Shown here: positions 1 through 64,000 of the stretch, piece by piece | Layout of the letters: every line of letters starts with the position of its first letter | Numbering within the stretch: position 1 is the first letter of the stretch | Origin: Podospora anserina | Lineage: Eukaryota | Direction of reading: 5' to 3' | NCBI GenBank assembly: GCA_017654855.1 | Contig: CM030337.1 | Location: 310,001-374,000, forward strand | DNA length: 64,000 nt | Translations under genes and position numbers: made by a program | The notes under the pieces: model-generated | What the model was told of the DNA's origin: nothing | Databases searched by the model: none | The model's input: only the letters and a program-made list of their open reading frames with translations

Positions 1-803
1 ATGGCTCATTCTCAAAACAAGGGCGCGTTTTCCTGAGCCACCAACAGCAGCAGCTACTGTAAACTAGACGAGCGACAACGACGTCGGTGGTGTATCTTGC
101 TTGAACTATCCCCAGGACAGGTTGCAAAACAGCCCAAGCTTAACATCACCTTTTAAGACGCCAGCTCCATTGCGGACTTGGGGTCAGCTAATAGTTGAGG
201 AGCGGTGGAGTATCGATGTTATTTGTTACAGTCATTTTTGCTAGTTGCTTTGTGATGGGATGACTGATTACCTATTAGTGATTTTGGACGACTAGGCCAG
301 ACTCTCAATTAGATCTTCTCTTCTCATTGTGGGGCATAATTTTCACCATGAAACTTCAAGCAGCTGACTGGCCACGATAAGAAATCTGGTTTATTCATTG
401 GTACGTGCACAGTTGCTGTGCTGTGATGTATATACAGGTGAATTCGAGTTGGACTATTTTCCTTCACTAACACAGTGACCTCGATCACTTTCGAGCCGTC
501 TCCAACCCCTCTAGCAAGATTCTATTGGTATTTGGGAGCAATATTTGCGCACTGGCGACTATCACTTCTGCTTTGACAAGGTACCGCAACAGAAACACGA
601 TTTATTGCCTGTTGTTGACAACAGGTACCAATAACCGGCTCCAAATTGTTTGGTAAGTCCCGTTTCCAACTGTGTCAAACGAACCAACAGACCACTAACA
701 ACTTGATTTTCACCTCTAGGCCACATTCTCGGCACAAGTTGGGAGTAGCTACCATAAGAGGACGACCGGGGGGTTGAGTGCCTTTGCCCTCTCCCGGGTG
801 AGA

Positions 804-1920
804 ATGCCAGGGGCCTCCTTGAGCCAATCTACAAGTGCCGGGATAATGATCGCCGGGCTGTTACTTGTGGCACTACCCCTCGCGATTGGCGATAACATGT
901 GTGGCGAGGAAGCCCGAAGTCGAAAGAGGGATCTGTTTTTGCCTCTGTTGCTTACAACGGCTGCGCTTCTGTTGGTGGTGGGACGGACATTTGGCCGGTG
1001 GAAGCTAGGCAAAGGAACGCTCGAGGTCGATGATATTGTGATGATGATGTGTGGAGTGGGTTCAGTCCTGCATTTTCTTACATTCAACGCTTGGGGATCA
1101 ACACTGCTGACCATGGCTTCTTACGTAGCTGGCGTATTTGGTGATGTCAGCGACTAGTTACACCAGCAGTGCCTTGGTGTTTGGATGCGACTTGTGGCAT
1201 CTGAAGAGAGAGGACAGGATTCTGGGTCTCAAGGTACGCCTTCCCGAGTGAGCTTGAGGTTTCATGGGCCGGAATATGGTCATATACTCACGAGTGAGGT
1301 AGCTTCTATATGTGGTCGAGTCCTTTTAAATTGTAACGGTATCGCTGTCGAAGATTTCGATCCTTCTTTTCTTCCGCCGTACCTTCTCAAAACCGTGGTT
1401 CCAGACAGCGACACACGCGGTGTTGGGCTTGACCATTGTCGTCAACCTCGCTCTCCTCATAACACAAATAGTCCAATGTGTTCCTTTGAGCACCAACTGG
1501 GAAGTTGATACCCCACGAAATGGCCACCCGAACTGCATCAACTTACAGGTGTTTGTCGTTGTAGGCAGCGTGATAAACCTTCTGCAGGAATCGGTCCTGT
1601 TGGCGATGCCTATCCCTGCGATCTTGCGGTTGGCATTTCAGACCCGCCAACAGAAGGCAAACTCACTCATCATGTTTAGTCTTGGCATCTTTACGATTGT
1701 CTGCTCAGTTGTTCGTATCGTGTATGTCCTCAGAGTCGATGGAGCGGCAAACTTCAGCTGGGAGTACGTTGACGTCATTATCTGGACGAACATCGAAGCT
1801 AGCGTCACAGTGATGGTGCCTTGCTTGCCCGCAATGAGAGCGTTGATACTCGCTCGCAGGCGAGCAGCGAACAACCAGACAGGCAAGTGGTGGCGCCAAG
1901 TAAGAGACGCAAGATTCTGA
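804..1920 (+). pseudogene. PTH11-like (fungal rhodopsin-domain) 7TM protein with an in-frame premature TAA; probable pseudogene
   Basis: Splicing introns 1056-1128 and 1234-1302 gives ...CGEEARSR...LEVDDIV / FGCDLWHL...LK / LLYVVESF*IVTVSLSKISILLFFRRTF...QCVPLSTNW...LLAMPIPAI...WTNIEASVTVMVPCLPAMRAL, which are typical PTH11-like motifs. TAA at 1327-1329 is in frame with ORF 1420..1920. The start position is uncertain. Confidence 0.7.
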
Positions 1921-2681
1921 CTGACAGAAATTTAGCCCTAGCTCTTGACGAACTCCAATCTCCAGCACAGTCCTGAAGCACCTGGCCAGCATTACGCCAA
2001 CCTGATCCACGGCAGACCACATGAAGGAAGAAAGCAATTACTTCACATAAGTGCCTGGAGCAGACAACATAGATCATATACCAAAAAGCTTTCTGGCATA
2101 CCTCTCTTTGAGTTTGAAGGTGACTCCCGTCCCGTTGCCGACGAACCCATGTGCTGGCAAAGGCAGCCCTGGAGGTGTCTCGTTTACACGTGGACCGTCT
2201 CGATGACACGCGTGACACAAAAAATATGGCTTACCTATCTATGGCAGCTGCCGCAGGCATGTGAAATGCCGTGTAACTGCAAGACGTCCGTCATCCGACG
2301 ACAACTCCCGTCCCTATATCGGCCAGCTGGCCAGTGCATCAAGCCCCCACCACTCAGGGGGCGGGCGACACTGTTCGGTCGCCTGGTTAATCCGGTAATC
2401 AGTTGGGTTAGTGGATTCCAAACTTCCAGCGCATACTCAAGGTGGATTGGCGTCACAGCAAGCTCTCCAGCGCTTGGCCACCTTTGCTGCGCATCCCTTC
2501 AACATTTTTGCTTTGTCTTCACACCGCACCGTCAAACGCACTATGGCCAAACAATAAGCCACCCTCGCCCCGTATGCTAGAGAACCACCATTGATCTCCT
2601 CTGACACCTGCTGCGCTTTTGATTCTTTTTGCCTGTATTCTTTTCTGCTTCTCGAGCTACGTCACAATCGACACGTCCATC

Positions 2682-5436
2682 ATGAACGGCCACTTTGCGG
2701 CCATCGGCAATGGGCCGACGGCCAAGCAATACGACCATGGCATCCAGGTTATCGACGAAGACAAGTCTTTCAAGTTGGTGACACCCTCGGCCCTCGATTG
2801 CATGCAGCAGCTAGTTTTCATTGCATACACTGACATTTCAATTGCTAATGTAGCACAAACCTCAATGATTACCTTACCGAAACCCACGTCGCCGAGTCTG
2901 GCTTCAACTACCACCTGATCTCCGTCTTCGGATCGCAATCAACGGGCAAGTCGACCCTGCTCAACCACCTTTTTGGCACCCAGTTCAGTGTCATGTCCGA
3001 GACGGAGCGACGCCAGACGACCAAGGGAATATGGCTGTCTAAGAACAAAAGGGACAGCGCAAACGGCTCGCCCATGGCCGACAACATCCTCGTCATGGAT
3101 GTTGAGGGCACTGACGGTCGCGAGCGTGGTGAGGATCAAGACTTTGAGCGCAAGAGCGCCCTGTTCGCCCTGGCCACCAGCGAGGTTTTGATTGTCAACA
3201 TCTGGGAGCACCAAGTTGGCCTGTACCAAGGTGCAAACATGGGCCTGCTCAAGACCGTTTTCGAGGTCAACTTGCAGCTGTTCTTGAAGGATAGACAGTG
3301 CGTTATTATCCGGCCTCCTCTCTGCATCCCGAGGAATCGGCTAACACGTGGTAACCAGGTCCCAAACACGGTCCCTCCTATTCTTCGTCATCCGCGATTT
3401 CGTCGGCAACACCCCCCTCGAGAATCTGCGCACGACCCTGATTACGGACTTGTCAAAGATATGGTCTTCCATCTCCAAACCACAGGGCCTCGAAGACTCC
3501 AAGATTGAAGACTATTTTGACTTTGCCTTTTCCGCCCTACCACACAAGATTTACCAACCTGAAAAGTTCCTCGCCGAAGTAGACAGACTCGGCGCTCGAT
3601 TTACCACTGGCCATCGCTCGACCAAGGACCAAGAATTCGGCGGAGGCGTTTTCCTGCCAGAATATCACAGGAGAATACCCGCCGATGGCCTGTCAGTTTA
3701 TGCTGGAGGCGTCTGGGATCAGATTGTCAACAACAAGGATCTCGATTTGCCAACACAGCAAGAACTTCTTGCGCAGTTTAGGTGTGACGAGATCGCCCGC
3801 GAGGTACTGGTCGGCTTCGACACTGTTATCGCGCCTCTGGAGGAGCAGCAAGTGGAAGCAATCCGTCTCGGCAAGCCTGCAGCGGTACTGGCGGATCTCG
3901 GAGCTCAAGGCGCCGGAGCCCGCGAGAAGTGCATCAAGGCCTTCGAGACACAGGCCAGCCGTTACCACAAAGGTGTATACACGATGAAGCGGGGCGAGCT
4001 CGAGAGCAAGATAGATACTAGGCTCAAAGCTCTGTACCAGGCTCAGCTGACAGCTGCTCATAAGGCCGGCGTGGCTGCCTTTAGTGAAGCCGTGTCAGGC
4101 GCGGTCAAGGCAGGGCAAAAGGCGGGCGGATCGTATGAGTTCGCTGAGATTGTGGCGAAGCAAAAGGCCAAGACGCTGCAAATCTTCAAGACAGAGGCCA
4201 AGAGCCTGTCGATTCCGGGAGTGGCCTGGTCGAACTTCAAGCCCCAGTATAAGCTCTTTGAGAAGGAGCTCGATGAGGTCAGCGCGCGGTTGCGCAAGGA
4301 GGAGATGCGTCGTTTGGCCATAAGGGTCGAGCGCTGGGTCAGGTCTCGCTTGGGCGATGCCATTGGTTTGGAATTCAACAAGCTAGGGTCTGGACGGGGG
4401 GGCTCGGTTTCTCCTGAGGGTGGCGAGAAGCCAGCCACAGAAAAGGACCTTTGGGACCGGGTCTGGAATGCCTTCATTGGTATTGTCAAGGAGGCTGAGA
4501 CGAGATTTGCCGAGAGAGCCAAGAGCTTCGAGGCCAGTCCGGAGGAGGTCGAGGTCGGTCTTTGGCGACTGCGGCGCAAGAGTTGGGTCGCCCTGAGGGA
4601 GAAGATCGAAGAAGAGGTGATGGAAAGTAACATCCTCATGAAACTCCGCGAAAATTTCGAGGACAAGTTCCGGTACGACGAAGATGGCGTCCCGAGAATT
4701 TGGCGCCCGACAGATGACATTGAAGGAATTTATACCAAGGCACGCGAGTCAACCTTGGGCCTCGTTCCTCTGCTGTCGCGGTTTAGACTGTCGGAAACGT
4801 ATGCGCCACCAGACCTTCCAGCTTTCATCGGGGTCCAGCCTGCTGGCGTTGAGCCCGAAGACGAAGAAGACCTCTTGCCCATTGGCGGTATCGACGAGGA
4901 GGAAGGCAAAAGTCTCGAAGAGGAGACGACCGTTCTCGGTGAAAGTAAGCGGCAAGACCTGGTGGTGAGGTTCAAGAAAATGGCCGATGGAGTCTATGTT
5001 GAAGCCAAGCGAAGTGCCATTGGCGGGATCACCCAGGTGCCCTTGTACTTCTATGTTATTTTGCTGATTCTTGGGTGGAATGAGATTCTCATGGGTGCGT
5101 TACTCTTCTCTCGCCAGTGTCATTTCAACAGATGTCTGACAATTCACAGTTCTGCGAAACCCTTTCCTCATCTTGCTTATTCTTGTCATGGGCGGCGGTA
5201 CCTATATCGCCTACTCGCTCAACCTTCTTGGGCCCATGATGCAGATGAGCAACGCTGCCTTCAACCAGGCTGTTGACATTGGCAAGGACAGGCTGCGCGA
5301 CTTCTTGGTGAACAACGAGACAGCTAGACAGGCGCTTGCTGTTCCCGCACGGCAGATGGGTGCCGATATTAGCCTGGACCGGCTGGATAGCCGGGGTAAG
5401 AAGGCACAGGATATTTCAGACGATGATGACATTTAG
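2682..5436 (+). CDS. SEY1: Sey1/RHD3 atlastin-like ER fusion GTPase
   Basis: Motifs [17 protein letters not shown] and [23 protein letters not shown], plus a C-terminal TM hairpin. Introns 2774-2853, 3298-3358 and 5095-5149 join the ORF pieces in frame. Confidence 0.97.
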
Positions 5437-5704
5437 AGATGGTTCAGCGGACGGAGCAATTGGTTGGGGGAATCGGGACCATGAAGCTTACCTACATAGC
5501 TTGGTTGTTCTGGTTGTTTGTTATATGCAGTCTTGTTGTCGTCTAAGAAGCGTTGTGGGTAGAAGCGGATGCGGCAGGGTCAGCTGGTCATGATTTCATG
5601 ATTATGGTCCGCGACAGGATCTCTATGTATAATGTACTCAAAACTCCTTTGAACTCCGTTTTGCCCTGTTCCCCAATGTATTTCCAACCTTGATCCTTAT
5701 AATC

Positions 5705-6733
5705 TCAAAACGCCTCCAGCCCAGCTGGTGTCCCAAACCATGTGCCCAGCTCGTCGCCTTCTTCCTGGTCCTTAGCAGAGAAGAAATCCGTGAGGCGGTG
5801 AGTGTCACCATCATCATCCACCGGCCAGTCTACCTTGACTCCCTTAGGACCCTCGAGCATATCCTTCGCAGTTCCCCAACTAAATCGGCACTCTGGACCC
5901 CAGCCAAACACAGGGTGCATGTTGCCGCGTAGCCAAGTAACGCATCTCTGGTCTGACGGGTAACCCGAACCCCATTCCATATCCGTGTCCTCCTCGTTCT
6001 TGTCCTTCTCTTCCTCCCTGGCGGGCGGTCTGCCCCTAGTCTTCCACAAAACCTCTAAGGCGGCGTCTCTCGTTACTTTGGCGCATACACTGGCGGCGCT
6101 GACACAAGGGTACAGGCTATCCGCCTTTTTGGCCACTGTGATCTTGGCCGTTGGGAATATTCTCTCTAGCTTCTTCTGGTAGGCAGCGGGCTGCCCAATT
6201 GTGTCGACGTAGATCTCCTGAATGTTGACCCCCCTGTCGTAGATCCCCTGGATCAGTTGTACGGTTGCGTCCATGGCTTGCGCGTTGAGGTTGTAGGACC
6301 CGCCGGCATTGGAAGGGCGCATCATGCCGGCGGAAATATCGCCTGCTGAGAGAAGTGTGGTTGCCCAACCGCAGGACTGGTGAAGATCGGATCCAGCGGT
6401 GGAGAGCGTTTGCATGAGGGAGGAGCGGACTTGCGGGGTGAGGACTTTGGAATCATCAAAGTGGTGGGTTTGGCGAAGGAGGGGGTCGGAGAGTGGGAGA
6501 GGGAGGTAGAAGATGCCGTAGACCATTGGTCCGAGGACGGGACCACGGCCGGCTTCATCGACGCCGAGGCAAACGGGGACGGATTTTTCGGCTGAGGCGA
6601 GGAGTGATGGGGGAACAGGGGAGAAGTGAGTGTAGGATCGGCCGGAGAGGAGGGAGGAAGGAATCACGGAAGGTGGGATGAAGATGTTGGAGGGAGTTTC
6701 GTTTTCGATCTCGGCTGGCGTTGGCTCTTCCAT
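5705..6733 (-). CDS. RNH201: Ribonuclease H2 catalytic subunit A
   Basis: Motifs LGVDEAGRGPVLGPMVY, DDSKVL, VDTIG, KADSLYPCVSAASVCAKVTRD and WGSGYPSD. Single exon. Confidence 0.97.
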   Translation of the reverse strand: MEEPTPAEIENETPSNIFIPPSVIPSSLLSGRSYTHFSPVPPSLLASAEKSVPVCLGVDEAGRGPVLGPMVYGIFYLPLPLSDPLLRQTHHFDDSKVLTPQVRSSLMQTLSTAGSDLHQSCGWATTLLSAGDISAGMMRPSNAGGSYNLNAQAMDATVQLIQGIYDRGVNIQEIYVDTIGQPAAYQKKLERIFPTAKITVAKKADSLYPCVSAASVCAKVTRDAALEVLWKTRGRPPAREEEKDKNEEDTDMEWGSGYPSDQRCVTWLRGNMHPVFGWGPECRFSWGTAKDMLEGPKGVKVDWPVDDDGDTHRLTDFFSAKDQEEGDELGTWFGTPAGLEAF

Positions 6734-6906
6734 TGCGAGGGCTCTGGCGGGAGATGTTCCTGGTTGTTACTTGCTCGGTTCGCAGTATGAAGCTTGAGCC
6801 TGAGTTGGGATTGGAAGATTGTTGCAAGATTAAACTGAGTTGTTGGAGTGACAGTTGGAATGCTGTCCCCAGTTGAACCTGCACATGCCGAGGAAGCCTG
6901 AGTTCG

Positions 6907-6912
6907 ACGCGT
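6907..6912. promoter_or_regulatory. MCB-like element (ACGCGT) in the divergent RNH201/MIF2 promoter
   Basis: Exact ACGCGT, with a second CGCGT about 13 nt downstream. Both flanking genes have S-phase/chromosome functions. Function is inferred. Confidence 0.45.
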
Positions 6913-7376
6913 CTCAGACCGCGTCGTGGGGCTGCTCAGCCAATGGGAGACAGGCCCTCAAAGTGCTTCTGGACAGCGGCGCCCCCTCCCCAAAATCCCA
7001 GAGCTTTTGCCCTCTGTCGGCAGGCAAAAGGGAGAAAACAACTGCTGCATTGCAACGCTGCACAATCATAGAGCGCCGGACACAGCGCGCGCTCTTTTAA
7101 GTGTGGAACCGACCTGGAACCCCTGGCACAAAAATGCTGCCAAAGTAAACAACACCTCCCTCACCTTCGGTCGCTCTTTGTCAGAACCATCACCAACCCC
7201 GCCAAACCCAGTTGCTTTGTTCTTTCTAGGGGCATCTCGCGCTGTTTCTACCTCCCATATATACATACTGTCCTGCTTGCGCCTACCGTTGCTGCCACCG
7301 CGCTTCAGGCTTGCAGGCCAACAAACTCTAAAGCTTCCCTGAGGACGAGGACGAGAACAAGAATAAGGTCGCCGGG

Positions 7377-9820
7377 ATGCCGCCACGGCCGTCAATGGCG
7401 GCGCGCCGCACAACCACCCACCAAGCAGAGCATATCTATGAGCTGGGTGTGGTGGGAAGGTAAGCCCACTCTGCAGTGCACACAATCCACGCGAAGATGG
7501 GGATGGGGTTGACGCGACTGAATTGCCCATGACGCGACCAAGCGCAATGTTTGCCGCTGTTCGGAACTACGTTGCTAAACTATGGCGTTCTGACAGGAAA
7601 ACCGGTGTCATGCTCCCCGACTCGGGGGTGCGCGACGAACATGGCATGGAACCCATCGAGAATCTGTTCTCATCACCAAAGAAGCCTGACGATGAAGACG
7701 AAGAGGAGGAATCGGACGATGGCGACAGCGGGGAAGCGCCGATGGAGCTGACTACAAGTATGTTTGTTGCGCCTTTTTTTGTCGCCTCGGTGCACCTGCG
7801 CCCATGACAGTGACTGACTGAGGGTAGACCTGGGATTGGGGCCCGCGGCGCTGCTTAACGGACAGGCGAGTAGGTTTCCCGCGTTCTCGCAGAACCGATC
7901 GCCGGCCAAGGGATTTCTGAATTCACCGGCGCAGCGTAACAAACTGGTTGCCCGTAATACCGCAGCCGCACGGTCGAGCTCATCGCCAGCAGAATCGAGA
8001 CATCAGAGCAGCAGTCAGCCGACGCTGAGTCAAGGCGCGGCGAAGAGGCGCTTAGATTTCAACAGTGTGGGAAAAGGAGGACCGCATTCATTGTCGCAGC
8101 CTGTAATGGGTTCAAGGGGCGGCGCCTTTCCCGGCAGAACTCAAGGTAATGCGCGGTCGCTGTCGCTGTCCCATGATGAGGAATCCGAGGCTGGAAGCGA
8201 GGTGGACGACGTCAACAACTTTGTGGAAGAATCTATTGCTATACTCAACGGTGATGACGACAACCATGCCGCGTCGGTGGAACCAGAGGAGGAAGATAGC
8301 TCGGATGAGGGGTCCATGGTTGGTGATGATACCATGAGGCTTTCTGCTGCGCAACATAAGAAGGCTGGTCGACCAGCAAAATCGCAGGAGCCAGCGCGAG
8401 CCAAGGCAGCACCGGTCATTTCTAAGCCTGTCAAGCAGACGAAGAAGTCGGCAGAAAAGGCCTCGGTCGAACAGGAGCCAGAGGAGGGGTCTGAGGGCGG
8501 GGAGGAGGAGGAGAAGGAGGAAGAGATCCAACAGCCAACCAGACCACCCTCGAAGCCAGCAGCTCCAGGGAAACGCGGTCGTCCAGCGAGCAAGGCAAGC
8601 AACAAGGCACCCGAGCTAGCACCAGCGCCAGCTGCAGGTCGTGGACGGAAGCGACAAGCTGTTCCCGAAGAGGAGGAGGAGGAAGAAGCAACGGCCGAGC
8701 CCTCCCAAGAACCCCAGTCCAAAAAGAAGCGGACTGATGCCGGACCATCCAGGAAGAAGGCAACCAAAAATGAGAAAGCGACGGCAGCACCCGCCGATAA
8801 GCCCAAAAAGACCGCTGGACGAAAACGGAAGTCTTCCATTGCAGACCCCGGGGATGTGTCTGTCGTGGCCGTTTCCCGTCGTCCCCCACTTCCCAAATCT
8901 CGCGGTCTCCTCATCAATCGCCGCGAGATCCCAGGCGAGACTGACTCCATGTTTCGCACCCGCTCCGGCCGCAATTCGTTTAAACCCCTCGCCTTCTGGC
9001 GCAACGAGCAAGTCCACTACGAAAATGATGATATTAATGACAACTTTGCCAGCCGGTCCAAGCCTTCGAAATTTGTCCTTCCCAAAATCAAGGAAGTCGT
9101 CCGCGTGGATGAGCCAGAGCCAGAGTTCAGGAAACCGGGCCGGCGAGGACCCAAGCCCAAGGGCGGCGCAAGACCAGGAAGGAGGAGGAGATCCTCGTTC
9201 ACCGAGCAGATCATGGACAGTGAGCCAGCTGAACCCTGGGAGATGGAGCCGGGAACTGTTACGGGTGAGGTGGTCGTTTGGCAGCCACAGTACGAGTTCC
9301 AGCCCCCAGCACCCAACGACTTGGTCAGCGTCATGGATAAACAGCTTGCCATCAGCGGTCACGCCATCAAAACGACCGAGGTTGTCGGGGGCGAGTTCCG
9401 GTACGCAAAGGTCTTTTCTGAAGGGTTCATTGGTGCCGGCGTGGTCGATCTCCCTCCCGGTGCCATCAAGAGGCTCAAGAACTCCAGAAAGGTGTTTATG
9501 ATATTCTTTGTTCATGCGGGCAAATGTTTGGTTACAGTGCAGGAGACCAACTTCCGGATTAGCAAAGGAGGTATCTTTATCGTACCGAGGTGTAAGTCTT
9601 TTCCTCTTATCCGTCGCTCCAGGCAATTGAGATAGGCTAACAGTGCAACTCAGACAACGAGTATACCATTGAAAACGACTATGACAAGCCTACGAGGCTG
9701 TTCTTTTCTCAGGGCACCGAGGTACCATCGGAGCAGGAGGCGAGTGTTATGCCTAATGTTCATACCGATGGGGAGGATCAGGGAGACGAAGAGGAAGAGG
9801 AGGGTGGCGGGGAAGAATAG
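7377..9820 (+). CDS. MIF2: Inner kinetochore protein Mif2/CENP-C
   Basis: N-terminal IYELGVVGRKTG...RDEHGMEPIENLFSSP, CENP-C motif RTRSGRNSFKPLAFWRNE and a C-terminal cupin domain (FIVPRYNEYTIEN). Introns 7460-7596, 7758-7827, 9592-9653. Confidence 0.93.
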
Positions 9821-10268
9821 AAGAGCAGGAGTAAAACGAACTCTTGTTGGTTTTGTTGGGTTTCGGGTATTGCATAGGGTCGATGTCTTGGAAAGGTTGA
9901 TTGTGGTGGTTATGTTAATAAGATACCAATATCAGGCGCTACTTATTACGGCGCCCTCTCTCTCTTGGATTTTCTATCCCTTTCCGGCTTTGGGTTCCCC
10001 AGTACTTTGCGATAACAGTAGCAACAAGCATCCAGTTGTTGCACCAGTGATACCGACATAGATCATTTTCAGAATTGCTCAACAATACTTATCATGTTGC
10101 CCCCTGGGAGCTAGGCTGTCAAACTTGCGACCAAAACCAGACCAACAAGGCCTCTACTAACCTTGACACGATTGCGCTCCAATACCAGACCCAACAGCCA
10201 GCCAGCTTTTGTTGTAAAAGCAAAAGCAAAAAGCATTGCTAGACGGATGACTGTCTGCATGAAAAAGA

Positions 10269-10340
10269 TGACCCCGACCCGATTTGAACGGATAACCTTT
10301 CGATCTGGAGTCGAACGCGCTACCGTTGCGCCACGAGGCC
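10269..10340 (-). tRNA. tRNA-Trp (CCA), intronless
   Basis: Reverse complement GGCCTCGTGGCGCAACGGTAGCGCGTTCGACTCCAGATCGAAAGGTTATCCGTTCAAATCGGGTCGGGGTCA folds as a 72-nt cloverleaf with anticodon loop CTCCAGA and T-loop TTCAAAT. A T5 Pol III terminator follows. Confidence 0.96.
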
Positions 10341-11027
10341 TTGACTTGTTGTAAATGAAGTCAGGGGGGTTTTACTATAATTCCCTATGCTGTAATGATC
10401 TTCTGGATGTCAAACCATATTTTGCATGCTCAACAACTTACCTTCACAGAATACACATGTATCCTGGTTTTTCTTGATAAGCTTCGGTTGTATTGTACTT
10501 GGCTATCATCTAAGATCCCGTCATTGGCCGCATTCTTTCCGTCTGTTCAGCAATAGGGCGCCGACTTCAAACATACTCAACATTAGACAGGCGGTTATAG
10601 AAGGATAGATGTGTTGGCTGGTTGGAAAGGCAGCCAGAAAATGGAGAGATAGGGGCAGTGAGGTTCAGCTTTCATATTGCTATTGCCTCGAAACCCAAAG
10701 CTAAAGGGGCTGAAGGGTTGTGGACATGGAAGAGTAGAATAGCAAAGCGTGACAGACTTTTACTTGAGCAGGGCATACACTCTGGGTGTGGACAGTAGTC
10801 GAATCTCAGAGCCTGTTATATACCGTACTTTGATGCCTTCTTGGACAAGTAGCTGAACAAATAATGAACACGTGCAATTCAGGGTTTGATGAGTTATGCT
10901 GCTTCATGTCCAAGGTTTTTAATTATACAAAAGCAAAGCTATACACACGCATGATCTTCGTCCCATCGTAAAAGTATTGAGCTGAATTTCGTCCCATGCC
11001 CCATCGCCTGTAGCATTCAGGTCACAG

Positions 11028-13697
11028 TTATGCCTCCTCGGCCAAGACCTTCTTCAGTGCTCCCATCTCCTTGTCAAACCCTTCGATCTTTCTCTGGCTA
11101 GCCTGCAGCTTGCCTAGCAAGTAATTCACTCTATCCGAGGCCTGCGCTGGTGCGTTGGGAAGGCCTGCAAGCACAGTCAATTCTTGCTCTGCCTTGTCAA
11201 TGTTCTTGGCCTCAATTTTGGACAGTTCAGTCAGCAGCGCCAAATCCATCCTCGATTTCACGACCTTATCTTCGAGAAGCTTTGCAAAGGCGGCTTGGTA
11301 GACGGGTTTGCCCGCGCGGATGGTGGCTGGCCGCCCGTGGTGGGATTTCACAGTGATCAACTCCGCATTGGCCAGCGCCTCTAGAGCAGCTTCGGGGTTG
11401 GTAGCGCTGGAGGTCGTAGAAGAGGCAAACGTGTTGGCGAGCAGGACCTCGTTGTAGCGGAGAGAGTCGTTCTTGGCGATCTCCTTGATGAGGTACCACG
11501 CTTGCTCAACAGACCATTTCCTCTCCTTGTCGACGCCTTCGCCAGCAGTTTTGTTGCCAGTCAACAGGAACATGCGGAGAATCTCGGAAGCACTCTGCTC
11601 AATGATGTCAGAGACAGCCTTCTTGGGGCTCTGACCGACTTTGAGTCTGCGAGCAAGGACTTGGAGGTCTGTGAGGCGGCCGCCGAGGGCTTCAATGCAC
11701 TCATCCAATTCCTGAAGATCCTGACGTCCTTGGCTATCGGTTTTCAGCGGTGAGCCGTCTCCCCCCCTTTCGTCCTCCTTCGCCTTCTCATCAGAGCGCG
11801 CATTTGCCTCGAGCTGAGAAACGACAAACTGTTTGGCTACCTGGGGCGAAAGATCCCCCAGGGTAACTTGGTGAAAGACACGATCAGGAAGAGCCCGGGA
11901 CAGGGGTTTCGAGTAGGAGGTGTCAGTGGTGAGGAAGATGACGTGAGCCACATTGGACTGGACCAAGGCTGCCGCCCAGTCAGAGACCTTGTCATATATG
12001 ATGCCCTTCTCCTCGCTCTTGTGGAGGAAGTTGTCAATGACCACAACCGCACGCCGCTCCGGATGGGCCTCAAGATAGGCGTCGTCCGAAAGGTTGGCAT
12101 CCTGGTCGTCCTTTTTCCTTCCAGCGAGTGAGACTTCTTTGAGGGCCGATGCGGTTGTTTGAAGAATTTTGACTACTTGGGCTTCGAGGTTCTCAGAGAA
12201 CCCAGCCTTGACTCCAGTGGTGCTTTGGATAGCAAGGTCGACCAGGCTGCTGAGATTGTTCGCCCACGAGAATACCGGGCGGTATCCAACCTGAAAAGCG
12301 AGCTTTCTGATGGTGCCAGCCTCGCCCCTGGCCTCCATCACCGGCTTGCAATCCAACACCAAGACGTCCTTACGTCCTTCGAGCACTTGATCCATAACTA
12401 ACTCTTTGCCTCCTGATCCCCGGGGACCCTGAATAACAACAAATGTGTCGACCGATTCAAGGAGGCTGCTCTTGATTGAATCAATCAGGTCTTTTCGGTG
12501 GTTGAACAAAGCATTCAGGCCAGCATCGCTACCGTGCTTCTTACCAAGGGAGAGGATGTCCGATGTCTGCCGTTTAAGCCACTTGTAGAGCTTACTATTG
12601 GTAAACTCAAGAGATCGCTGAACATGGTGCTGTGATGATGTTAGTAACGAGGTCAATTTTGCGGAGGGGTTTGTTGGCAATACATACCTTGACAAAGAAC
12701 TCGCGAATAGGATCAAACACGATGACCGTAAAGGTGGCGAGAAAGGCGGCAAGGATGGGGATAACGATGCGTGGATGACTGCTGATCCATTTCCAGATGT
12801 TATGTGGTTTGACTCGCTGTTCGTATGACAGCCTCAGCTTTGTGGCAGCTTTGCTTCCCTCTTCCTGCAGAACAAAGCCGTGCAGACAGTTTCGCGCCAT
12901 GATGGCATCCTTGACAAGCACAAAGTCTACGTAGGCGAATTTGGGTAGAACTTTCGAATCGGGCGGTTGCGAGGTGATGTCGGCAATCCATCCGTACCGA
13001 CGAAAGACACTGTATAGTGCCTCCTGGGAAAGCTCATCAGGCTGTTCGGAGTCTTTTGCCGGTACGAACTCAACACGCAAACGGCTTTTGGGAAGTCTAT
13101 AAAGATCCTCCAGCCACGGTCGGCCTAGAACAAGACCTGTTGAGATACCTCGAAAGGGACTAAACCATGGCTTGATGGGATTCTGTTCCAGCGCTTGTGA
13201 GAGTTTTGCCTGAATTTCCGAGGCGGATGTATCACCGGGATGGGTGAACTTGACATAGGCGCCCCCTTCTTTTGTTCTGGGGATGACTTCAGTGATGTTT
13301 ACAGAAAGGGAGTCTGGAATTGCCCGCTTCACCAGACTGACAGGATCGAACACGCCCAAGGAAGTCTTGTCAAATTTCTTGAGCAACTCCGGGACATCGT
13401 TTTGAGCCTTCCATGGCCTCCAGAGTAGCAATGAGCTTAGTTTCAGTGGAAATAGGTCTGCGAACTGTCAGTATCTAATGCCGGGTGAGAGGCGAGGGAA
13501 ACCGGAGGATTGTACTAACTGTCGACAAATAATATTGACTCATCTGCTTTGGCTTCGATATGGCCGGTCTTGCCTGTGCCAACCGTGCTCTGCCATCTTC
13601 GGGCAAGTTTTGTATGTTGTCCTAGAGCGGGGAGAAGGCGTTGCGTGGCGGTGTGGGTTGCTGCAAAAGCAGGCAACCTTCGGCCGCGCATGGCCAT
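11028..13697 (-). CDS. YME2: Mitochondrial escape protein 2 (RRM + TM + RNA12 domain)
   Basis: Basic presequence, NLFPLKL, RTKEGGAYVKF, GRPWLEDL, an RRM, a TM (HPRIVIPILAAFLA), QGPRGSGGK and LGGRLTDL. Introns 13458-13519 and 12630-12687. Confidence 0.95.
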
Positions 13698-14320
13698 GGA
13701 CGAGGCTAGGTATAGAGAAGGCCCTCTCTGTATAGTTCAATACAGCTCAGGTCGCAGGTTTCCACGATCATTTGCCTGCTCCATACCGTCAGCAACCCGT
13801 TGGCAGGTGATTTGGCCGAGAGAATACATACTCGTCGTACTGGCACCAATAAGGCAAAAGGCCGCAGCCGTTGTGATGCAAGAGTAGTGCTTTCGGGATG
13901 CGACGAATTTAAGCCCAAGGTGACCGGCTGGCCGACAGCTTGGTTCCACATGCGATGGTTTGGAACGCCGCCCCTGTCAGTGAGGTCATTGATGGGGTCG
14001 CTGATCGTCCCCTCAAGCCTCGGCGCCAAGCAATGCCCCGCAGCAAGATGCGCTGGGCTTCTGATTGGCAGCTTTCCAAAAAGGCTTGTCCGCTTGCCAT
14101 CCCGTCTTTGGCGTTTGAGAGACGCTGAAGTGACTGGAAGGTTGCGAATCACGAGACTGATATCAGGTACCATCTTCCCGTCCCCTCCTCATGTTCCGCG
14201 TACCCCTCACTTGACGTCCTCTTCAAATGAGCCCTCACTAACCTCTGATTCAGGTTGCACGAGTCTTCATCTCCTGCACTACACTGCATCCATCTTCAGG
14301 ACCTTCAACAAGAGACCATC

Positions 14321-15034
14321 ATGGGTTGGTTCTGGACCTCGCCGTCCCCCTCACCAAAGGCTTCCGAAGCCTCTCACCACTCTGCAACTCAGCAACCACA
14401 ACCTCCAGCCAGCGAAAGGAAGCCATCAACAGATGAGGAGGTCTCCAAGTTTCTCCGCGAAATCCAAGCGGCAGCCAACCCTTCTTCCTCTCACGCCGCT
14501 TCCCCTCCGTCTTCAACAGATTCAGACGCCGCCAAATCATCGTGGGTACCCAGTTGGCTTTCAGCGCCAGCGCCTGAGACACCTCCCCCACCGCCCAAAG
14601 ACAAGCGCTCTGAAGCCTCTATCGCCATGTCCGAGGCTCTTCTTCCAACAACCATGTCGTGTCAGGATGCTTTTGACTATGCCTGGCATTGCCACACCCC
14701 CGGCTCCCAGGTCAACTCTGTATACCGGTACGGTGGTGTAAGACAGTGCACCGAGCTCTGGGACGACTTTTGGTTTTGCATGCGCACCAAGTCTTGGGAT
14801 CCAAAGCTTCGCGCTGAAGCCATCAAAGATCATTTCCGGAAGAAGGAGGCAGCCAAGTATGGTCGAGGCCAACCAAGCTCCGAGGACATCTGGGAAAGCA
14901 GAGATAAGATGGTAGAGCCGGGAACAACGTTCAACAAATCCTTCGACCCCCCCATCAAAGACGATGCTGCCTTTGAAAGAGAGGATCAGGAGACTCGGAG
15001 GAAGATTCGCGAGTTTTACGAGAAGAAAACTTGA
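14321..15034 (+). CDS. Emi1-like (DUF3128) twin-cysteine protein
   Basis: MGWFW start; LPTTMSCQDAFDYAWHC...YRYGGVRQCTELWDDFWFCM...PSSEDIWESR match the Emi1/DUF3128 pattern. Confidence 0.85.
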   Translation: MGWFWTSPSPSPKASEASHHSATQQPQPPASERKPSTDEEVSKFLREIQAAANPSSSHAASPPSSTDSDAAKSSWVPSWLSAPAPETPPPPPKDKRSEASIAMSEALLPTTMSCQDAFDYAWHCHTPGSQVNSVYRYGGVRQCTELWDDFWFCMRTKSWDPKLRAEAIKDHFRKKEAAKYGRGQPSSEDIWESRDKMVEPGTTFNKSFDPPIKDDAAFEREDQETRRKIREFYEKKT

Positions 15035-15044
15035 ATGGTGGTTC

Positions 15045-15165
15045 CGTGTCTTATACCCCACCACACACAAGCTGCAATGTAGTAATTATTCTCATGAACA
15101 TGTTCACACAGAACCAAAGTACACGTTTAAAAACTCCATCCACACCCTTGCAATTTTGAATAAAG
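15045..15165 (+). repeat. Copy 1 of an inverted duplication (EMI1-like 3' flank)
   Basis: Core 15078-15126 matches the reverse complement of 18096-18144 at 47/49 nt, with weaker similarity on both sides. Confidence 0.85.
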
Positions 15166-15848
15166 CATGGAGACTGGGCTGGGCTCTTTCCCTGAAGTGA
15201 CACAGGTGACATCGGAGCCATGCGGTCCAGAAGGAGCACTCCCGGTTTACAGGCCGCAGGCGACGGTAAATCCGACGAATGGCAGCAGGAGCCTCAGGAA
15301 TCACAAGACGCCCGTCGCTGAAGCCACACACACAGACACAGCCCAGACGCAACTTCATCGCATCTCCATCACCCAAGGGATTCATTGTCCCTTCTGTCGC
15401 CGGCCCGTGTCAGTATCCATCCCGCCATCTGCTCCTGCGGCTCCCAATTGCAGGCGCGACAGTGAACAGTCCCCCCAGAAGCCAGTGAATTGAAGCGCCC
15501 GTGCGGCAAAGCTCTGCCTGCTCCTCTTGCTTCCAGTCCCCCGTCGCCCGCCGCATATCAATCTGGCATCTCTCACATCTCGCGAGAGCCATCATTTCTT
15601 ATTGACTCGGCTCGTCAATCAAAATCCAGGACTCGACCTCCGTGTCAAGTCCAGCTAGGTGAGGCTCTAGCTTACTAAATTATATCCGGACCCAGGCCGA
15701 GATTAAGCTTCGGACACACAAGCCCCCCCATCGCCCGCGGGGAATCCAAAAGATCACCACTTCCGCTCGTCCAATGGAAGAGGGAAGTTACATCGATAAA
15801 GAGCAACATTAAAGCAAACAGCAATACCCAGAAAAGAGGATAGGCGCC

Positions 15849-17768
15849 ATGGAGCCAAGACCGAGCCTCGTCGCCTTCCTCCAACGGTATCAGGATCTCG
15901 CCACTTACCAAGACTCGCACATCAATTTGATCAAGGTATGTATATGTATACACACCCTCCCCATCAAATAATGGGCACAGCAAAAGTAGATTAACCCATA
16001 TTATATTGTGGGGAGGGTGATTCAACACCAGAGCAATCATTAGGCTCTTAAAAGTGGCTGCTGATACCCTCCTCACAGGATCTCTTGGTCTATGCCGAGT
16101 CGATAGAGTCAACCCTCCGAGCTGAAAATACGGAACTGGCCCAGAGAGTGCATGAACGAAACTTGGACTACGAAGATGCTACTCGATCCAGGCGTGAGCT
16201 ACAGCAACGCATTCACGCCCTCGAAACGCAACTTGGAACGTCCATCTTGACCAACGAACAAATAAAAAATTCCAACTCCTATGTGGTCGTATTGATAGAC
16301 GGGGACGGGCTCATTTTCAAACCGGAGCTGATCCAACAGGGTCTTGCTGGGGGCAAAAAGGCTGCTTACGCCTTGAGATCAGCAATTTTGGGCCAATGTG
16401 GCCCTCACGGCAATGAAATTGGAGTTCTCGCACAGGTCTACCTCAATCTCGCCGGCCTTAGCAAGGCGATGCGCCGAGATGGCTGTCTGGAGAATGAGAG
16501 CAACCTCAAAGATTTCACGCTCGGCTTCACACAGGCCAAGGCCACTTTTGACTTTGTCGATGTCGGCCACGGCAAAGAAAGAGCCGATAATAAGATCAAG
16601 GAAATGACAAAATGGCATCTCAGGAACCACAACTGCAAGCAAGTTATACTGGGCATATCACACGATGCAGGGTATGCCCCGTTTCTCGACGAGCTGTTCC
16701 AAGAGGATAGTGTTCAGCACCAGATCACCATCTTGGAAGGCGTACCTGGTATGTTGGCCAGTGAGCGAGCAGCAGCGAGTAAACTGTGCTCTTATACTGA
16801 CCAAGTTACAATAGTGGTGCGTGAGCTGAGGGCCATCGGCGCAAATATACTGAATTTGAACAGCATCCTGTTTCGGTCTGAAAAGCTTGTTGATAGGGTG
16901 TCAGAGTCGGCTAGCTCTGAGTCATTCGGCTCACCTTTCACGCCTGTTCCTGCCACCCCGGTTGTTGAACACAACAAGCCTGCCACACCAACTACCGAGA
17001 TGAAACCGGTCGTGCCGGCTGTCCCCGCCATCTCTGCTGTCCCCGCCTTCCCCGTTACTGTACCGACGCCTCCTGTCGTCAGGGCCACAGCCATGACCAG
17101 TAACAGTGTCGCAAGTATCGATAGTATAGGCAGCTCCGAGCCACAGACACCATCCTCGGCATCGGCGGCTTCAACGTCAACTCCGGCAGCCACAACTTAT
17201 GCTAAAGCCATCAAGAGTGCCACCCCTCCACCGCCTCCACCGGTGATCACATTGCCTGCGCATACCAAGGCGGCTTTGCAGCAGCAGCCGTCTTCCCGGG
17301 CCTCTCACAAAACCCCAAACAAGCCAAAGCCAGTTCCTTGGAACCCAGGTATGATATATCCTTCTGGCTTATACACGTATACTGACGACTATGCCGATAG
17401 GACCTCGCGGTCTTGATCCCCCTCTTCAGGTCTCGCAGTCTGCGCTGGACAACCTCAAGAAGAGGAAAGACAGCAACAAGCTGTGCAACAATCATTACCT
17501 CCGCGGCCCCTGTTCCAAGGGCGATTCATGCAACTTCGAACACAATTACAAGCCCACCAAAGAGGAGTTGGTGGCCATTGCGTTCCTGACAAGGCTGAAC
17601 CCGTGCTCCGGGGGCCAAGAGTGCGATGTGGACGATTGCATCTATGGCCATCACTGCCCAAGCGTTATCAACGGCGCCTGCACACATCCTTATTGCAAGT
17701 TCGACAAGGAGGATCACCCCCCTGGAACGAAGATTAAGGCTCATCACAAGGGGAGCCACGATCGCTAG
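15849..17768 (+). CDS. Coiled-coil + NYN/PIN-like domain + tandem CCCH zinc-finger protein
   Basis: VVVLIDGDG, VDVGHGKERADNKI and ILGISHDAGYAPFL, a P/S/T-rich linker, then LCNNHYLRGPCSKGDSCNFEH and two further Cys/His fingers. Introns 15936-16078, 16749-16814, 17349-17400. Confidence 0.88.
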
Positions 17769-18051
17769 GTTAGCACATGGGTCCCAAAAACCAGGGTGCA
17801 AATCGAACACCAACACTACTCACTTAACGGCAAGATAACCGCCTTTCTCTTGCCCGGAAAAATCAACAAAAAACTTTCCAGTACTCCAAGGCCGTGAGGA
17901 GTCTATGTTCCAAATAGAATTCAACAGAAATCAAGATTGGTGGTAATATGGCTGTTTGAAGTGGTGTGACCACAGCTGTTTTTTGTCACTTGCTTTCTGG
18001 GACCTACGTGATTAGGTTCACGTGCACTCGTGGGCGCTTGATTGAGTTCTT

Positions 18052-18198
18052 TATAAAGCAAATTGCAAGGATGTGTGTGGATGGGGAGCCTCTAGACGTG
18101 TACTTTGGTTCTGTGTGAACATTTCCATGAGAATAATTACTACACTCTTTGAAACCGAAAATACCTGTTTGCATTGCAGCTGGTGTGTAGTGGACACG
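18052..18198 (-). repeat. Copy 2 of the inverted duplication
   Basis: Reverse complement of 15045-15165 with an internal insertion of roughly 27 nt. Confidence 0.85.
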
Positions 18199-18503
18199 TC
18201 GTGGACAAAATAACTGGGACTGCAAAACACTTGAACCAGGCCTCGAAATATAGTTGAGAGGCTTCAAAAGATGGATAATAGAAGAGTTCTTAAAGGATAG
18301 TCAAGAGGCCTTGAGCACCACCAGATGGACCCCACCCATCACTCGTCCCACGAGAAGCTCAGACCACACCTTAATTACAGCCTCCAAGCGAAAACCCCAC
18401 TATGAACGACAAGCTCCAAGTTGTTCCACATCCTCCCCATCACCCTCGCAAAATCACCACCTTCCTCACCACCATCATCACTACCACCAACAAAACCGCT
18501 AAG

Positions 18504-19430
18504 ATGTCCCACCCCCGCGTAGAAGAGGTATCCGACTCGGAAGATGACGTTCAAATGTCGGACCCCTCCGAAGACGACATCGACGACTTTGTCGAATCAG
18601 ACATCATCCGCACCCGTCAAGCAGCCCCTTCCAGACCAACCCCCCCTCCTCAGCAACAACCCCCACCCCAATTCCGCCAGCCACAACAGCCTCCCGCCTA
18701 CCCCCAGATGCAAACAACAACCGACGCAACCCCGTACGCATCCTACCTCTGCCTGTACCCAATCTACTTCTCCAGCCTGCACACCCGCGCCCAAGGCCGC
18801 CGCGTCTCCGCCGCCGCCGCCGTCCCCAACCCGCTAGCCACCGAGATCCTGGCCGCCTGCGCGAACCTCAACATCCCCACCGTCTTCGAAGCAGGCAAAC
18901 TCCACCCCAAGGACTGGGCCAACCCGGGCAGGGTCAAGGTCTCCCTCGCGAACCAGACCCGCGTCAAGAACAAGCATCACTTGTTCCTGCTCGTGGCTCA
19001 GCACCTAAAGAGTCATCCCATCACCGATGCCTCCCCTGCGCTGAGGGTCCACGTCCGCGGCGCGCCGCCTCCTCCCGAACTCAAGCCTGGGGAGCAATGG
19101 CCCAGACCTGCTGTGCCCAGAGGCTGGAAGATGTCGGAACTGTTGCCTCACTACAGCCCCGCCATGACTGGTGGCGGAGTCAGCGAGAACTTTTTGAAGG
19201 ATATGATGAGCCAGATGGGTGGTGCTGGTGGTGCGGGAGGACTGCCGGGTATGTTGGGCGGTGGAGGAGGAGGACCCGGTGGGATGGATATGGCTAGCCT
19301 GATGCAGGCTGCTCAGTCGATGGGTATGGGCGGCATGGGCGGAATGGGTGGTCTGGGTGGTCTTGGAGGTGGTTCTTCACCCGGGCCGAGTTCGAGCGCT
19401 GGTGGGAAGGCAAAGAAGGGAAAGAAATGA
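18504..19430 (+). CDS. SEC65: Signal recognition particle subunit Sec65/SRP19
   Basis: MSHPRVEEV start; CLYPIYF...GRRV, FEAGKLHPKDWANPGRVKV and KNKHHLF; G/M-rich tail. An upstream in-frame ATG exists at 18402. Confidence 0.94.
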   Translation: MSHPRVEEVSDSEDDVQMSDPSEDDIDDFVESDIIRTRQAAPSRPTPPPQQQPPPQFRQPQQPPAYPQMQTTTDATPYASYLCLYPIYFSSLHTRAQGRRVSAAAAVPNPLATEILAACANLNIPTVFEAGKLHPKDWANPGRVKVSLANQTRVKNKHHLFLLVAQHLKSHPITDASPALRVHVRGAPPPPELKPGEQWPRPAVPRGWKMSELLPHYSPAMTGGGVSENFLKDMMSQMGGAGGAGGLPGMLGGGGGGPGGMDMASLMQAAQSMGMGGMGGMGGLGGLGGGSSPGPSSSAGGKAKKGKK

Positions 19431-19701
19431 TTAAATTCATCATGTGAGAACACCGAGAGTCGGGAAAGACGATACAAAGGAATGCCGGGATGAAATGTGT
19501 CTAGGTTTAGAATTATTATGATACCAACTTGGGGGTATGGACTTCCTGTACTACGATCAGAAGATCCAGCACCCCGCCCAATTACCTTTTACATGGACCG
19601 GTTCATCCTCCTGAAGCAAAAGTGAACAAACAACAATAACGCTTCACATTTACAGGGTATATATCTCGAAAAGCATACATGCACTCCACCGTTGATTACT
19701 T

Positions 19702-22700
19702 TTACACCCCAGCTGTCACCATCCTTCCCTGCAGCCCTTCCCACTCTCTCGAGCCAAAAACTTGCACCTCTCCCCCATAATGATGTTTCTTCCCCCCAGG
19801 AAGTCTAATCTGCAGTTTCGCAGCCGCGCTGACGACCCCCTTCTTCTCCTTGACCTCTTCTCGATTGTGCTCCACCGCGTTCAGCAACCTCGCATTCTTG
19901 ATCACGGCCCCCTCCCAACCCTTCCAGACAGCCCAATCTTCCTCTTGTTTAGCAGCCCAAAACTGCGGTGTGCTCTTCGCCGGCTTCCACCCGCCCTGCG
20001 CAACAACCTTCTTGTCCAGCATGCTCAAATCATAGACCTTCGCCTCGGTCACCATCTTGACCAGTTCACCGAGAACGGCCTTGCTCTCTGCCTTGACCAT
20101 GTTCCTCCTCTGCTTCTCCGCCGGAACTGCCTTCTTGAGAAGTGGCTCGGCCAGCCAGTCGTAGCTAGCCTGCTCTTTGACTCTTGCCCTCCTGTTGTCC
20201 TCCCGGAGGTACCTCACTGCCGACTGCAAGCCCAGAATCTCATTTTTGAGCGCGTCCATCTCCCTTGCCGTCGCCACCGCTCTTTCTTGGTTAGCCTTGG
20301 CCCCCTCTTCGCCGCCAGCCGTAGAAATAACGCGACTGTTGGATGCGATCTGCTTCCACTTGTCACGCTCCGACTCCAAAGCCTTGAGCTCGCGATCTTG
20401 CTTCTTGATGTTGTCCGCTAGAGCCGCGGCTTCGGATTTGGCAATCTCGAGGTGGGAATCGAGCTCGGTGACGCGCTTGGCTTTGGCGTTCGCATCACGC
20501 ATGCGGGATTCAAGCGTTTCAATCTTGACCTGGGCTGTCGATAAGTTTTCTTCCCGGATGGCGATGGCACGGCGCGCATCGTTGATGTCGTCCTTGAGAC
20601 GTCGAAGTTCTTCCTCGGCATCCACTGGGATCTTCTTGAGGGCCTTGATCTCCTGTGCGCGCAGGAGCCATGGAGGCTGGCTGCGCTCGAATTCTTGAGT
20701 TTGGGCCAGGTCGGTGGAGAGAGCGGCCAGATCCGAGATTTGAGAGGTGGTCTGGCGGAGCTTGTTGAGGTAGGTAGAGAACAAATCGGCTTCGTTAGTG
20801 CCGAATGAGTTGATGGAAGTCTGCGAGATGCAGTTTTGGATCTCCACGTAGGTGTACGGTTCTGTCCTGCCCTCCTCGAGCACGAGCTGATGAAGGTCCA
20901 AACCAATTCTGCGGGCCATCTCGGAAAGCTCTTGGGTGGCCGCCTCGCACTGCTCAAAAGCTTCCATGGTATCCGGCGTAAGGGATAGATGCCTGGTCTT
21001 GAGCTCCTCGAGAGAGCGAACTGTCTTGCCTGCAATGACCTTGGCGCCGCGCGTCTGTGTAATGACGCCCTCGGCCTTCTTTGCGAAATATTGCTCCAGC
21101 TCGTTCTCCTCGTCGCTTGGTGGAACGACTCGCTGAACCATGGCACGCATGGTCGTGAAGGTGGCCGCAGCAGATTCCAGATGGCTTTGCATGAGAAGCG
21201 CCTTCATGTGAATATCATCGGCGAAGCTCTCCAGGTCGTTGGAGATGTGCACCTCGCCCAGATGCATCATGAGAGCAATTGTCCGCTGGAGCTCGGCAGA
21301 GCACTGCTTCTCCTTCAAGTCGTCACGCCTCAAGCCGTCGATCCAACCATTAAGAGCTCTCTCGACAGGCTCCAGTTCGTACAACGCACCTTCGTACTTG
21401 GCGAACTGCTCCAGAGAGCAGTGGCTGATGGAATTGACAAAACGATCGCACATGGCAGACACCCATGTGAGCTTGTCGATGGCACCGCAACCCTCAAATA
21501 CGTCGTCTTCGTGTCCGGGGTGCGCCTGGCCATTCACACGCTCCTTGATGAAGCCATTCAGCAAGTTGGCCTTGAACGCCAGTCTCTTGAAGCGCAACAG
21601 GGCCAGAACAGAATCCCTATCCAACTGATAGCTGTCGGGCAAAAACAGCTTGACAATCTCGAGGTGCTGCTCCGCCTCTTGGGCCTCCATCCTCCTCAGC
21701 TCAAGGTCAATTGTCTTCACCTGAGCCTTGGCCGCCGAAATTTGCAGCTTCATGTTCAAGTCCATCATAGCCCTAGAGCGATTGTTAAGCTGCTCGGACT
21801 CGTTCTCCGTCACCGCATGGGAGGCCCTCATATCCTCCAAATCATTTTGCAAGCTCGTGACCAGTTCCCTGAACCGCGAAAGTGTATACTCCATATCCTC
21901 CATCGACTCCCGCTGTACGTTGGCCTGCCTCATTTGCTCAGAAATAATGGCATCCTTCAAGTCCAGCTCCTCCTGCATCTCCTTTTCGTTCTGTACATGA
22001 TTGATCTCCAGCTCGTCGTTGATCTCCTTCAAACTCTCCAGGTCATCAATGACGGCCCGCAACTCCTTGATCTCCTCTGCTTGATTCATATTTTCCTCAG
22101 TAATCTTCTCGATCAGGTCCTCTGCTCCTAGCGCATTGTTCAGCTGCTCCCTCAGATCCTCCACCGCCACCTCGGCCTGGGCCAACTTTTCCTTCGTCGC
22201 GGCGAATTGCTCCTTCATCGTCTCAAACTCCCTCAGATCCTCCTCCAGCCCCTTGATTTGATCCTTGAGTTCCTCCTCTTGCTCCTGCGAAAGGTCCCTC
22301 AGCCTGATCAGTGCCTCCTTGAGCCGTTCATTGTTTCTCTCCATTTGCAACCACCCGGTGCTCGCCCGTTCCTCGGTCGACATCCCCTTTGTGAATTCGG
22401 CGTTTTCCTCCCGGAGAATCTCCACCTCGAGCTCCAGCTCTTCGCTTTTCTGCTTCAGTGCTTCCAGTTCCACCTTGAGCACCTCGGCCGTCTCCTCCGC
22501 CATCTCCCGATCCAGCGTTGCCAGCTCAAGCGCGCTTTCATGGCTCTCTTGCATCTCCTCGACTGCATAAAACCTTGTTTCTGCCTCCTTGAGCTGTTTC
22601 CTCAAATCCGCAATCTCTTGCTGCTGAGGCTGGTATTTGATCTGTAACGTCTGAATAATTCTCTCAAACTTATCCCTCTCCCCCTTGATTTTCTCCAAGT

Positions 22701-23787
22701 TGTTCAACTTTTCTCTGTCTTCGATCCGTTTCTTCTCCAGCACGCGCAGTTTGGCCTTGAGATCTTCAATCTCCTTCTGTGCAGCGGCTGTGCTGGGCGC
22801 ATTTCGTGACGATACAGAAGCAGTGGCAATGGGTGATTTTGCTGCCCCTCCACCTGCCGGTGGTAGGGACGTCGTGGCGAGCTTCTCCAGCGCTGCCGTT
22901 CGGACTTGGACGGGGCTGGTGGGTTGAGGGGATAATATCTCGTCATCGCTGCTTTTGCGGGATTCGGCGCGGGAAGTCTTGTTGACGCTCGAAACGGACG
23001 AGGCGGAGCTCTGCCTCGCGCCAGGAACACGAGTTGATGCCGGTCTCGATCCGACTCCGGTGGCAAGTCCACCTCTGGTGCTGAGTGTGCGCGGAGGAGC
23101 ACTACTCTGTCTTGGGGTTGAAGAAGCTGTCGAGACCTGGCGGGTTTGTCTGGGCACGGGCGGCGGTGCCATAGAGGGCCTGCTGGTGGCAGAAGCAGGT
23201 CGAGGTCTGACGGCCAAGGCGCCGGGTTTGACATTGGCATTGGAGGGTGTGACAGTTCGCGATGGTGCCGCGCTGGTTGGGGAGCGATTAAGCTGCTTCG
23301 TGGGTGATTTCGTGGGACTCTACACGGACCGAATTAGCTTTCCAGGCCCCTGACGCATAGTACACAGAGCAGAACCCACCCTCACACTGCCCCTTCTAGG
23401 TACTGGACTCGGGCTGGGTGCATTCAAGCCCATTCGTTTTCCCAGACTCGGATCACTGGTAGAGGACGAGGCCCCCTTGTTGGAGCTGTTGGAGAACAGG
23501 CTGCTTGGGCGAGATCCTTTTTTGGCGCCGGCTGGCTTGGGTGGCTGTGATGGAACAGGAGCAGGAGCCGTGACGGTGACTGTGACGGGCCTTACGAACA
23601 TGCCATATCCCATGGCACATTCGAAATAGCGCTCTCCCTGAACCATGCCATCATTCTTTCCGGATCCATCGTCGAGCTCGACACCAACCCATTCGCCCAC
23701 GGCGAAGTGTGTTTGGCCAACATATCGAATAGTTCCAGTGCGGCCGTCGCTCAGCTGTATTTTCTGCCCAACCGCTAAATCGGACAT
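19702..23787 (-). CDS. Dynactin p150Glued subunit (ro-3/nudM/NIP100 orthologue)
   Basis: CAP-Gly domain (GEWVGVELDDGSGKNDGMVQGERYF), a basic S/P-rich region and long coiled coils (ELATLDREMAEE, ERLKEALIRLRD). Intron 23320-23379. Confidence 0.96.
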
Positions 23788-24822
23788 GATGACCTGGGAT
23801 CACCGGTGATCTTTCATGTCATGCCTTTGGTGGGGAGCGTAAAATGGTGGCCGTTGTCGTTTGCTGTCAAATGTTTTGTGTGGTCAAACGGGACCGTGTT
23901 GAATGCACGTCAATGCCGTCGACGCGATGGGGCCAACCGCTCCTGAGCTCCACAGCCTAATGTGGGGAGCTCTTGGCACACTGTCGTGCCTGGAAAACTG
24001 GGTTGGGGTTGTTGTTGTTGATCGAAACAGGGTTAGGGTTATTCCTTCGGCCTTCACATCAGCATCTCAACCAAAGAATTGCTTTTCTACAGTAGTGGTC
24101 GTGGTTTGCAAACTTGGGAAATATTAAGGCATGCTAAAACGAATATGGAACAGAACTGCACTTGAATTCCCGCACAAGCACAGGAAAACTCTAGTCATGT
24201 TGGTATGAAAAAAAACGTCATCAACATTTCAAGCTGGAGTCATACATGAACGATTTGCATCAGCTTTTGAATTCTTCTGTTGTGCTAGCTCCCTTTCCGA
24301 GCTTCATCTGTGGGGAATAGGCCGCGCGCATGATACCTTGCTCTCTCCCCGACCAAACCCATCCTATCATCCATCCTCTGCCCGCCCGAGAATCTCTACC
24401 CTTTCCTTGCCTGACCCGCACCAACGAGAAATATACAAACCCACACCCCCTGCTCCGTGTGTGAAGAACGCCTGGCTAGTGTGATATAAGTGCCGAAAAG
24501 GACAAATTACAATAAACGATAAACAAATTGTAGGGTGAAAAGAAAAGGTAAACGCCAGCGGGGTGGAGGGGGTGTAAGAAAGAGAGAAGGATCCCACCAT
24601 TTTATCGTCTTGTATGAGTGAAACGAAATAAAGCTTTTGTTTTCCCGGCTCCTCGCTCCCTACTCCAAGTTCCCATACATGAATTGAAAATAAAATCAAC
24701 AACTCATAACGGACGGCATTCGCAAAGGTAAAGTATCTTTCCCCTTTCTTTCTCGCTACTCATCCCTGGGTATCGCTTGAACACAGGCCGTCGAGGGTAC
24801 GATATGTCGTGGTCTCGTATCT

Positions 24823-27061
24823 CTATCGGGGCGTCGAGGAATCCAGTTTGACATAGGCCTCCTGGACAGCCTTGATGTCGCGACCATCCATCTCCAAGAC
24901 CGTAACCCAGTCTCGAAGCTGGATACTTTTGCCTTTCTCCTTGTCCTCCCGCCAGGTGCCCAGACGGGGAGCCTTGCCATCCTGGGTCAGTGTGGCCTTC
25001 TCCGGCTGTGCTTTACTGCCAGCTGCTGAACCAGGGGTGCCTGGTTCTTGGCCACCGGTCGCTCGGGGTGTGCTTGGGCCACTACCAGACGTCATCCAGC
25101 TGTATTCCTTCTTCTTTTTCTTCCCAAAACTGCCCATCAAAGCGCTCAGGGTCTGGTTCGCATTGGCAGTGCTGGATGCCTCGGATAGTCTGGCGGCTGC
25201 CGCACCCTTCTTTAGTTCCTTTTTGGAAGGCGCTTTGGCGGCCTCGCCGTCGGGTGCGACTGAACCAGGTGTACCAGGAACGATGGAACCTGCGCGAGAT
25301 CCAGTCTGGGCTGCATCTGGGTTTAACCGCTTTTGCCGCTTGCGAAGCCGAGCTTCTTCCAGATCTCGCTCAGACGTGGCATTCTGTCTCACAGCGGCGT
25401 TGAGGTCCTTGACCACCTTGGCACTCTTGGATGGCACTGGGGCGGTACTGACTGCTTCAAAGGAGCCTGCAGGGATAGGTTAGCAGGGTATACTGCACAC
25501 GCCAAATCATGTTTTTCATACGCTTGCGGGGGTTGCCGTTGGCCGTGTCGGCGGGAAGGGAATCAAGACCGGTTCGTAAAGGTACGGCAACATCAGCCCA
25601 CTCTTGGGGGATCTCGCCATGAGAAGTTGTCTGCCGAATATTGGCGATGCCATTGGCTTCCTCGAGGAGCTCTCTCAGACGGTGCTTTGTGGCGATCGAC
25701 AAGAGTGCAAGTTGATCGACCAAATAAGCATCATGAGGGATAAAACACCCCTTTGTAGAGACAACCATGCCATCAGGGCCGTGTCTGGATGTCACTGTCA
25801 CCTTAGGCTGAGGAAACTCTTGGGGAGTCCGCATTTTACCCATGGTTTGCTGCTGGTTCTTGAGCTCCATATTGAGTGTGAGCCCATGCTCCTTCGCAAT
25901 TTTGTCCGCGCGATAATGCAGGTTAGGGACGATCAAGAAAGGGTTCCTGAGCTCATTGCTTCGGGTAACAGCCAATCTTTGGGCTGCCTCGTCCCAGGCT
26001 CGCTTGGCAGCCTCGGCTTCAAACTGCTCCTGACTGAGCCCGGTGGCCTCAGCTGGTTGATTCGCTGAACCAGCACCATAAAATGAGCCCTTGTTGCCTG
26101 GCGCGTTGGCTGGCAGGCCGGTTCTTGCCTCCTGAGCAAACGAACCACCATACAGCTCCGCTAGGTATTGTTCCTCGGCCCTCAAATCCACGCCTGTTCC
26201 AGCGAGAGCATCGCTCACGTCATATTCGTACTCCTTCGTAGTAACCGGCTTCGATGGAGGCAACATGGCACCCGGAGTGGAGGGAGGGGGACCAATCGGT
26301 GCCATTGTGGCATTGGTATACTGTTGCTGTGGAGCTTGCTGGACGGGTTGAGGCTGTATTGGTTGCTGAACCGACTGCGTATGTTGGGGCTGCATCGGCT
26401 GTTGGTACTGCTGGCCCTGCTGATACTGCGGAGCCGGCACCTGCTGTTGCGGGTGCGCCTGTCCATGCTGCTGTTGGGTTGGCTGCACCTGCCCAAGCTG
26501 CTGGGCCTGCGGAACTTGGTGCTGCTGTTGCTGATATTGCGGAGCCTGATGTTGTTGAGGCTGCGGGGTGTGGGGGAGACTCGGGGTAAGAGGGGTTGTC
26601 GGTGTTGGGGTGGCAGTCATCGAGGGTCGGGCTTCAGGCAATGTCAAGCCTGGTTGTTGAGCCGGGGAAGCGGCAGAATGTCCATTCACACCATACTGAG
26701 AGGCATACGACGGCGCATTGGGAACCGGAGTGGGCATGTTGGTGTAGTTCGGAGATGTAACAGTGTTCGGAGATGCAACGGCTGCCTGTGGACTCATAGC
26801 ATACGTCGGCGTACCGTATTGCGACTGTGGTTGCGACGGGGTCTCGACCGATGTTCGGGGTCTCTTATTCGGCGGAATCGAGTACTGAGGCTGTGGAGTG
26901 TTGGCAGGCGAAGCCGACTGCTGGGGAGGAGAGTAATGTTGTTGCTGCGGCGGTCTTTCCTGCTGCTGTTGCGGCATCTGCATTTGCTGCATTTGCTGCA
27001 TGTGAGGCGAGACCTGAGGAGGGTGAGACACCTGGGGTGCCTGGGGTTGTGGTTGCGCCAT
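24823..27061 (-). CDS. TAF4: TFIID subunit 4
   Basis: Q/P-rich N-terminus, DVSDALAGTGVDLRAEE, histone-fold LALLSIATKHRLRELL, ANANQT and IQLRDWVTVLEMD. Intron 25467-25521. Confidence 0.88.
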
Positions 27062-28039
27062 CTTTGAAAAGAGCGAAATCGATAATTCGACTTTGCCTGG
27101 TGAGCTTGGAAGTGTGGTCGAAGCGGTTGACTGTCGGAAGTTCTGACAAGAAAAAGTCGAAGTCGCGTTCGATGTACCCAACAATTCTGGTAACTTCACG
27201 GTCGGGAGCAGAAGCTATCGCGATTGTGGGAAACTAAATGAGGGTTGGTCGCCTGTATAGAGAGAGGGCAGGAAAAAGGCGGGACTGCTCTAGGTGCGGT
27301 GGGAAAAGCAGAGGGTCGAAAGAGGGCCTCGATCTTTGGTAGAAAGTAGAAGCTCCTTCAGACCCGAGCAGGCGCACCTGCGTAGCCGGCCAAAGCACCC
27401 TGCCCGGTACCCATCCGACACTCGCTCTGCAATGGGCAAAAGTCGATCAATCGGTTCTCTGATGATTCCTGCTCGTGGTCCGCTGGATTTGGGAGTTGCG
27501 CAATCGATTGGGAAGCGGCGCGGGCTGTTGTCGTCGTGAATCGCCTGGAAGGATGTCAAGATTTGAAAGCAGAGCTAACGCCTCACCTCCGAGTCTGTCG
27601 CGTCCAGCCAGGTCACGTGGTTACCACCCAGATAAAGTGCCAGACCGTGGCCCCACGAGGCCCGTGCACCTGCTTCACCTTAAGCTTGGGCCACCCCACC
27701 GCCTTTTGGTAGAGCAGCTGGCAGCTGCCTCACTGAGCCGCATCGCGCCGGCAGATCTTACAGTATTCAACCTTTTATCTTTGGTCTTATTCAACGACAA
27801 CAACCACCTGATCACCAGCAACTTTGAATAGCCCAGTCGCCATCTTCGCAGCAATACCTATACACTTCGACTTTGCGGGAATATTGCCTCTTGTATTGCT
27901 GCCAATTTTTTCACAAAGTTGCTGCAACACATCCACCTCCCTGCTCTCGATATAATTCTTGCAAGCAGTTTTACAAGAGACGTGGGTTCCTGAAACAACT
28001 AACAAGATATTCGATCACGTACACTTATCACCTCCCGCA

Positions 28040-31029
28040 ATGGCCTCCAAGCGCAAAGCTGCCGCCATGGCCTCGGCTACTGTAACCGAGGAGCCTGTTG
28101 ACCCCAGTGACGAGCTGATGTTTCTCTGTCTTGGAGGAGGTAATGAAGTTGGCCGTTCATGTCATATCATTCAATACAAGGGAAAGACAGTCATGGTATG
28201 TGCTGAGATGAGGTCAGCGCTCTTCTTATCCTGTCTTAGCTGCTAATGTTTTGTTTGTCATCTAGCTTGATGCCGGCCAACATCCCGCCTATGATGGGCT
28301 TGCAGCCCTTCCGTTCTTTGACGACTTTGACCTGAGCACTGTAGATGTGCTTCTCATCAGCCAGTAAGTTGCCCTCTCCGAGTCTAATAGCCCCCTTGGC
28401 GAAACAAGAGTAGCATGGTGTTGGCTTGGGACAACAATGGGTGGAGGTAGACTTGTAATGAGTCGCCGTGTCACTGTCACTCTGTCACTCTTTTCAGCAT
28501 CATGTACCGTCCATCAGCAACATCATCTCTCCATATGTATTCATATATCAAATACAAGATCTTGTCGCCATTACCACCCCCTGCCTTCATCGTTTCATGC
28601 CACCGTCCCCTGTGAAGCTTCTCTTAAATCATCATGAGAACACACACCCTGACTGACTGAAATAGTTTCCATATCGATCATGCTGCCTCATTACCCTATG
28701 TCTTGGCAAAGACAAACTTCCGCGGTCGTGTGTTCATGACACATCCCACTAAGGCTATCTACAAGTGGTTGATCCAAGACAGCGTCAGAGTCGGCAACAC
28801 ATCGTCCAACCCAACAACGCAGCTGGTCTACACAGAACAAGACCACTTGAACACATTTCCCCAGATCGAAGCCATCGACTATCATACAACACACACCATC
28901 TCGGGCATTCGGGTGACGCCATACCCAGCCGGCCATGTGCTCGGCGCAGCCATGTTTCTTATTGAGATTGCAGGTTTGAACATCTTCTTCACCGGCGATT
29001 ACTCCCGCGAGCAAGATCGTCACTTGGTATCAGCCCAAGTGCCAAGAGGCGTGAAGATCGATGTCTTGATCACCGAGTCAACATACGGCATTGCCTCCCA
29101 CGTCCCACGTTTGGAGAGAGAACAGGCCCTCATGAAGTCCATCACAGGCATTCTCAACAGGGGTGGCCGTGTTCTGATGCCCGTTTTTGCCCTCGGCAGA
29201 GCCCAGGAGCTTCTTCTTATTCTAGATGAATACTGGGGCAAGCATGCCGAGTATCAAAAGTACCCAATCTACTACGCCAGCAACCTCGCCAGGAAGTGTA
29301 TGCTGGTGTACCAAACATATGTTGGTGCGATGAACGACAACATCAAGCGTCTGTTCCGGGAGCGCATGGCTGAGGCTGAGGCGTCTGGTGATGGTGCCGG
29401 TAAGGGTGGGCCGTGGGACTTCAAGTTCATCCGCTCGCTCAAGAGCATTGATAGGTTTGAGGATGTGGGCGGGTGCGTGATGCTTGCCAGTCCCGGTATG
29501 CTGCAGAACGGTGTCAGCAGGGAGCTTCTTGAGCGGTGGGCTCCCAGCGAGAAGAACGGTGTTATCATCACCGGTTATAGCGTGGAGGGCACGATGGCCA
29601 AGCAGATCATGCAGGAGCCCGAACACATTCAAGCCGTCATGTCGCGGAATACCGGTGGAGGCAGGCGAGGCCCTGGAAGAGACGCCGAGAAGGTTTTGAT
29701 TCCGAGGCGTTGCACCGTCCAGGAGTACTCTTTTGCCGCCCATGTCGACGGCACCGAGAACAGAGAGTTTATTGAGGAGGTTGCGGCACCCGTAGTGGTC
29801 AGTTCCTTTTGCATTTTTTCATTTGACGAGTTTTCCTAACATGACAATCAGATTCTTGTCCACGGCGAGGTTCACAATATGATGCGTCTGAAATCCAAAC
29901 TGCTCTCTCTAAACGCGAACAAGACAAGCAAGGTCAAGGTTTTCAGCCCCAAGAACTGCGAGGAGCTCCGCATTCCATTCAAGACCGACAAGACTGCCAA
30001 GGTTGTCGGCAAGCTTGCGTCGATCCTACAGCCTCTGAGCTCCCCCGAGGAGCCCCAGCTCATCACCGGTGTTCTCGTCCAGAACGACTTCAAGATGTCA
30101 TTGATGGCGCCTGAAGATCTCCGCGAATTCGCTGGTCTTACCACCACAACCATCTCTTGCAAGCAGCGCATGAGGCTCAGTGCCGCGGGCGTCGACTTGA
30201 TCAAGTGGGGCCTGGAAGGAACATTTGGTACCATTGAAGAGCTCCCAATCTCGAAGAAGCTGTCTTCAAATGGAGAAGACCACGACATGAATGGCTCTGG
30301 ACAGGAGGTGGCCGACGAGGAGCTTTCCGTCGACGAAGTACTCGCTGCCTATCTCGTCATGGGCGTAATCACGGTTCGCCACCGGTCCAACGGCGAGGTC
30401 GAAATTGAGTGGGAAGGAAACATGCTCAACGATGGTATCGCAGATGCGGTAATGGCCGTCTTGCTAGCCATCGAATCCTCCCCAGCAGCAGTAAAACGTA
30501 AGTGTTTAGTTCGCGCCCCTTTTCTTGTTTATCTATACTAACGTAAAAACCAGGCTCTGCCTCCAAAAACCCACATTCCCACTCTCACTCGTTCAATCTC
30601 CCCGTGCGGAACCTGCACTCTAACCTCTCCGCTACCGAACGCCTCGAGCGCCTCATGCTCTTTCTCGAGGCCCAGTTCGGGGCAGACAACGTCTCCCCCA
30701 TCGCCGAGCCCAAACTGTCCCCTGTTCCCCCTCCCCAGCCAAAGATCAAATCTTCCGAGGGTGACGACGAAGAAGCAGACGCCAGCATGGACGTCTCCGA
30801 GGACGAGGAGCATGGAGCTACGCAGCTGGCCCAGAGAAGAGAGGCCGAGCTGGCGAGGCTGCACAAACTGGGCATTCCCGTGCCAGGGATCAACATCAGG
30901 GTGGACAAGATGGAGGCCAAGGTTTGGCTGGAGGGTCTGGAGATTGAGTGTGGCAACAAGGTGTTTGGAGATCGGGTGAGGGCCGTGGTGGAGAGGGCCG
31001 TTGAGGTTACTGCGCCTCTATGGGGGTAA
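28040..31029 (+). CDS. YSH1: Pre-mRNA 3'-end endonuclease Ysh1/CPSF73
   Basis: [11 protein letters not shown], spliced [42 protein letters not shown] and SFAAHVD. Introns 28196-28265, 28364-28665, 29798-29851, 30498-30553. Confidence 0.97.
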
Positions 31030-32191
31030 ACGTCTCCACACAAAATATGACGGGTTGGTGCAACAGAAGGCGTTATTTAGGATTATCGGTTTTCTCAATG
31101 GCTAAAACAATGACTGCCTGGAATGGGGTGAGGTTGTGTACTAATTGGAGAGTGTTTATTGGCGTTGTTGGCAGACCTCTGCGCTACAAAATATGATGAT
31201 AACCATCCTTACTTAGAAGAGAATATGCTACAGGTGTGAGATATGCAACCCAACCTGGAAGGAAGATGTCACCACATGACCCCTGAAGCGGCCCAGAAAA
31301 CATATGAAGAAAAGCTTATTTCCACGTTCTGTGGCTCCCCAATTCCTACATATTACCAGGGGTTGGGTCAACAAGCCTCTGGAACACGTATCTACGTATC
31401 TACCTACCTTGTCGGCTGCCTTGATGGTGCATGGATGAGTGCGAGTCTGAGTGTATGGCCAGCAGGCATTTTTCCCGTCCTGGGAATGGAAAAGGGTGGG
31501 GGTGTGTAAGCGGGTGGTCTCAATCCTGCAGCCTCAAAACATAAAAACGTGGGGTTTGTCTTCTGACCTCGTGCATCGGGAAACAGATTACAGCTTGAAT
31601 CCAGTAATATCTCTCGCCCTCTGACCTCTCTTATCTCTACAGATGAACGGGGCAAGCCATTGTGGTACGTATGTATATCATGCAGTAATGCCACTGGCTG
31701 TTCTCTCACTCTTGAAAGAGAGCACTTGCACTGTTTCACTCGGCAGCAAACCCATGATTGATCGGGATTCTTATTCATACTTCTATCTCATACTTCATAC
31801 ACAGTCGGGTTATTTAATAACAATTAAAAGGACATATATACTTTTTGAAGTTGTTCTCTCCTCCGACTCTTCTTTGTATTGGTCGTACCAATGCGCCCTT
31901 TTTTGACTTTTTTTGTTGTCCTCTCAATCGTACGCCGTGATACAGTCCCGCCGTCATTTTCCCCATTAACTCCCCATGCGATGCAAAAAGCAACAAACCA
32001 GTACCCCCAAACCAAACGAGAAGCGATATCCAACACCAAGAAAAGCCAAATCATATCCGAAACACCAGTCGCTCGCTTGCCCTGAATTTGCCTTTTTCAT
32101 TCAACAAACCCAAACAACCATGCTAAAGTCGAGCCCACTCCGCAGAAAAGAAAAAGAGGAATTTGAAAATGCCGATTGAAGGGAAAGGCTT

Positions 32192-34238
32192 TCAAAGCTT
32201 GCGCCCAAACATAAAGCTCCCATACATTCCGCCAACCTCAGACCTCGCAACTGGGATCTTTCTCATGCCCCAGGAATCAGCTCCCATCTTCCACGACCGA
32301 CGCCCATCGTCCCTGACAATAGGCTTGCCAGTCGTCGCGTCCTTCAGCGGCTGTCTCACCAGCCATCCTCGGCTGCCACACTCTGACATCTTCCAGCCAG
32401 CACGCTCCACCGCCGCGGCCGACTTCTTCACCCTCTTGAACACATCTTCGGCAACCTCGATAACTTCCAATGGCTCAGAAAAGTTCTTGAGAATGGCGCA
32501 GCCGCTGCTAAAAAGATAGACCAGATCGAGCTCCTGGCCCCAGAAGTCAGACAGGTCCAAATACTTGAGAGTATGAGGGACCCAGTCCAGCTGCATCTGC
32601 ACATCATCCTCGGTGTTCTCGTCAGGAACGAAAAGGCGGTTGACGTCCGCCAAAGTGAGAGAGCGGCCTATGGCAAGCTCCTCGAGATGCTTGGTCAGCG
32701 GCCGGAGAAGCTCAACATGGGAGGGCTCCATCTTGCTGCCCTTCAAGCTGAGAGACTTGAGGGTCCTGGGAAGAACAGGAAGCAATTCGTTGAGGCTCTC
32801 GGCGTCGAAAAGCTGGTGGCTTCTGGCATCGGTGGCCAAGCTCAAGAACTCGAGCTCCTTGGCGGCAGGGTGGTTGGTCAGGAAGTCAATGACGCCCCTG
32901 GCACTCAAAAGCGTGCACTTGGCCAGATTGAGATGTGTAATGCGGGCAGTCACCGGGATCGCAGCAAGGGCAGCGTCTGTTATACGCGTACCCGCAACAT
33001 CGAGGTGCGTAAGGTGGTTTAGCCTTGGGAGAATGGTCTCGAGCACGACCGAGGGCAGGGTGAGGCACTTGTGCAGTGAGAGACGACGGATCGAAAGCAC
33101 AGGGGGCCAGTCGGGCGACACTATCGATGCGAAAGCCTCCTTGAACTTGGTCGACGTGCAACCGCAGAAATCCACCGCCTGCAGCCTCGGCAAGCCAAGG
33201 AAGAGCTTCCGCAATACATCGGCGTTCAAATCATCGTCGAGGTATTCCTGCGCAAGAAACTCTTGCAGGTTGGGGGTGAGGTCGAGGCATCGGAGGAGGG
33301 TCTCTGAGGTAAGGTTGCGCGCTTGCGAGCGTTCGGCCGCTGTGGAGAAGAGCTGCGCAGGGTTGAAGTGGCAAAAATCAAGCCGCCGCACAATTGTGCC
33401 CAGGGTGGAGTGCTCCGAAATGTGGGCAAGGAACTTTTGGAAAATTCGCGAGTGGGGAATCGTGATCTTGCTGTAGAGAGTGGTTAAGGTCGCGATGTGA
33501 AGCGTCCGCGAGGTCAGCAACAACGACATGAGATCGACATTGCGCCTCGAGACCCCATTGGGGGGGACATCAAGGGCAAGAAGGTTGATGATGGAGGCTG
33601 GATCATGTCAGCATGACTATTTTGGATAGGCAGTAATGGGGGGGGGACAACGTACTCAAAATCTCAGTCGGGAGTCTCTCGAGAGGAGCATCGCCGGGTC
33701 TGTTGGCACCCCCACGCTTGGTGGGCTTGGGCGTGTCCTTGAAGACTTGATGAAGGATCTGGAGGTCTCCAAAGCTCTTACTGGCAAGTTTTCCCTTGAC
33801 CTGAATCTCCTTCCAGCCTCTGAAGGAATCGGCGGGAGTCCAATATCCAAGGAGCCGGCTGTTGGGGTTCGTGACAGGCGGCAGGAACTTGGTGGGGGGT
33901 TGAGTGTGAGGTTGAGTGTGAGTGTGGGTGTGAGTCTGAGTTTGGATCATCTTCAGTTCCTGAGAATCGGTGCTAGAAGTCGATCCTGTCGGGCTGGGAG
34001 GAGAGAGCAAGTCGTCGATGGCCTCAGGGTCGAGATAAGATGAAATCTTTGTTTTGGAAAAGCACTGGGGTAGGGTGCTTTCGTTTTCCCGGATGGACGA
34101 GAAAGAAGAGCGGGATGCCCGGTCCGGGGTGGCAGGCCGATCCCGGGTCATGGTTAAGTAGTCCGGGGAGCAGTCCCTCGAAGGTGTTCCCAGGGGGGAG
34201 ACGTGCAAATGGGCTGGTCTCGGCTTGGAGACCGCCAT
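32192..34238 (-). CDS. F-box/leucine-rich-repeat protein (yeast YLR352W-like)
   Basis: F-box start LERLPTEIL, multiple LRRs (LTHLDVAG, ITHLNLAKC, LKSLSLKG) and C-terminal SWGMRKIPV...GGMYG. Intron 33598-33655. Confidence 0.85.
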
Positions 34239-37200
34239 GGGGAAAGACAGCGGCGACAGGGTGAGGGATGTGTTGGGACGGGCTTGGCTGGGGTCCGGGG
34301 AGAAATTGCAGCGCCGGCAGGTCAGGTGTGCGATGCAAGAAAGAGATGGCGACAGGGCCGTTCCAGAGAGATTGATTCGATCCGATGGATGGTCAGAGCA
34401 ACAGGGCAGGGTGTTCAGGCACCGTTGACAGCTGCTTGATCTGTTGAGGGGGGCCCAAGCCGTGGTCTCACAAGACTGTCCAAAAGGAACGAGGGGGCTT
34501 TCTATTAGTCAAGGCAATGGCTTCTTAGGTAAGAGGAAGTCTGCGATGGGTGCAGTGATGCGGGGAAGGTTGCGAGCTTGGTGTGGTTTTTTTTTTCAGA
34601 TTCGGGATCCGCAATTCGTGGTCAGCCCTGCTATTTCTGACTATAAAATGCTGTCTGTCTCTCTGCACTCAGTGAATGATGCAGGGAGGGCGAGAAAGGT
34701 CGGAATGGAAAAGACGTGCGTCTGTCGAGGTTCCGACAGTGCGGTTCTGTCCTTAGCCTCGTGTTATTTTGTTGCAGGTAAGCAAAGCAGGTTCGCCCCA
34801 ATTTCTGACTGAACAGATCAGGCACGAGCGGTGTAGCTTGTTTTCGATGAGTCGAGTCTGCGACCAAGATCACTCGATGACGACGGTTGATGAAACGGAG
34901 AGTTTGATGGAGCAGAAGAGCTCAGCGGAGGGATGGGGCCTGCAGTTCGAGAGCAGTTGCACAACGGCAAAGTCAACAATTGGATATGATGTGTAATGTT
35001 GCGAGGTATGAGTAGGAGGTGTAGTATCAGTTACGGCAGATGCAAGACAGTTGCGCACAAGCACATGGCGGGTTTGAATTAAATAGGGGACGTTAAGGCG
35101 GGAACCGATGCAGGCCGAGAAACAAGCTCGGAGCACGGCTCCAACAAGCTGGAAAAGTCTTTATTACTCATGGAAACTAGCGAGAATGGCCAGAGCCTTT
35201 GTCACCTGGACATCGCATCGGCCATCGGCGCTCCGTCTGGGCGGTTGCCGCATTTTTTTATGTACACTTCACCTCGCACCGCGAACTCGGCGACAGGACC
35301 CTGCCGTCAATCAAGACTTCGCCCCGCTGTCTGCAGCAGACATGTGGAAGCTGGAAGCTGCTGCTAGAATCGGGCAGCCTACACTGGTGTTCATCTTTCT
35401 TTTCTTGTCTGTCGTCAGTTTGCGAACGGCTAGTGACCGGTAACCAAGATTTAAGCATATTGTCCCTGGCGAGCCAACCAAACAGCCCAGAGCTGCTGTA
35501 CAAACGGTACAAATGATATAAATTCCAACCGCAACCCTCCCTCTCCAAAACAAAGAAGAAACACCAAGCAAGGCGCGAGACGGCCAGCAGTTGACGAAAA
35601 TTGCGCCAAGCCGTGCCTCATAACAGCCCGAACCGCTGATTCTCTGCTCACACGAATGCCCGAGTTTCTCTGACATGGCATAACATCATCGGCGAGCCGT
35701 GAGGAGGTGGTGGTCGAGAGGTGGCCAACCGGCGCAGCCAGCGGTTGACAGAGCTTGCCGGTACGTAATGGTTTGAACTTCTCCACCAAACCCTTCCAAC
35801 ACTGCAGGAATTTTTCCTGCTTGCCCAAAGAGCACTGGTTGCACTGGTCCTCGCTTTGCAACCTTCCCCTCTGCTCCCGTGATGTTTTATTCGGCCAATT
35901 ATTAGAGCAGTTCCTCTTGTTATGGCATCAATCTCCATGTTGGTCTTTGTACAGTCGGCTGATCTGGCGTGACGTTGCCTTGTGCAAAACCGTGGCCTCC
36001 CATAGGTTGAAAATGCAATTTCTTACCTAATCATGGTCGGTGACGTGAGGCATTGCCCCTCCCTCACCTCACCCACAAACGACATGGCACAACCACACAA
36101 CCTCAAGGTGCTCGAGATATCCGGACCCGGCGAAGTTCAACAATCAGACATGCCAGGCGTGCCAGATCAGACGCCGAATCAGCGCCGAGAGACAGCTCAA
36201 ATGCTTCCTTCGCCTGCTGATCACATCAGATCCTATGACTGCATCGGTCAATGGCTCTGCTGCTTTTTTTGCCCTTTGCCGCCCTCGAGCTCCAGCTAGC
36301 CTGCCGTCCCGGTTCCTGGGTGCTTTGTTGGAACCAATCTATCAACCAAAACCCATAGCGTCTCATGACTGTCAGCACCATCGCCAGCACAGCACTTTGC
36401 AGGGCCAAGACACATCTGGCCAGCCCGACCTGCCAAGGAGCCAAGTCATGTCCAACTCGCCTGAAAGGAGGCTCGTTTTGTTCACGTGGTGCTTGATCTG
36501 CTGCCCTGTCGCGGCAGGTCGTCTGCCAAACGATCCCGGGGGCCGGAGCCGCGTGCAGCCGTTTCTGCGCTAGCGATGCTGATTCCAGGTTGTTGTTGTA
36601 AGAGGATTTTTCTTTCCGTTCAACCAACCCTTGTTGTTGTCCCTGGACATCTTGCTGCTCGATGTACCTTAGCTTCTCTTTTACCCCACAGATTTTTTTG
36701 ACCTATCTGCAGATAGAACGGACCTCTCGGGCATCGGATCCGGATCTCTTGCCCGGCATGGTAGGTGACACTTCAACAACGTGGGTGGCACAGGGCTCGG
36801 CCTCGAAACGTTGTCATTCCAGCGCGGCTGGCGACATGAAGGGCATGCATTTCAACCCGAGATCACGCATGCTGTGTCACATACTAAACAACCGTCGGAA
36901 AGGGGCATCTCCTCGGAGGCTGACGATAGAGATGTGATCCTGAGAGTCGCCAGTTCTATGCCCATTAAAGCGACCCGCCCGGTTCACGTTCCAGCCCGCC
37001 GCACCCGCTTCCCCAGCTTTTTCGGCCCCTGAATGGGCCCTGACCTCCACTAGCGCCCTCACGGGGAGAGACGTCGTATCAGACGGCCTCACCTGATCTC
37101 TGTCATTATCCACCAGATTCCACACATAATATCGACTGTAGGGATTGTCTGCGCCTGTTTTGGTAGTGAGAACCTCTCCGGCAGTGCGAATGCGAGGGCC

Positions 37201-38894
37201 AGACCGCCGATCTCAACTGGAGAAAATATAGCACGGCAATATCCGACTTGGCCAAACGACATCTCTTCCCAAAGGCCAGCTCGAAATGAGACCAGGCTTT
37301 TGATTACCGAGTGTTGCACATCACTACCACTGAGATCAGAAAGAAAGGAGAGCATCAGGCTTCGTGTGTGGACTGTGTTTTACTCGTCAAGATTACCTAT
37401 CGGAATGTTCTCGCCGAGGCAGGTCGTATACGCGGTGGGATCACAGTTGGAAACATTGGGTGAAAGCATCCTCTGGTTTTCGAGGATCAACCAATACACC
37501 CTCCACGGTACCTACATGTCTTGATGTGTCCATACAGCATGCATATCCGTGCAAACCACATGGGCCTCAAACTACCGACAAATCAGAGCCGCGTTTTCAA
37601 GCCCTCTTTTTCATGACATCTGACGTCATCGCCAGATACGTATCTTATCTGTGTAACCTTCAGCACCAAATCAACCAGCATCACCATGAAGAGGGGGCAT
37701 TTGACTTGGCCTTCCACGCGGCTGAGAGAACCGCAGCCGATATATTACTCGCATAGCTCTGGCCTTATGCATGTTTACTGGAGCGCACGATATGTCTTAT
37801 CAATGGGTGGAGGATAATCCTACTGATTCACTAATTCGCTATCAGCCGTGCGCTACTGCCTGATGGCAGAGGCGCTCCTGGTGAACATGATTCGGCTGAT
37901 ATCGGTGAACAAGAGTATTTTAACATTGAATATGCGATGCCGGGTGATGTTTCATAGGATGAGACTCAATTCCACAGACCCCATTGAACATTGAGTCCTC
38001 AACAGCGAGCCCTATCACCGCTCTCGGGGACCAGAATGTCAACGCACCAGACCAAACAGCAGCCTACTTTATTCCGAATAAATAATCAGGCAACAAACCT
38101 GTCATCCTACCGGTATATCCGGATCATCTTGGTGGGAGCGGACTATTCCCACCTAGCCATGCCCTAAACGACTTTGTACTTTCAGTTTCTGCCATAATAT
38201 TGATTATAGTGTGAATTATGAAGTTCTGGTAACTCGGACAAACAACCACTTGCGAGAGCAATGATAGTAGATCGTGATCCCAGCTTGGAGATGGCAACGG
38301 GGAAGGTCGCACTGAAGAGATCGTAATTATCACAGCTCGGGCATTGAGACAACATGGACATCATCAGTAGCCAGGTCGGAAACTCGCGTGGTTGGAGGTA
38401 TACGGCCTGGTTCCTCCTCACAATGTAACTTGATTCATGGTTTGTTCAATGTCCGGTTCGTAACCAAGCATGTTTCTGGTGTACGGCTTCACTTTAAACA
38501 TTGGTCCTTCACTGTAGGTAGCGAATCTTAGCAAAGCATGTAGACACATGCTGAGCAAAAGATTAGTTTCTTGTATAAATCCCGAGACAAAGACCCGACA
38601 GATGGTTATGTTCACAGGAACTTCGATGCCATCGATCCTCATGCTCTATAACCCCATCTTCCAAAATAATATAAGAAGTGAGTCAACTCCTCAAACGCCG
38701 CTCGCGATTAGGTTCGCTTATATATCCGTCGTAGAAAGAAAAGAAACCACAACTTATCCTACCAACCCATCCCTGTCCCACTTGGACATTCCCACTTGTT
38801 CTTTTCGCCATGCCAAATTACCATATCATACAATGCATTTGCCGCCGCACTATATCTACCGCCGTCTTAAGTTTCAGGTGTATCAGCTAAAAGA

Positions 38895-41295
38895 TTATCT
38901 CTTCTTCAACCGCTCCTTGCATTCGTCGCAATACCATTTTGCTGTTCGTCCGAGTTAGTTTTGATTCCACCCTGTCCAGAAATTGCAAGTCAAACATACC
39001 ATTGGCTTTGGGTGCAATTTTCAACCCCACGCACTCTAGATGAAACCACTCTCTCGGGCAGCCCACCCCGTCACAGCCCACCATTTCGCCATAACTAACG
39101 CCGTTGCACTTGCAGTACCTTGGCTCGTCCCCATCTGGTTCGTCCTCATCATCGTCTTCTTGAGTACTCTGCGGAGGTTGCTGATGTTGAGCAGTTCCCC
39201 TGCTGCCTTTGATGTTGTCTTCACTTGTGATACTGCCGCCGTTGGATGAAGCCTTGGCAGAGTTGGGACCGGATGATGCCTGGGCAAGAGCTGCCGCTGC
39301 AGCAGAGATGGAAGCACCCTTCTTATGGCTCCGCTTGGAGGTCGTCGTTGTGCTCGCGGATATGCTGCTCCCGTTGTTCTTGTCCTTATCTGTTGCGCTC
39401 GCTGCTTCCGAGGTATTCCTAGATGGTCGGGAACGGGACGCCGCCGTCTGCTTTTCTGTTGGGGCTGCAGAGACTATCGAGGTTGCCTCGGCAAAGGTGC
39501 CTAGAGACGGGGTGGAAGGCTTGCTTGCGCGCCCGCTCTTGGTCTTGACAGTACTTATAGGGGTCGGCTGAATGGCGGGCGAAGCTACCACTTCCTTCTC
39601 CTTTTCTTTCTTTGGTTCAGGCTTCTCTTCGGAGGGTGCTACTGTGGCCGCTGCTGTTACCGGTGCCTTTGTGATGGCTTCTTTTCTGTTATTGCCGTTG
39701 TGTAGGGGTTCCAGTACTGGTGGCGGAATCTCGGTCTCTGTCCTCAGTGGCTCCAACTTGGGGGTAGGAGCAGGTATGGGTGTCTCCTTCTGTACTTTTG
39801 TTTCCATGTTTATTTTGGGTCCTTCGCCAAACTGGCTGAGATTTGGAGTATCCGGAGCATTTCCATTTGGCTTGGTGGACGCTACCGAAGCAGCTCTTTG
39901 CCTCACAACTTCGGGATTTAGTTGTGTAGAGTTCTGACGGGCACGAGAAGACGCTGGCCTGGGAGGAACAATGGCTGTCGGGATCGGTGAGGCTCGGCTG
40001 CCTTTCATTGTATCAGGGAATGCTGCGATGACAGGCGACGAGGCCATGGACGGGGACATAGCGGCAGCATTATTCGTTCTGCTACAATCAAGGGTCAGCT
40101 AGGAAACAAGAGACACGGATCGGAGGTCGAATGGGCGAGCGCACCTTTTCTTTGCCTGCCCACTCGATGTTGGGAGCGCCTTGCGCTTCTTAGGACCGCT
40201 TTCAGGCACGGGAGTCTCTCGGGGGCTGGTCGTCTTTGGCTTCACGGTGCTATTACCAAACACCGAGCTCATGGCGCGTTCCATAGGAGCTCCCCCGTTC
40301 GCCTTAGCAGTCTCAACTTTGCGTCTTTTGGCCGGAGCAGAGCCAGCCGGCGCGCCCGTGGTGATACCGAGGCCGACAGGAGTCGCCGCCTCCGCAGGCG
40401 CTTTGCGAGATTTGGGTCCCTGTGTCTTCTTGGCTGGCTCACTCGTCTTGTCCGCATCGCCTTCACCTGCTTGTCCCTTCGTGTTCTTCTTGGCGGCGAC
40501 TGCTTGTTTTCGGTCGTTGCTCCGAGCCGCCGCCTCCTCAGCGTTCACATGCTGGGCAGCAGCTGACAGAGCAGCAGCCCCTTCCCGGCGTGATCGCTCA
40601 GCCTTGTCGTTGGACTTGGCCTGCTGTTGTGCTTTTCGAACATCGTCGTAGGCCCAATGGTTAGCGCTGCCCCATTTGGCCTCCTCGCTGAATTCGCTCT
40701 CGAGATTTGGCCACACGGATTCAATTCGTTTCATTTGCTTTTCGAGGGCATCATTGGCAGTCAAAAGAACGTGGTTTTTCTCCTCCAAAGCCACCATCAT
40801 CTCTTGAACCTTGAGGTTTGTTTCTTTGAATATCCGACGGCGCGCCTCGCTCGCGGGATTGAGAGGGCCAGTGGTAGAAGGTATCGTGGAGGCGGACGCA
40901 TAGGGTGGCACTCCGCTGCTGCTGTTCTGAGCGCTCATGGGCGCCGACGCGGGAATGTGATTATTGTGCGTATCATTGGACGACGGGAATGGGTCGACCG
41001 GAGGCGGGGTGTCGAGAGCACGGCGGATGTTATCGAAGAGCTTGTCCTCGTTGTTGAAGATTTTGGCGTCGACCTCTTTCAAAAGGGTGAAGTGACGGAC
41101 TATCTCCTTGGGAAGGGCGCTGATGGCATCGGTAAAGTGGTTGAGGCCGGGGAAAATGTCGATGGGCTGTGCTGGAGCATTTGCGATGAGCGACGACGAG
41201 GAGTTGCCGCGATTGACCATGCGCGTCTGACGGAGGGGCTGCGCTCTGCGACTGCTGCCGCCGTTCTCAGACGCAGGAGGTTTGGCCGTCTTCAT
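38895..41295 (-). CDS. ING-family PHD-finger chromatin protein (Pho23/Yng2-like)
   Basis: ING N-terminal domain (FTDAISALPKEIVRHFTLLKEVDAK) and PHD EPRYCKCNGVSYGEMVGCD...WFHLECVGL...KWYCDEC. Introns 40079-40144 and 38942-38999. Confidence 0.92.
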
Positions 41296-41772
41296 GGCGC
41301 CCGTCGATGGTGTTGCTGCAGATTCCGGGATCGTGGCAGTGAGTGCTGGGGAAAAAAGATTGGTAGGGCCGCTGAGAGAGAGGTCCAGAGGGAAGCTGGG
41401 AGCGGTTAGCGGAGGGACGGTTTCCTGGCCAGGAGCCCTGGATTTTGGTCACCTTTGGAGAGGTGCATGCGACCGATAAGATAAGAACACCAAAAACCGG
41501 GCCGGCCGACACCCTAACCCTTACACTACAACCACACTACCACTTTGTCAACACAATCACCACCAACAACAACCAATGCGTGTTTGGGTATGTCTTCAAT
41601 GCTTATTAAAACAAAATAAAAAGATAAAAAACACGATGCCACTTTCTAAACCGAGCACACACGCTGAGGTATCTCTATCTCCCGAACCCTACGCCCTGTT
41701 CACCCTTTCCCTCCCTGAACTTGGGATGACCTGCCGAAAACTGCAAAACAAAAAGCCAGAATAGGAAAACAA

Positions 41773-42882
41773 TCAAGCCTGTTTCACCCGCCTAGGCTTC
41801 TCGTCACGTTGCTTTTGCTTTTGTCTGTGCTGCCATTCTACCAGCACAGGCAGGAAGTGCCAGAGATCAAATTCAGGCCAGAAGCACTTGAGGAAGAAAA
41901 TATGCGTGTCCTGGTGGCACTGCCAGAGCATGAAGTCACTCAGTCTCTCCACGCCGCTGGTTCGCACGAATATGTCAAGCGGGGGGCACCCGGCAGTGTA
42001 GAGATGCTTATCGATTGTCTCGGGCGTGATTGTCTCCGCGTTTGGATAGATGGCCACGTTTTCCGAGCCCTCCGACTTTTGCGTAGATGGATCGGAACGA
42101 AGGGTGGTAGCCGTCGACACGGCATCATCCTGGTCGTGGTCGTCCGACTGAGAGGGGGTCTCTTCAATAGACTCCAGAGTCTCTGGTTTGTCACCCTGTT
42201 TGGACAAGATCTTTTGCGTAATTCTGCTCTGCGAAAATGGGGTGCTGTGTGGCCGAGGGGTGGTTGAATATTCTTCTACAGTCGTTCTGATGGCTGTTGT
42301 CATTTCTTCCCGCGAAGTGTAGGGGAAGCAAATGTTGAGAACACATCTGTGGCATGTATTAATATTTCAATTTACATGTTTAGGAGGTGACATTGCTTAC
42401 GTTGTGTTGTGACTGGTAGCAGCGACCGCTCTTTCCACCACTTCGAGAACATCTGGGGGGATCAGATCAAGACGCCCCAATACCTTGACACTAGCACCGT
42501 ATCTGTCCAACAGCTCCCCATGCTGAATGAGTTGCTCGAGCTTCACCTTGGCCAGTTGCATCAGGCCGTCGACCTCATACTTGGGCCGGTGGAAGTTTTC
42601 CAGACTAAAAGCATAGACGGTGACCACCTTGACACCACACTTGTAGCAAATCTCCAGAACCCGGGCCAGAGCCTCGAAGCCGAGGTGATGGCCTTCTACT
42701 GTCTCGATCTTGTGACTTCTGGCATATCTTCGGTTGCCGTCCATTTCGAAAGCGACATGGCCTGGGATAGGTCCTTGGCTCAATGATCCTATCAAAGTGT
42801 CTCTAAGGCGGTTGATGGCCCATTCTGCTGGCGGCGAACTGAGGAACCAGTTACGGATACGGGAGAGGTAGAGGTCGGACAT
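41773..42882 (-). CDS. RER2: cis-prenyltransferase / dehydrodolichyl diphosphate synthase catalytic subunit
   Basis: HVAFEMDGNRRYA, TVYAFSLENF, PYTSREE, RTSGVERLSDFMLWQ and FWPEF. Intron 42347-42400. Confidence 0.93.
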
Positions 42883-43465
42883 GATGCCGAGGTGCGTTGC
42901 AGTCCAAAATATGTATTGTGATTGCTGAGTTTTGACGATGCGGTATTTGGGGTGAAAAGATGGTAGATTCTCTGAAAAGAGTTGTCGGTCAGTAAGCTGC
43001 CATGGTCGCAGTGCCTGTTGCAAGATTGGGGAAGGGAATGAGAGTGAGTGAGAGAGGCAGGCCACCCAAGGGTTAAAGTATGGTTACGTTGGACCCAGAT
43101 TCTTGGAAGTTACGAATCCCAAGGCGCGGCATCCTCTCACAGCTGAAAGTGGGTCCTCGAATGAACACGCTGCAAAACGGCCGACAGGGGCCAGCTTTCA
43201 GGATAACCTGCCTGACCTCAATGTGCAACTGCCCGCAACTTCCACCACCAAACCACCTTCTACGACACCATCCTCCTTGAGGTCTATTCCGGCGACGAAT
43301 TCACAGCCTGCTTTAAGATCACACTGGGATACGCGACACCTCAATTGGCTTTAACAGCGACCGCCGGACAGTCTGGCTTGGCCTGACTGTCACCCCACCT
43401 ACGTCCCAATCCGCCCGCATTCCCAAAAAATGTCCAGGTGGCGCCTCTAAGAGAGCGAACGCGCA

Positions 43466-44356
43466 ATGTCATTCACAAACGCGCCGGTAACGCGCACATT
43501 GGTGGTGGGATTTGTTGGCGCATCGATAGCAGCCAGCCTTCTCGACATAAAACACTATTTCTATATCTCCATCGGCACCCATATTCTACAATATCACCAG
43601 TTATGGCGGGTCCTGGCGTACCAGCTATGCTATCTCAACTCATCCGAGGTCCTGTTTGGGGCAATGGCTCTATACAATATGAGAACTATTGAGCAGCGGT
43701 GGGGCTCAAGAAAATATGCCGTGAGGGCTCTTTCTGGGCCGGGACACTGCAGAAATGGCGCTGACATGCTTGGTATCTAGTCATTCATCCTCGTCACCGC
43801 ACTCTTCACCTCGATCGTGCCACCGCTTATACTGACGGCATTCCTCAGGCCACTGAGTTTTGGCGTGCTAGATTTCCTACCTGCCGGCCCAACACCGATC
43901 ATATTTGCGATTCTGGCTCAATACCATGCCATGATCCCACACATGTACAAGTACAAGGTGGCGCTGGCTACGGGGCCACCAACTGGCCAGGACTCGGCAG
44001 CGCTGACCTTCTCAGACAAGTCAACCAAATACATGATGGCAGGGCAGCTGGCCATGTCCCAGTTCCCGGGCTCCCTTCTTGGTGCCGTGGTGGGCTGGCT
44101 CGTTGGATACGCCTGGCGCAATGAGGCCCTACCTGGGGTTTTGACTCGCTGGCGGGTTCCTGGTTGGGTTGTTGGTATGAGAGGTCAGAAGACCAATGCC
44201 GAGTTTGAGAATATGAGAAGGCGGCTGGAAAGTGAAGGGGCCTCAACTGGCACAGCTTCTGGTATCCAGCAACAACAAGCTGGCCCAACTGAAGGCAACA
44301 ACAGACGGAGGACGATGGGCCAGCAGCTCATCGACGAAGTTCGCGGTGCATTTTAA
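43466..44356 (+). CDS. Dsc2/UBAC2-like rhomboid pseudoprotease
   Basis: FTNAPVTR, QLWR, IEQRWGSRKYA and LPAGPTPIIFAILAQYH, with several TMs. Intron 43721-43780. Confidence 0.85.
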
Positions 44357-45153
44357 AATCTAGTCGTGTACGAGAAGAATTGAATATTGCTTTCCTGGCG
44401 CAACCACTTACATGTGCATTTCCATCCACAGTGACACATGTCGGGAATCCCTGCAAGAGGTGCCGTGGGGTGCCAAGCATCTGGCAAGAACGGCGGGCCA
44501 GGCGTGAAGGCGGCTGATTGGCCAGATATTGGGCCTCCCAGTCCTCTGGATTGACGAGTTGCGCCTGGGCAATCAGCAATCACAGCACCGGCCAACATCT
44601 CCCTTCCCCTTTCGCATCCTGAGTTGCATCCCGTCGTCACGACTTCCCTCTGATACAGCCGCTCCTTTGTGACGCCAACATCTCAGCCACCGCCGCCAGG
44701 CTTACCGCCTGTGTTTGCCGGTTTTTTTTTTGGTTGTTTTTTTTGGAACCTGGAATCCTCATCACCATCACCACCTCCCCGGTCCTCAGAGAAAGTCACA
44801 GACAATCTGGAACCTCCTTACCTACCACGTTAACTTAAGGACACTCGAAAAGCTCCACTTCGCGTCATTTCGTTGCACTGGTAATCCTTCTTTTCTGGAT
44901 ACTGCCTCGCTCTCCTTTTGAAAATACGATTCCTCGCATTTCACTCTCGACGCGATTCCCCTGACGACCCTCAGCCACTACCTCCTGCTCCTCGTTCGCA
45001 GTCGCAAACTCCATGATCCCCGGGCCACAGTGGTAAACGAGCGGAGGACTTGGATTTGTTTTGTACAATGTCTCTTTTTGGAACGATTAGCCTTTGAATT
45101 ACCCACGACTACGAACACGACGATCTTAATACAAGTTTACACAAACGCACATA

Positions 45154-48100
45154 ATGAACGGCGCCGAAACTAGGAGAGGCGGGTCTGGTGGCGGAGGAGT
45201 AGGAGGAAGAGGGGAAGATGGCTACGGACGCATGCCTGCACCTGCTGTACAACCACCATCGTTGTCAGACGTCGCACCGACGGCAAAGGCACTAGTCGAC
45301 GGCTACAGGAATGAGATTCTCGGGGGAGTAGAGGGTGACAAGGCGAGAATTAGCCCAGTATGGCCTCCTCCCCTTTTCAGGCGTGAACATTGTTGGCTAA
45401 TTATGGATTACATACAGCTAAACACAAACCAACCGCAAACATCGCCTCTCGTCGATCTTAAAGACTCGATTCAGGTGCATCTCTTGACCGAAACGGCGTT
45501 ATCGGACAGTAAAAGCTATGAAATCCTCTCGCAAGAGGAGGTTGACGGCCTCAAGAAACAGATTCAGTCACTGGGAATGCGCGTCGAACAGGCGAGGGCG
45601 AACCTGGCTATACAGTCCAAATACCGCGATGCAGCAGTTTCAATGGCCAAACTCTACTCGTCTGGCGGCAAAAGAAAGAGTCTGCTGGGTAGCCGTATGA
45701 GTGACTCGGCCAAAGAAGCAGAGATGGAAAAGGCCACCAGTGAACGCCGTTGTGAGGAACTGGCTTCAGAGCTGTTTCACCTAGAAAAAGGCTTGATGGA
45801 GCCTCAGCGGCGTCTGCTCCAACACACTGCCGGCGTCCTGCAGCTAACCCATAGGGCGTCCTCGAAGAAGTCCGGACAGCCGCAGCTGCTTGGCCAGCCG
45901 ATGAACGGCATGCCAGGAAGCCCCGAGAGTCTCTATACCTACACCAACACGAGGAACAGCATGGAGATCCCCAACGAGCAGCTCGATTTCAACAACAAAG
46001 ATAAGGACTTGTACCTGTCGCTCGAAACGGATGGGCCGCCAGCCACCCGTGCGCGTAAGAACACACTGGAGATTCCTATCAAGTCCCCTATCCGCGAGCA
46101 AAATGCCCAGCTGCGGGAACTACGTGAGGAGGTGGAGCGCTACAAAGAGGAGATTGCGCGCATGAAAGAGGAGAATGCGCAGCTCAAACGATCCGAGGAG
46201 CAGCTGAGCCAAGATTATGCCCGCGCCGAGGCGGAAAAGACAAGACTGGAGGAGATGGAGGAGCAGCTCAGGGAGGAACATGCCAGGGTCATGGAAGAGA
46301 ACTCTCGCATGAAGGACGAAACAATGCGCTCCAAGGACGAGAGCGGGTCGAGGCTGCAGGAGGCTGATTCACGAATGAAAGCGATTGAGCAGCAGATGGG
46401 GCCCCAAATAGACGCGCTGCAGGCGCAAACTTCGGAGCAACAGAGGGCCATCTCGATGACGGAATCTAGGCTCGAGGACTTGAACGACAAGCTCCGTGAT
46501 CTGATCGTCGCATTCAACCCGGCCAAGAATGAAGAATTTGGTCGTCCGGACGCTGATAACCTCGAGGCGCAGCTCGACTATCTAGAAAATGGTCTCAACA
46601 CGGCGATCACTGAGCAGCAGCAACAGGCTGCTAACTTGACCAAAACCGACAAGGTGGCAGCTGAAGCGGCCGCAGCATCCTCCGAGGCCGCCGCGTTGGC
46701 AACAACTCTTTCCAAGGTCGAATCCTCGTTTGGGCAAACTGAGGTCCGTCTGCAGAATTTGAACCGCCAAGTCTTGTTCATTCTTCAGCAGGCCAATGTT
46801 GACCAGGCACCACCGCCCGAGGGAGATCTCAATGTCCAGCTCAACTACTTGGAGGACTCGGTCGACAAGGTCAGTTCTGAGATTGGGAGAATTGTTGAGG
46901 CCTCGATGGCCGGCTCGGCTAGCAAGCGTGATCTCGAGCAAGTTGATGCTGTGCTCATGGGTCTGTGGGAGATCATCCAGACTGGTTATGCCGAGATTGC
47001 TCAGCAAAAGGCAGCACCCAGACAAGCCCGTGCCCTGGGCCAAGGCACCCCAGACGATGACGAGGATTTGTCAGGCAACGAGTTTGAAGGCGACACGAAC
47101 GAACCGTACTCCCTGCCGGCATTCTCTGCCAAGGTTCAATGGCTCTATGCGCAAGCGACTGGTCTCCGAGAGCAAAAGTACATCCTTCAACGGCAGATCA
47201 AGCAACAGCGTGAGCTCAACAACCGCAGCGAATCTGAAAAAGACCAGGAGCTTCAAGCCAAGAAGGAGGAGTTGGAGAAGACCCATATGCTCCTCGACGA
47301 CAGCGAGCGTGCCGCCCAAGAAGCCCAAGAAAAGCTCCAAAAGGTCCTTGTCGACCTCGACTCCATGCAGAAAGCCAGCGCCGCCAACGAAACGGCCTCT
47401 GCCTCCTCGGTCAAGGTTGTTCAGGAACAGCTCAAGGAGCGCAACGCCCAGGTGTCTGCTCTCGAGTCAGAGTACAGTGCCATTCAGGCACGTCTCGCCA
47501 CCGTGGAGTCCAATATGTCGTCTGTTCAGAACCAGCTTATCCAAGCCAACGAGTCCCGTGTTGCTGCCGAGGGTGAGGTGGCTGCTCTCAAGTCCGAACT
47601 GGCTGCCGCAAGCGAAGCCTCTGCCAACGCGGGCAAAGAGGTTGAGAAGCTGCAGGCCGACCTGAAGCAGAAGGACGAGGAGCTCGAGGCGATGAACATG
47701 ATGGTGATTGAACTTAAGACGGAGATGACCATCGCCAAGGCCGAGCTCGATGGTGCCTACGGTTCGCGTAAGCAGCGGGCGGCGGAGGCGGCCAAGTTTT
47801 CCAACACTGCCGAGACAGCTGAGCTCAACGCCCAGGTGGTCAAGCTGCGGTCTGAGTTGGAAGCTGCCTTGCGTGATCTGGAGGACATCACCAAAGAGAG
47901 CATCAATTCTGAAAAGGAGAAGCTGGATTTGGAGAGCCAGTTGGACGATGCTGTGGCTGTGAAGGCGAGGTTGGAGCAAGAGGTCAAGGTGTTGAGGGAT
48001 AGGCTGGACAAGGTAAAGGAGGAGTTGGATAAGGAGCGGTTGAGGCCACCCAACTCGCCTGTGCCAGGTGCCGGAGCGGGTGCCGGAGCTGGAAGAGCCG

Positions 48101-48343
48101 GGGCTACCATGTTGAGTGAGCAGTTCCGGGCTACTATGAAGGAGGAGAGGAGGAAGTTCCAGGAAGAGTTACGGGTATGCTTTCATCCCCTTTTCCCTTA
48201 CTTCAGTTGAGACATCCAATACTAACCAACAAAAACAGGAGGAGCAATCTAGACGTCGCAAGCTCGAGGACGAGCTCAGGGCACTAAAACGAGGCACCAC
48301 CGCCAGCGTCGGGAGTCGCGGGGGGCTTCTCAGTCCCAGGTGA
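45154..48343 (+). CDS. Large coiled-coil protein with a Uds1 (up-regulated during septation 1)-type domain
   Basis: HLLTETALSDSKSYEILSQEEVDGLKK...KYRDAAVSMAKL...RRLLQHTAGVLQ, long heptads and AKAELDGAYGSR. Introns 45358-45417 and 48175-48238. Confidence 0.85.
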
Positions 48344-49242
48344 CAACCAGCAGTCGAGTTGGTTGGCAAAGGCGTGATCAAGTCCGCGGCCGAGTCCGTG
48401 GGCGAGTTTGTGACGGATGTGGTGGACGACGTGAGCGAGTTTGTGACCGACTTGACTGATAAATAGATGGAATGGGCAACCTTCTACCTTGGGGGAAAAC
48501 ACAATAAAAAAACAAGGGAAATCAATTTTGGCTAGGCTACTACTGGATGACAGGGTGGGCAGCCTACATGATATAGATGGATGGGATCGATGTTGGAAAT
48601 TACACAATCAGGGGTTCTTGTATAAAACTAGTTGTATTAATCTTCTTGTTGGTGGCGGGATTTGAGGAGCATTATCGATTCTGGGTATGAAGAAAGGGCG
48701 AGAAAGAGACAGACACTGGGCAGCAGGCTTTACAATTGGCTATGCTTGCTTTTTTATTCTTGGATTATGCTTGATGTTTGAAGCAGCTGTATGTAGAAAT
48801 CAAAGGGGGAAGGGCTAACATTATACCATTTCGTCAAGGCGAGCAAAGTTATCAGTTACAATTTAGGGAATAAAGATGGACGGAAGGGTACTACTTTCAG
48901 TGATGTCTTTACTCTTTGCTTCAGGTGTGATGAATCTTTTGGTGTCTGGTCTCCGCAGTCATTGATCATTCTTCATCACTTCGCAGTCCCCTTGATCTTC
49001 TATATTAGGATCTCGTATCAGAATCTATATGTAATTTTGATCCCATAATTCTACCCACTCGCCATGCATGCTTTCAAATCTGCTATGCTCAACGTTCGTC
49101 CTGAACATCTGAACCAGACACGGGGAATAAAGCCAGACAATCACCCCCTGATCTGTGACTGCCCTCGTCATATACACAAGAAGAAAAACCAAAAAGCTCC
49201 CCTTGAATTCCACTCATTCAAACCACATACAAAATCCACATC

Positions 49243-51058
49243 TTAGTAACCCAGGGCCTTGAACTCCTCCTCCACTTGTTGCCTGACGACATCTCGTACA
49301 GCCTTCCAATCGTTCGCCACATCACTGACTCTCTTTTCCTTCTTGTCCAGCCCAACGAACTCGGGTGGGAGGACATTCTCCTGGAAGTTAAACTCTGGCT
49401 CCTCCTTGAGCGCCAGCTCAACCGCGCCGGCAAACTTGGCCGGATGGGCTGTTGAGAGAGAGATGATGTGCTTTGCGGCACCTTCTTCCACAAGAGCGCG
49501 CTTTTGTGTCCTTCTCGCAGCCTCCACGCCGACTGCCGTGTGGGGGTCAAGAACATAGCCAACTTCCTTGTAGAGGGCCTTGATGGTGTCGAGTGTCTCC
49601 TGGTCGCTGACCCTTTCACTCTCAAAGTTCTTGCGCGCAGCTTCAAGAACGTCCTTGTATACCGGCCCGAAACCACCCTTGTTCTTGAGGTCAGACAGCC
49701 AGGAAGAAACTTCCTGACCAGCCTGCTTCTTGTTCCACTCATCGTCCATCCCAGCGCTGGAGGCAAACTGATACGCCAAGAACCATAGCAGGCGCTCAAA
49801 GTTGGAAGACACCAGGATATCCATGGCGGGAGAAAGAGTTTCCTTCACGCCATCCTCGTGGGCCTTGACACCGTCCTGCTCAAGACCGCCTTCGGCCTTG
49901 GAGCCGTAGGTGGGCTTCTTCTCGTAACGACCAGTCTTGAAAAAGCGGTCAAGAATATCGTTCTCGTTGGTGGCAATAACGAGCTTGTCGACGGGGAGAC
50001 CCATACGAAGGGCGAAGTAACCAGCGAGAATGTCGCCAAAGTTTCCGGAAGGGACAGCGAAGCGGACCTTGTCGCCGAGCTTGAAGGTAGAGGGTTGCTG
50101 GCGGAGGAGGGAGAAATAGGCGTGGAAGTAGTAGACAGTTTGGGCGAGAATACGAGCCCAGTTGATGCTGTTGACGGCGCCGAGCTTGTGGGTCGAGTTG
50201 ATCTCAGGGTCGGCAAATAGAGCCTTGACGATGTCCTGTTTTCAGTCTGTAAGTATTTGAACGATAGACGGGAACACATCACAGCTCACCTGGCAATTGT
50301 CAAAGTTGCCAGTGACAGCCAGATTATGAACATTGGCGTCCAGCACCGTGGTCATCTGCTGCTCCTGGACGGGGCTCACGCGCCCCTTGGGGTGGAGCAT
50401 GAAAACCGAGACGTCCTTCTTCCCCCTGAGACCGTAAATGGCAGCCGAGCCAGTATCACCGCTCGTGGCACCCACCACGGTCAAGTGGTATCTGTCACGG
50501 CCGGTCTTTCCCTCGTTTCTGCGCACCAAGAAATACTCGAAGAGGTTTCCGAGGAACTGGAGGGCCACATCCTTGAAAGCAAAGGTTGGGCCGTGGAAAA
50601 GCTCGAGAAGATGAACATCACCTTGGAGGTTCACCAGTGGTGTGACTTCGTCGGCACGGAAGGTTGCGTAACTCCTGTTGATAATATCCTTGAGGTCCTC
50701 CGAGGGGATTTCGGAGGGGGAGACGAAAAGGGAGATGATGTTGAAGGCGAGGTCGGTAAAGGAAAGATCCTTCCAGGATTCCCAGTTCTCGGCGGAGGGA
50801 ATGGCTTCGGGAATGTAAAGACCACCGTCGGAGGCAAGGCCCTTGAGTACGACCTCTTCAAAGGAGAACTGAGGGGGACAACATGGTCAGCGTCTTACAG
50901 GGGAGGGCTAACGTGAATTCGTGATTCTGCCACAACCAAAAAAACAAGAGCAATGGGAGACATACGCCGCTGTCTTCACCACGGGTGCTCAGGTAGCGCT
51001 GCGACGCAGTGTGAGTCTGGTCGGCAGAAGCGCCATTGGCAACGACACCGTTGGACAT
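49243..51058 (-). CDS. THR4: Threonine synthase
   Basis: YLSTRG, LELFHGPTFAFKDVALQ (PLP lysine), GATSGDTGSAA, NSINWARIL, PSGNFGD and STAHPAKF. Introns 50869-50965 and 50236-50289. Confidence 0.98.
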
Positions 51059-51190
51059 GCTGGGACGGCGATAGGGGGGGCGCTTGTAGAAACGACGATG
51101 AAAGATGACGGTTGGTTGCCGGGTAGTGGGCAGGACACACACACAGCTACAAGTCAACTGTATACAACAAGCAGTTGGAAAGAAAGGGTC

Positions 51191-51196
51191 GAGTCA
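51191..51196 (-). promoter_or_regulatory. Gcn4/CPC-1-type site TGACTC upstream of THR4
   Basis: GAGTCA on the + strand about 135 nt upstream of the THR4 ATG. Amino-acid biosynthesis genes are typical cross-pathway-control targets. Confidence 0.45.
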
Positions 51197-53280
51197 CAGC
51201 AGTCAATAGAGACACTTTGGCTCGAACGCCGAGCATCGGAAAGAGGGGCAAAAAGTCGCCAGCAAAATTTTGCCCCGCAGCGGTCTGCGTAATGCGGGGC
51301 ATTGCTTCAAATTCCCCAGACGGCATCCATGGCTCCCGCCAGCTCTGGTAAGCGCACCTGTCAAAAGTCAATGGCTGCATTTTGCTGCATAGGTATCCAA
51401 TGTTTCTTATCAGTTTAGAAACCGCCTCAAACCATCCCTTACTCGCAGTGTGTCGAGCTGGGAGTTGGGATGGTCCATCCGATGTCTTCTCATCTGGTCT
51501 ACGACTGCTGAAACCTGATATCCATGACGAACTCTCAACTCAGCTAAATCACCTGTGTGACTGGCAGTGAACACTCTAGCGGCGTGGCCGGGGGAATATG
51601 AAGTGCCTTCCGGGCCGGTAGAACGGGCAGCTGACTGGCTGTAACGGCGTCATAACCCGGAAATGTGTCGACGGATCAACCGCCCTGGCCGGGGGGCCGC
51701 TGGTCAGTACCCCCGGCCTGGAACATGGTTTGGGTTCCAACACTGAGCATCAGACTGCACTGAAAGGCCCTCGATGGCTGTGCAGTTCATGACGATAATA
51801 AATCCCCTACGCAGTAAGGGACAGTTCCCGGTTTTTAGGCTCAGGCTACGGAGTATGATGCCTGCGGGTGGCCTCGTCTAGGTAGGTAGGTTGTCACCTA
51901 GCGTTTGAGCATGCAGAAGGATTGGCAGCTGTAGATGGAATTGGTTGATTTCCAACGCTAACGTGTGTCGTGATGGTCGGCTGCATTCGCTGAAGGGTTG
52001 CCTGTATGTTTAAGTGGTCACTTGAAATACAAAAATCGCCGGTAGATGCCGCACCACAGGCGCGTTGCATAGTGAACATCTCGAAGTGGGTGGGGCCGTC
52101 GTGGCAGCAATTGGCTAGACCCTTGCTGCACTCGAGGGCGGGGAGTGGGGTCTGTCTGGCCGAATACCGTCATGCAGCAACCAATCAAATTCTAGATTAT
52201 CTTAACATCTGCCCCGCCTTCTGGCAGATGTCCCCGCCTCTCTCTCGTGGATGGGGGGTTGCTTCTCCGCAAAATCGACAGATGCTGTGGATCTCGTCCC
52301 CTCTATCCAGACGTCCCATCGTGCTGGGTGCTGCTGGGTGTTTCGAGACAGTCAACCTTTTGAGATAATGTCGTTCCACCGTTGGATTCCCGCCTGTCGC
52401 CGAGAGCATTTTCGTGGGCAGTGAGCCGTCCCGACAGGAAGGGACCTCAGCTTGTTAGCCCCGGCCGAGCTCATGGCTTTGGGCGAGGCCTGTTCTTTCT
52501 TGACAGGCTCGTATCTGGTTAGTGTATTTAGCAGCGGGGAGACCTGGGGAGGCCGATCTTCAAGATCATCTCGATCAAACAGACGTCAATTGAGCCCCCT
52601 AGCAAAGGCCGAGCAAGTGGTGGATAGAGTACATTGTGCAACCAGTGTTAAAGTTGTCCCACGGAAGAGCAAACGCTGTCCTAGCATCCCCCATCCCATC
52701 CCGCCCCGTCATTCTGTCTGTAACCCCTCAACCACATCGACGCCCGTGTCGCGCCCCCCCTCCTCCTGCTTTCTTTTTCTTCGCCGGCCGATCATCTTAA
52801 AGCTGGTCTAGAGCTTTTCTTTGTCCCCCATCTCCCCAGTGACCTGGTTCCTACTATCTACTACCTACCTACTGCGCTTTATCATTACCCGCAGCCAGTC
52901 GCCATTCCTGGGTTGCCAACTGACGCCATTGCCGTCCCACGGGTGTCTTATCTGCCGCTCAGCACCTGCAGCGAGACTGTGATTCATTGGCAGACGACAC
53001 AATTCCATTGCCCTTTTAAAACAGGAATCACCGATAAGGCTGCTGCTCTTCCCCTCCACCCCCCCTCGTCTTTGCCATCTCCATCCTTCATTTGAATCTG
53101 CTTCCACCGCGAGCATTGGGGCGTCAACTTCAACAGGACGTCTTGCGCTCATCTGATTAACCTATCACTGCTGTGGGTGTTTGTGCCAGCCAACCCACAT
53201 TCCCCGATTCGTTTGTTGAGAAGCTCAAGACGGCTTCAAGACGGTCTCGTGTCCCTCAAGGACAGAAAAGAGCCAGAGCT

Positions 53281-55446
53281 ATGATGGCGACAATAGCCCT
53301 TTCTCGGCCGATTGCACCCCACCGCAACTCATCCAGCATAGGCTCTTTGACATCGACCATCACGCTCGATACATCACAATGCCCGGCCCCCGTGCCGAAC
53401 AAGCACATCCCCGTGTGTCCCCCCGGCCCCGTCCCGCAACAGGAGCCCACAACCCCACCACCGTCCCCCGGTAAGGAAGCCGACGCGCTCCACCAGTCCC
53501 TCTTATTCCCACCCACAGATTATGTGCGGCTCGACTCGGGTCGTTCATGCCTCTACAAGATCGATGCTGCCGGAGTGGCAGCGGCTCTGGATTATCTGGC
53601 TCGTCAACCGCTGCCCGACCCCTCACAGGTCTTCCCTTGGTTACACGGGCTTCATCCCAACAATCAGATCCAGCTTGCTTTCTTCATCGCCCGCAAGCGT
53701 TCTCTGAGGAAGACGCCTGGTTGTCTGCGTGGCATCACCATCGTCAAAGCCGATGGCGATCTCAACGTCTCCCGTCTCAAGGGGGCTATCGCGCCTCACG
53801 AGTTTCTTCAGCTCGGAAATGCCACGGCCGAGTTTCTTGAGGCAGATCCCCGGGAGGGCTTCTCTGTACGCAACTTTCAGATTCAAGCTGCCAAGGCAGC
53901 CATGACCTCTGATATCATCGTCTATGGCGATGATGAGCTCTCTGTTCGCAAGTTAGGATTCGATATAGCCGGTGCACAGCAACGATGGCGTGAGAAACAA
54001 GAAGCCCATCGGAATCCTATTCCCCATTACAACACATTTGTCTGTGTCAGCCCCTTTGGCGAGTTTGAGGAACTTTATCCCGAGATTGTGGCCGTCAACT
54101 CGTCCGGCCAGCTCACAGGTCAAGTTCTCGACTTCTTCCATCAAGAACGGAGGGAGATGTATGAGATGACCCGTGCGTCTGAGATATCACACAACGTCTG
54201 GCTGGGCCCAACCCCAGATCAGGGGTCTGACGAGGAGCTCTGTTATGACGTTCTGATCGAGTGCAACGATCTGGGTCGTCTCAACCCCGGAGCCTTGCAA
54301 GCCATCGCCGAGGGTACCAATGAACCGGACCAACATCTTTCGGAAGCCACCCAGACCTTCCTGGAGTTTCCATCTTCGGGCAGTATACTAGCTCCCACCT
54401 GGTCGCACGCCGAAGCAGACGGCATCCTCGATACGTGCAAATGGATCTGGCATCTTGCCCACGGCACCCTCCCTTCTGCCTTCTCAGCCAGTTCCAAGTT
54501 CGATCATGAAGATTCCGATGGTGATATCGACATGCTCACCTCTGCCCCATCCACACCCAACAAGCCCAGGAGAATCCTGATTCACTGCGCAGACGGGTAC
54601 ACCGAGTCAACCATGCTCGGGCTCGCGTATTATTCCTTTGTCACCTTCCTTCCCATCCCGGAAGCCTGGCTAGCCCTTCACACAACCCAGCAGCGCAACT
54701 TCTTCGCCTACCCCTCTGACGTAGCCCTCCTCACCGCCATTGCCCCCCGGCTGTTGCAGGAATCCCCCCTGTTTACCCTCCAGAACCGTACCTTGAGTGA
54801 TATCACGAGTCTCATTCGCAACGAACCAAAGTGGTTCGCTGGGTTCGACGGCTCCTTTCCCTCCAGGATCCTAGATTACATGTACCTAGGAAACCTCGGC
54901 CACGCCAACAACCCGGACTTGCTCAAGTCCCTCGGCATCGGTCAGATCCTCTCAGTCGGTGAGCTGGCCATGTGGCGTGACGGTGAGCTCGAGCAATGGG
55001 GGGAGGAGAACACGTGTGTGGTTCAAGGGGTGCAAGACAACGGAATAGACCCCCTAACAGACGAGTTTGAACGGTGTCTAGAGTTTATTGGTAAGTTCCC
55101 ATTTGGTTGTTTTTTACCATCGCCAAAAATCAAACTAACCAACCCCGCCACAGAACGAGGACGCCGAAACGGCACCGCCACGCTCGTCCACTGCCGCGTG
55201 GGCGTCTCCCGCTCGGCAACAATCTGCATCGCGGAGGTTATGAGATCCCTCCGGATGAGCTTCCCCCGGGCGTACTGCTTCGTCAGGGCGAGGAGGCTCA
55301 ACGTCATCATCCAGCCTCACCTGCGGTTCGGCTACGAGCTGCTCAAGTGGGAGGAGCAGAACCAAGGGGAGGGCTTCAAGAGGGAGCTGGAGTGGCCCGA
55401 GATTGCGAGAGAGATTGCCTTGATGAATCGACCTTATGCTCGGTAG
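53281..55446 (+). CDS. PPS1: Dual-specificity protein phosphatase Pps1-like
   Basis: QVFPWLHGLHP, GFSVRNFQIQ, degenerate HCADGYTES and active HCRVGVSRS. Intron 55091-55153. Confidence 0.93.
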   Translation: MMATIALSRPIAPHRNSSSIGSLTSTITLDTSQCPAPVPNKHIPVCPPGPVPQQEPTTPPPSPGKEADALHQSLLFPPTDYVRLDSGRSCLYKIDAAGVAAALDYLARQPLPDPSQVFPWLHGLHPNNQIQLAFFIARKRSLRKTPGCLRGITIVKADGDLNVSRLKGAIAPHEFLQLGNATAEFLEADPREGFSVRNFQIQAAKAAMTSDIIVYGDDELSVRKLGFDIAGAQQRWREKQEAHRNPIPHYNTFVCVSPFGEFEELYPEIVAVNSSGQLTGQVLDFFHQERREMYEMTRASEISHNVWLGPTPDQGSDEELCYDVLIECNDLGRLNPGALQAIAEGTNEPDQHLSEATQTFLEFPSSGSILAPTWSHAEADGILDTCKWIWHLAHGTLPSAFSASSKFDHEDSDGDIDMLTSAPSTPNKPRRILIHCADGYTESTMLGLAYYSFVTFLPIPEAWLALHTTQQRNFFAYPSDVALLTAIAPRLLQESPLFTLQNRTLSDITSLIRNEPKWFAGFDGSFPSRILDYMYLGNLGHANNPDLLKSLGIGQILSVGELAMWRDGELEQWGEENTCVVQGVQDNGIDPLTDEFERCLEFIGKFPFGCFLPSPKIKLTNPATERGRRNGTATLVHCRVGVSRSATICIAEVMRSLRMSFPRAYCFVRARRLNVIIQPHLRFGYELLKWEEQNQGEGFKRELEWPEIAREIALMNRPYAR

Positions 55447-56488
55447 AAAAACACAAGAAGGAACACACGAGCACAATTCTCCCGCCTGGTTTGCGGGAGT
55501 GGTGGTGAATCCATATGATGGGAACGGTTTGGATATTTGAAGTCAAAATTGGAGAGAGGGAAAAGTAAACCCAAAAAAAATGGGGGGGAAAGGTGATCAC
55601 CGGAGGAGGAGCGATACCCTGGGTTTTTTTTGGTTTGGAAGTCGAGGCTGGGGACAACCTCTTGAGTTGTGCAAATGTGTCGATTAAGTTTGGGTGTGGG
55701 TGTTTCTGGGTACGTTGTTGGATTATGTCTCGGGTTCTGTCTTTGGGTTCGGCTGGACACGATCTATTGTGCTATTTTTCTTTCGGTGCCTTGGTTGATT
55801 TCGGAGCGTTTCTGGTATGGACTGAGGCTTTTCTCAGAGGCTTTGCTCACAGGCAACGTTGGTTCACGGACGGGTGGACTGGAGCGTCGTTTATTTTTTG
55901 CCATTCTTGTGCAAGCTATCTTTACTTTTTGGGTTATCTCATGACGACTGGATGCAACACGACAACGGCAACAGCAGCACACGATGACGGCTTTTTTTTT
56001 TGTTTTTCTAGTTCGGCAACCTTTTGTTATGAATATTGCAATCTCATTTGGGCAACAGGCAAGCAAGCAGAGCGTTCGAGTTTGCGGATTGGAAATGATT
56101 TGCTTTGGACCATGTAGGATTGAATAGGGTACCCGACATGAAATCTGGCCTCGGGCAGACGTGTTGTTTCCAGATAACATATTTATTCTGCTTATCAATG
56201 TTTATTCAGCTCAGACTTTAATATCTTGCCTTCATCCTGTGACAACACCCTCCACTGGTCAAGAGGGCAAATCTTGCACGGTTGAATGATGCCTCTTAGG
56301 CCTCTCTCTATCCCTCCTGTTGGCCGTCGCTGAACAGCTTCATCGAGACGGGCATGGGTATTCAAAAGAAGTTCAGGGAGTTTATGGAGGCAGGCATTAA
56401 AGAGATTCGATTACGCTATTCTGATATCCATAAACTCCAAACGCTATGCACATGTTCCCCGTCAAGTTACTCAAACCACTCAGCAAAA

Positions 56489-57241
56489 TTACCAGACACG
56501 ACCTGAAATAAAATCACGCTCACCACCCAGTTCCCCCTTCTTTGTCTTGACCGGCGCCTCGATCAACTTGCCATCTGAGCTAAACGCTTTATCTTCACCT
56601 TCGTCTTCGGCAAGGTACCGATCGTCATCTTTATTCCCTTTATCCCCCGTGCGCTGTGCCCTTGGTAAGCCCTCTCTTGCGCGGCCTTTTCCTTTTCCCT
56701 CTCCTTCATCTCGACTGCTACCACTAGTACCACCAAAAAAGTCCTCTTCAACTTGAAGAGGCTCTTCGTCTTCGTCGGGGCGGGGATGCGTCGAGCCAAG
56801 AGGCATCCCAGGAAGTGAAGGATCACCTGGTGGCAACGGTGTTTCCAAAGCCTGCATGAGCTTTGCAATGTGATCCTTCACCATATTACCTGTAACATCC
56901 TTGCCAGAATTGTTCAACGCCGGAACTACGAGTTCCTCGTCCTCCGAGGTGTTTATTACATAATCATGTTGGGGATCGTAATCGGGATACAAAAATCCCA
57001 TAACATCATCGCTGGACCCTCCTTTTCTCTGCAAGCCCGCCGCCTTCTTCACTGCCCCTTCCACCGTCTTTTTTACACCCTTGACCGTAACATCTGGAAC
57101 CATGTCGGCTAAACTGTGTGCAGCGCCCGTCATACTCTCTGGGACCACTCTTTGCAGAGCTTTCTTCAACTTTGCCTTCCGTCTCACCTTTTCGAATGAC
57201 TCGTGCTTGCCGGCAATGGCCTCGGTGTTCTCGGTGAGTTC
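56489..57241 (-). CDS. 250-codon open frame directly continuing ATG18 past its TAG; candidate stop-loss extension
   Basis: In frame with the ATG18 stop at 57242-57244, with no stop until 56489. Charged, disorder-like composition and no recognisable domain. Confidence 0.6.
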   Translation of the reverse strand, partial: ELTENTEAIAGKHESFEKVRRKAKLKKALQRVVPESMTGAAHSLADMVPDVTVKGVKKTVEGAVKKAAGLQRKGGSSDDVMGFLYPDYDPQHDYVINTSEDEELVVPALNNSGKDVTGNMVKDHIAKLMQALETPLPPGDPSLPGMPLGSTHPRPDEDEEPLQVEEDFFGGTSGSSRDEGEGKGKGRAREGLPRAQRTGDKGNKDDDRYLAEDEGEDKAFSSDGKLIEAPVKTKKGELGGERDFISGRVW

Positions 57242-58640
57242 CTATGCGTTATATGAGGCGTCCAGCTTATCATCCGCCTCAACGACACTATTTGGAAAGT
57301 TAGAGGTCGGTGGGATGTGATTGAAGAGGAAAAACATACGAGAACTGCTTCACCAAGTACCCCTCCCCTCCCTTTTCCATGTCAATGTTGTACACATAGA
57401 AGATACCATCGCTTGTTACTACCATGACCTGAGGCGAACTGCTACTCATGGCCACAACACTGCGGATGGGTCCGCCCCCGCCAGCTGGTGCTCCTTGCAG
57501 TACCGTGCTGGTTGGTTTAGGAATCTTGATGCTTGCGAAATCACGCTCGGGTTCGAACATCTCAGACACGGCGGCTGGTAGATAAGCCCCCACTGCTCCG
57601 ACCACGCCACGCCCGACAATTTGAGATGACCGTCTGATCATATTGCCAAACATGCCGCTGTTCCGCAGAGCTTTGCTTCCTTCGCTGCTGGGCTGGCTCG
57701 TGGTACTGCCATACTCTTCCGCCCCACTGCTTCGCCGAGAGTCGTCGTCGCTGTTGGGAACATAGTCGGCACTGTTAATACTGGCAGACCGGGCAAAGCG
57801 GTTACGCCTAGGTGATGTTGCTTCGGCGCCTTCTTGAGAATTGTTGGTCAATTTGTAGATGTGGACAGTGTTGGAGACGGACGAAACACAGAGGATGGTT
57901 GAGCTGAGGTTGAAAGACATGCTGTATATGGTCGAAGGAGTGGTACCCCTCCGGAACTGATACAGCCTCTGACCACTGGGAATCGCAAACACGCGAATAA
58001 TGGTGCTCTTTTCTGACGCCGTCGCAAGGAGAGTGCCGTCGTTATTCAGCGCGATGCAGCACAGCGGCGACCGGTGAGCCTCGATTAGATTGATAGAGAC
58101 CTGCTTCACCGTATCATATATGAGTACCTCGCCGCTGGTAGTCGGAACATAACTGGACAGGGGGGGGGCATGCGATGGCCGTCTCTCGCCTGTGTCCTCT
58201 CGCTGTTTGGGAAGCGGATAGGCTATGTAGCATCTCTCGGACGAGGGAGACAGGGCGCAAATAGCGTTTGGATTCGGCGAGGTGTTTATTGTTTGCAAAA
58301 GTGTCATGTTGGAAATGTCGTAAAGATAGATCTCCTCTTCCAACACCACGGCCAGCCGTTTTCGATTTAGCCGCACGGCAAGGATGGCGTTGGGGAAGGT
58401 GAGTTCGCAAATGACCGAGGCCCGCTTAGTGTTCTGGATCACCAAATGGCGGGGTGAAAGAACCAGGGCAACGAGCGAGGTCGAGAAGAGCATCTCGATT
58501 ATGGAGACATTCCCGTCATCGCTGTTGAAGATCTTGGAAAAGGGGTCTGTATGGTAGATGCGGAAGCCCTTGGAGGTGCCGACAGCCAGACAGCTGTGGT
58601 CCTGGTTGAACGTGACGAAGTTCAGGGCGCCGCCCGACAT
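57242..58640 (-). CDS. ATG18: Autophagy PROPPIN Atg18/WIPI
   Basis: [46 protein letters not shown], phosphoinositide motif FRRG and ERDFASIK. Intron 57288-57339; the last exon encodes [15 protein letters not shown]. Confidence 0.96.
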
Positions 58641-59341
58641 GATGGGCGAGCGGTGTTCAACGAGGGACTTGGGGTCTCGAGAAAGGGGTTGCGGTGGACG
58701 TTGGTTGGAGCTGTTGTGTGCTAGCGAATGCCGATAGTGTGCTCGTATGGCTACGTAGCTAAGAGACTCAGTTAATATGGCCAGTGTGTTCAAAGCATGT
58801 TGAGAGCAGAGGAGAAAAGAAGGCGTGGTTCGAAGCTTGTTGGACAAACGTCTGGCCTGGTCCGATGTGGGAGTGGCAGGGGAGCTGCTGCCTTTGGCTT
58901 TCCCATGGCTGCGATAAGATGAAGGAGCTCGGGCCAGCCGATCGTCATTGCGGGGCAGTGGGATCATGCTTGCCTTCCATCCAGCCCCCTGTGCTTGCTT
59001 TTTTGGGCACCTGCCACTGTCTGCCCGCCCAGATTTGGGAAGGTGATCAGCTGTCCCTGGGGAAGCCGCAGAGGACGAGCCAGCCATCAAGGTTCCTACC
59101 CCCAACGCACAAGTAGATACGATCATGACCATCAGCATTTACCAACTTTCTCGGATATATACATTAACTAGAGCCCCAAAATGTCCTCCTTGCACTCAAC
59201 AAAAACCAAAACCAAAACGGCAGGCGTGTAAATGGGTATGTGCCTTGCTTGCTATGCATGAGAAGTATACGTGATCTGGTCTGCCCCACGAATCACCCAA
59301 CCCAATACTCCCCATCACCACCCAAACCCCCCTCACCTCGT

Positions 59342-62300
59342 TCAACGAACCATTATATTCCTAAATGAATCTGAGATGTCGCTCACGGTTTGCGGTGGCC
59401 CGTGTCTCTCCTGCACCGTTGACAGGCCCTGCGCAAGCCTGCCCTCCATAAGCTTCAGGATCACAGGCGGTACGCTGTCATCAGTAGCCCTGATCGTAAG
59501 GCGAATCATCTGTCGTGTATCTGTTAGCACCGTGTTCCAGCCCTTGGTGAATGTGTCAGGCCGAGACAAGAGAAAACATACCTGTGTTCCGTAGTTGGGC
59601 TCCAGTCTGAGCAGGCAGCCAATCTTCCCACCCTCGCTCGTGTGCACAACGCTGGCACCCACAAAATTCTTGGTATTAGGGTCGACATTGTTCAGCACCC
59701 CCCACCTGAAACCCTTGATGACATCTCGAATGAAGCCGTCGGTAAGTTCCCTTTGCTGGTCCTTGGCAGCAGTTGTCAACCCAAACACCTGTTGTGCCTC
59801 ACGAGGGGCCCCGCCGATTTGCTTCCACCTCTTGAAGAAATCCTCAGCAGTCAGTTCGGCAGGATCCATGAACTTGTGGAGAGTGACAGGAAGCTTGAGG
59901 GTAAGAGCCTGCAACGCACCGGCCAGGTAGCTGATCCGGATTGTTGGGCTCTTTTCGAAAACCTTCTTGGCTTCAAACATAATGACCTGCTGGGCCTGAG
60001 CACCCCGTGCAATCGTCGTGTCGGGAAGGCCCTTGACGTCCCATGTCAGATTGGTCTTTTCTGACGTGTCCAAATCAAGCGTCGTGGTGAACGATCCAAC
60101 AAGAGCCGGAGTCTTGTTTGTAAAGTACAAAATCAGGCAAGCCATCTGACCGCGGTACTCGGACCGCACGCCAACCTGGAGCTGGCCATCCTCGTAAAGA
60201 ACGCCATCTGGCTTGAGAAGAAGCCGGTTGAAGCCCTTCTCCCAGTTGGGTGACAAGTGAGCGGCACTGGCGAGATTGGGTATTGACTTTGCCTCTGCCG
60301 GGCCAATATTGTTCATGTCAAGACCTAAGAGATCGCCGGCCGCACCCCCGTTTGGCTTGGTACCGGCGTTGGTGAACGTCCTTCTAAGACTTCCATTCTT
60401 GGCCAGCGTGAGCTCAGCGGCGTCCGAGTTGGCGTCCTTTCCTCCCACGATCCACGTCCTCTTATCGCTTGTGTTCGCATGCTTCCGGTGTAGCCTGGAA
60501 AGCAAGGCCGACTCGCGCTCTGGGAACGGTGGCATCTCATCACAAACAGTGCGGAGAAGATCGTCGGTCGGCATACTTGCCAGTGTCAAATATTCGCAAG
60601 CTCTTTGCTGCAGTTCAGGGTCAAGCGTGTGGCTGTAGACGTTGAAGACGTTGACGAGCTGTGGCTTGATCTCGGGGAACAGATTCACGTATTTTACAAA
60701 ACACGACAGAATCATGCCACGAGTCCCTGGTGCGCAGGCGGGGAGCTTGCTCTGCAATGCAATAAACTGCTCGATCGGACTGCAGCCCTTCTCTTCAGCA
60801 ATCAAATGACCAAACTCTCCGAGGATGTAGGCCCCAATCTTGACCAATGTCTCGTGACAGTGATCTTGTTTGCAGTATTGAAGAATGTTTTGGGCAGCAT
60901 ATACTTGCAGCTCCTCGTTGTTGGTGATAATTTGGATGACACGCTGCCATACCTCATCACTGACATGATCTCCTGCCATGGCGATGAGACGCAGGGAGAT
61001 GTCTACATACCACTGGACATCGGTGGCATACTTTTCCGTCAGAATGGCGATTTTTAGCACCATCTCTTCTCGAATTGCAAAATCGGCGTTTTGAAGGTAG
61101 TGAAGAAGCTCGCCCACGATTGGTCGTGCATTTGTGTGATCGCACATGCTATAAAGGAGATCAAGGCCCTTTCGTCGAACGCTGATGTCTCTGTCCTTGA
61201 GCGATCCCAAAATCACCTCCTGGTGTTGCTTGATGGGACCAAGTGTGGTGTCAGATCGAGCGGCCAAGTGCGTCATAGCCTCAAGACCTAGATACCGAAC
61301 ATTTGTCTCCCTCGACTGGATAAATCGCCCCAGTCTCTGAGATATCTGCTTCATGAGAGCGTGTTCAGTATCGAGGTGGATGATGAGGTTGATGGCTTCG
61401 AAGAGAACAGCATTTTGCGCATTGTTTTGCTGTACATTTTTGTTCGTTTCCAAGGCGAGGTCCAATATCCTTTGAAGGGACTGCCGGATCATCTCCCGAA
61501 CGTGACTGTCCTCGGAAGGTGGGAAATACTGCAGGAGTCGCAAGAGCTTGATCTGGAGCCAGGGACAAGGCACCTTGTAGTACAGATAGTCTGAGGCGTA
61601 CTCCCCGTCGATAAGGATCCGTTTCAGGCGGGCGGCGGCCTTGGCATATGCGCCCTTGTACTGCTCGAGGTCGTCCTGGGCCAAAGCCATGACTAGTGAG
61701 GTAACGGATAATGCCACGCCAAAATCCGGGTCATCCATAAGATGTATTATCCTCTCTGCCCATTGAGGCTGGACGATGCCAGGGTTTTTTCGGTACAAGC
61801 GGAGCAGGGTAAGCGCCGCCTTCTTTTTGACAAAAGATTTCGAGGTGCTACGTACATGTTAGCGAGATAATAACGAGACGTAGATGTGCGCAGGAGTACA
61901 ACCCCCTGCCTGATACGTACGGTGAGATCAGTAACCTGTGTACCTCTGCGCTAAGGGCCTCGCCCATCTCCCGACCACCCACGTTTGCAATGGCGTGCAG
62001 TGCAAGGCAGTTGAACAGTTCGTTGTGGTCCATCAGATCTTTCCGAATACTGTTCACCACCAGGTGTAATAGCTCGTGCTGCTCGTGCAAGAACAAGGTC
62101 ATTGCCAAATACCCAATCTGCTTCTCCGAGTACTTTGTTGCCGAGATGAGATTAACTGCCTCGAGGTGTCCAAAATCGACGTTCCAGCCCAGAATGTAGA
62201 TGTACAGAAGCTTGCAAACATATTTCTTTTTGTGATACCCGCTCAGATTACCATCTGCCAGCCATGTCAGTGTGGGCTTATAGAATACATGTGATCGGAA

Positions 62301-62481
62301 AGAGGGGTCGCAAACCTTTGAACTTTTGCCTGATATTGGCCAGTTCCTTGTTGATTCTCTTCTCTTCCAATTCTCGAGCACGCGCATTGCGCAAGTCGGC
62401 AATGAACTGCACTAGTCCTCGCATATTGGCATTGCTGCTGCTGGATCGGCCCAGAAAGCCCGTGGGGCCTGAAGACGCCAT
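59342..62481 (-). CDS. APL3: AP-2 adaptor complex alpha subunit
   Basis: [43 protein letters not shown], adaptin repeats and an alpha ear ([17 protein letters not shown]). Introns 62255-62315, 61848-61920, 59510-59581. Confidence 0.97.
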
Positions 62482-64000
62482 TTTGTGATATCCTCAACTC
62501 TGTTCTGCTCTTGTATGATGCAAGCTAAGCTGGGCGTAATGTCTGCAACAAAATGCAGTGTAGTGTGGTAATGCCGTCAAGGCCTGGTAATCCCCCCAGC
62601 TTTCAATATCCCCGTCACGCGACTAGTCTAGACGAAGGGCTCAAGTATAAGCGAAATCGACAGAGAAAGTCGAGGTTTCGGAGGCTGGATTTCAAAGACA
62701 ACGGAGCAGGGAAGCAGCAACAGTGTGGTTTCTGGCTGGTTGAGTTCGAGCGCGCTTCGAATCGATCGAAAGCTAACGGGAATCGGCCGGCTGCATCTCA
62801 GAGCCCCAAATGCCCAAGGCTGGGTGTACGAGAACTGATACGTGTGGTGTTGACAACGATATCGTGTATATCGTTAAAATTCCGACGGTCGACGATGCTG
62901 GCGACAGTGGCTGGCTCACAATGCGTCGCCTCGAGGTAGTCGTCGGGATGCGGTCGGGTCGGCTCAGGGGGGTTGCTGTGGAATTGGAGGGTCTGGAAAA
63001 AGATGGAGCATTGTCGCATTGGCGCAGCTGCTCTGATCCCTGTCCATGCTCGAACGCGAGATGTGGACGGCGCGCTAAAGACTTGGTCGATGGCCAAGTG
63101 TACAGTCAGGTGATACAGCACGTGAGTAAACCAGCACAGACCAATTCACTTCCCCAGATGAGGTGAAACTGTCCCAGACGGACAGATTTGTCAACGAACT
63201 GGGCATCGTTGTACACTCTTTTCATCTGGTCCTTATTCTTACATTTCTGCATTACTTATCTTCCCCGCGCATAGGTCCGCTCGGTCGAGGCCCAATGAGA
63301 CCGCAATGGCACAAACTTGATACCTGGTACCCTCGAGCCTGGCTCAGTGTCTAGAGAGAGAGAGTAAAACGACCGCCACCAAGGGATCATATTACGAATC
63401 AATAGTATCTTTTGCACTCTCTACTACAAGTCCACAGCCTACCTACTGTCCGTTCGGCATTGCCATCATAAATGATAAAGCTGACAGGTCCTCATCATGC
63501 GCGCTGGCGCGGCTGAGGGCGCTTAATCGAAACCACTACTGCACACTATGCTTGTTAGTTAGAAGACGCGAGTCCCTAATCTGGCATGGTCCAACCGACA
63601 ATGCAGAAGAGAGGCACAGTTGCGGCGGTAATGCTACCTACCCAACCACATCTCAGGATCCGATGCTGATTGGCCTGCTCGGTTCTTTTCTTGATTGATC
63701 ATGCCAAAAAACATCTTGCAAAAGGTTCACACCGGCCGCGTCGGGATAGAAGATAGCACAAGTTCCTTCAGGCTTTTTATCCTTTCCTTCCCTTCTCCAC
63801 CGATCCTCCTTCCTTTCTCTCCGTAGATTACAAGTTGGGGCTTCACCAGTCACTCGCCATCATGGAACAGGATCCTAGAAGTGTTAGTACCGTTGCATAT
63901 ATTACCAACTAGACAGTGCCTACCTAACACCACCTTGCAGTATCCCGTAGCTATTCTTCCAGGGGGGGATGCTCCTGAGGTCCACCAACACCAAACCCAA

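Follow-up and report, generated by a model that had tools for sequence, protein, structure and literature searches.

A candidate structure-stimulated readthrough signal at the UGA stop codon of Podospora anserina UDS1

Introduction

Readthrough of cellular stop codons in fungi mostly depends on short contexts, for instance the UGA-CUA that yields peroxisomal isoforms, and the known stem-loops that stimulate it belong chiefly to viruses and to a few fly genes. In the stretch of Podospora anserina DNA analysed here (64,000 nt, hereafter the window), a Uds1-type gene ends in UGA and the frame behind this codon stays open. The question raised by this locus is whether the UGA marks the end of the protein for all ribosomes or whether a fraction of them reads on. 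An initial annotation, made from the letters of the DNA, had proposed programmed readthrough, by which part of a septation-associated coiled-coil protein would receive a membrane- or partner-binding tail. We examined this proposal using the gene model, RNA contigs, orthologues and metagenomic relatives, RNA folding and randomisation of the tail.

UDS1 of A. nidulans is described as a rod-shaped dimeric coiled-coil effector of RAB11-GTP, which together with HMSV and myosin V constitutes the HUM complex on secretory vesicles, and the Neurospora UDS1 orthologues are Spitzenkorper components (PMC9213775). The motif definitions CARYYA and CARNBA used below are those of PMC4132726, according to which CARYYA stimulates readthrough, as does CARNBA in yeast; CARYYA is equally efficient with UGA or UAG and reached ~15% in one mammalian reporter. 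Stimulatory stem-loops are reported to start at +12 in VEEV (126 nt) and CTFV (78 nt), at +16 in SINV (177 nt) and at +9 or +13 in CHIKV; a start at +12 is likewise given for the MuLV pseudoknot (PMC13517186). Such stems are stated to increase readthrough up to 10-fold (PMC3159437).

Results

Gene model and transcripts

The product of the gene matched the Uds1 domain (PF15456) with an E value of 1.5e-39 and 135.4 bits, against a cut-off of 28.8 (the Pfam gathering score), as well as DUF7801 (PF25078) with an E value of 1e-16 and 61.9 bits. Its spliced translation was identical to PODANS_6_3940 of P. anserina S mat+ at 1041/1041 residues, and the best of the 326 matches in an orthologue search were named Up-regulated-during-septation proteins. 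The PF15456 match and the identity to PODANS_6_3940 confirm that this is a Uds1-type gene, as initially annotated. In the accompanying description, 'septation-associated coiled-coil protein', the septation part comes from the family name alone, and the coiled coil agrees with the dimeric coiled-coil UDS1 of A. nidulans (PMC9213775). Searching the literature for the locus tag PODANS_6_3940 retrieved no paper. The features of the locus are collected in Table 1.

Table 1. Features of the UDS1 locus (positions in the window)
Feature	Position	Strand	Basis or remark
UDS1 CDS exon 1	45154..45357	+	ATG at 45154; ORF list, spliced translation identical to PODANS_6_3940
60-nt in-frame intron, GTATGG...CTAAT...ACAG	45358..45417	+	20-residue gap between protein models
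UDS1 CDS exon 2: Uds1 domain, coiled coil, DUF7801	45418..48174	+	Pfam, orthologues
64-nt intron, GTATGC...TACTAAC...CAG	48175..48238	+	GT..AG joint in RNA contigs, 4/4 runs, 4 studies
Last coding exon, EEQSRRRKLEDELRALKRGTTASVGSRGGLLSPR	48239..48340	+	Translation; C-terminus conserved among orthologues
Annotated stop UGA, followed by C	48341..48343	+	Sequence reading
CAACCA hexamer, inside 7-nt spacer CAACCAG	48344..48349	+	Fits CARYYA and yeast CARNBA
40-codon in-frame extension, coding-like	48344..48463	+	Residues 11-39 predicted acidic amphipathic helix
108-nt imperfect RNA hairpin, 41 bp (32 Watson-Crick, 9 G-U), predicted	48351..48458	+	Folding of 48338-48480
Two copies of 21-nt direct repeat (48397-48417 and 48430-48450), V-G/S-E-F-V-T-D units	48397..48450	+	
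Second in-frame stop UAG, 5 nt beyond the hairpin	48464..48466	+	Sequence reading
Remaining 3' UTR, AT-richer, GC 0.41	48467..48899	+	Two RNA contigs end at 48899

The 60-nt intron is kept in the 1041-residue model and spliced out in the 1021-residue models; the latter comprise a Logan ORF that matches without substitutions and the models of five sibling species, which are of equal length. The UDS1 proteins of these five species differed from that of P. anserina at 10-17 positions, and in all five the C-terminus was ...GLLSPR.

RNA contigs were taken from four runs of four studies; their label as RNA was a guess, but all of them were spliced. In 4/4 contig sets position 48174 was joined to 48239, and from there the contigs ran continuously through the tail. 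Apart from the 64-nt intron, no splice joint was found in the region of the stop and the tail in any of the four sets, although contigs could miss rare isoforms, and a spliced route to the tail, which the initial annotation had named as the competing possibility, thus received no support. Nor did any of the four sets carry a variant letter at the UDS1 stop, with the reservation that contigs can hide rare variants and low-level editing. At the 3' side, two contigs ended at 48899 and two passed 49250, where they merged with a convergent gene, so that the 3' UTR measures at least ~556 nt.

The stop codon and its context

The sequence at 48338-48352 of the + strand reads AGG TGA CAA CCA GCA. The UDS1 stop therefore has a context of the leaky type, composed of UGA-C and a hexamer that fits CARYYA as well as CARNBA; by simple base odds, a CARYYA fit at a given stop has a frequency of 1/512. 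A-rich nucleotides 5' of the stop have been reported to help readthrough in yeast. The nucleotides in front of the UDS1 stop are CCC AGG, which are not A-rich, and this counts against readthrough. The TGA-CAACCA context and the frame that stays open as far as the second stop were found at all of the positions originally given for them.

Coding signal of the in-frame tail

Translation beyond the TGA gives QPAVELVGKGVIKSAAESVGEFVTDVVDDVSEFVTDLTDK, which ends at the TAG. The GC content at the three codon positions of the tail was 0.65/0.33/0.73, compared with 0.63/0.40/0.66 in the CDS and 0.35/0.44/0.44 in the later UTR, and G accounted for 0.60 of the first codon positions of the tail. The resemblance to the CDS in the use of G/C-ending codons (third-position GC 0.73 versus 0.66), on which the initial reading had relied, was thereby substantiated. 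The companion statement, that the sequence becomes AT-rich only after the second stop, held in part: overall GC is 0.57 in the tail and 0.41 in 48467-48899, but the fall begins at ~48440, ~20 nt before the second stop.

A codon table derived from 21 long ORFs of the window was used for scoring. The tail scored +0.25 per codon, which placed it in the top 3.4% of the 16,297 open 40-codon windows outside long ORFs in the 64-kb window, a comparison set that still includes real short exons. Twelve post-stop stretches of at least 10 codons behind other long ORFs of the window scored between -0.04 and -1.16 per codon; two further stretches were positive (0.29 and 0.07 per codon), and these, with 233 and 403 codons, look like downstream exons. 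An open run of 40 codons is in itself not rare, as 24% (23.6%) of composition-matched, hairpin-preserving randomisations were open in frame. The coding signature was evaluated on a single sequence.

A search of the tail against proteins of 133-2000 residues produced no match with an E value of 1 or lower. Against 1.84 billion representatives, three weak matches were obtained (E values from 1.6e-5 to 5e-4), all of them repeat proteins, one of which was tape-measure-like; we considered homology of the tail to these proteins and judged them to be convergent repeats. Since there is no real protein match, the tail was not captured from a known gene, and it is nowhere annotated as a C-terminus. An antisense ORF of 107 residues was also searched and gave no match.

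Repeat, helix and charge of the tail

The pentapeptide EFVTD occurs at tail residues 21-25 and 32-36, exactly 11 residues apart, encoded by gag ttt gtg acg gat and gag ttt gtg acc gac, just as had been claimed. The two copies of the underlying 21-nt direct repeat share 19/21 bases at a spacing of 33 nt. The 21-mer has two matches in the whole window, compared with 0.01 expected, and both are the sites in the tail. The synonymous difference between the two EFVTD copies had been offered as evidence of coding. We dropped this argument, because in the repeat unit the differences are spread over all codon positions (5/2/5 at positions 1/2/3 of the 12 aligned codons).

In an AlphaFold model of 75 residues, computed from the single sequence, tail residues 11-39 were helical, with a mean pLDDT of 68 over the whole model. 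Hydrophobic residues occupy positions 1, 2, 5, 6 and 9 in three successive 11-mers of the tail. Its hydrophobic moment was 0.49 at 100 degrees and 0.54 at 98.2 degrees, and 0/5000 shuffles reached such a value; the amphipathic signal is owed partly to the DNA direct repeat with its spacing of 33 nt. The tail contains 9 D/E and 3 K, which gives it a net charge of -6 and an acidic polar face. At its C-terminus the tail ends in LTDK, without a recognisable targeting tag.

An RNA hairpin behind the stop

Folding predicted a hairpin whose basal stem consists of 13 uninterrupted base pairs (48351-48363 with 48446-48458). The stem is predicted to start at +11 (with the U of the UGA as +1), that is, 7 nt 3' of the stop. 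The minimum free energy was -54.6 kcal/mol, compared with a mean of -40.6 for 200 dinucleotide shuffles (z -4.31), none of which (0/200) was as stable. For the reverse complement the energy was -27.5 kcal/mol (z -0.14) and 78/200 shuffles were as stable, and this contrast between the strands indicates that the structure belongs to the sense RNA. In contexts of 362 and 701 nt the pairs of the basal stem retained probabilities of 0.84-1.0.

On its + strand the 64-kb window contains 20 stems of at least 13 bp with a span of up to 125 nt, and on its - strand 13; for such a stem to begin between +9 and +16 relative to a given stop, the chance is ~0.0025. A low z is not unique to the tail, as CDS-internal windows of 143 nt reached z values of -2.75 and -2.26 (200 shuffles), and a rough scan with 40 shuffles returned two windows with z below -3. 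An Rfam search over 48200-49000 gave no match with an E value of 1 or lower, and no SECIS. The hairpin is statistically the strongest single feature of the site.

Independence of the hairpin and the coding signal

We asked whether the hairpin and the coding signal could be by-products of one another. The tail was randomised 20,000 times in such a way that all base pairs, the pair types and the loop composition were preserved. The codon score of the tail was reached by 0/20,000 of these randomisations and its hydrophobic moment by 38/20,000, which indicates that the coding-like and amphipathic traits are not by-products of the hairpin. In the opposite direction, a structure as stable as the hairpin was found in 3/1000 codon shuffles, in 0/1000 shuffles within codon-position classes and in 8/1000 synonymous recodings of the tail peptide. 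The rarity of equally stable codon shuffles and synonymous recodings implies that the codon pattern does not account for the hairpin either. The 108 nt seem to be subject to two separate, overlapping constraints, a pattern that is expected of a readthrough stimulator located inside a translated extension.

Comparison with relatives

Among the best 120 of the 326 orthologues, 63 had the motif of the last exon close to the C-terminus. In 46 of the 63 the protein terminates precisely with [ST]P[RK], in 12 others it does so to within 1-4 residues, and the few that remain are mostly products of an ORF caller that stop inside the intron. FVTD was found in none of the best 120. Judged by these sequences, the canonical stop is old and the tail is not.

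A scan of metagenomes recovered 61 loci, in 44 of which the last exon and the stop were readable, with identities of 26-62%. The stop was TGA in 23 of the 44 relatives and TAA or TAG in the rest. TGA-CAR occurred in none of them and TGA-C in only 2/44; in 9/44 a tandem stop directly followed the first. The in-frame extensions behind the stop had 0-59 codons and none resembled the tail. No counterpart of the tail was detected at the 61 loci: the best tblastn match had an E value of 2.1 and lay at an unrelated place, and blastn-short returned nothing. A post-stop hairpin was likewise absent from 30 distinct metagenomic relatives, whose z values against shuffles ranged from -1.81 to +1.77.

Conservation of the stop context and of the tail frame, on which the initial annotation had made its proposal depend, is therefore absent from the 44 relatives of 26-62% identity. 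From the lack of context, tail and hairpin in these relatives it follows that the post-stop sequence arose after the split from them. The DNA-level comparison covers identities of 26-62%; closer to P. anserina stand the six further species of its complex, as well as Cercophora samala and Triangularia (92-94% by protein) and P. australis (69%). On the available sequences, the device appears to be young and restricted to Podospora or its close relatives.

Discussion

We consider programmed, structure-stimulated readthrough of the UDS1 UGA the probable explanation of these features, as a young and lineage-restricted candidate predicted from sequence. In the proposed mechanism, the UGA (48341-48343) would occupy the ribosomal A site, where the weak UGA-C/CAACCA context would lower termination, and the 108-nt hairpin, 7 nt downstream, would stand at the mRNA entrance and make it easier for a near-cognate tRNA to decode the stop. 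The ribosomes that read on, a minority, would translate 40 further codons and stop at the UAG at 48464. The product would be UDS1 extended by 41 residues, of which the last ~30 may fold into an amphipathic helix that is acidic and whose hydrophobic residues follow a hendecad pattern. That readthrough takes place, how often it does so and what the tail might do are what we infer from these features. In the case for readthrough, most of the weight lies on the suitably spaced hairpin and on the independence test; the features by which the initial annotation had singled out the site count for less. The initial proposal gained a hairpin, and a tail whose coding-like, amphipathic character neither this hairpin nor base composition explains, but lost ground in that neither the context nor the tail is conserved in the 44 relatives.

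The closest likeness is to the alphaviruses (VEEV, SINV and CHIKV) and Colorado tick fever virus, in which, as at UDS1, a UGA-C stop is followed at 5-12 nt by an extended imperfect stem-loop (PMC3159437, PMC13517186). The start at +11 and the size of 108 nt in UDS1 compare with +9 to +16 and 78-177 nt in the alphaviruses and the coltivirus (PMC13517186), and in each case the structure is part of the sequence that codes for the extension. Unlike the viral cases as described there, UDS1 is a cellular fungal gene, carries CAACCA (the TMV type) and not CGG/CUA, and has an extension of only 40 codons. Its structure is a predicted one. TMV-type CARYYA and yeast CARNBA contexts, both of which CAACCA fits, are described as acting without a downstream structure (PMC4132726).

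Among cellular readthrough genes, Drosophila kelch and headcase, with a 3' stem, offer a parallel (PMC3159437). In kelch a 14-bp stem follows the UGA after a spacer of 8 nt, compared with 13 bp in the basal stem and 7 nt in UDS1; the kelch gene has a long extension, and its stem and spacer are reported to be kept across 12 Drosophila species (PMC3159437), whereas the UDS1 signal lacks conservation in distant relatives. The fungal UGA-CUA readthrough that produces peroxisomal isoforms of metabolic enzymes (PMC4207609) takes place on the ribosome in cellular genes, as it would in UDS1, and lengthens the protein at its C-terminus so that the isoform acquires a new property. The peroxisomal cases presented there have UGA CUA and short extensions that end in PTS1; the UDS1 tail ends in LTDK and is accompanied by a hairpin. 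A non-exhaustive literature search found no fungal gene with both a leaky hexamer and a stem-loop.

The main rival explanation is that the hairpin is an element of the 3' UTR with another role, such as localisation, stability or protein binding, and that the open frame is incidental and not usefully translated. It agrees with the statistical prominence of the hairpin, with the length of the 3' UTR, with the absence of both tail and hairpin from more distant relatives and with the finding that synonymous recodings mostly fold worse, which means that RNA structure shapes the sequence. What it leaves unexplained is the codon score and hydrophobic moment that randomisations with a fixed hairpin so rarely attained, and the position of the stem at the spacing of recoding stimulators behind a leaky stop of the CARYYA type; no Rfam family matched the structure either. 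We regard such an element as a minor but serious possibility. Somewhat less credit is due to chance, that is, to an ordinary 3' UTR that is open, rich in GC and foldable by accident and that leaks, if at all, at an unselected background level. In favour of chance, open runs of 40 codons are common at this composition and the 44 relatives show no conservation; against this, chance needs four coincidences, namely the context (1/512), the spacing of the hairpin (~0.003), the codon score (0.034) and the amphipathic pattern.

The stop could also be removed in the mRNA instead of being read through on the ribosome, by A-to-I editing in the sexual stage, which would convert UGA to UGG (Trp). Stop-loss editing that lengthens a protein is established for DBF2 in Fusarium graminearum (PMC13123824), and the FgDBF2 extension, which may act via protein stability, resembles the UDS1 case as a lineage-restricted C-terminal extension of a Sordariomycete morphogenesis protein by stop bypass (PMC13123824). 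However, fungal editing is reported to prefer an A that follows U and is displayed in a hairpin loop, so that UAG and UAA are the favoured stops (PMC11156358), whereas in the UDS1 UGA the A follows a G and is located in the unpaired spacer on the 5' side of the stem. No other letter was present at the stop in the four RNA contig sets, in which rare variants are lost and for which the stage of the samples is not given, and we find editing very improbable here. Least probable of all, and hardly to be expected, is that alternative splicing gives access to the tail or that the UGA encodes selenocysteine. The stop does overlap a GT (cag|GTGACA) that could in principle serve as a 5' splice site; the 64-nt intron was nonetheless the only joint in 4/4 RNA runs. 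Selenocysteine is at odds with the Rfam result over 48200-49000. We know of no Ascomycete with selenocysteine machinery.

Going further than structure-stimulated readthrough as such, we suggest tentatively, as an idea that is possible but short of probable, that the Podospora lineage has evolved a virus-style two-part signal on a cellular gene, made of a CARYYA-type hexamer and a stem-loop. The 108 nt would act both as the stimulator and as the code for a newborn acidic helix on a fraction of UDS1, and the stability of the hairpin, as influenced by temperature, helicases or developmental stage, would set the ratio of the isoforms. If this is true, the readthrough architecture of viruses also arises in cellular genes, and the locus is a compact example of a protein tail born de novo, with codons that also work as an RNA switch. 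It would also mean that UDS1, a key tip-growth adaptor in A. nidulans, has an unrecognised isoform.

As to what the tail might do, lipid-binding 11-mer repeats of the perilipin, synuclein and apolipoprotein type form amphipathic helices with a neutral or basic interface. The hendecad pattern proposed for a tail that binds membranes or lipid droplets is real for ~3 repeats, but the acidic face and the net charge of -6 make such binding doubtful. With this charge the tail is a poor fit to acidic membranes, and we rejected binding to them as unlikely. For an acidic helix at the end of a parallel dimer, pairing with itself or a partner, or an altered stability, would be likelier than binding to the acidic membrane of vesicles. 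Our guess is that the tail, situated at the C-terminus of a dimeric RAB11/myosin-V adaptor, might serve as a module for protein-protein interaction or self-association, or else as a stability tag. Within its acidic tract, E-F-V-T-D resembles an FFAT-like motif, which we take to be a resemblance only.

Stop codons and tail of UDS1

Two tandem stop codons (TGA TGA or TAA TAG) were found in nine metagenomic relatives of UDS1 (L010, L011, L044-L049 and L060). Such an arrangement is the reverse of a leaky design and shows that the C-terminus of UDS1 is normally terminated tightly.

The second stop behind UDS1, the UAG at 48464-48466, has U at position -1 (AAAUAGAUG) and lies 5 nt 3' of the predicted hairpin within the tail. 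This context suits A-to-I editing of the fungal type better than the context of the first UDS1 stop does. Beyond this UAG, the frame continues for 22 more codons to the next TAG.

The sole protein matches to the tail, all of them weak, were the long repeat proteins P0133-P0135, with recurring D-V/I-G-N/D-F/W-x-x-N/D units; one of these proteins is tape-measure-like. The likeness is apparently not homology but convergence on an amphipathic repeat of the hendecad type. A second open frame, Arg/Gly-rich (…RVRGRVRGRVCDGCGGRRER…), also covers the stop and all of the tail; given its poor codon score (-34), this frame most likely just shadows the G-rich periodic sequence.

Features in and around UDS1
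Feature	Position	Strand	Details
Second open frame	48253-48459	+	68 codons; +1 frame relative to the UDS1 CDS
Threonine synthase gene	49243-50886	-	convergent to UDS1; THR4_C (E 1.3e-27), Thr_synth_N (E 1.4e-24), PALP
UDS1 intron	45358-45417		60 nt, in-frame; GTATGG...CTAAT...ACAG

Gene model and convergent neighbor

The RNA contigs of UDS1 and the threonine synthase gene end or begin at 48881-48946, or are merged, indicating that the 3' UTR of one gene abuts or overlaps that of the other. Within UDS1, P0124, the older P. anserina model (1041 aa), keeps the intron; five sibling species have 1021-aa models from which it is spliced out, and the identical Logan ORF P0127 lacks it as well. Twenty residues of the 1041-aa annotation are thus probably intronic.

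Follow-up and report, generated by a model that had tools for sequence, protein, structure and literature searches.

A 250-codon frame in phase behind the UAG stop of Podospora anserina ATG18: a candidate case of stop-loss editing

The ATG18 gene of Podospora anserina is followed by an open frame of 250 codons that is genuine coding sequence and not a chance opening, and the coding signal is continuous across the ATG18 stop codon. Frame and gene share one phase, interrupted solely by the TAG, and this stop is an editable UAG. The reading that best explains these observations, with a probability of about 0.45, is that the ATG18 mRNA carries the frame in its 3' portion and that ribosomes read on past the UAG, most likely by means of sexual-stage A-to-I editing. 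The locus is a plausible, unproven candidate for stop-loss editing, a known fungal class, in which the extension would be unusually long. All positions refer to the window, i.e. the whole stretch of 64,000 nucleotides of contig CM030337.1 that was analysed, and the features are collected in Table 1.

Table 1. Features of the ATG18 locus and of the frame behind its stop codon (window positions).
Feature	Position	Strand	Basis or remark
ATG18 5' UTR	58641..58857	-	RNA contigs start within 58777-58857
ATG18 exon 1 (PROPPIN beta-propeller, FRRG inside)	57340..58640	-	PF21032, homology
ATG18 intron, 52 nt, GT..AG	57288..57339	-	joint 57287/57340 in 4/4 RNA runs
ATG18 exon 2, last 14 full codons	57245..57287	-	first base finishes a split Ser codon
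Canonical TAG stop of ATG18	57242..57244	-	candidate edited A = 57243, context C-A-U-A-G-G-A-A
36-codon spacer, TAG to first ATG	57134..57241	-	ATG-free in every frame; codon usage in phase with ATG18 strongly coding-like
First in-frame ATG, codon 37, A at -3	57131..57133	-	would start a 214-aa protein if a separate gene
A of codon S173 (AGT), UAG triplet in predicted 3-nt hairpin loop	56725	-	Gly (A>G) in one public contig
250-codon frame + TAA	56489..57241	-	coding score, orthologue; fast-evolving, mostly disordered
3' UTR past the TAA of the frame	56391..56488	-	contig ends 56322-56391; one poly(A) remnant

The features that define the Atg18 class, namely the PROPPIN domain, the FRRG motif and orthology to Atg18, are all present in the ATG18 product. 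The PROPPIN family PF21032 matches it in Pfam (2.2e-58), the FRRG lipid-binding motif is visible in the translation, and a protein search returned 1773 Atg18 matches. The gene starts with the ATG at 58640 on the minus strand, and exon 2 spans 57287-57242, so that the C-terminus reads ...SYNA before the TAG. The sequence and the RNA joint agree with the first-pass annotation, which had described a TAG-terminated minus-strand ATG18 once the intron is removed. This TAG is the canonical end of Atg18: annotated relatives stop at the same position, and P0143, a spliced Atg18 form of 448 residues, has an identical C-terminal ending.

Behind the TAG, the list of stop-to-stop open reading frames contains the in-frame continuation of 250 codons (57241-56492) that had been claimed for this locus, closed by a TAA at 56491-56489. 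The base composition predicts 0.052 stops per codon, which gives a probability of 1.5e-6 for 250 open codons; none of 20000 shuffled versions of the frame was open, and the remaining two frames of the same strand carry 12 and 16 stops. The opening is therefore not due to chance. Coding potential was scored by codon log-odds, with 17 further ORFs of the window as the training set. The whole frame scores 0.255, which is the level of real genes, versus -0.35 and -0.72 in the other frames, while its GC3 is 0.50 versus 0.62-0.65 in the adjacent genes.

The first in-frame ATG (57133) sits 108 nt past the stop, in line with the distance of about 110 nt first proposed, and the gene-caller products P0126 and P0130 begin at it. 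This ATG, at codon 37, is kept in all sibling variants. The spacer before it scores 0.51 in the ATG18 frame, versus -0.80 and -0.21 in the other two frames. This is the top of the range of leave-one-out scores of coding ORFs (-0.09 to 0.51), while the own open leader of ATG18 scores -0.16 and true leaders in the window range from -0.26 to 0.11. Such a score is attained by none of 2590 open non-coding-like windows, by 7 of 13795 dinucleotide shuffles and by 1 of 7489 mononucleotide shuffles. Within the spacer, the initial 18 codons score even higher (0.816, with a GC3 of 0.78), a value attained by 2/7060 open non-coding-like windows, 2/25850 dinucleotide shuffles and 0/21339 mononucleotide shuffles. 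An independent gene is expected to show a coding signal that starts at its own ATG after a non-coding leader, and this pattern is not seen here. Since the ATG-free spacer scores as coding, an extension of Atg18 by bypass of the stop is favoured over a gene started at the ATG.

Transcription of the locus was followed in four RNA runs from four studies. These runs are not on record as RNA and were judged to be so because they show the spliced joint and leave the intergenic flanks uncovered; their contigs are consensus sequences of unknown stage, in which minority editing is invisible. Each of the four yields a single spliced contig, 2403-2445 nt long, that covers ATG18 and the entire frame, as expected if one mRNA spans 58640-56489, although contigs alone cannot prove a single transcript. 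These contigs extend from 58777-58857 (5' ends at 58777 in run X1, 58854 in X2, 58857 in X13 and 58837 in X7) down to 56322-56391 (3' ends at 56322, 56358, 56390 and 56391). On the 5' side, 58959-59075 is uncovered in the four runs. On the 3' side, every run has a coverage gap between 56129 and 56391, and the bins of 56151-56384 are partly uncovered (X1 has zero depth over 56151-56267, X13 and X7 over 56268-56384). A poly(A) remnant was detected in X7, as 8 loose T that precede 56391 on the plus strand, 98 nt past the stop of the frame. A 2413-nt contig of a sibling species likewise combines P0143, the spliced Atg18, with P0002, the frame. A long 3' UTR, of ~700 nt, is present in the convergent neighbour gene as well.

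Alternative splicing that would skip the stop was considered and rejected. Six AG sites in phase are present downstream, but their upstream tracts are purine-rich; exon 2 offers no more than two GT sites, both weak, and a single canonical joint is found in the four runs. An acceptor at the AG within the TAG would be out of phase.

The frame is conserved next to ATG18 in another genus. In Apiosordaria backusii, its orthologue adjoins Atg18 (consecutive accessions) and is annotated as KAK0741901.1, a hypothetical protein of 199 residues, the only stand-alone annotated orthologue. Both frames share 54% identity, with gaps in-frame only and the same C-terminal end, and the two Atg18 proteins are 94% identical. 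Homology reaches residue 2 of the A. backusii model, whose Met aligns with Lys57, so that the start codon of A. backusii differs from that of Podospora. No annotated protein for the frame was found in eight named Podospora, Triangularia and Cercophora records that share the Atg18 cluster, and the Podospora anserina complex lacks any annotation of the frame. Within this species complex, 10 of 231 positions of the frame vary, versus ~7 of 148 in translated non-coding upstream DNA (the latter by hand count). Since the rate of change of the frame is about that of this non-coding DNA, the constraint on its residues within the complex is weak. Two further, short products, P0124 and P0125, were discarded as homologues: they differ from the window by C>T only (12/12 and 14/14) and are therefore converted copies. 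A metagenome scan for DNA of relatives gave 150 pattern matches, none of them from a relative.

The product of the frame contains no Pfam family, and a look-alike search in the ESM Atlas gave no usable match. AlphaFold2, run on six sequences, yielded a mean pLDDT of 46, not good enough to search by fold. This low-confidence model places helices at residues 2-133 and disorder at 134-250, and the basic patch and the acidic disordered tail, proposed earlier from the sequence, fit it. Prediction of a complex between Atg18 and the 250-residue product gave no answer (score 0.03) and carries no weight either way.

A-to-I editing has been shown for Sordaria, Neurospora and Fusarium. According to the available part of PMC4817773, U is preferred at -1, A or G at +1, G at +2, and A or G at +3 and +4, and 62% of the editing sites of Fusarium graminearum lie in hairpin loops. 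The ATG18 stop (..GCA UAG GAA..) has the U at -1 and the purine at +1 that characterize an editing site, and G(+1), G(+2), A(+3) and A(+4) agree with the reported preferences; at these positions the context fits, as proposed. Positions -2 and -3 are A and C, not the slightly preferred U and G. With respect to structure, the A of the stop is predicted in an internal loop of a weak fold and not in a hairpin loop (MFE -7.7 kcal/mol, z = 0.5). This mRNA contains 14 UAG triplets, four of them in hairpin loops, and that of the stop is not among the four.

The four RNA contigs show the genomic TAG and no other letters, within the consensus and stage limits given above. No fused protein of ~699 residues was present among the best 120 of the 1773 Atg18 matches, whose lengths range from 238 to 758 residues. 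The claim of a longer Atg18, produced by stop-loss editing or readthrough, therefore stands in part: translation through the stop receives indirect support, but editing itself was not seen. P0130, from an mRNA-sized public contig, differs from the window solely by S173G, and this A>G change could possibly be an RNA edit. Its contig still yields the separate 214-aa call, which indicates that its TAG is not majority-edited. Site-by-site A-to-I editing in Podospora is not documented in the searchable literature, where the parts available on Podospora discuss ADAT expression only. No connection between Atg18 and editing was found in the literature, one review mentioning both, and a search with the Podospora locus names retrieved nothing.

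The preferred mechanism can be described as follows. The A at 57243 would be deaminated to inosine by the sexual-stage editing of Sordariomycetes, changing UAG into UGG (Trp), and ribosomes that pass the stop would then translate the 250 codons. The product would consist of Atg18 (448 residues), Trp and 250 further residues, i.e. a PROPPIN with a helical and basic, then acidic, disordered tail, while in mycelium the unedited mRNA would give normal Atg18. We infer the bypass of the stop, editing as its cause, and an effect of the tail on the stability or location of Atg18; that the tail retargets autophagy is conjecture. Editing might thus act as a developmental switch that fuses a 250-residue module, kept across genera of Podosporaceae, onto the core autophagy protein Atg18, a proposal that we rate somewhat below even odds.

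Extensions behind a stop codon are known from several systems. In fungal glycolytic enzymes, readthrough extensions add a peroxisomal signal; these short additions lie behind a leaky UGA context and carry a targeting tripeptide at their end. The ATG18 extension would resemble them in altering the action or place of a protein from behind its stop, but it has neither the short length nor the leaky UGA nor the tripeptide. A close parallel is white collar 1 of Sordaria macrospora, with a 131-aa stop-loss extension, peptide evidence and a change of UAG to Trp in the sexual stage (PMC6794485, available part). Both cases concern Sordariales and the UAG of a conserved regulatory protein, with a long tail in the annotated 3' UTR. 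However, the edited white collar 1 peptide was found by mass spectrometry and none has been seen at ATG18, whose extension is also about twice as long and is a separate gene in the annotation of another genome.

In F. graminearum, 323-403 genes are reported to be stop-loss-edited, and their extensions exceed those of controls in length and disorder (PMC4817773, PMC13123824). ATG18 is like FgDBF2 and the 403 Fusarium genes described in the parts available of these papers in having a UAG and a long, coil-rich extension of poorly conserved sequence, and in both cases a stage-specific tuning of a housekeeping protein is proposed. In contrast, DBF2 has a short tail with degron function, and 82% of the surveyed Sordariomycetes have the DBF2 TAG in a hairpin loop (PMC13123824), whereas the ATG18 tail has 250 residues, its N-terminal half is predicted to be helical and its TAG lies outside a predicted hairpin loop. 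As in PUK1-like genes (PMC4817773), a single UAG breaks one frame with coding signal on both sides; however, the part before the UAG is a complete canonical Atg18, while that of PUK1 is incomplete.

The strongest competing explanation, though a less likely one, is a separate unannotated small gene, encoding a 214-aa orphan from the ATG at 57133. Its transcript would start inside or just past the ATG18 3' end, the overlapping transcripts would have been merged by the assemblers, and the in-phase junction would be a coincidence. The A at -3 of that ATG and its retention in all sibling variants are compatible with such a gene, as are the A. backusii annotators' modelling of the frame as a gene of its own adjoining Atg18, the limits of contigs as proof of a single transcript, and the four runs without an edit. 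The 3' UTR behind the stop of the frame, at ~100-170 nt, is also of a normal length (the P. anserina median is 212-239 nt in the part of PMC9801653 available). However, a separate gene does not account for the coding-like 36 codons without ATG and leaves only 108 nt for a terminator, a promoter and a 5' UTR. Its start codon is not shared with A. backusii, and annotation did not call it in the eight named records. In addition, the chance that an unrelated gene would follow a TAG in phase and with an open junction was estimated as ~1/3 x 0.146 x ~1/3, i.e. ~0.015, the 1/3 for the choice of stop being assumed.

Improbable is translational readthrough of the unedited UAG by a near-cognate tRNA, constitutive or regulated, which would produce a small share of extended Atg18. 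It has in common with editing the anatomy and the codon evidence, and it is consistent with the unedited TAG of the four runs. However, UAG-GAA is not known to be among the leaky stop contexts, which are of the UGA-CUA or UAG-CAA type, and no significant structure was predicted within 30 nt on either side of the UAG (z = 0.5). Readthrough at an ordinary context usually stays below ~1%, which would give selection little with which to keep 250 codons. For P. anserina, mutations that affect the reading of stop codons are reported to alter development and lifespan (bioRxiv 10.1101/2020.02.09.940346, available part), which lends readthrough some support.

Very improbable is a frame untranslated today, a decaying remnant or a lucky opening in an unusually long ATG18 3' UTR: the divergence within the species complex (by hand count), the low GC3, the lack of a Pfam family, Atlas look-alike or confident fold, and the similarly long 3' UTR of the convergent neighbour would suit it, but the improbability of the opening, the stops of the other frames, the gene-like codon score and the preservation of the frame in another genus, with in-frame gaps and the same end, speak against it.

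Hundreds of fungal genes undergo stop-loss editing, but what it does is understood for very few of them. In the part available of a 2024 review (PMC11156358), none of the functions of stop-loss-edited genes had been studied, and a 2026 paper (PMC13123824) presents DBF2 as the first functional case. If editing-dependent translation past the ATG18 stop is confirmed, its extension would be the longest described, and the locus would contain a 'gene' that exists solely as the conditionally translated 3' part of the mRNA of another gene. An annotation gap already exists, since the frame is expressed and conserved yet no annotation of the Podospora anserina complex contains it, and a codon-usage test across stop codons could reveal further cases. 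Podospora is a tractable and harmless system for a clean genetic test, in which the stop is fixed, the stop is removed or the tail is deleted. Autophagy is required for fruiting-body and spore development in Sordariales, and a conserved Atg18 tail of 250 residues would link editing to this process. Such a locus would also illustrate how a 3' UTR that follows an editable stop can give rise to new coding sequence and retain it.

The spliced reading frame of ATG18 ends at a TAG followed in phase by 250 open codons, hereafter the frame. The coordinates assigned to the gene, its stop and the frame by the first-pass annotation were all confirmed from the sequence and its stop-to-stop ORFs. The exon 1 translation is a PROPPIN (PF21032, 2.2e-58) with 1773 Atg18 homologues at E <= 1e-20; judged by the named members of the Atg18 cluster, the window belongs to the Podospora anserina species complex. 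Since the annotated Atg18 proteins of relatives terminate at the same position, this TAG is the canonical, old stop.

Features of the ATG18 region (window coordinates)
Feature	Position	Strand	Basis or remark
ATG18 transcript region	56391-58857	minus	sequence and RNA contigs
Open in-frame stretch 5' of the ATG, 166 codons	58641-59138	minus	
ATG18 exon 1	ATG 58640 to 57340	minus	sequence
ATG18 intron, 52 nt, GT..AG	57339-57288	minus	sequence
ATG18 exon 2, end ...SYNA-TAG	TAG = 57244-57242	minus	sequence
Frame, 250 codons	57241-56492; TAA 56491-56489	minus	ORF list and sequence
Spacer, 36 codons without ATG in any frame	57241-57134	minus	
Matches of P0124/P0125	56489-56648 and 56971-57133		C>T on the coding strand explains all changes
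Convergent neighbour with its RNA; 761-codon ORF ending at 55446, dual-specificity phosphatase domain (PF00782)	53161-56214	plus	
Upstream neighbour, AP-2 adaptor alpha subunit (Adaptin_N, Alpha_adaptin_C)	59345-61858	minus, strand of ATG18	

The frame is coding and not a product of chance. At the base composition of the stretch, 250 open codons have a probability of 1.5e-6, none of 20000 shuffles stayed open, and the other two frames of the same strand carry 12 and 16 stops over it. Codon log-odds compared in-frame with off-frame codon frequencies and were trained on the other long ORFs of the window, first 22 of them and later 17 non-overlapping ones (9810 codons). Under the 22-ORF model the score of the frame is 0.255, versus -0.35 and -0.72 in the other frames, and that of ATG18 exon 1 is 0.21; with the 17-ORF model (leave-one-out) the training ORFs span -0.09 to 0.51. 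GC3 of the frame is 0.50, below that of ATG18 (0.65) and of the adaptin gene (0.62). The frame matches no Pfam family and has no look-alike in Atlas, and AlphaFold2 models it poorly (mean pLDDT 46), with low-confidence helices at residues 2-133 and disorder at 134-250.

Searches against 5.8 billion proteins (also as a 6-sequence profile) and 1.84 billion representatives retrieved only two genuine groups of relatives. The first comprises 6 gene-caller products that cluster together and come from public assemblies: P0126, present on 40 contigs, is the window sequence from codon 37 (the first in-frame ATG, 57133) onwards, P0130 differs from the window by 1 residue, and the remaining four are variants from sibling species, each showing 9-11 real differences. 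The second is a hypothetical protein of 199 aa from Apiosordaria backusii, KAK0741901.1, whose accession adjoins that of Atg18 (KAK0741900.1), which implies that synteny is kept. This protein and the frame are 54% identical, with in-frame gaps only and the same C-terminal end, whereas Atg18 of the Podospora complex (sibling product P0143) is 94% identical to that of A. backusii. The frame is therefore genuine and evolves fast, yet has stayed open. The first-pass annotation had named loss of the frame in close relatives as refuting a longer Atg18; in A. backusii it is kept open. Within the species complex, 10/231 residues of the frame have changed versus 2/448 in Atg18 (P0143 against the window), a rate about 10 times higher. 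The conceptual translation of non-coding upstream DNA changes at about the frame's rate (approximately 7/148, hand count), which suggests that constraint on individual residues is weak. Two public ORFs of 53-54 aa, P0124 and P0125, were rejected as distant homologues, as they show only C>T differences (12/12 and 14/14); they look like converted copies, either assembled from reads with C-to-T conversion or altered by point mutation.

Four runs from four studies, none on record as RNA, were taken to be RNA from their splicing and flank gaps. In every run a single contig of 2403-2445 nt extends from 58777-58857 to 56322-56391, with the intron spliced out and the genomic TAG retained in 4/4; 58959-59075 is uncovered in every run, and each run is gapped somewhere in 56129-56391. 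A poly(A) remnant ends one contig at 56391, 98 nt 3' of the frame stop, and on a sibling-species contig of 2413 nt the frame sits together with a spliced Atg18 of 448 aa. The simplest reading is an ATG18 mRNA in which the frame makes up a "3' UTR" of about 850-920 nt. A single mRNA over both parts, which the first-pass annotation proposed to check for, agrees with the contigs of all four runs, although a contig cannot prove one molecule. The median 3' UTR reported for P. anserina is 212-239 nt (PMC9801653). The convergent ORF stops at 55446 and its RNA contigs continue to 56001-56214 (3/4 reach 56129-56214). Its 3' UTR is accordingly some 700 nt long, and the gap to the end of the ATG18 mRNA measures only about 110-190 nt.

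Older ATG18 models begin within the open stretch 5' of the ATG (610-612 aa for P. anserina and P. comata, 546-564 aa for others). Because this stretch scores -0.03, as non-coding DNA, and the RNA contigs start only at 58777-58857, these N-terminal extensions, like the unspliced C-termini of those models, are annotation errors. One sibling species appears to have an ATG18 intron of 51 nt, not 52 nt, that is stop-free, so that a prokaryote-style gene caller ran through it, yielding a 465-aa product (P0141).

The coding signal begins at the stop codon and not at the first ATG. The spacer scores 0.51 in the ATG18 frame versus -0.80 and -0.21 in the other frames, and its first 18 codons reach 0.816 with a GC3 of 0.78. 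When controls were counted only where the frame was open, the 36-codon score was matched by 1/7489 mononucleotide shuffles, 7/13795 dinucleotide-preserving shuffles and 0/2590 windows of non-coding-like DNA of the window (maximum 0.475); for the first 18 codons (score and GC3) the counts were 0/21339, 2/25850 and 2/7060. For comparison, the open in-frame leader of ATG18 itself has a score of -0.16, leaders of other ORFs judged true have -0.26 to 0.11, and the 36 codons that follow the stop in each of 17 control ORFs have -0.79 to 0.40. Translation of the spacer needs ribosomes that pass the TAG. Alternative splicing around the stop was rejected, with poor in-phase acceptors, no good exon 2 donor and the canonical joint only.

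A-to-I mRNA editing takes place in Sordariomycetes during sexual development. For Fusarium graminearum, editing is reported at about 9% of the UAG triplets and at 323-403 stop codons (PMC4817773; PMC13123824); its stop-loss extensions are described as longer and more disordered than controls, and 6/6 tested cut reporter abundance (PMC13123824). Calls in Sordaria macrospora include 47 stop-loss sites (PMC5381528), and peptides support an extension of 131 aa on its WC-1 (PMC6794485). Around the ATG18 TAG the editing preference is matched on the 3' side (G, G, A and A at +1 to +4), whereas positions -2 and -3 depart from it. A weak predicted fold (z = 0.5) puts the candidate A into an internal loop instead of a hairpin loop.

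P0130 (214 aa, on a single mRNA-sized contig of 2333 nt) equals the window except for S173G, an A>G at 56725 (minus strand) within a UAG triplet in a predicted 3-nt hairpin loop, the preferred fungal A-to-I context. The unchanged S173 form occurs on 40 contigs, the longest of 57 kb. S173G may be an edit carried by the majority of molecules in a single RNA sample, or else a rare strain SNP. Were it an edit, it would show that editing reaches this mRNA in Podospora, while the ATG18 TAG of the same contig was not majority-edited.

We tentatively favour bypass of the stop by editing, with a probability of about 0.45. For a bypassed stop speak that the frame is in phase and open behind a TAG, that the ATG-free spacer is coding-like, that one mRNA-sized contig covers both parts, and that annotation is missing (no protein for the frame in 8 named Podospora/Triangularia/Cercophora records of the Atg18 cluster). 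So does homology that extends right up to the beginning of the A. backusii model, which starts at a different codon. Against it count the lack of an edited base in the contigs, of a fused protein among the 120 best of 1773 Atg18 matches, and of a predicted hairpin loop at the stop, together with the separate gene model in A. backusii and a usable ATG (A at -3). That the frame is a separate small gene is the main rival but less likely, since the spacer would then be its leader and yet scores as coding. Plain readthrough of the unedited UAG is improbable; UAG-GAA is not known as a leaky stop context. An untranslated remnant is the least credible reading.

Stop-loss editing is already established and long extensions have precedent. 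If true, the ATG18 case would be notable for the length of the extension, for its target, a core autophagy protein, and for its invisibility to annotation.
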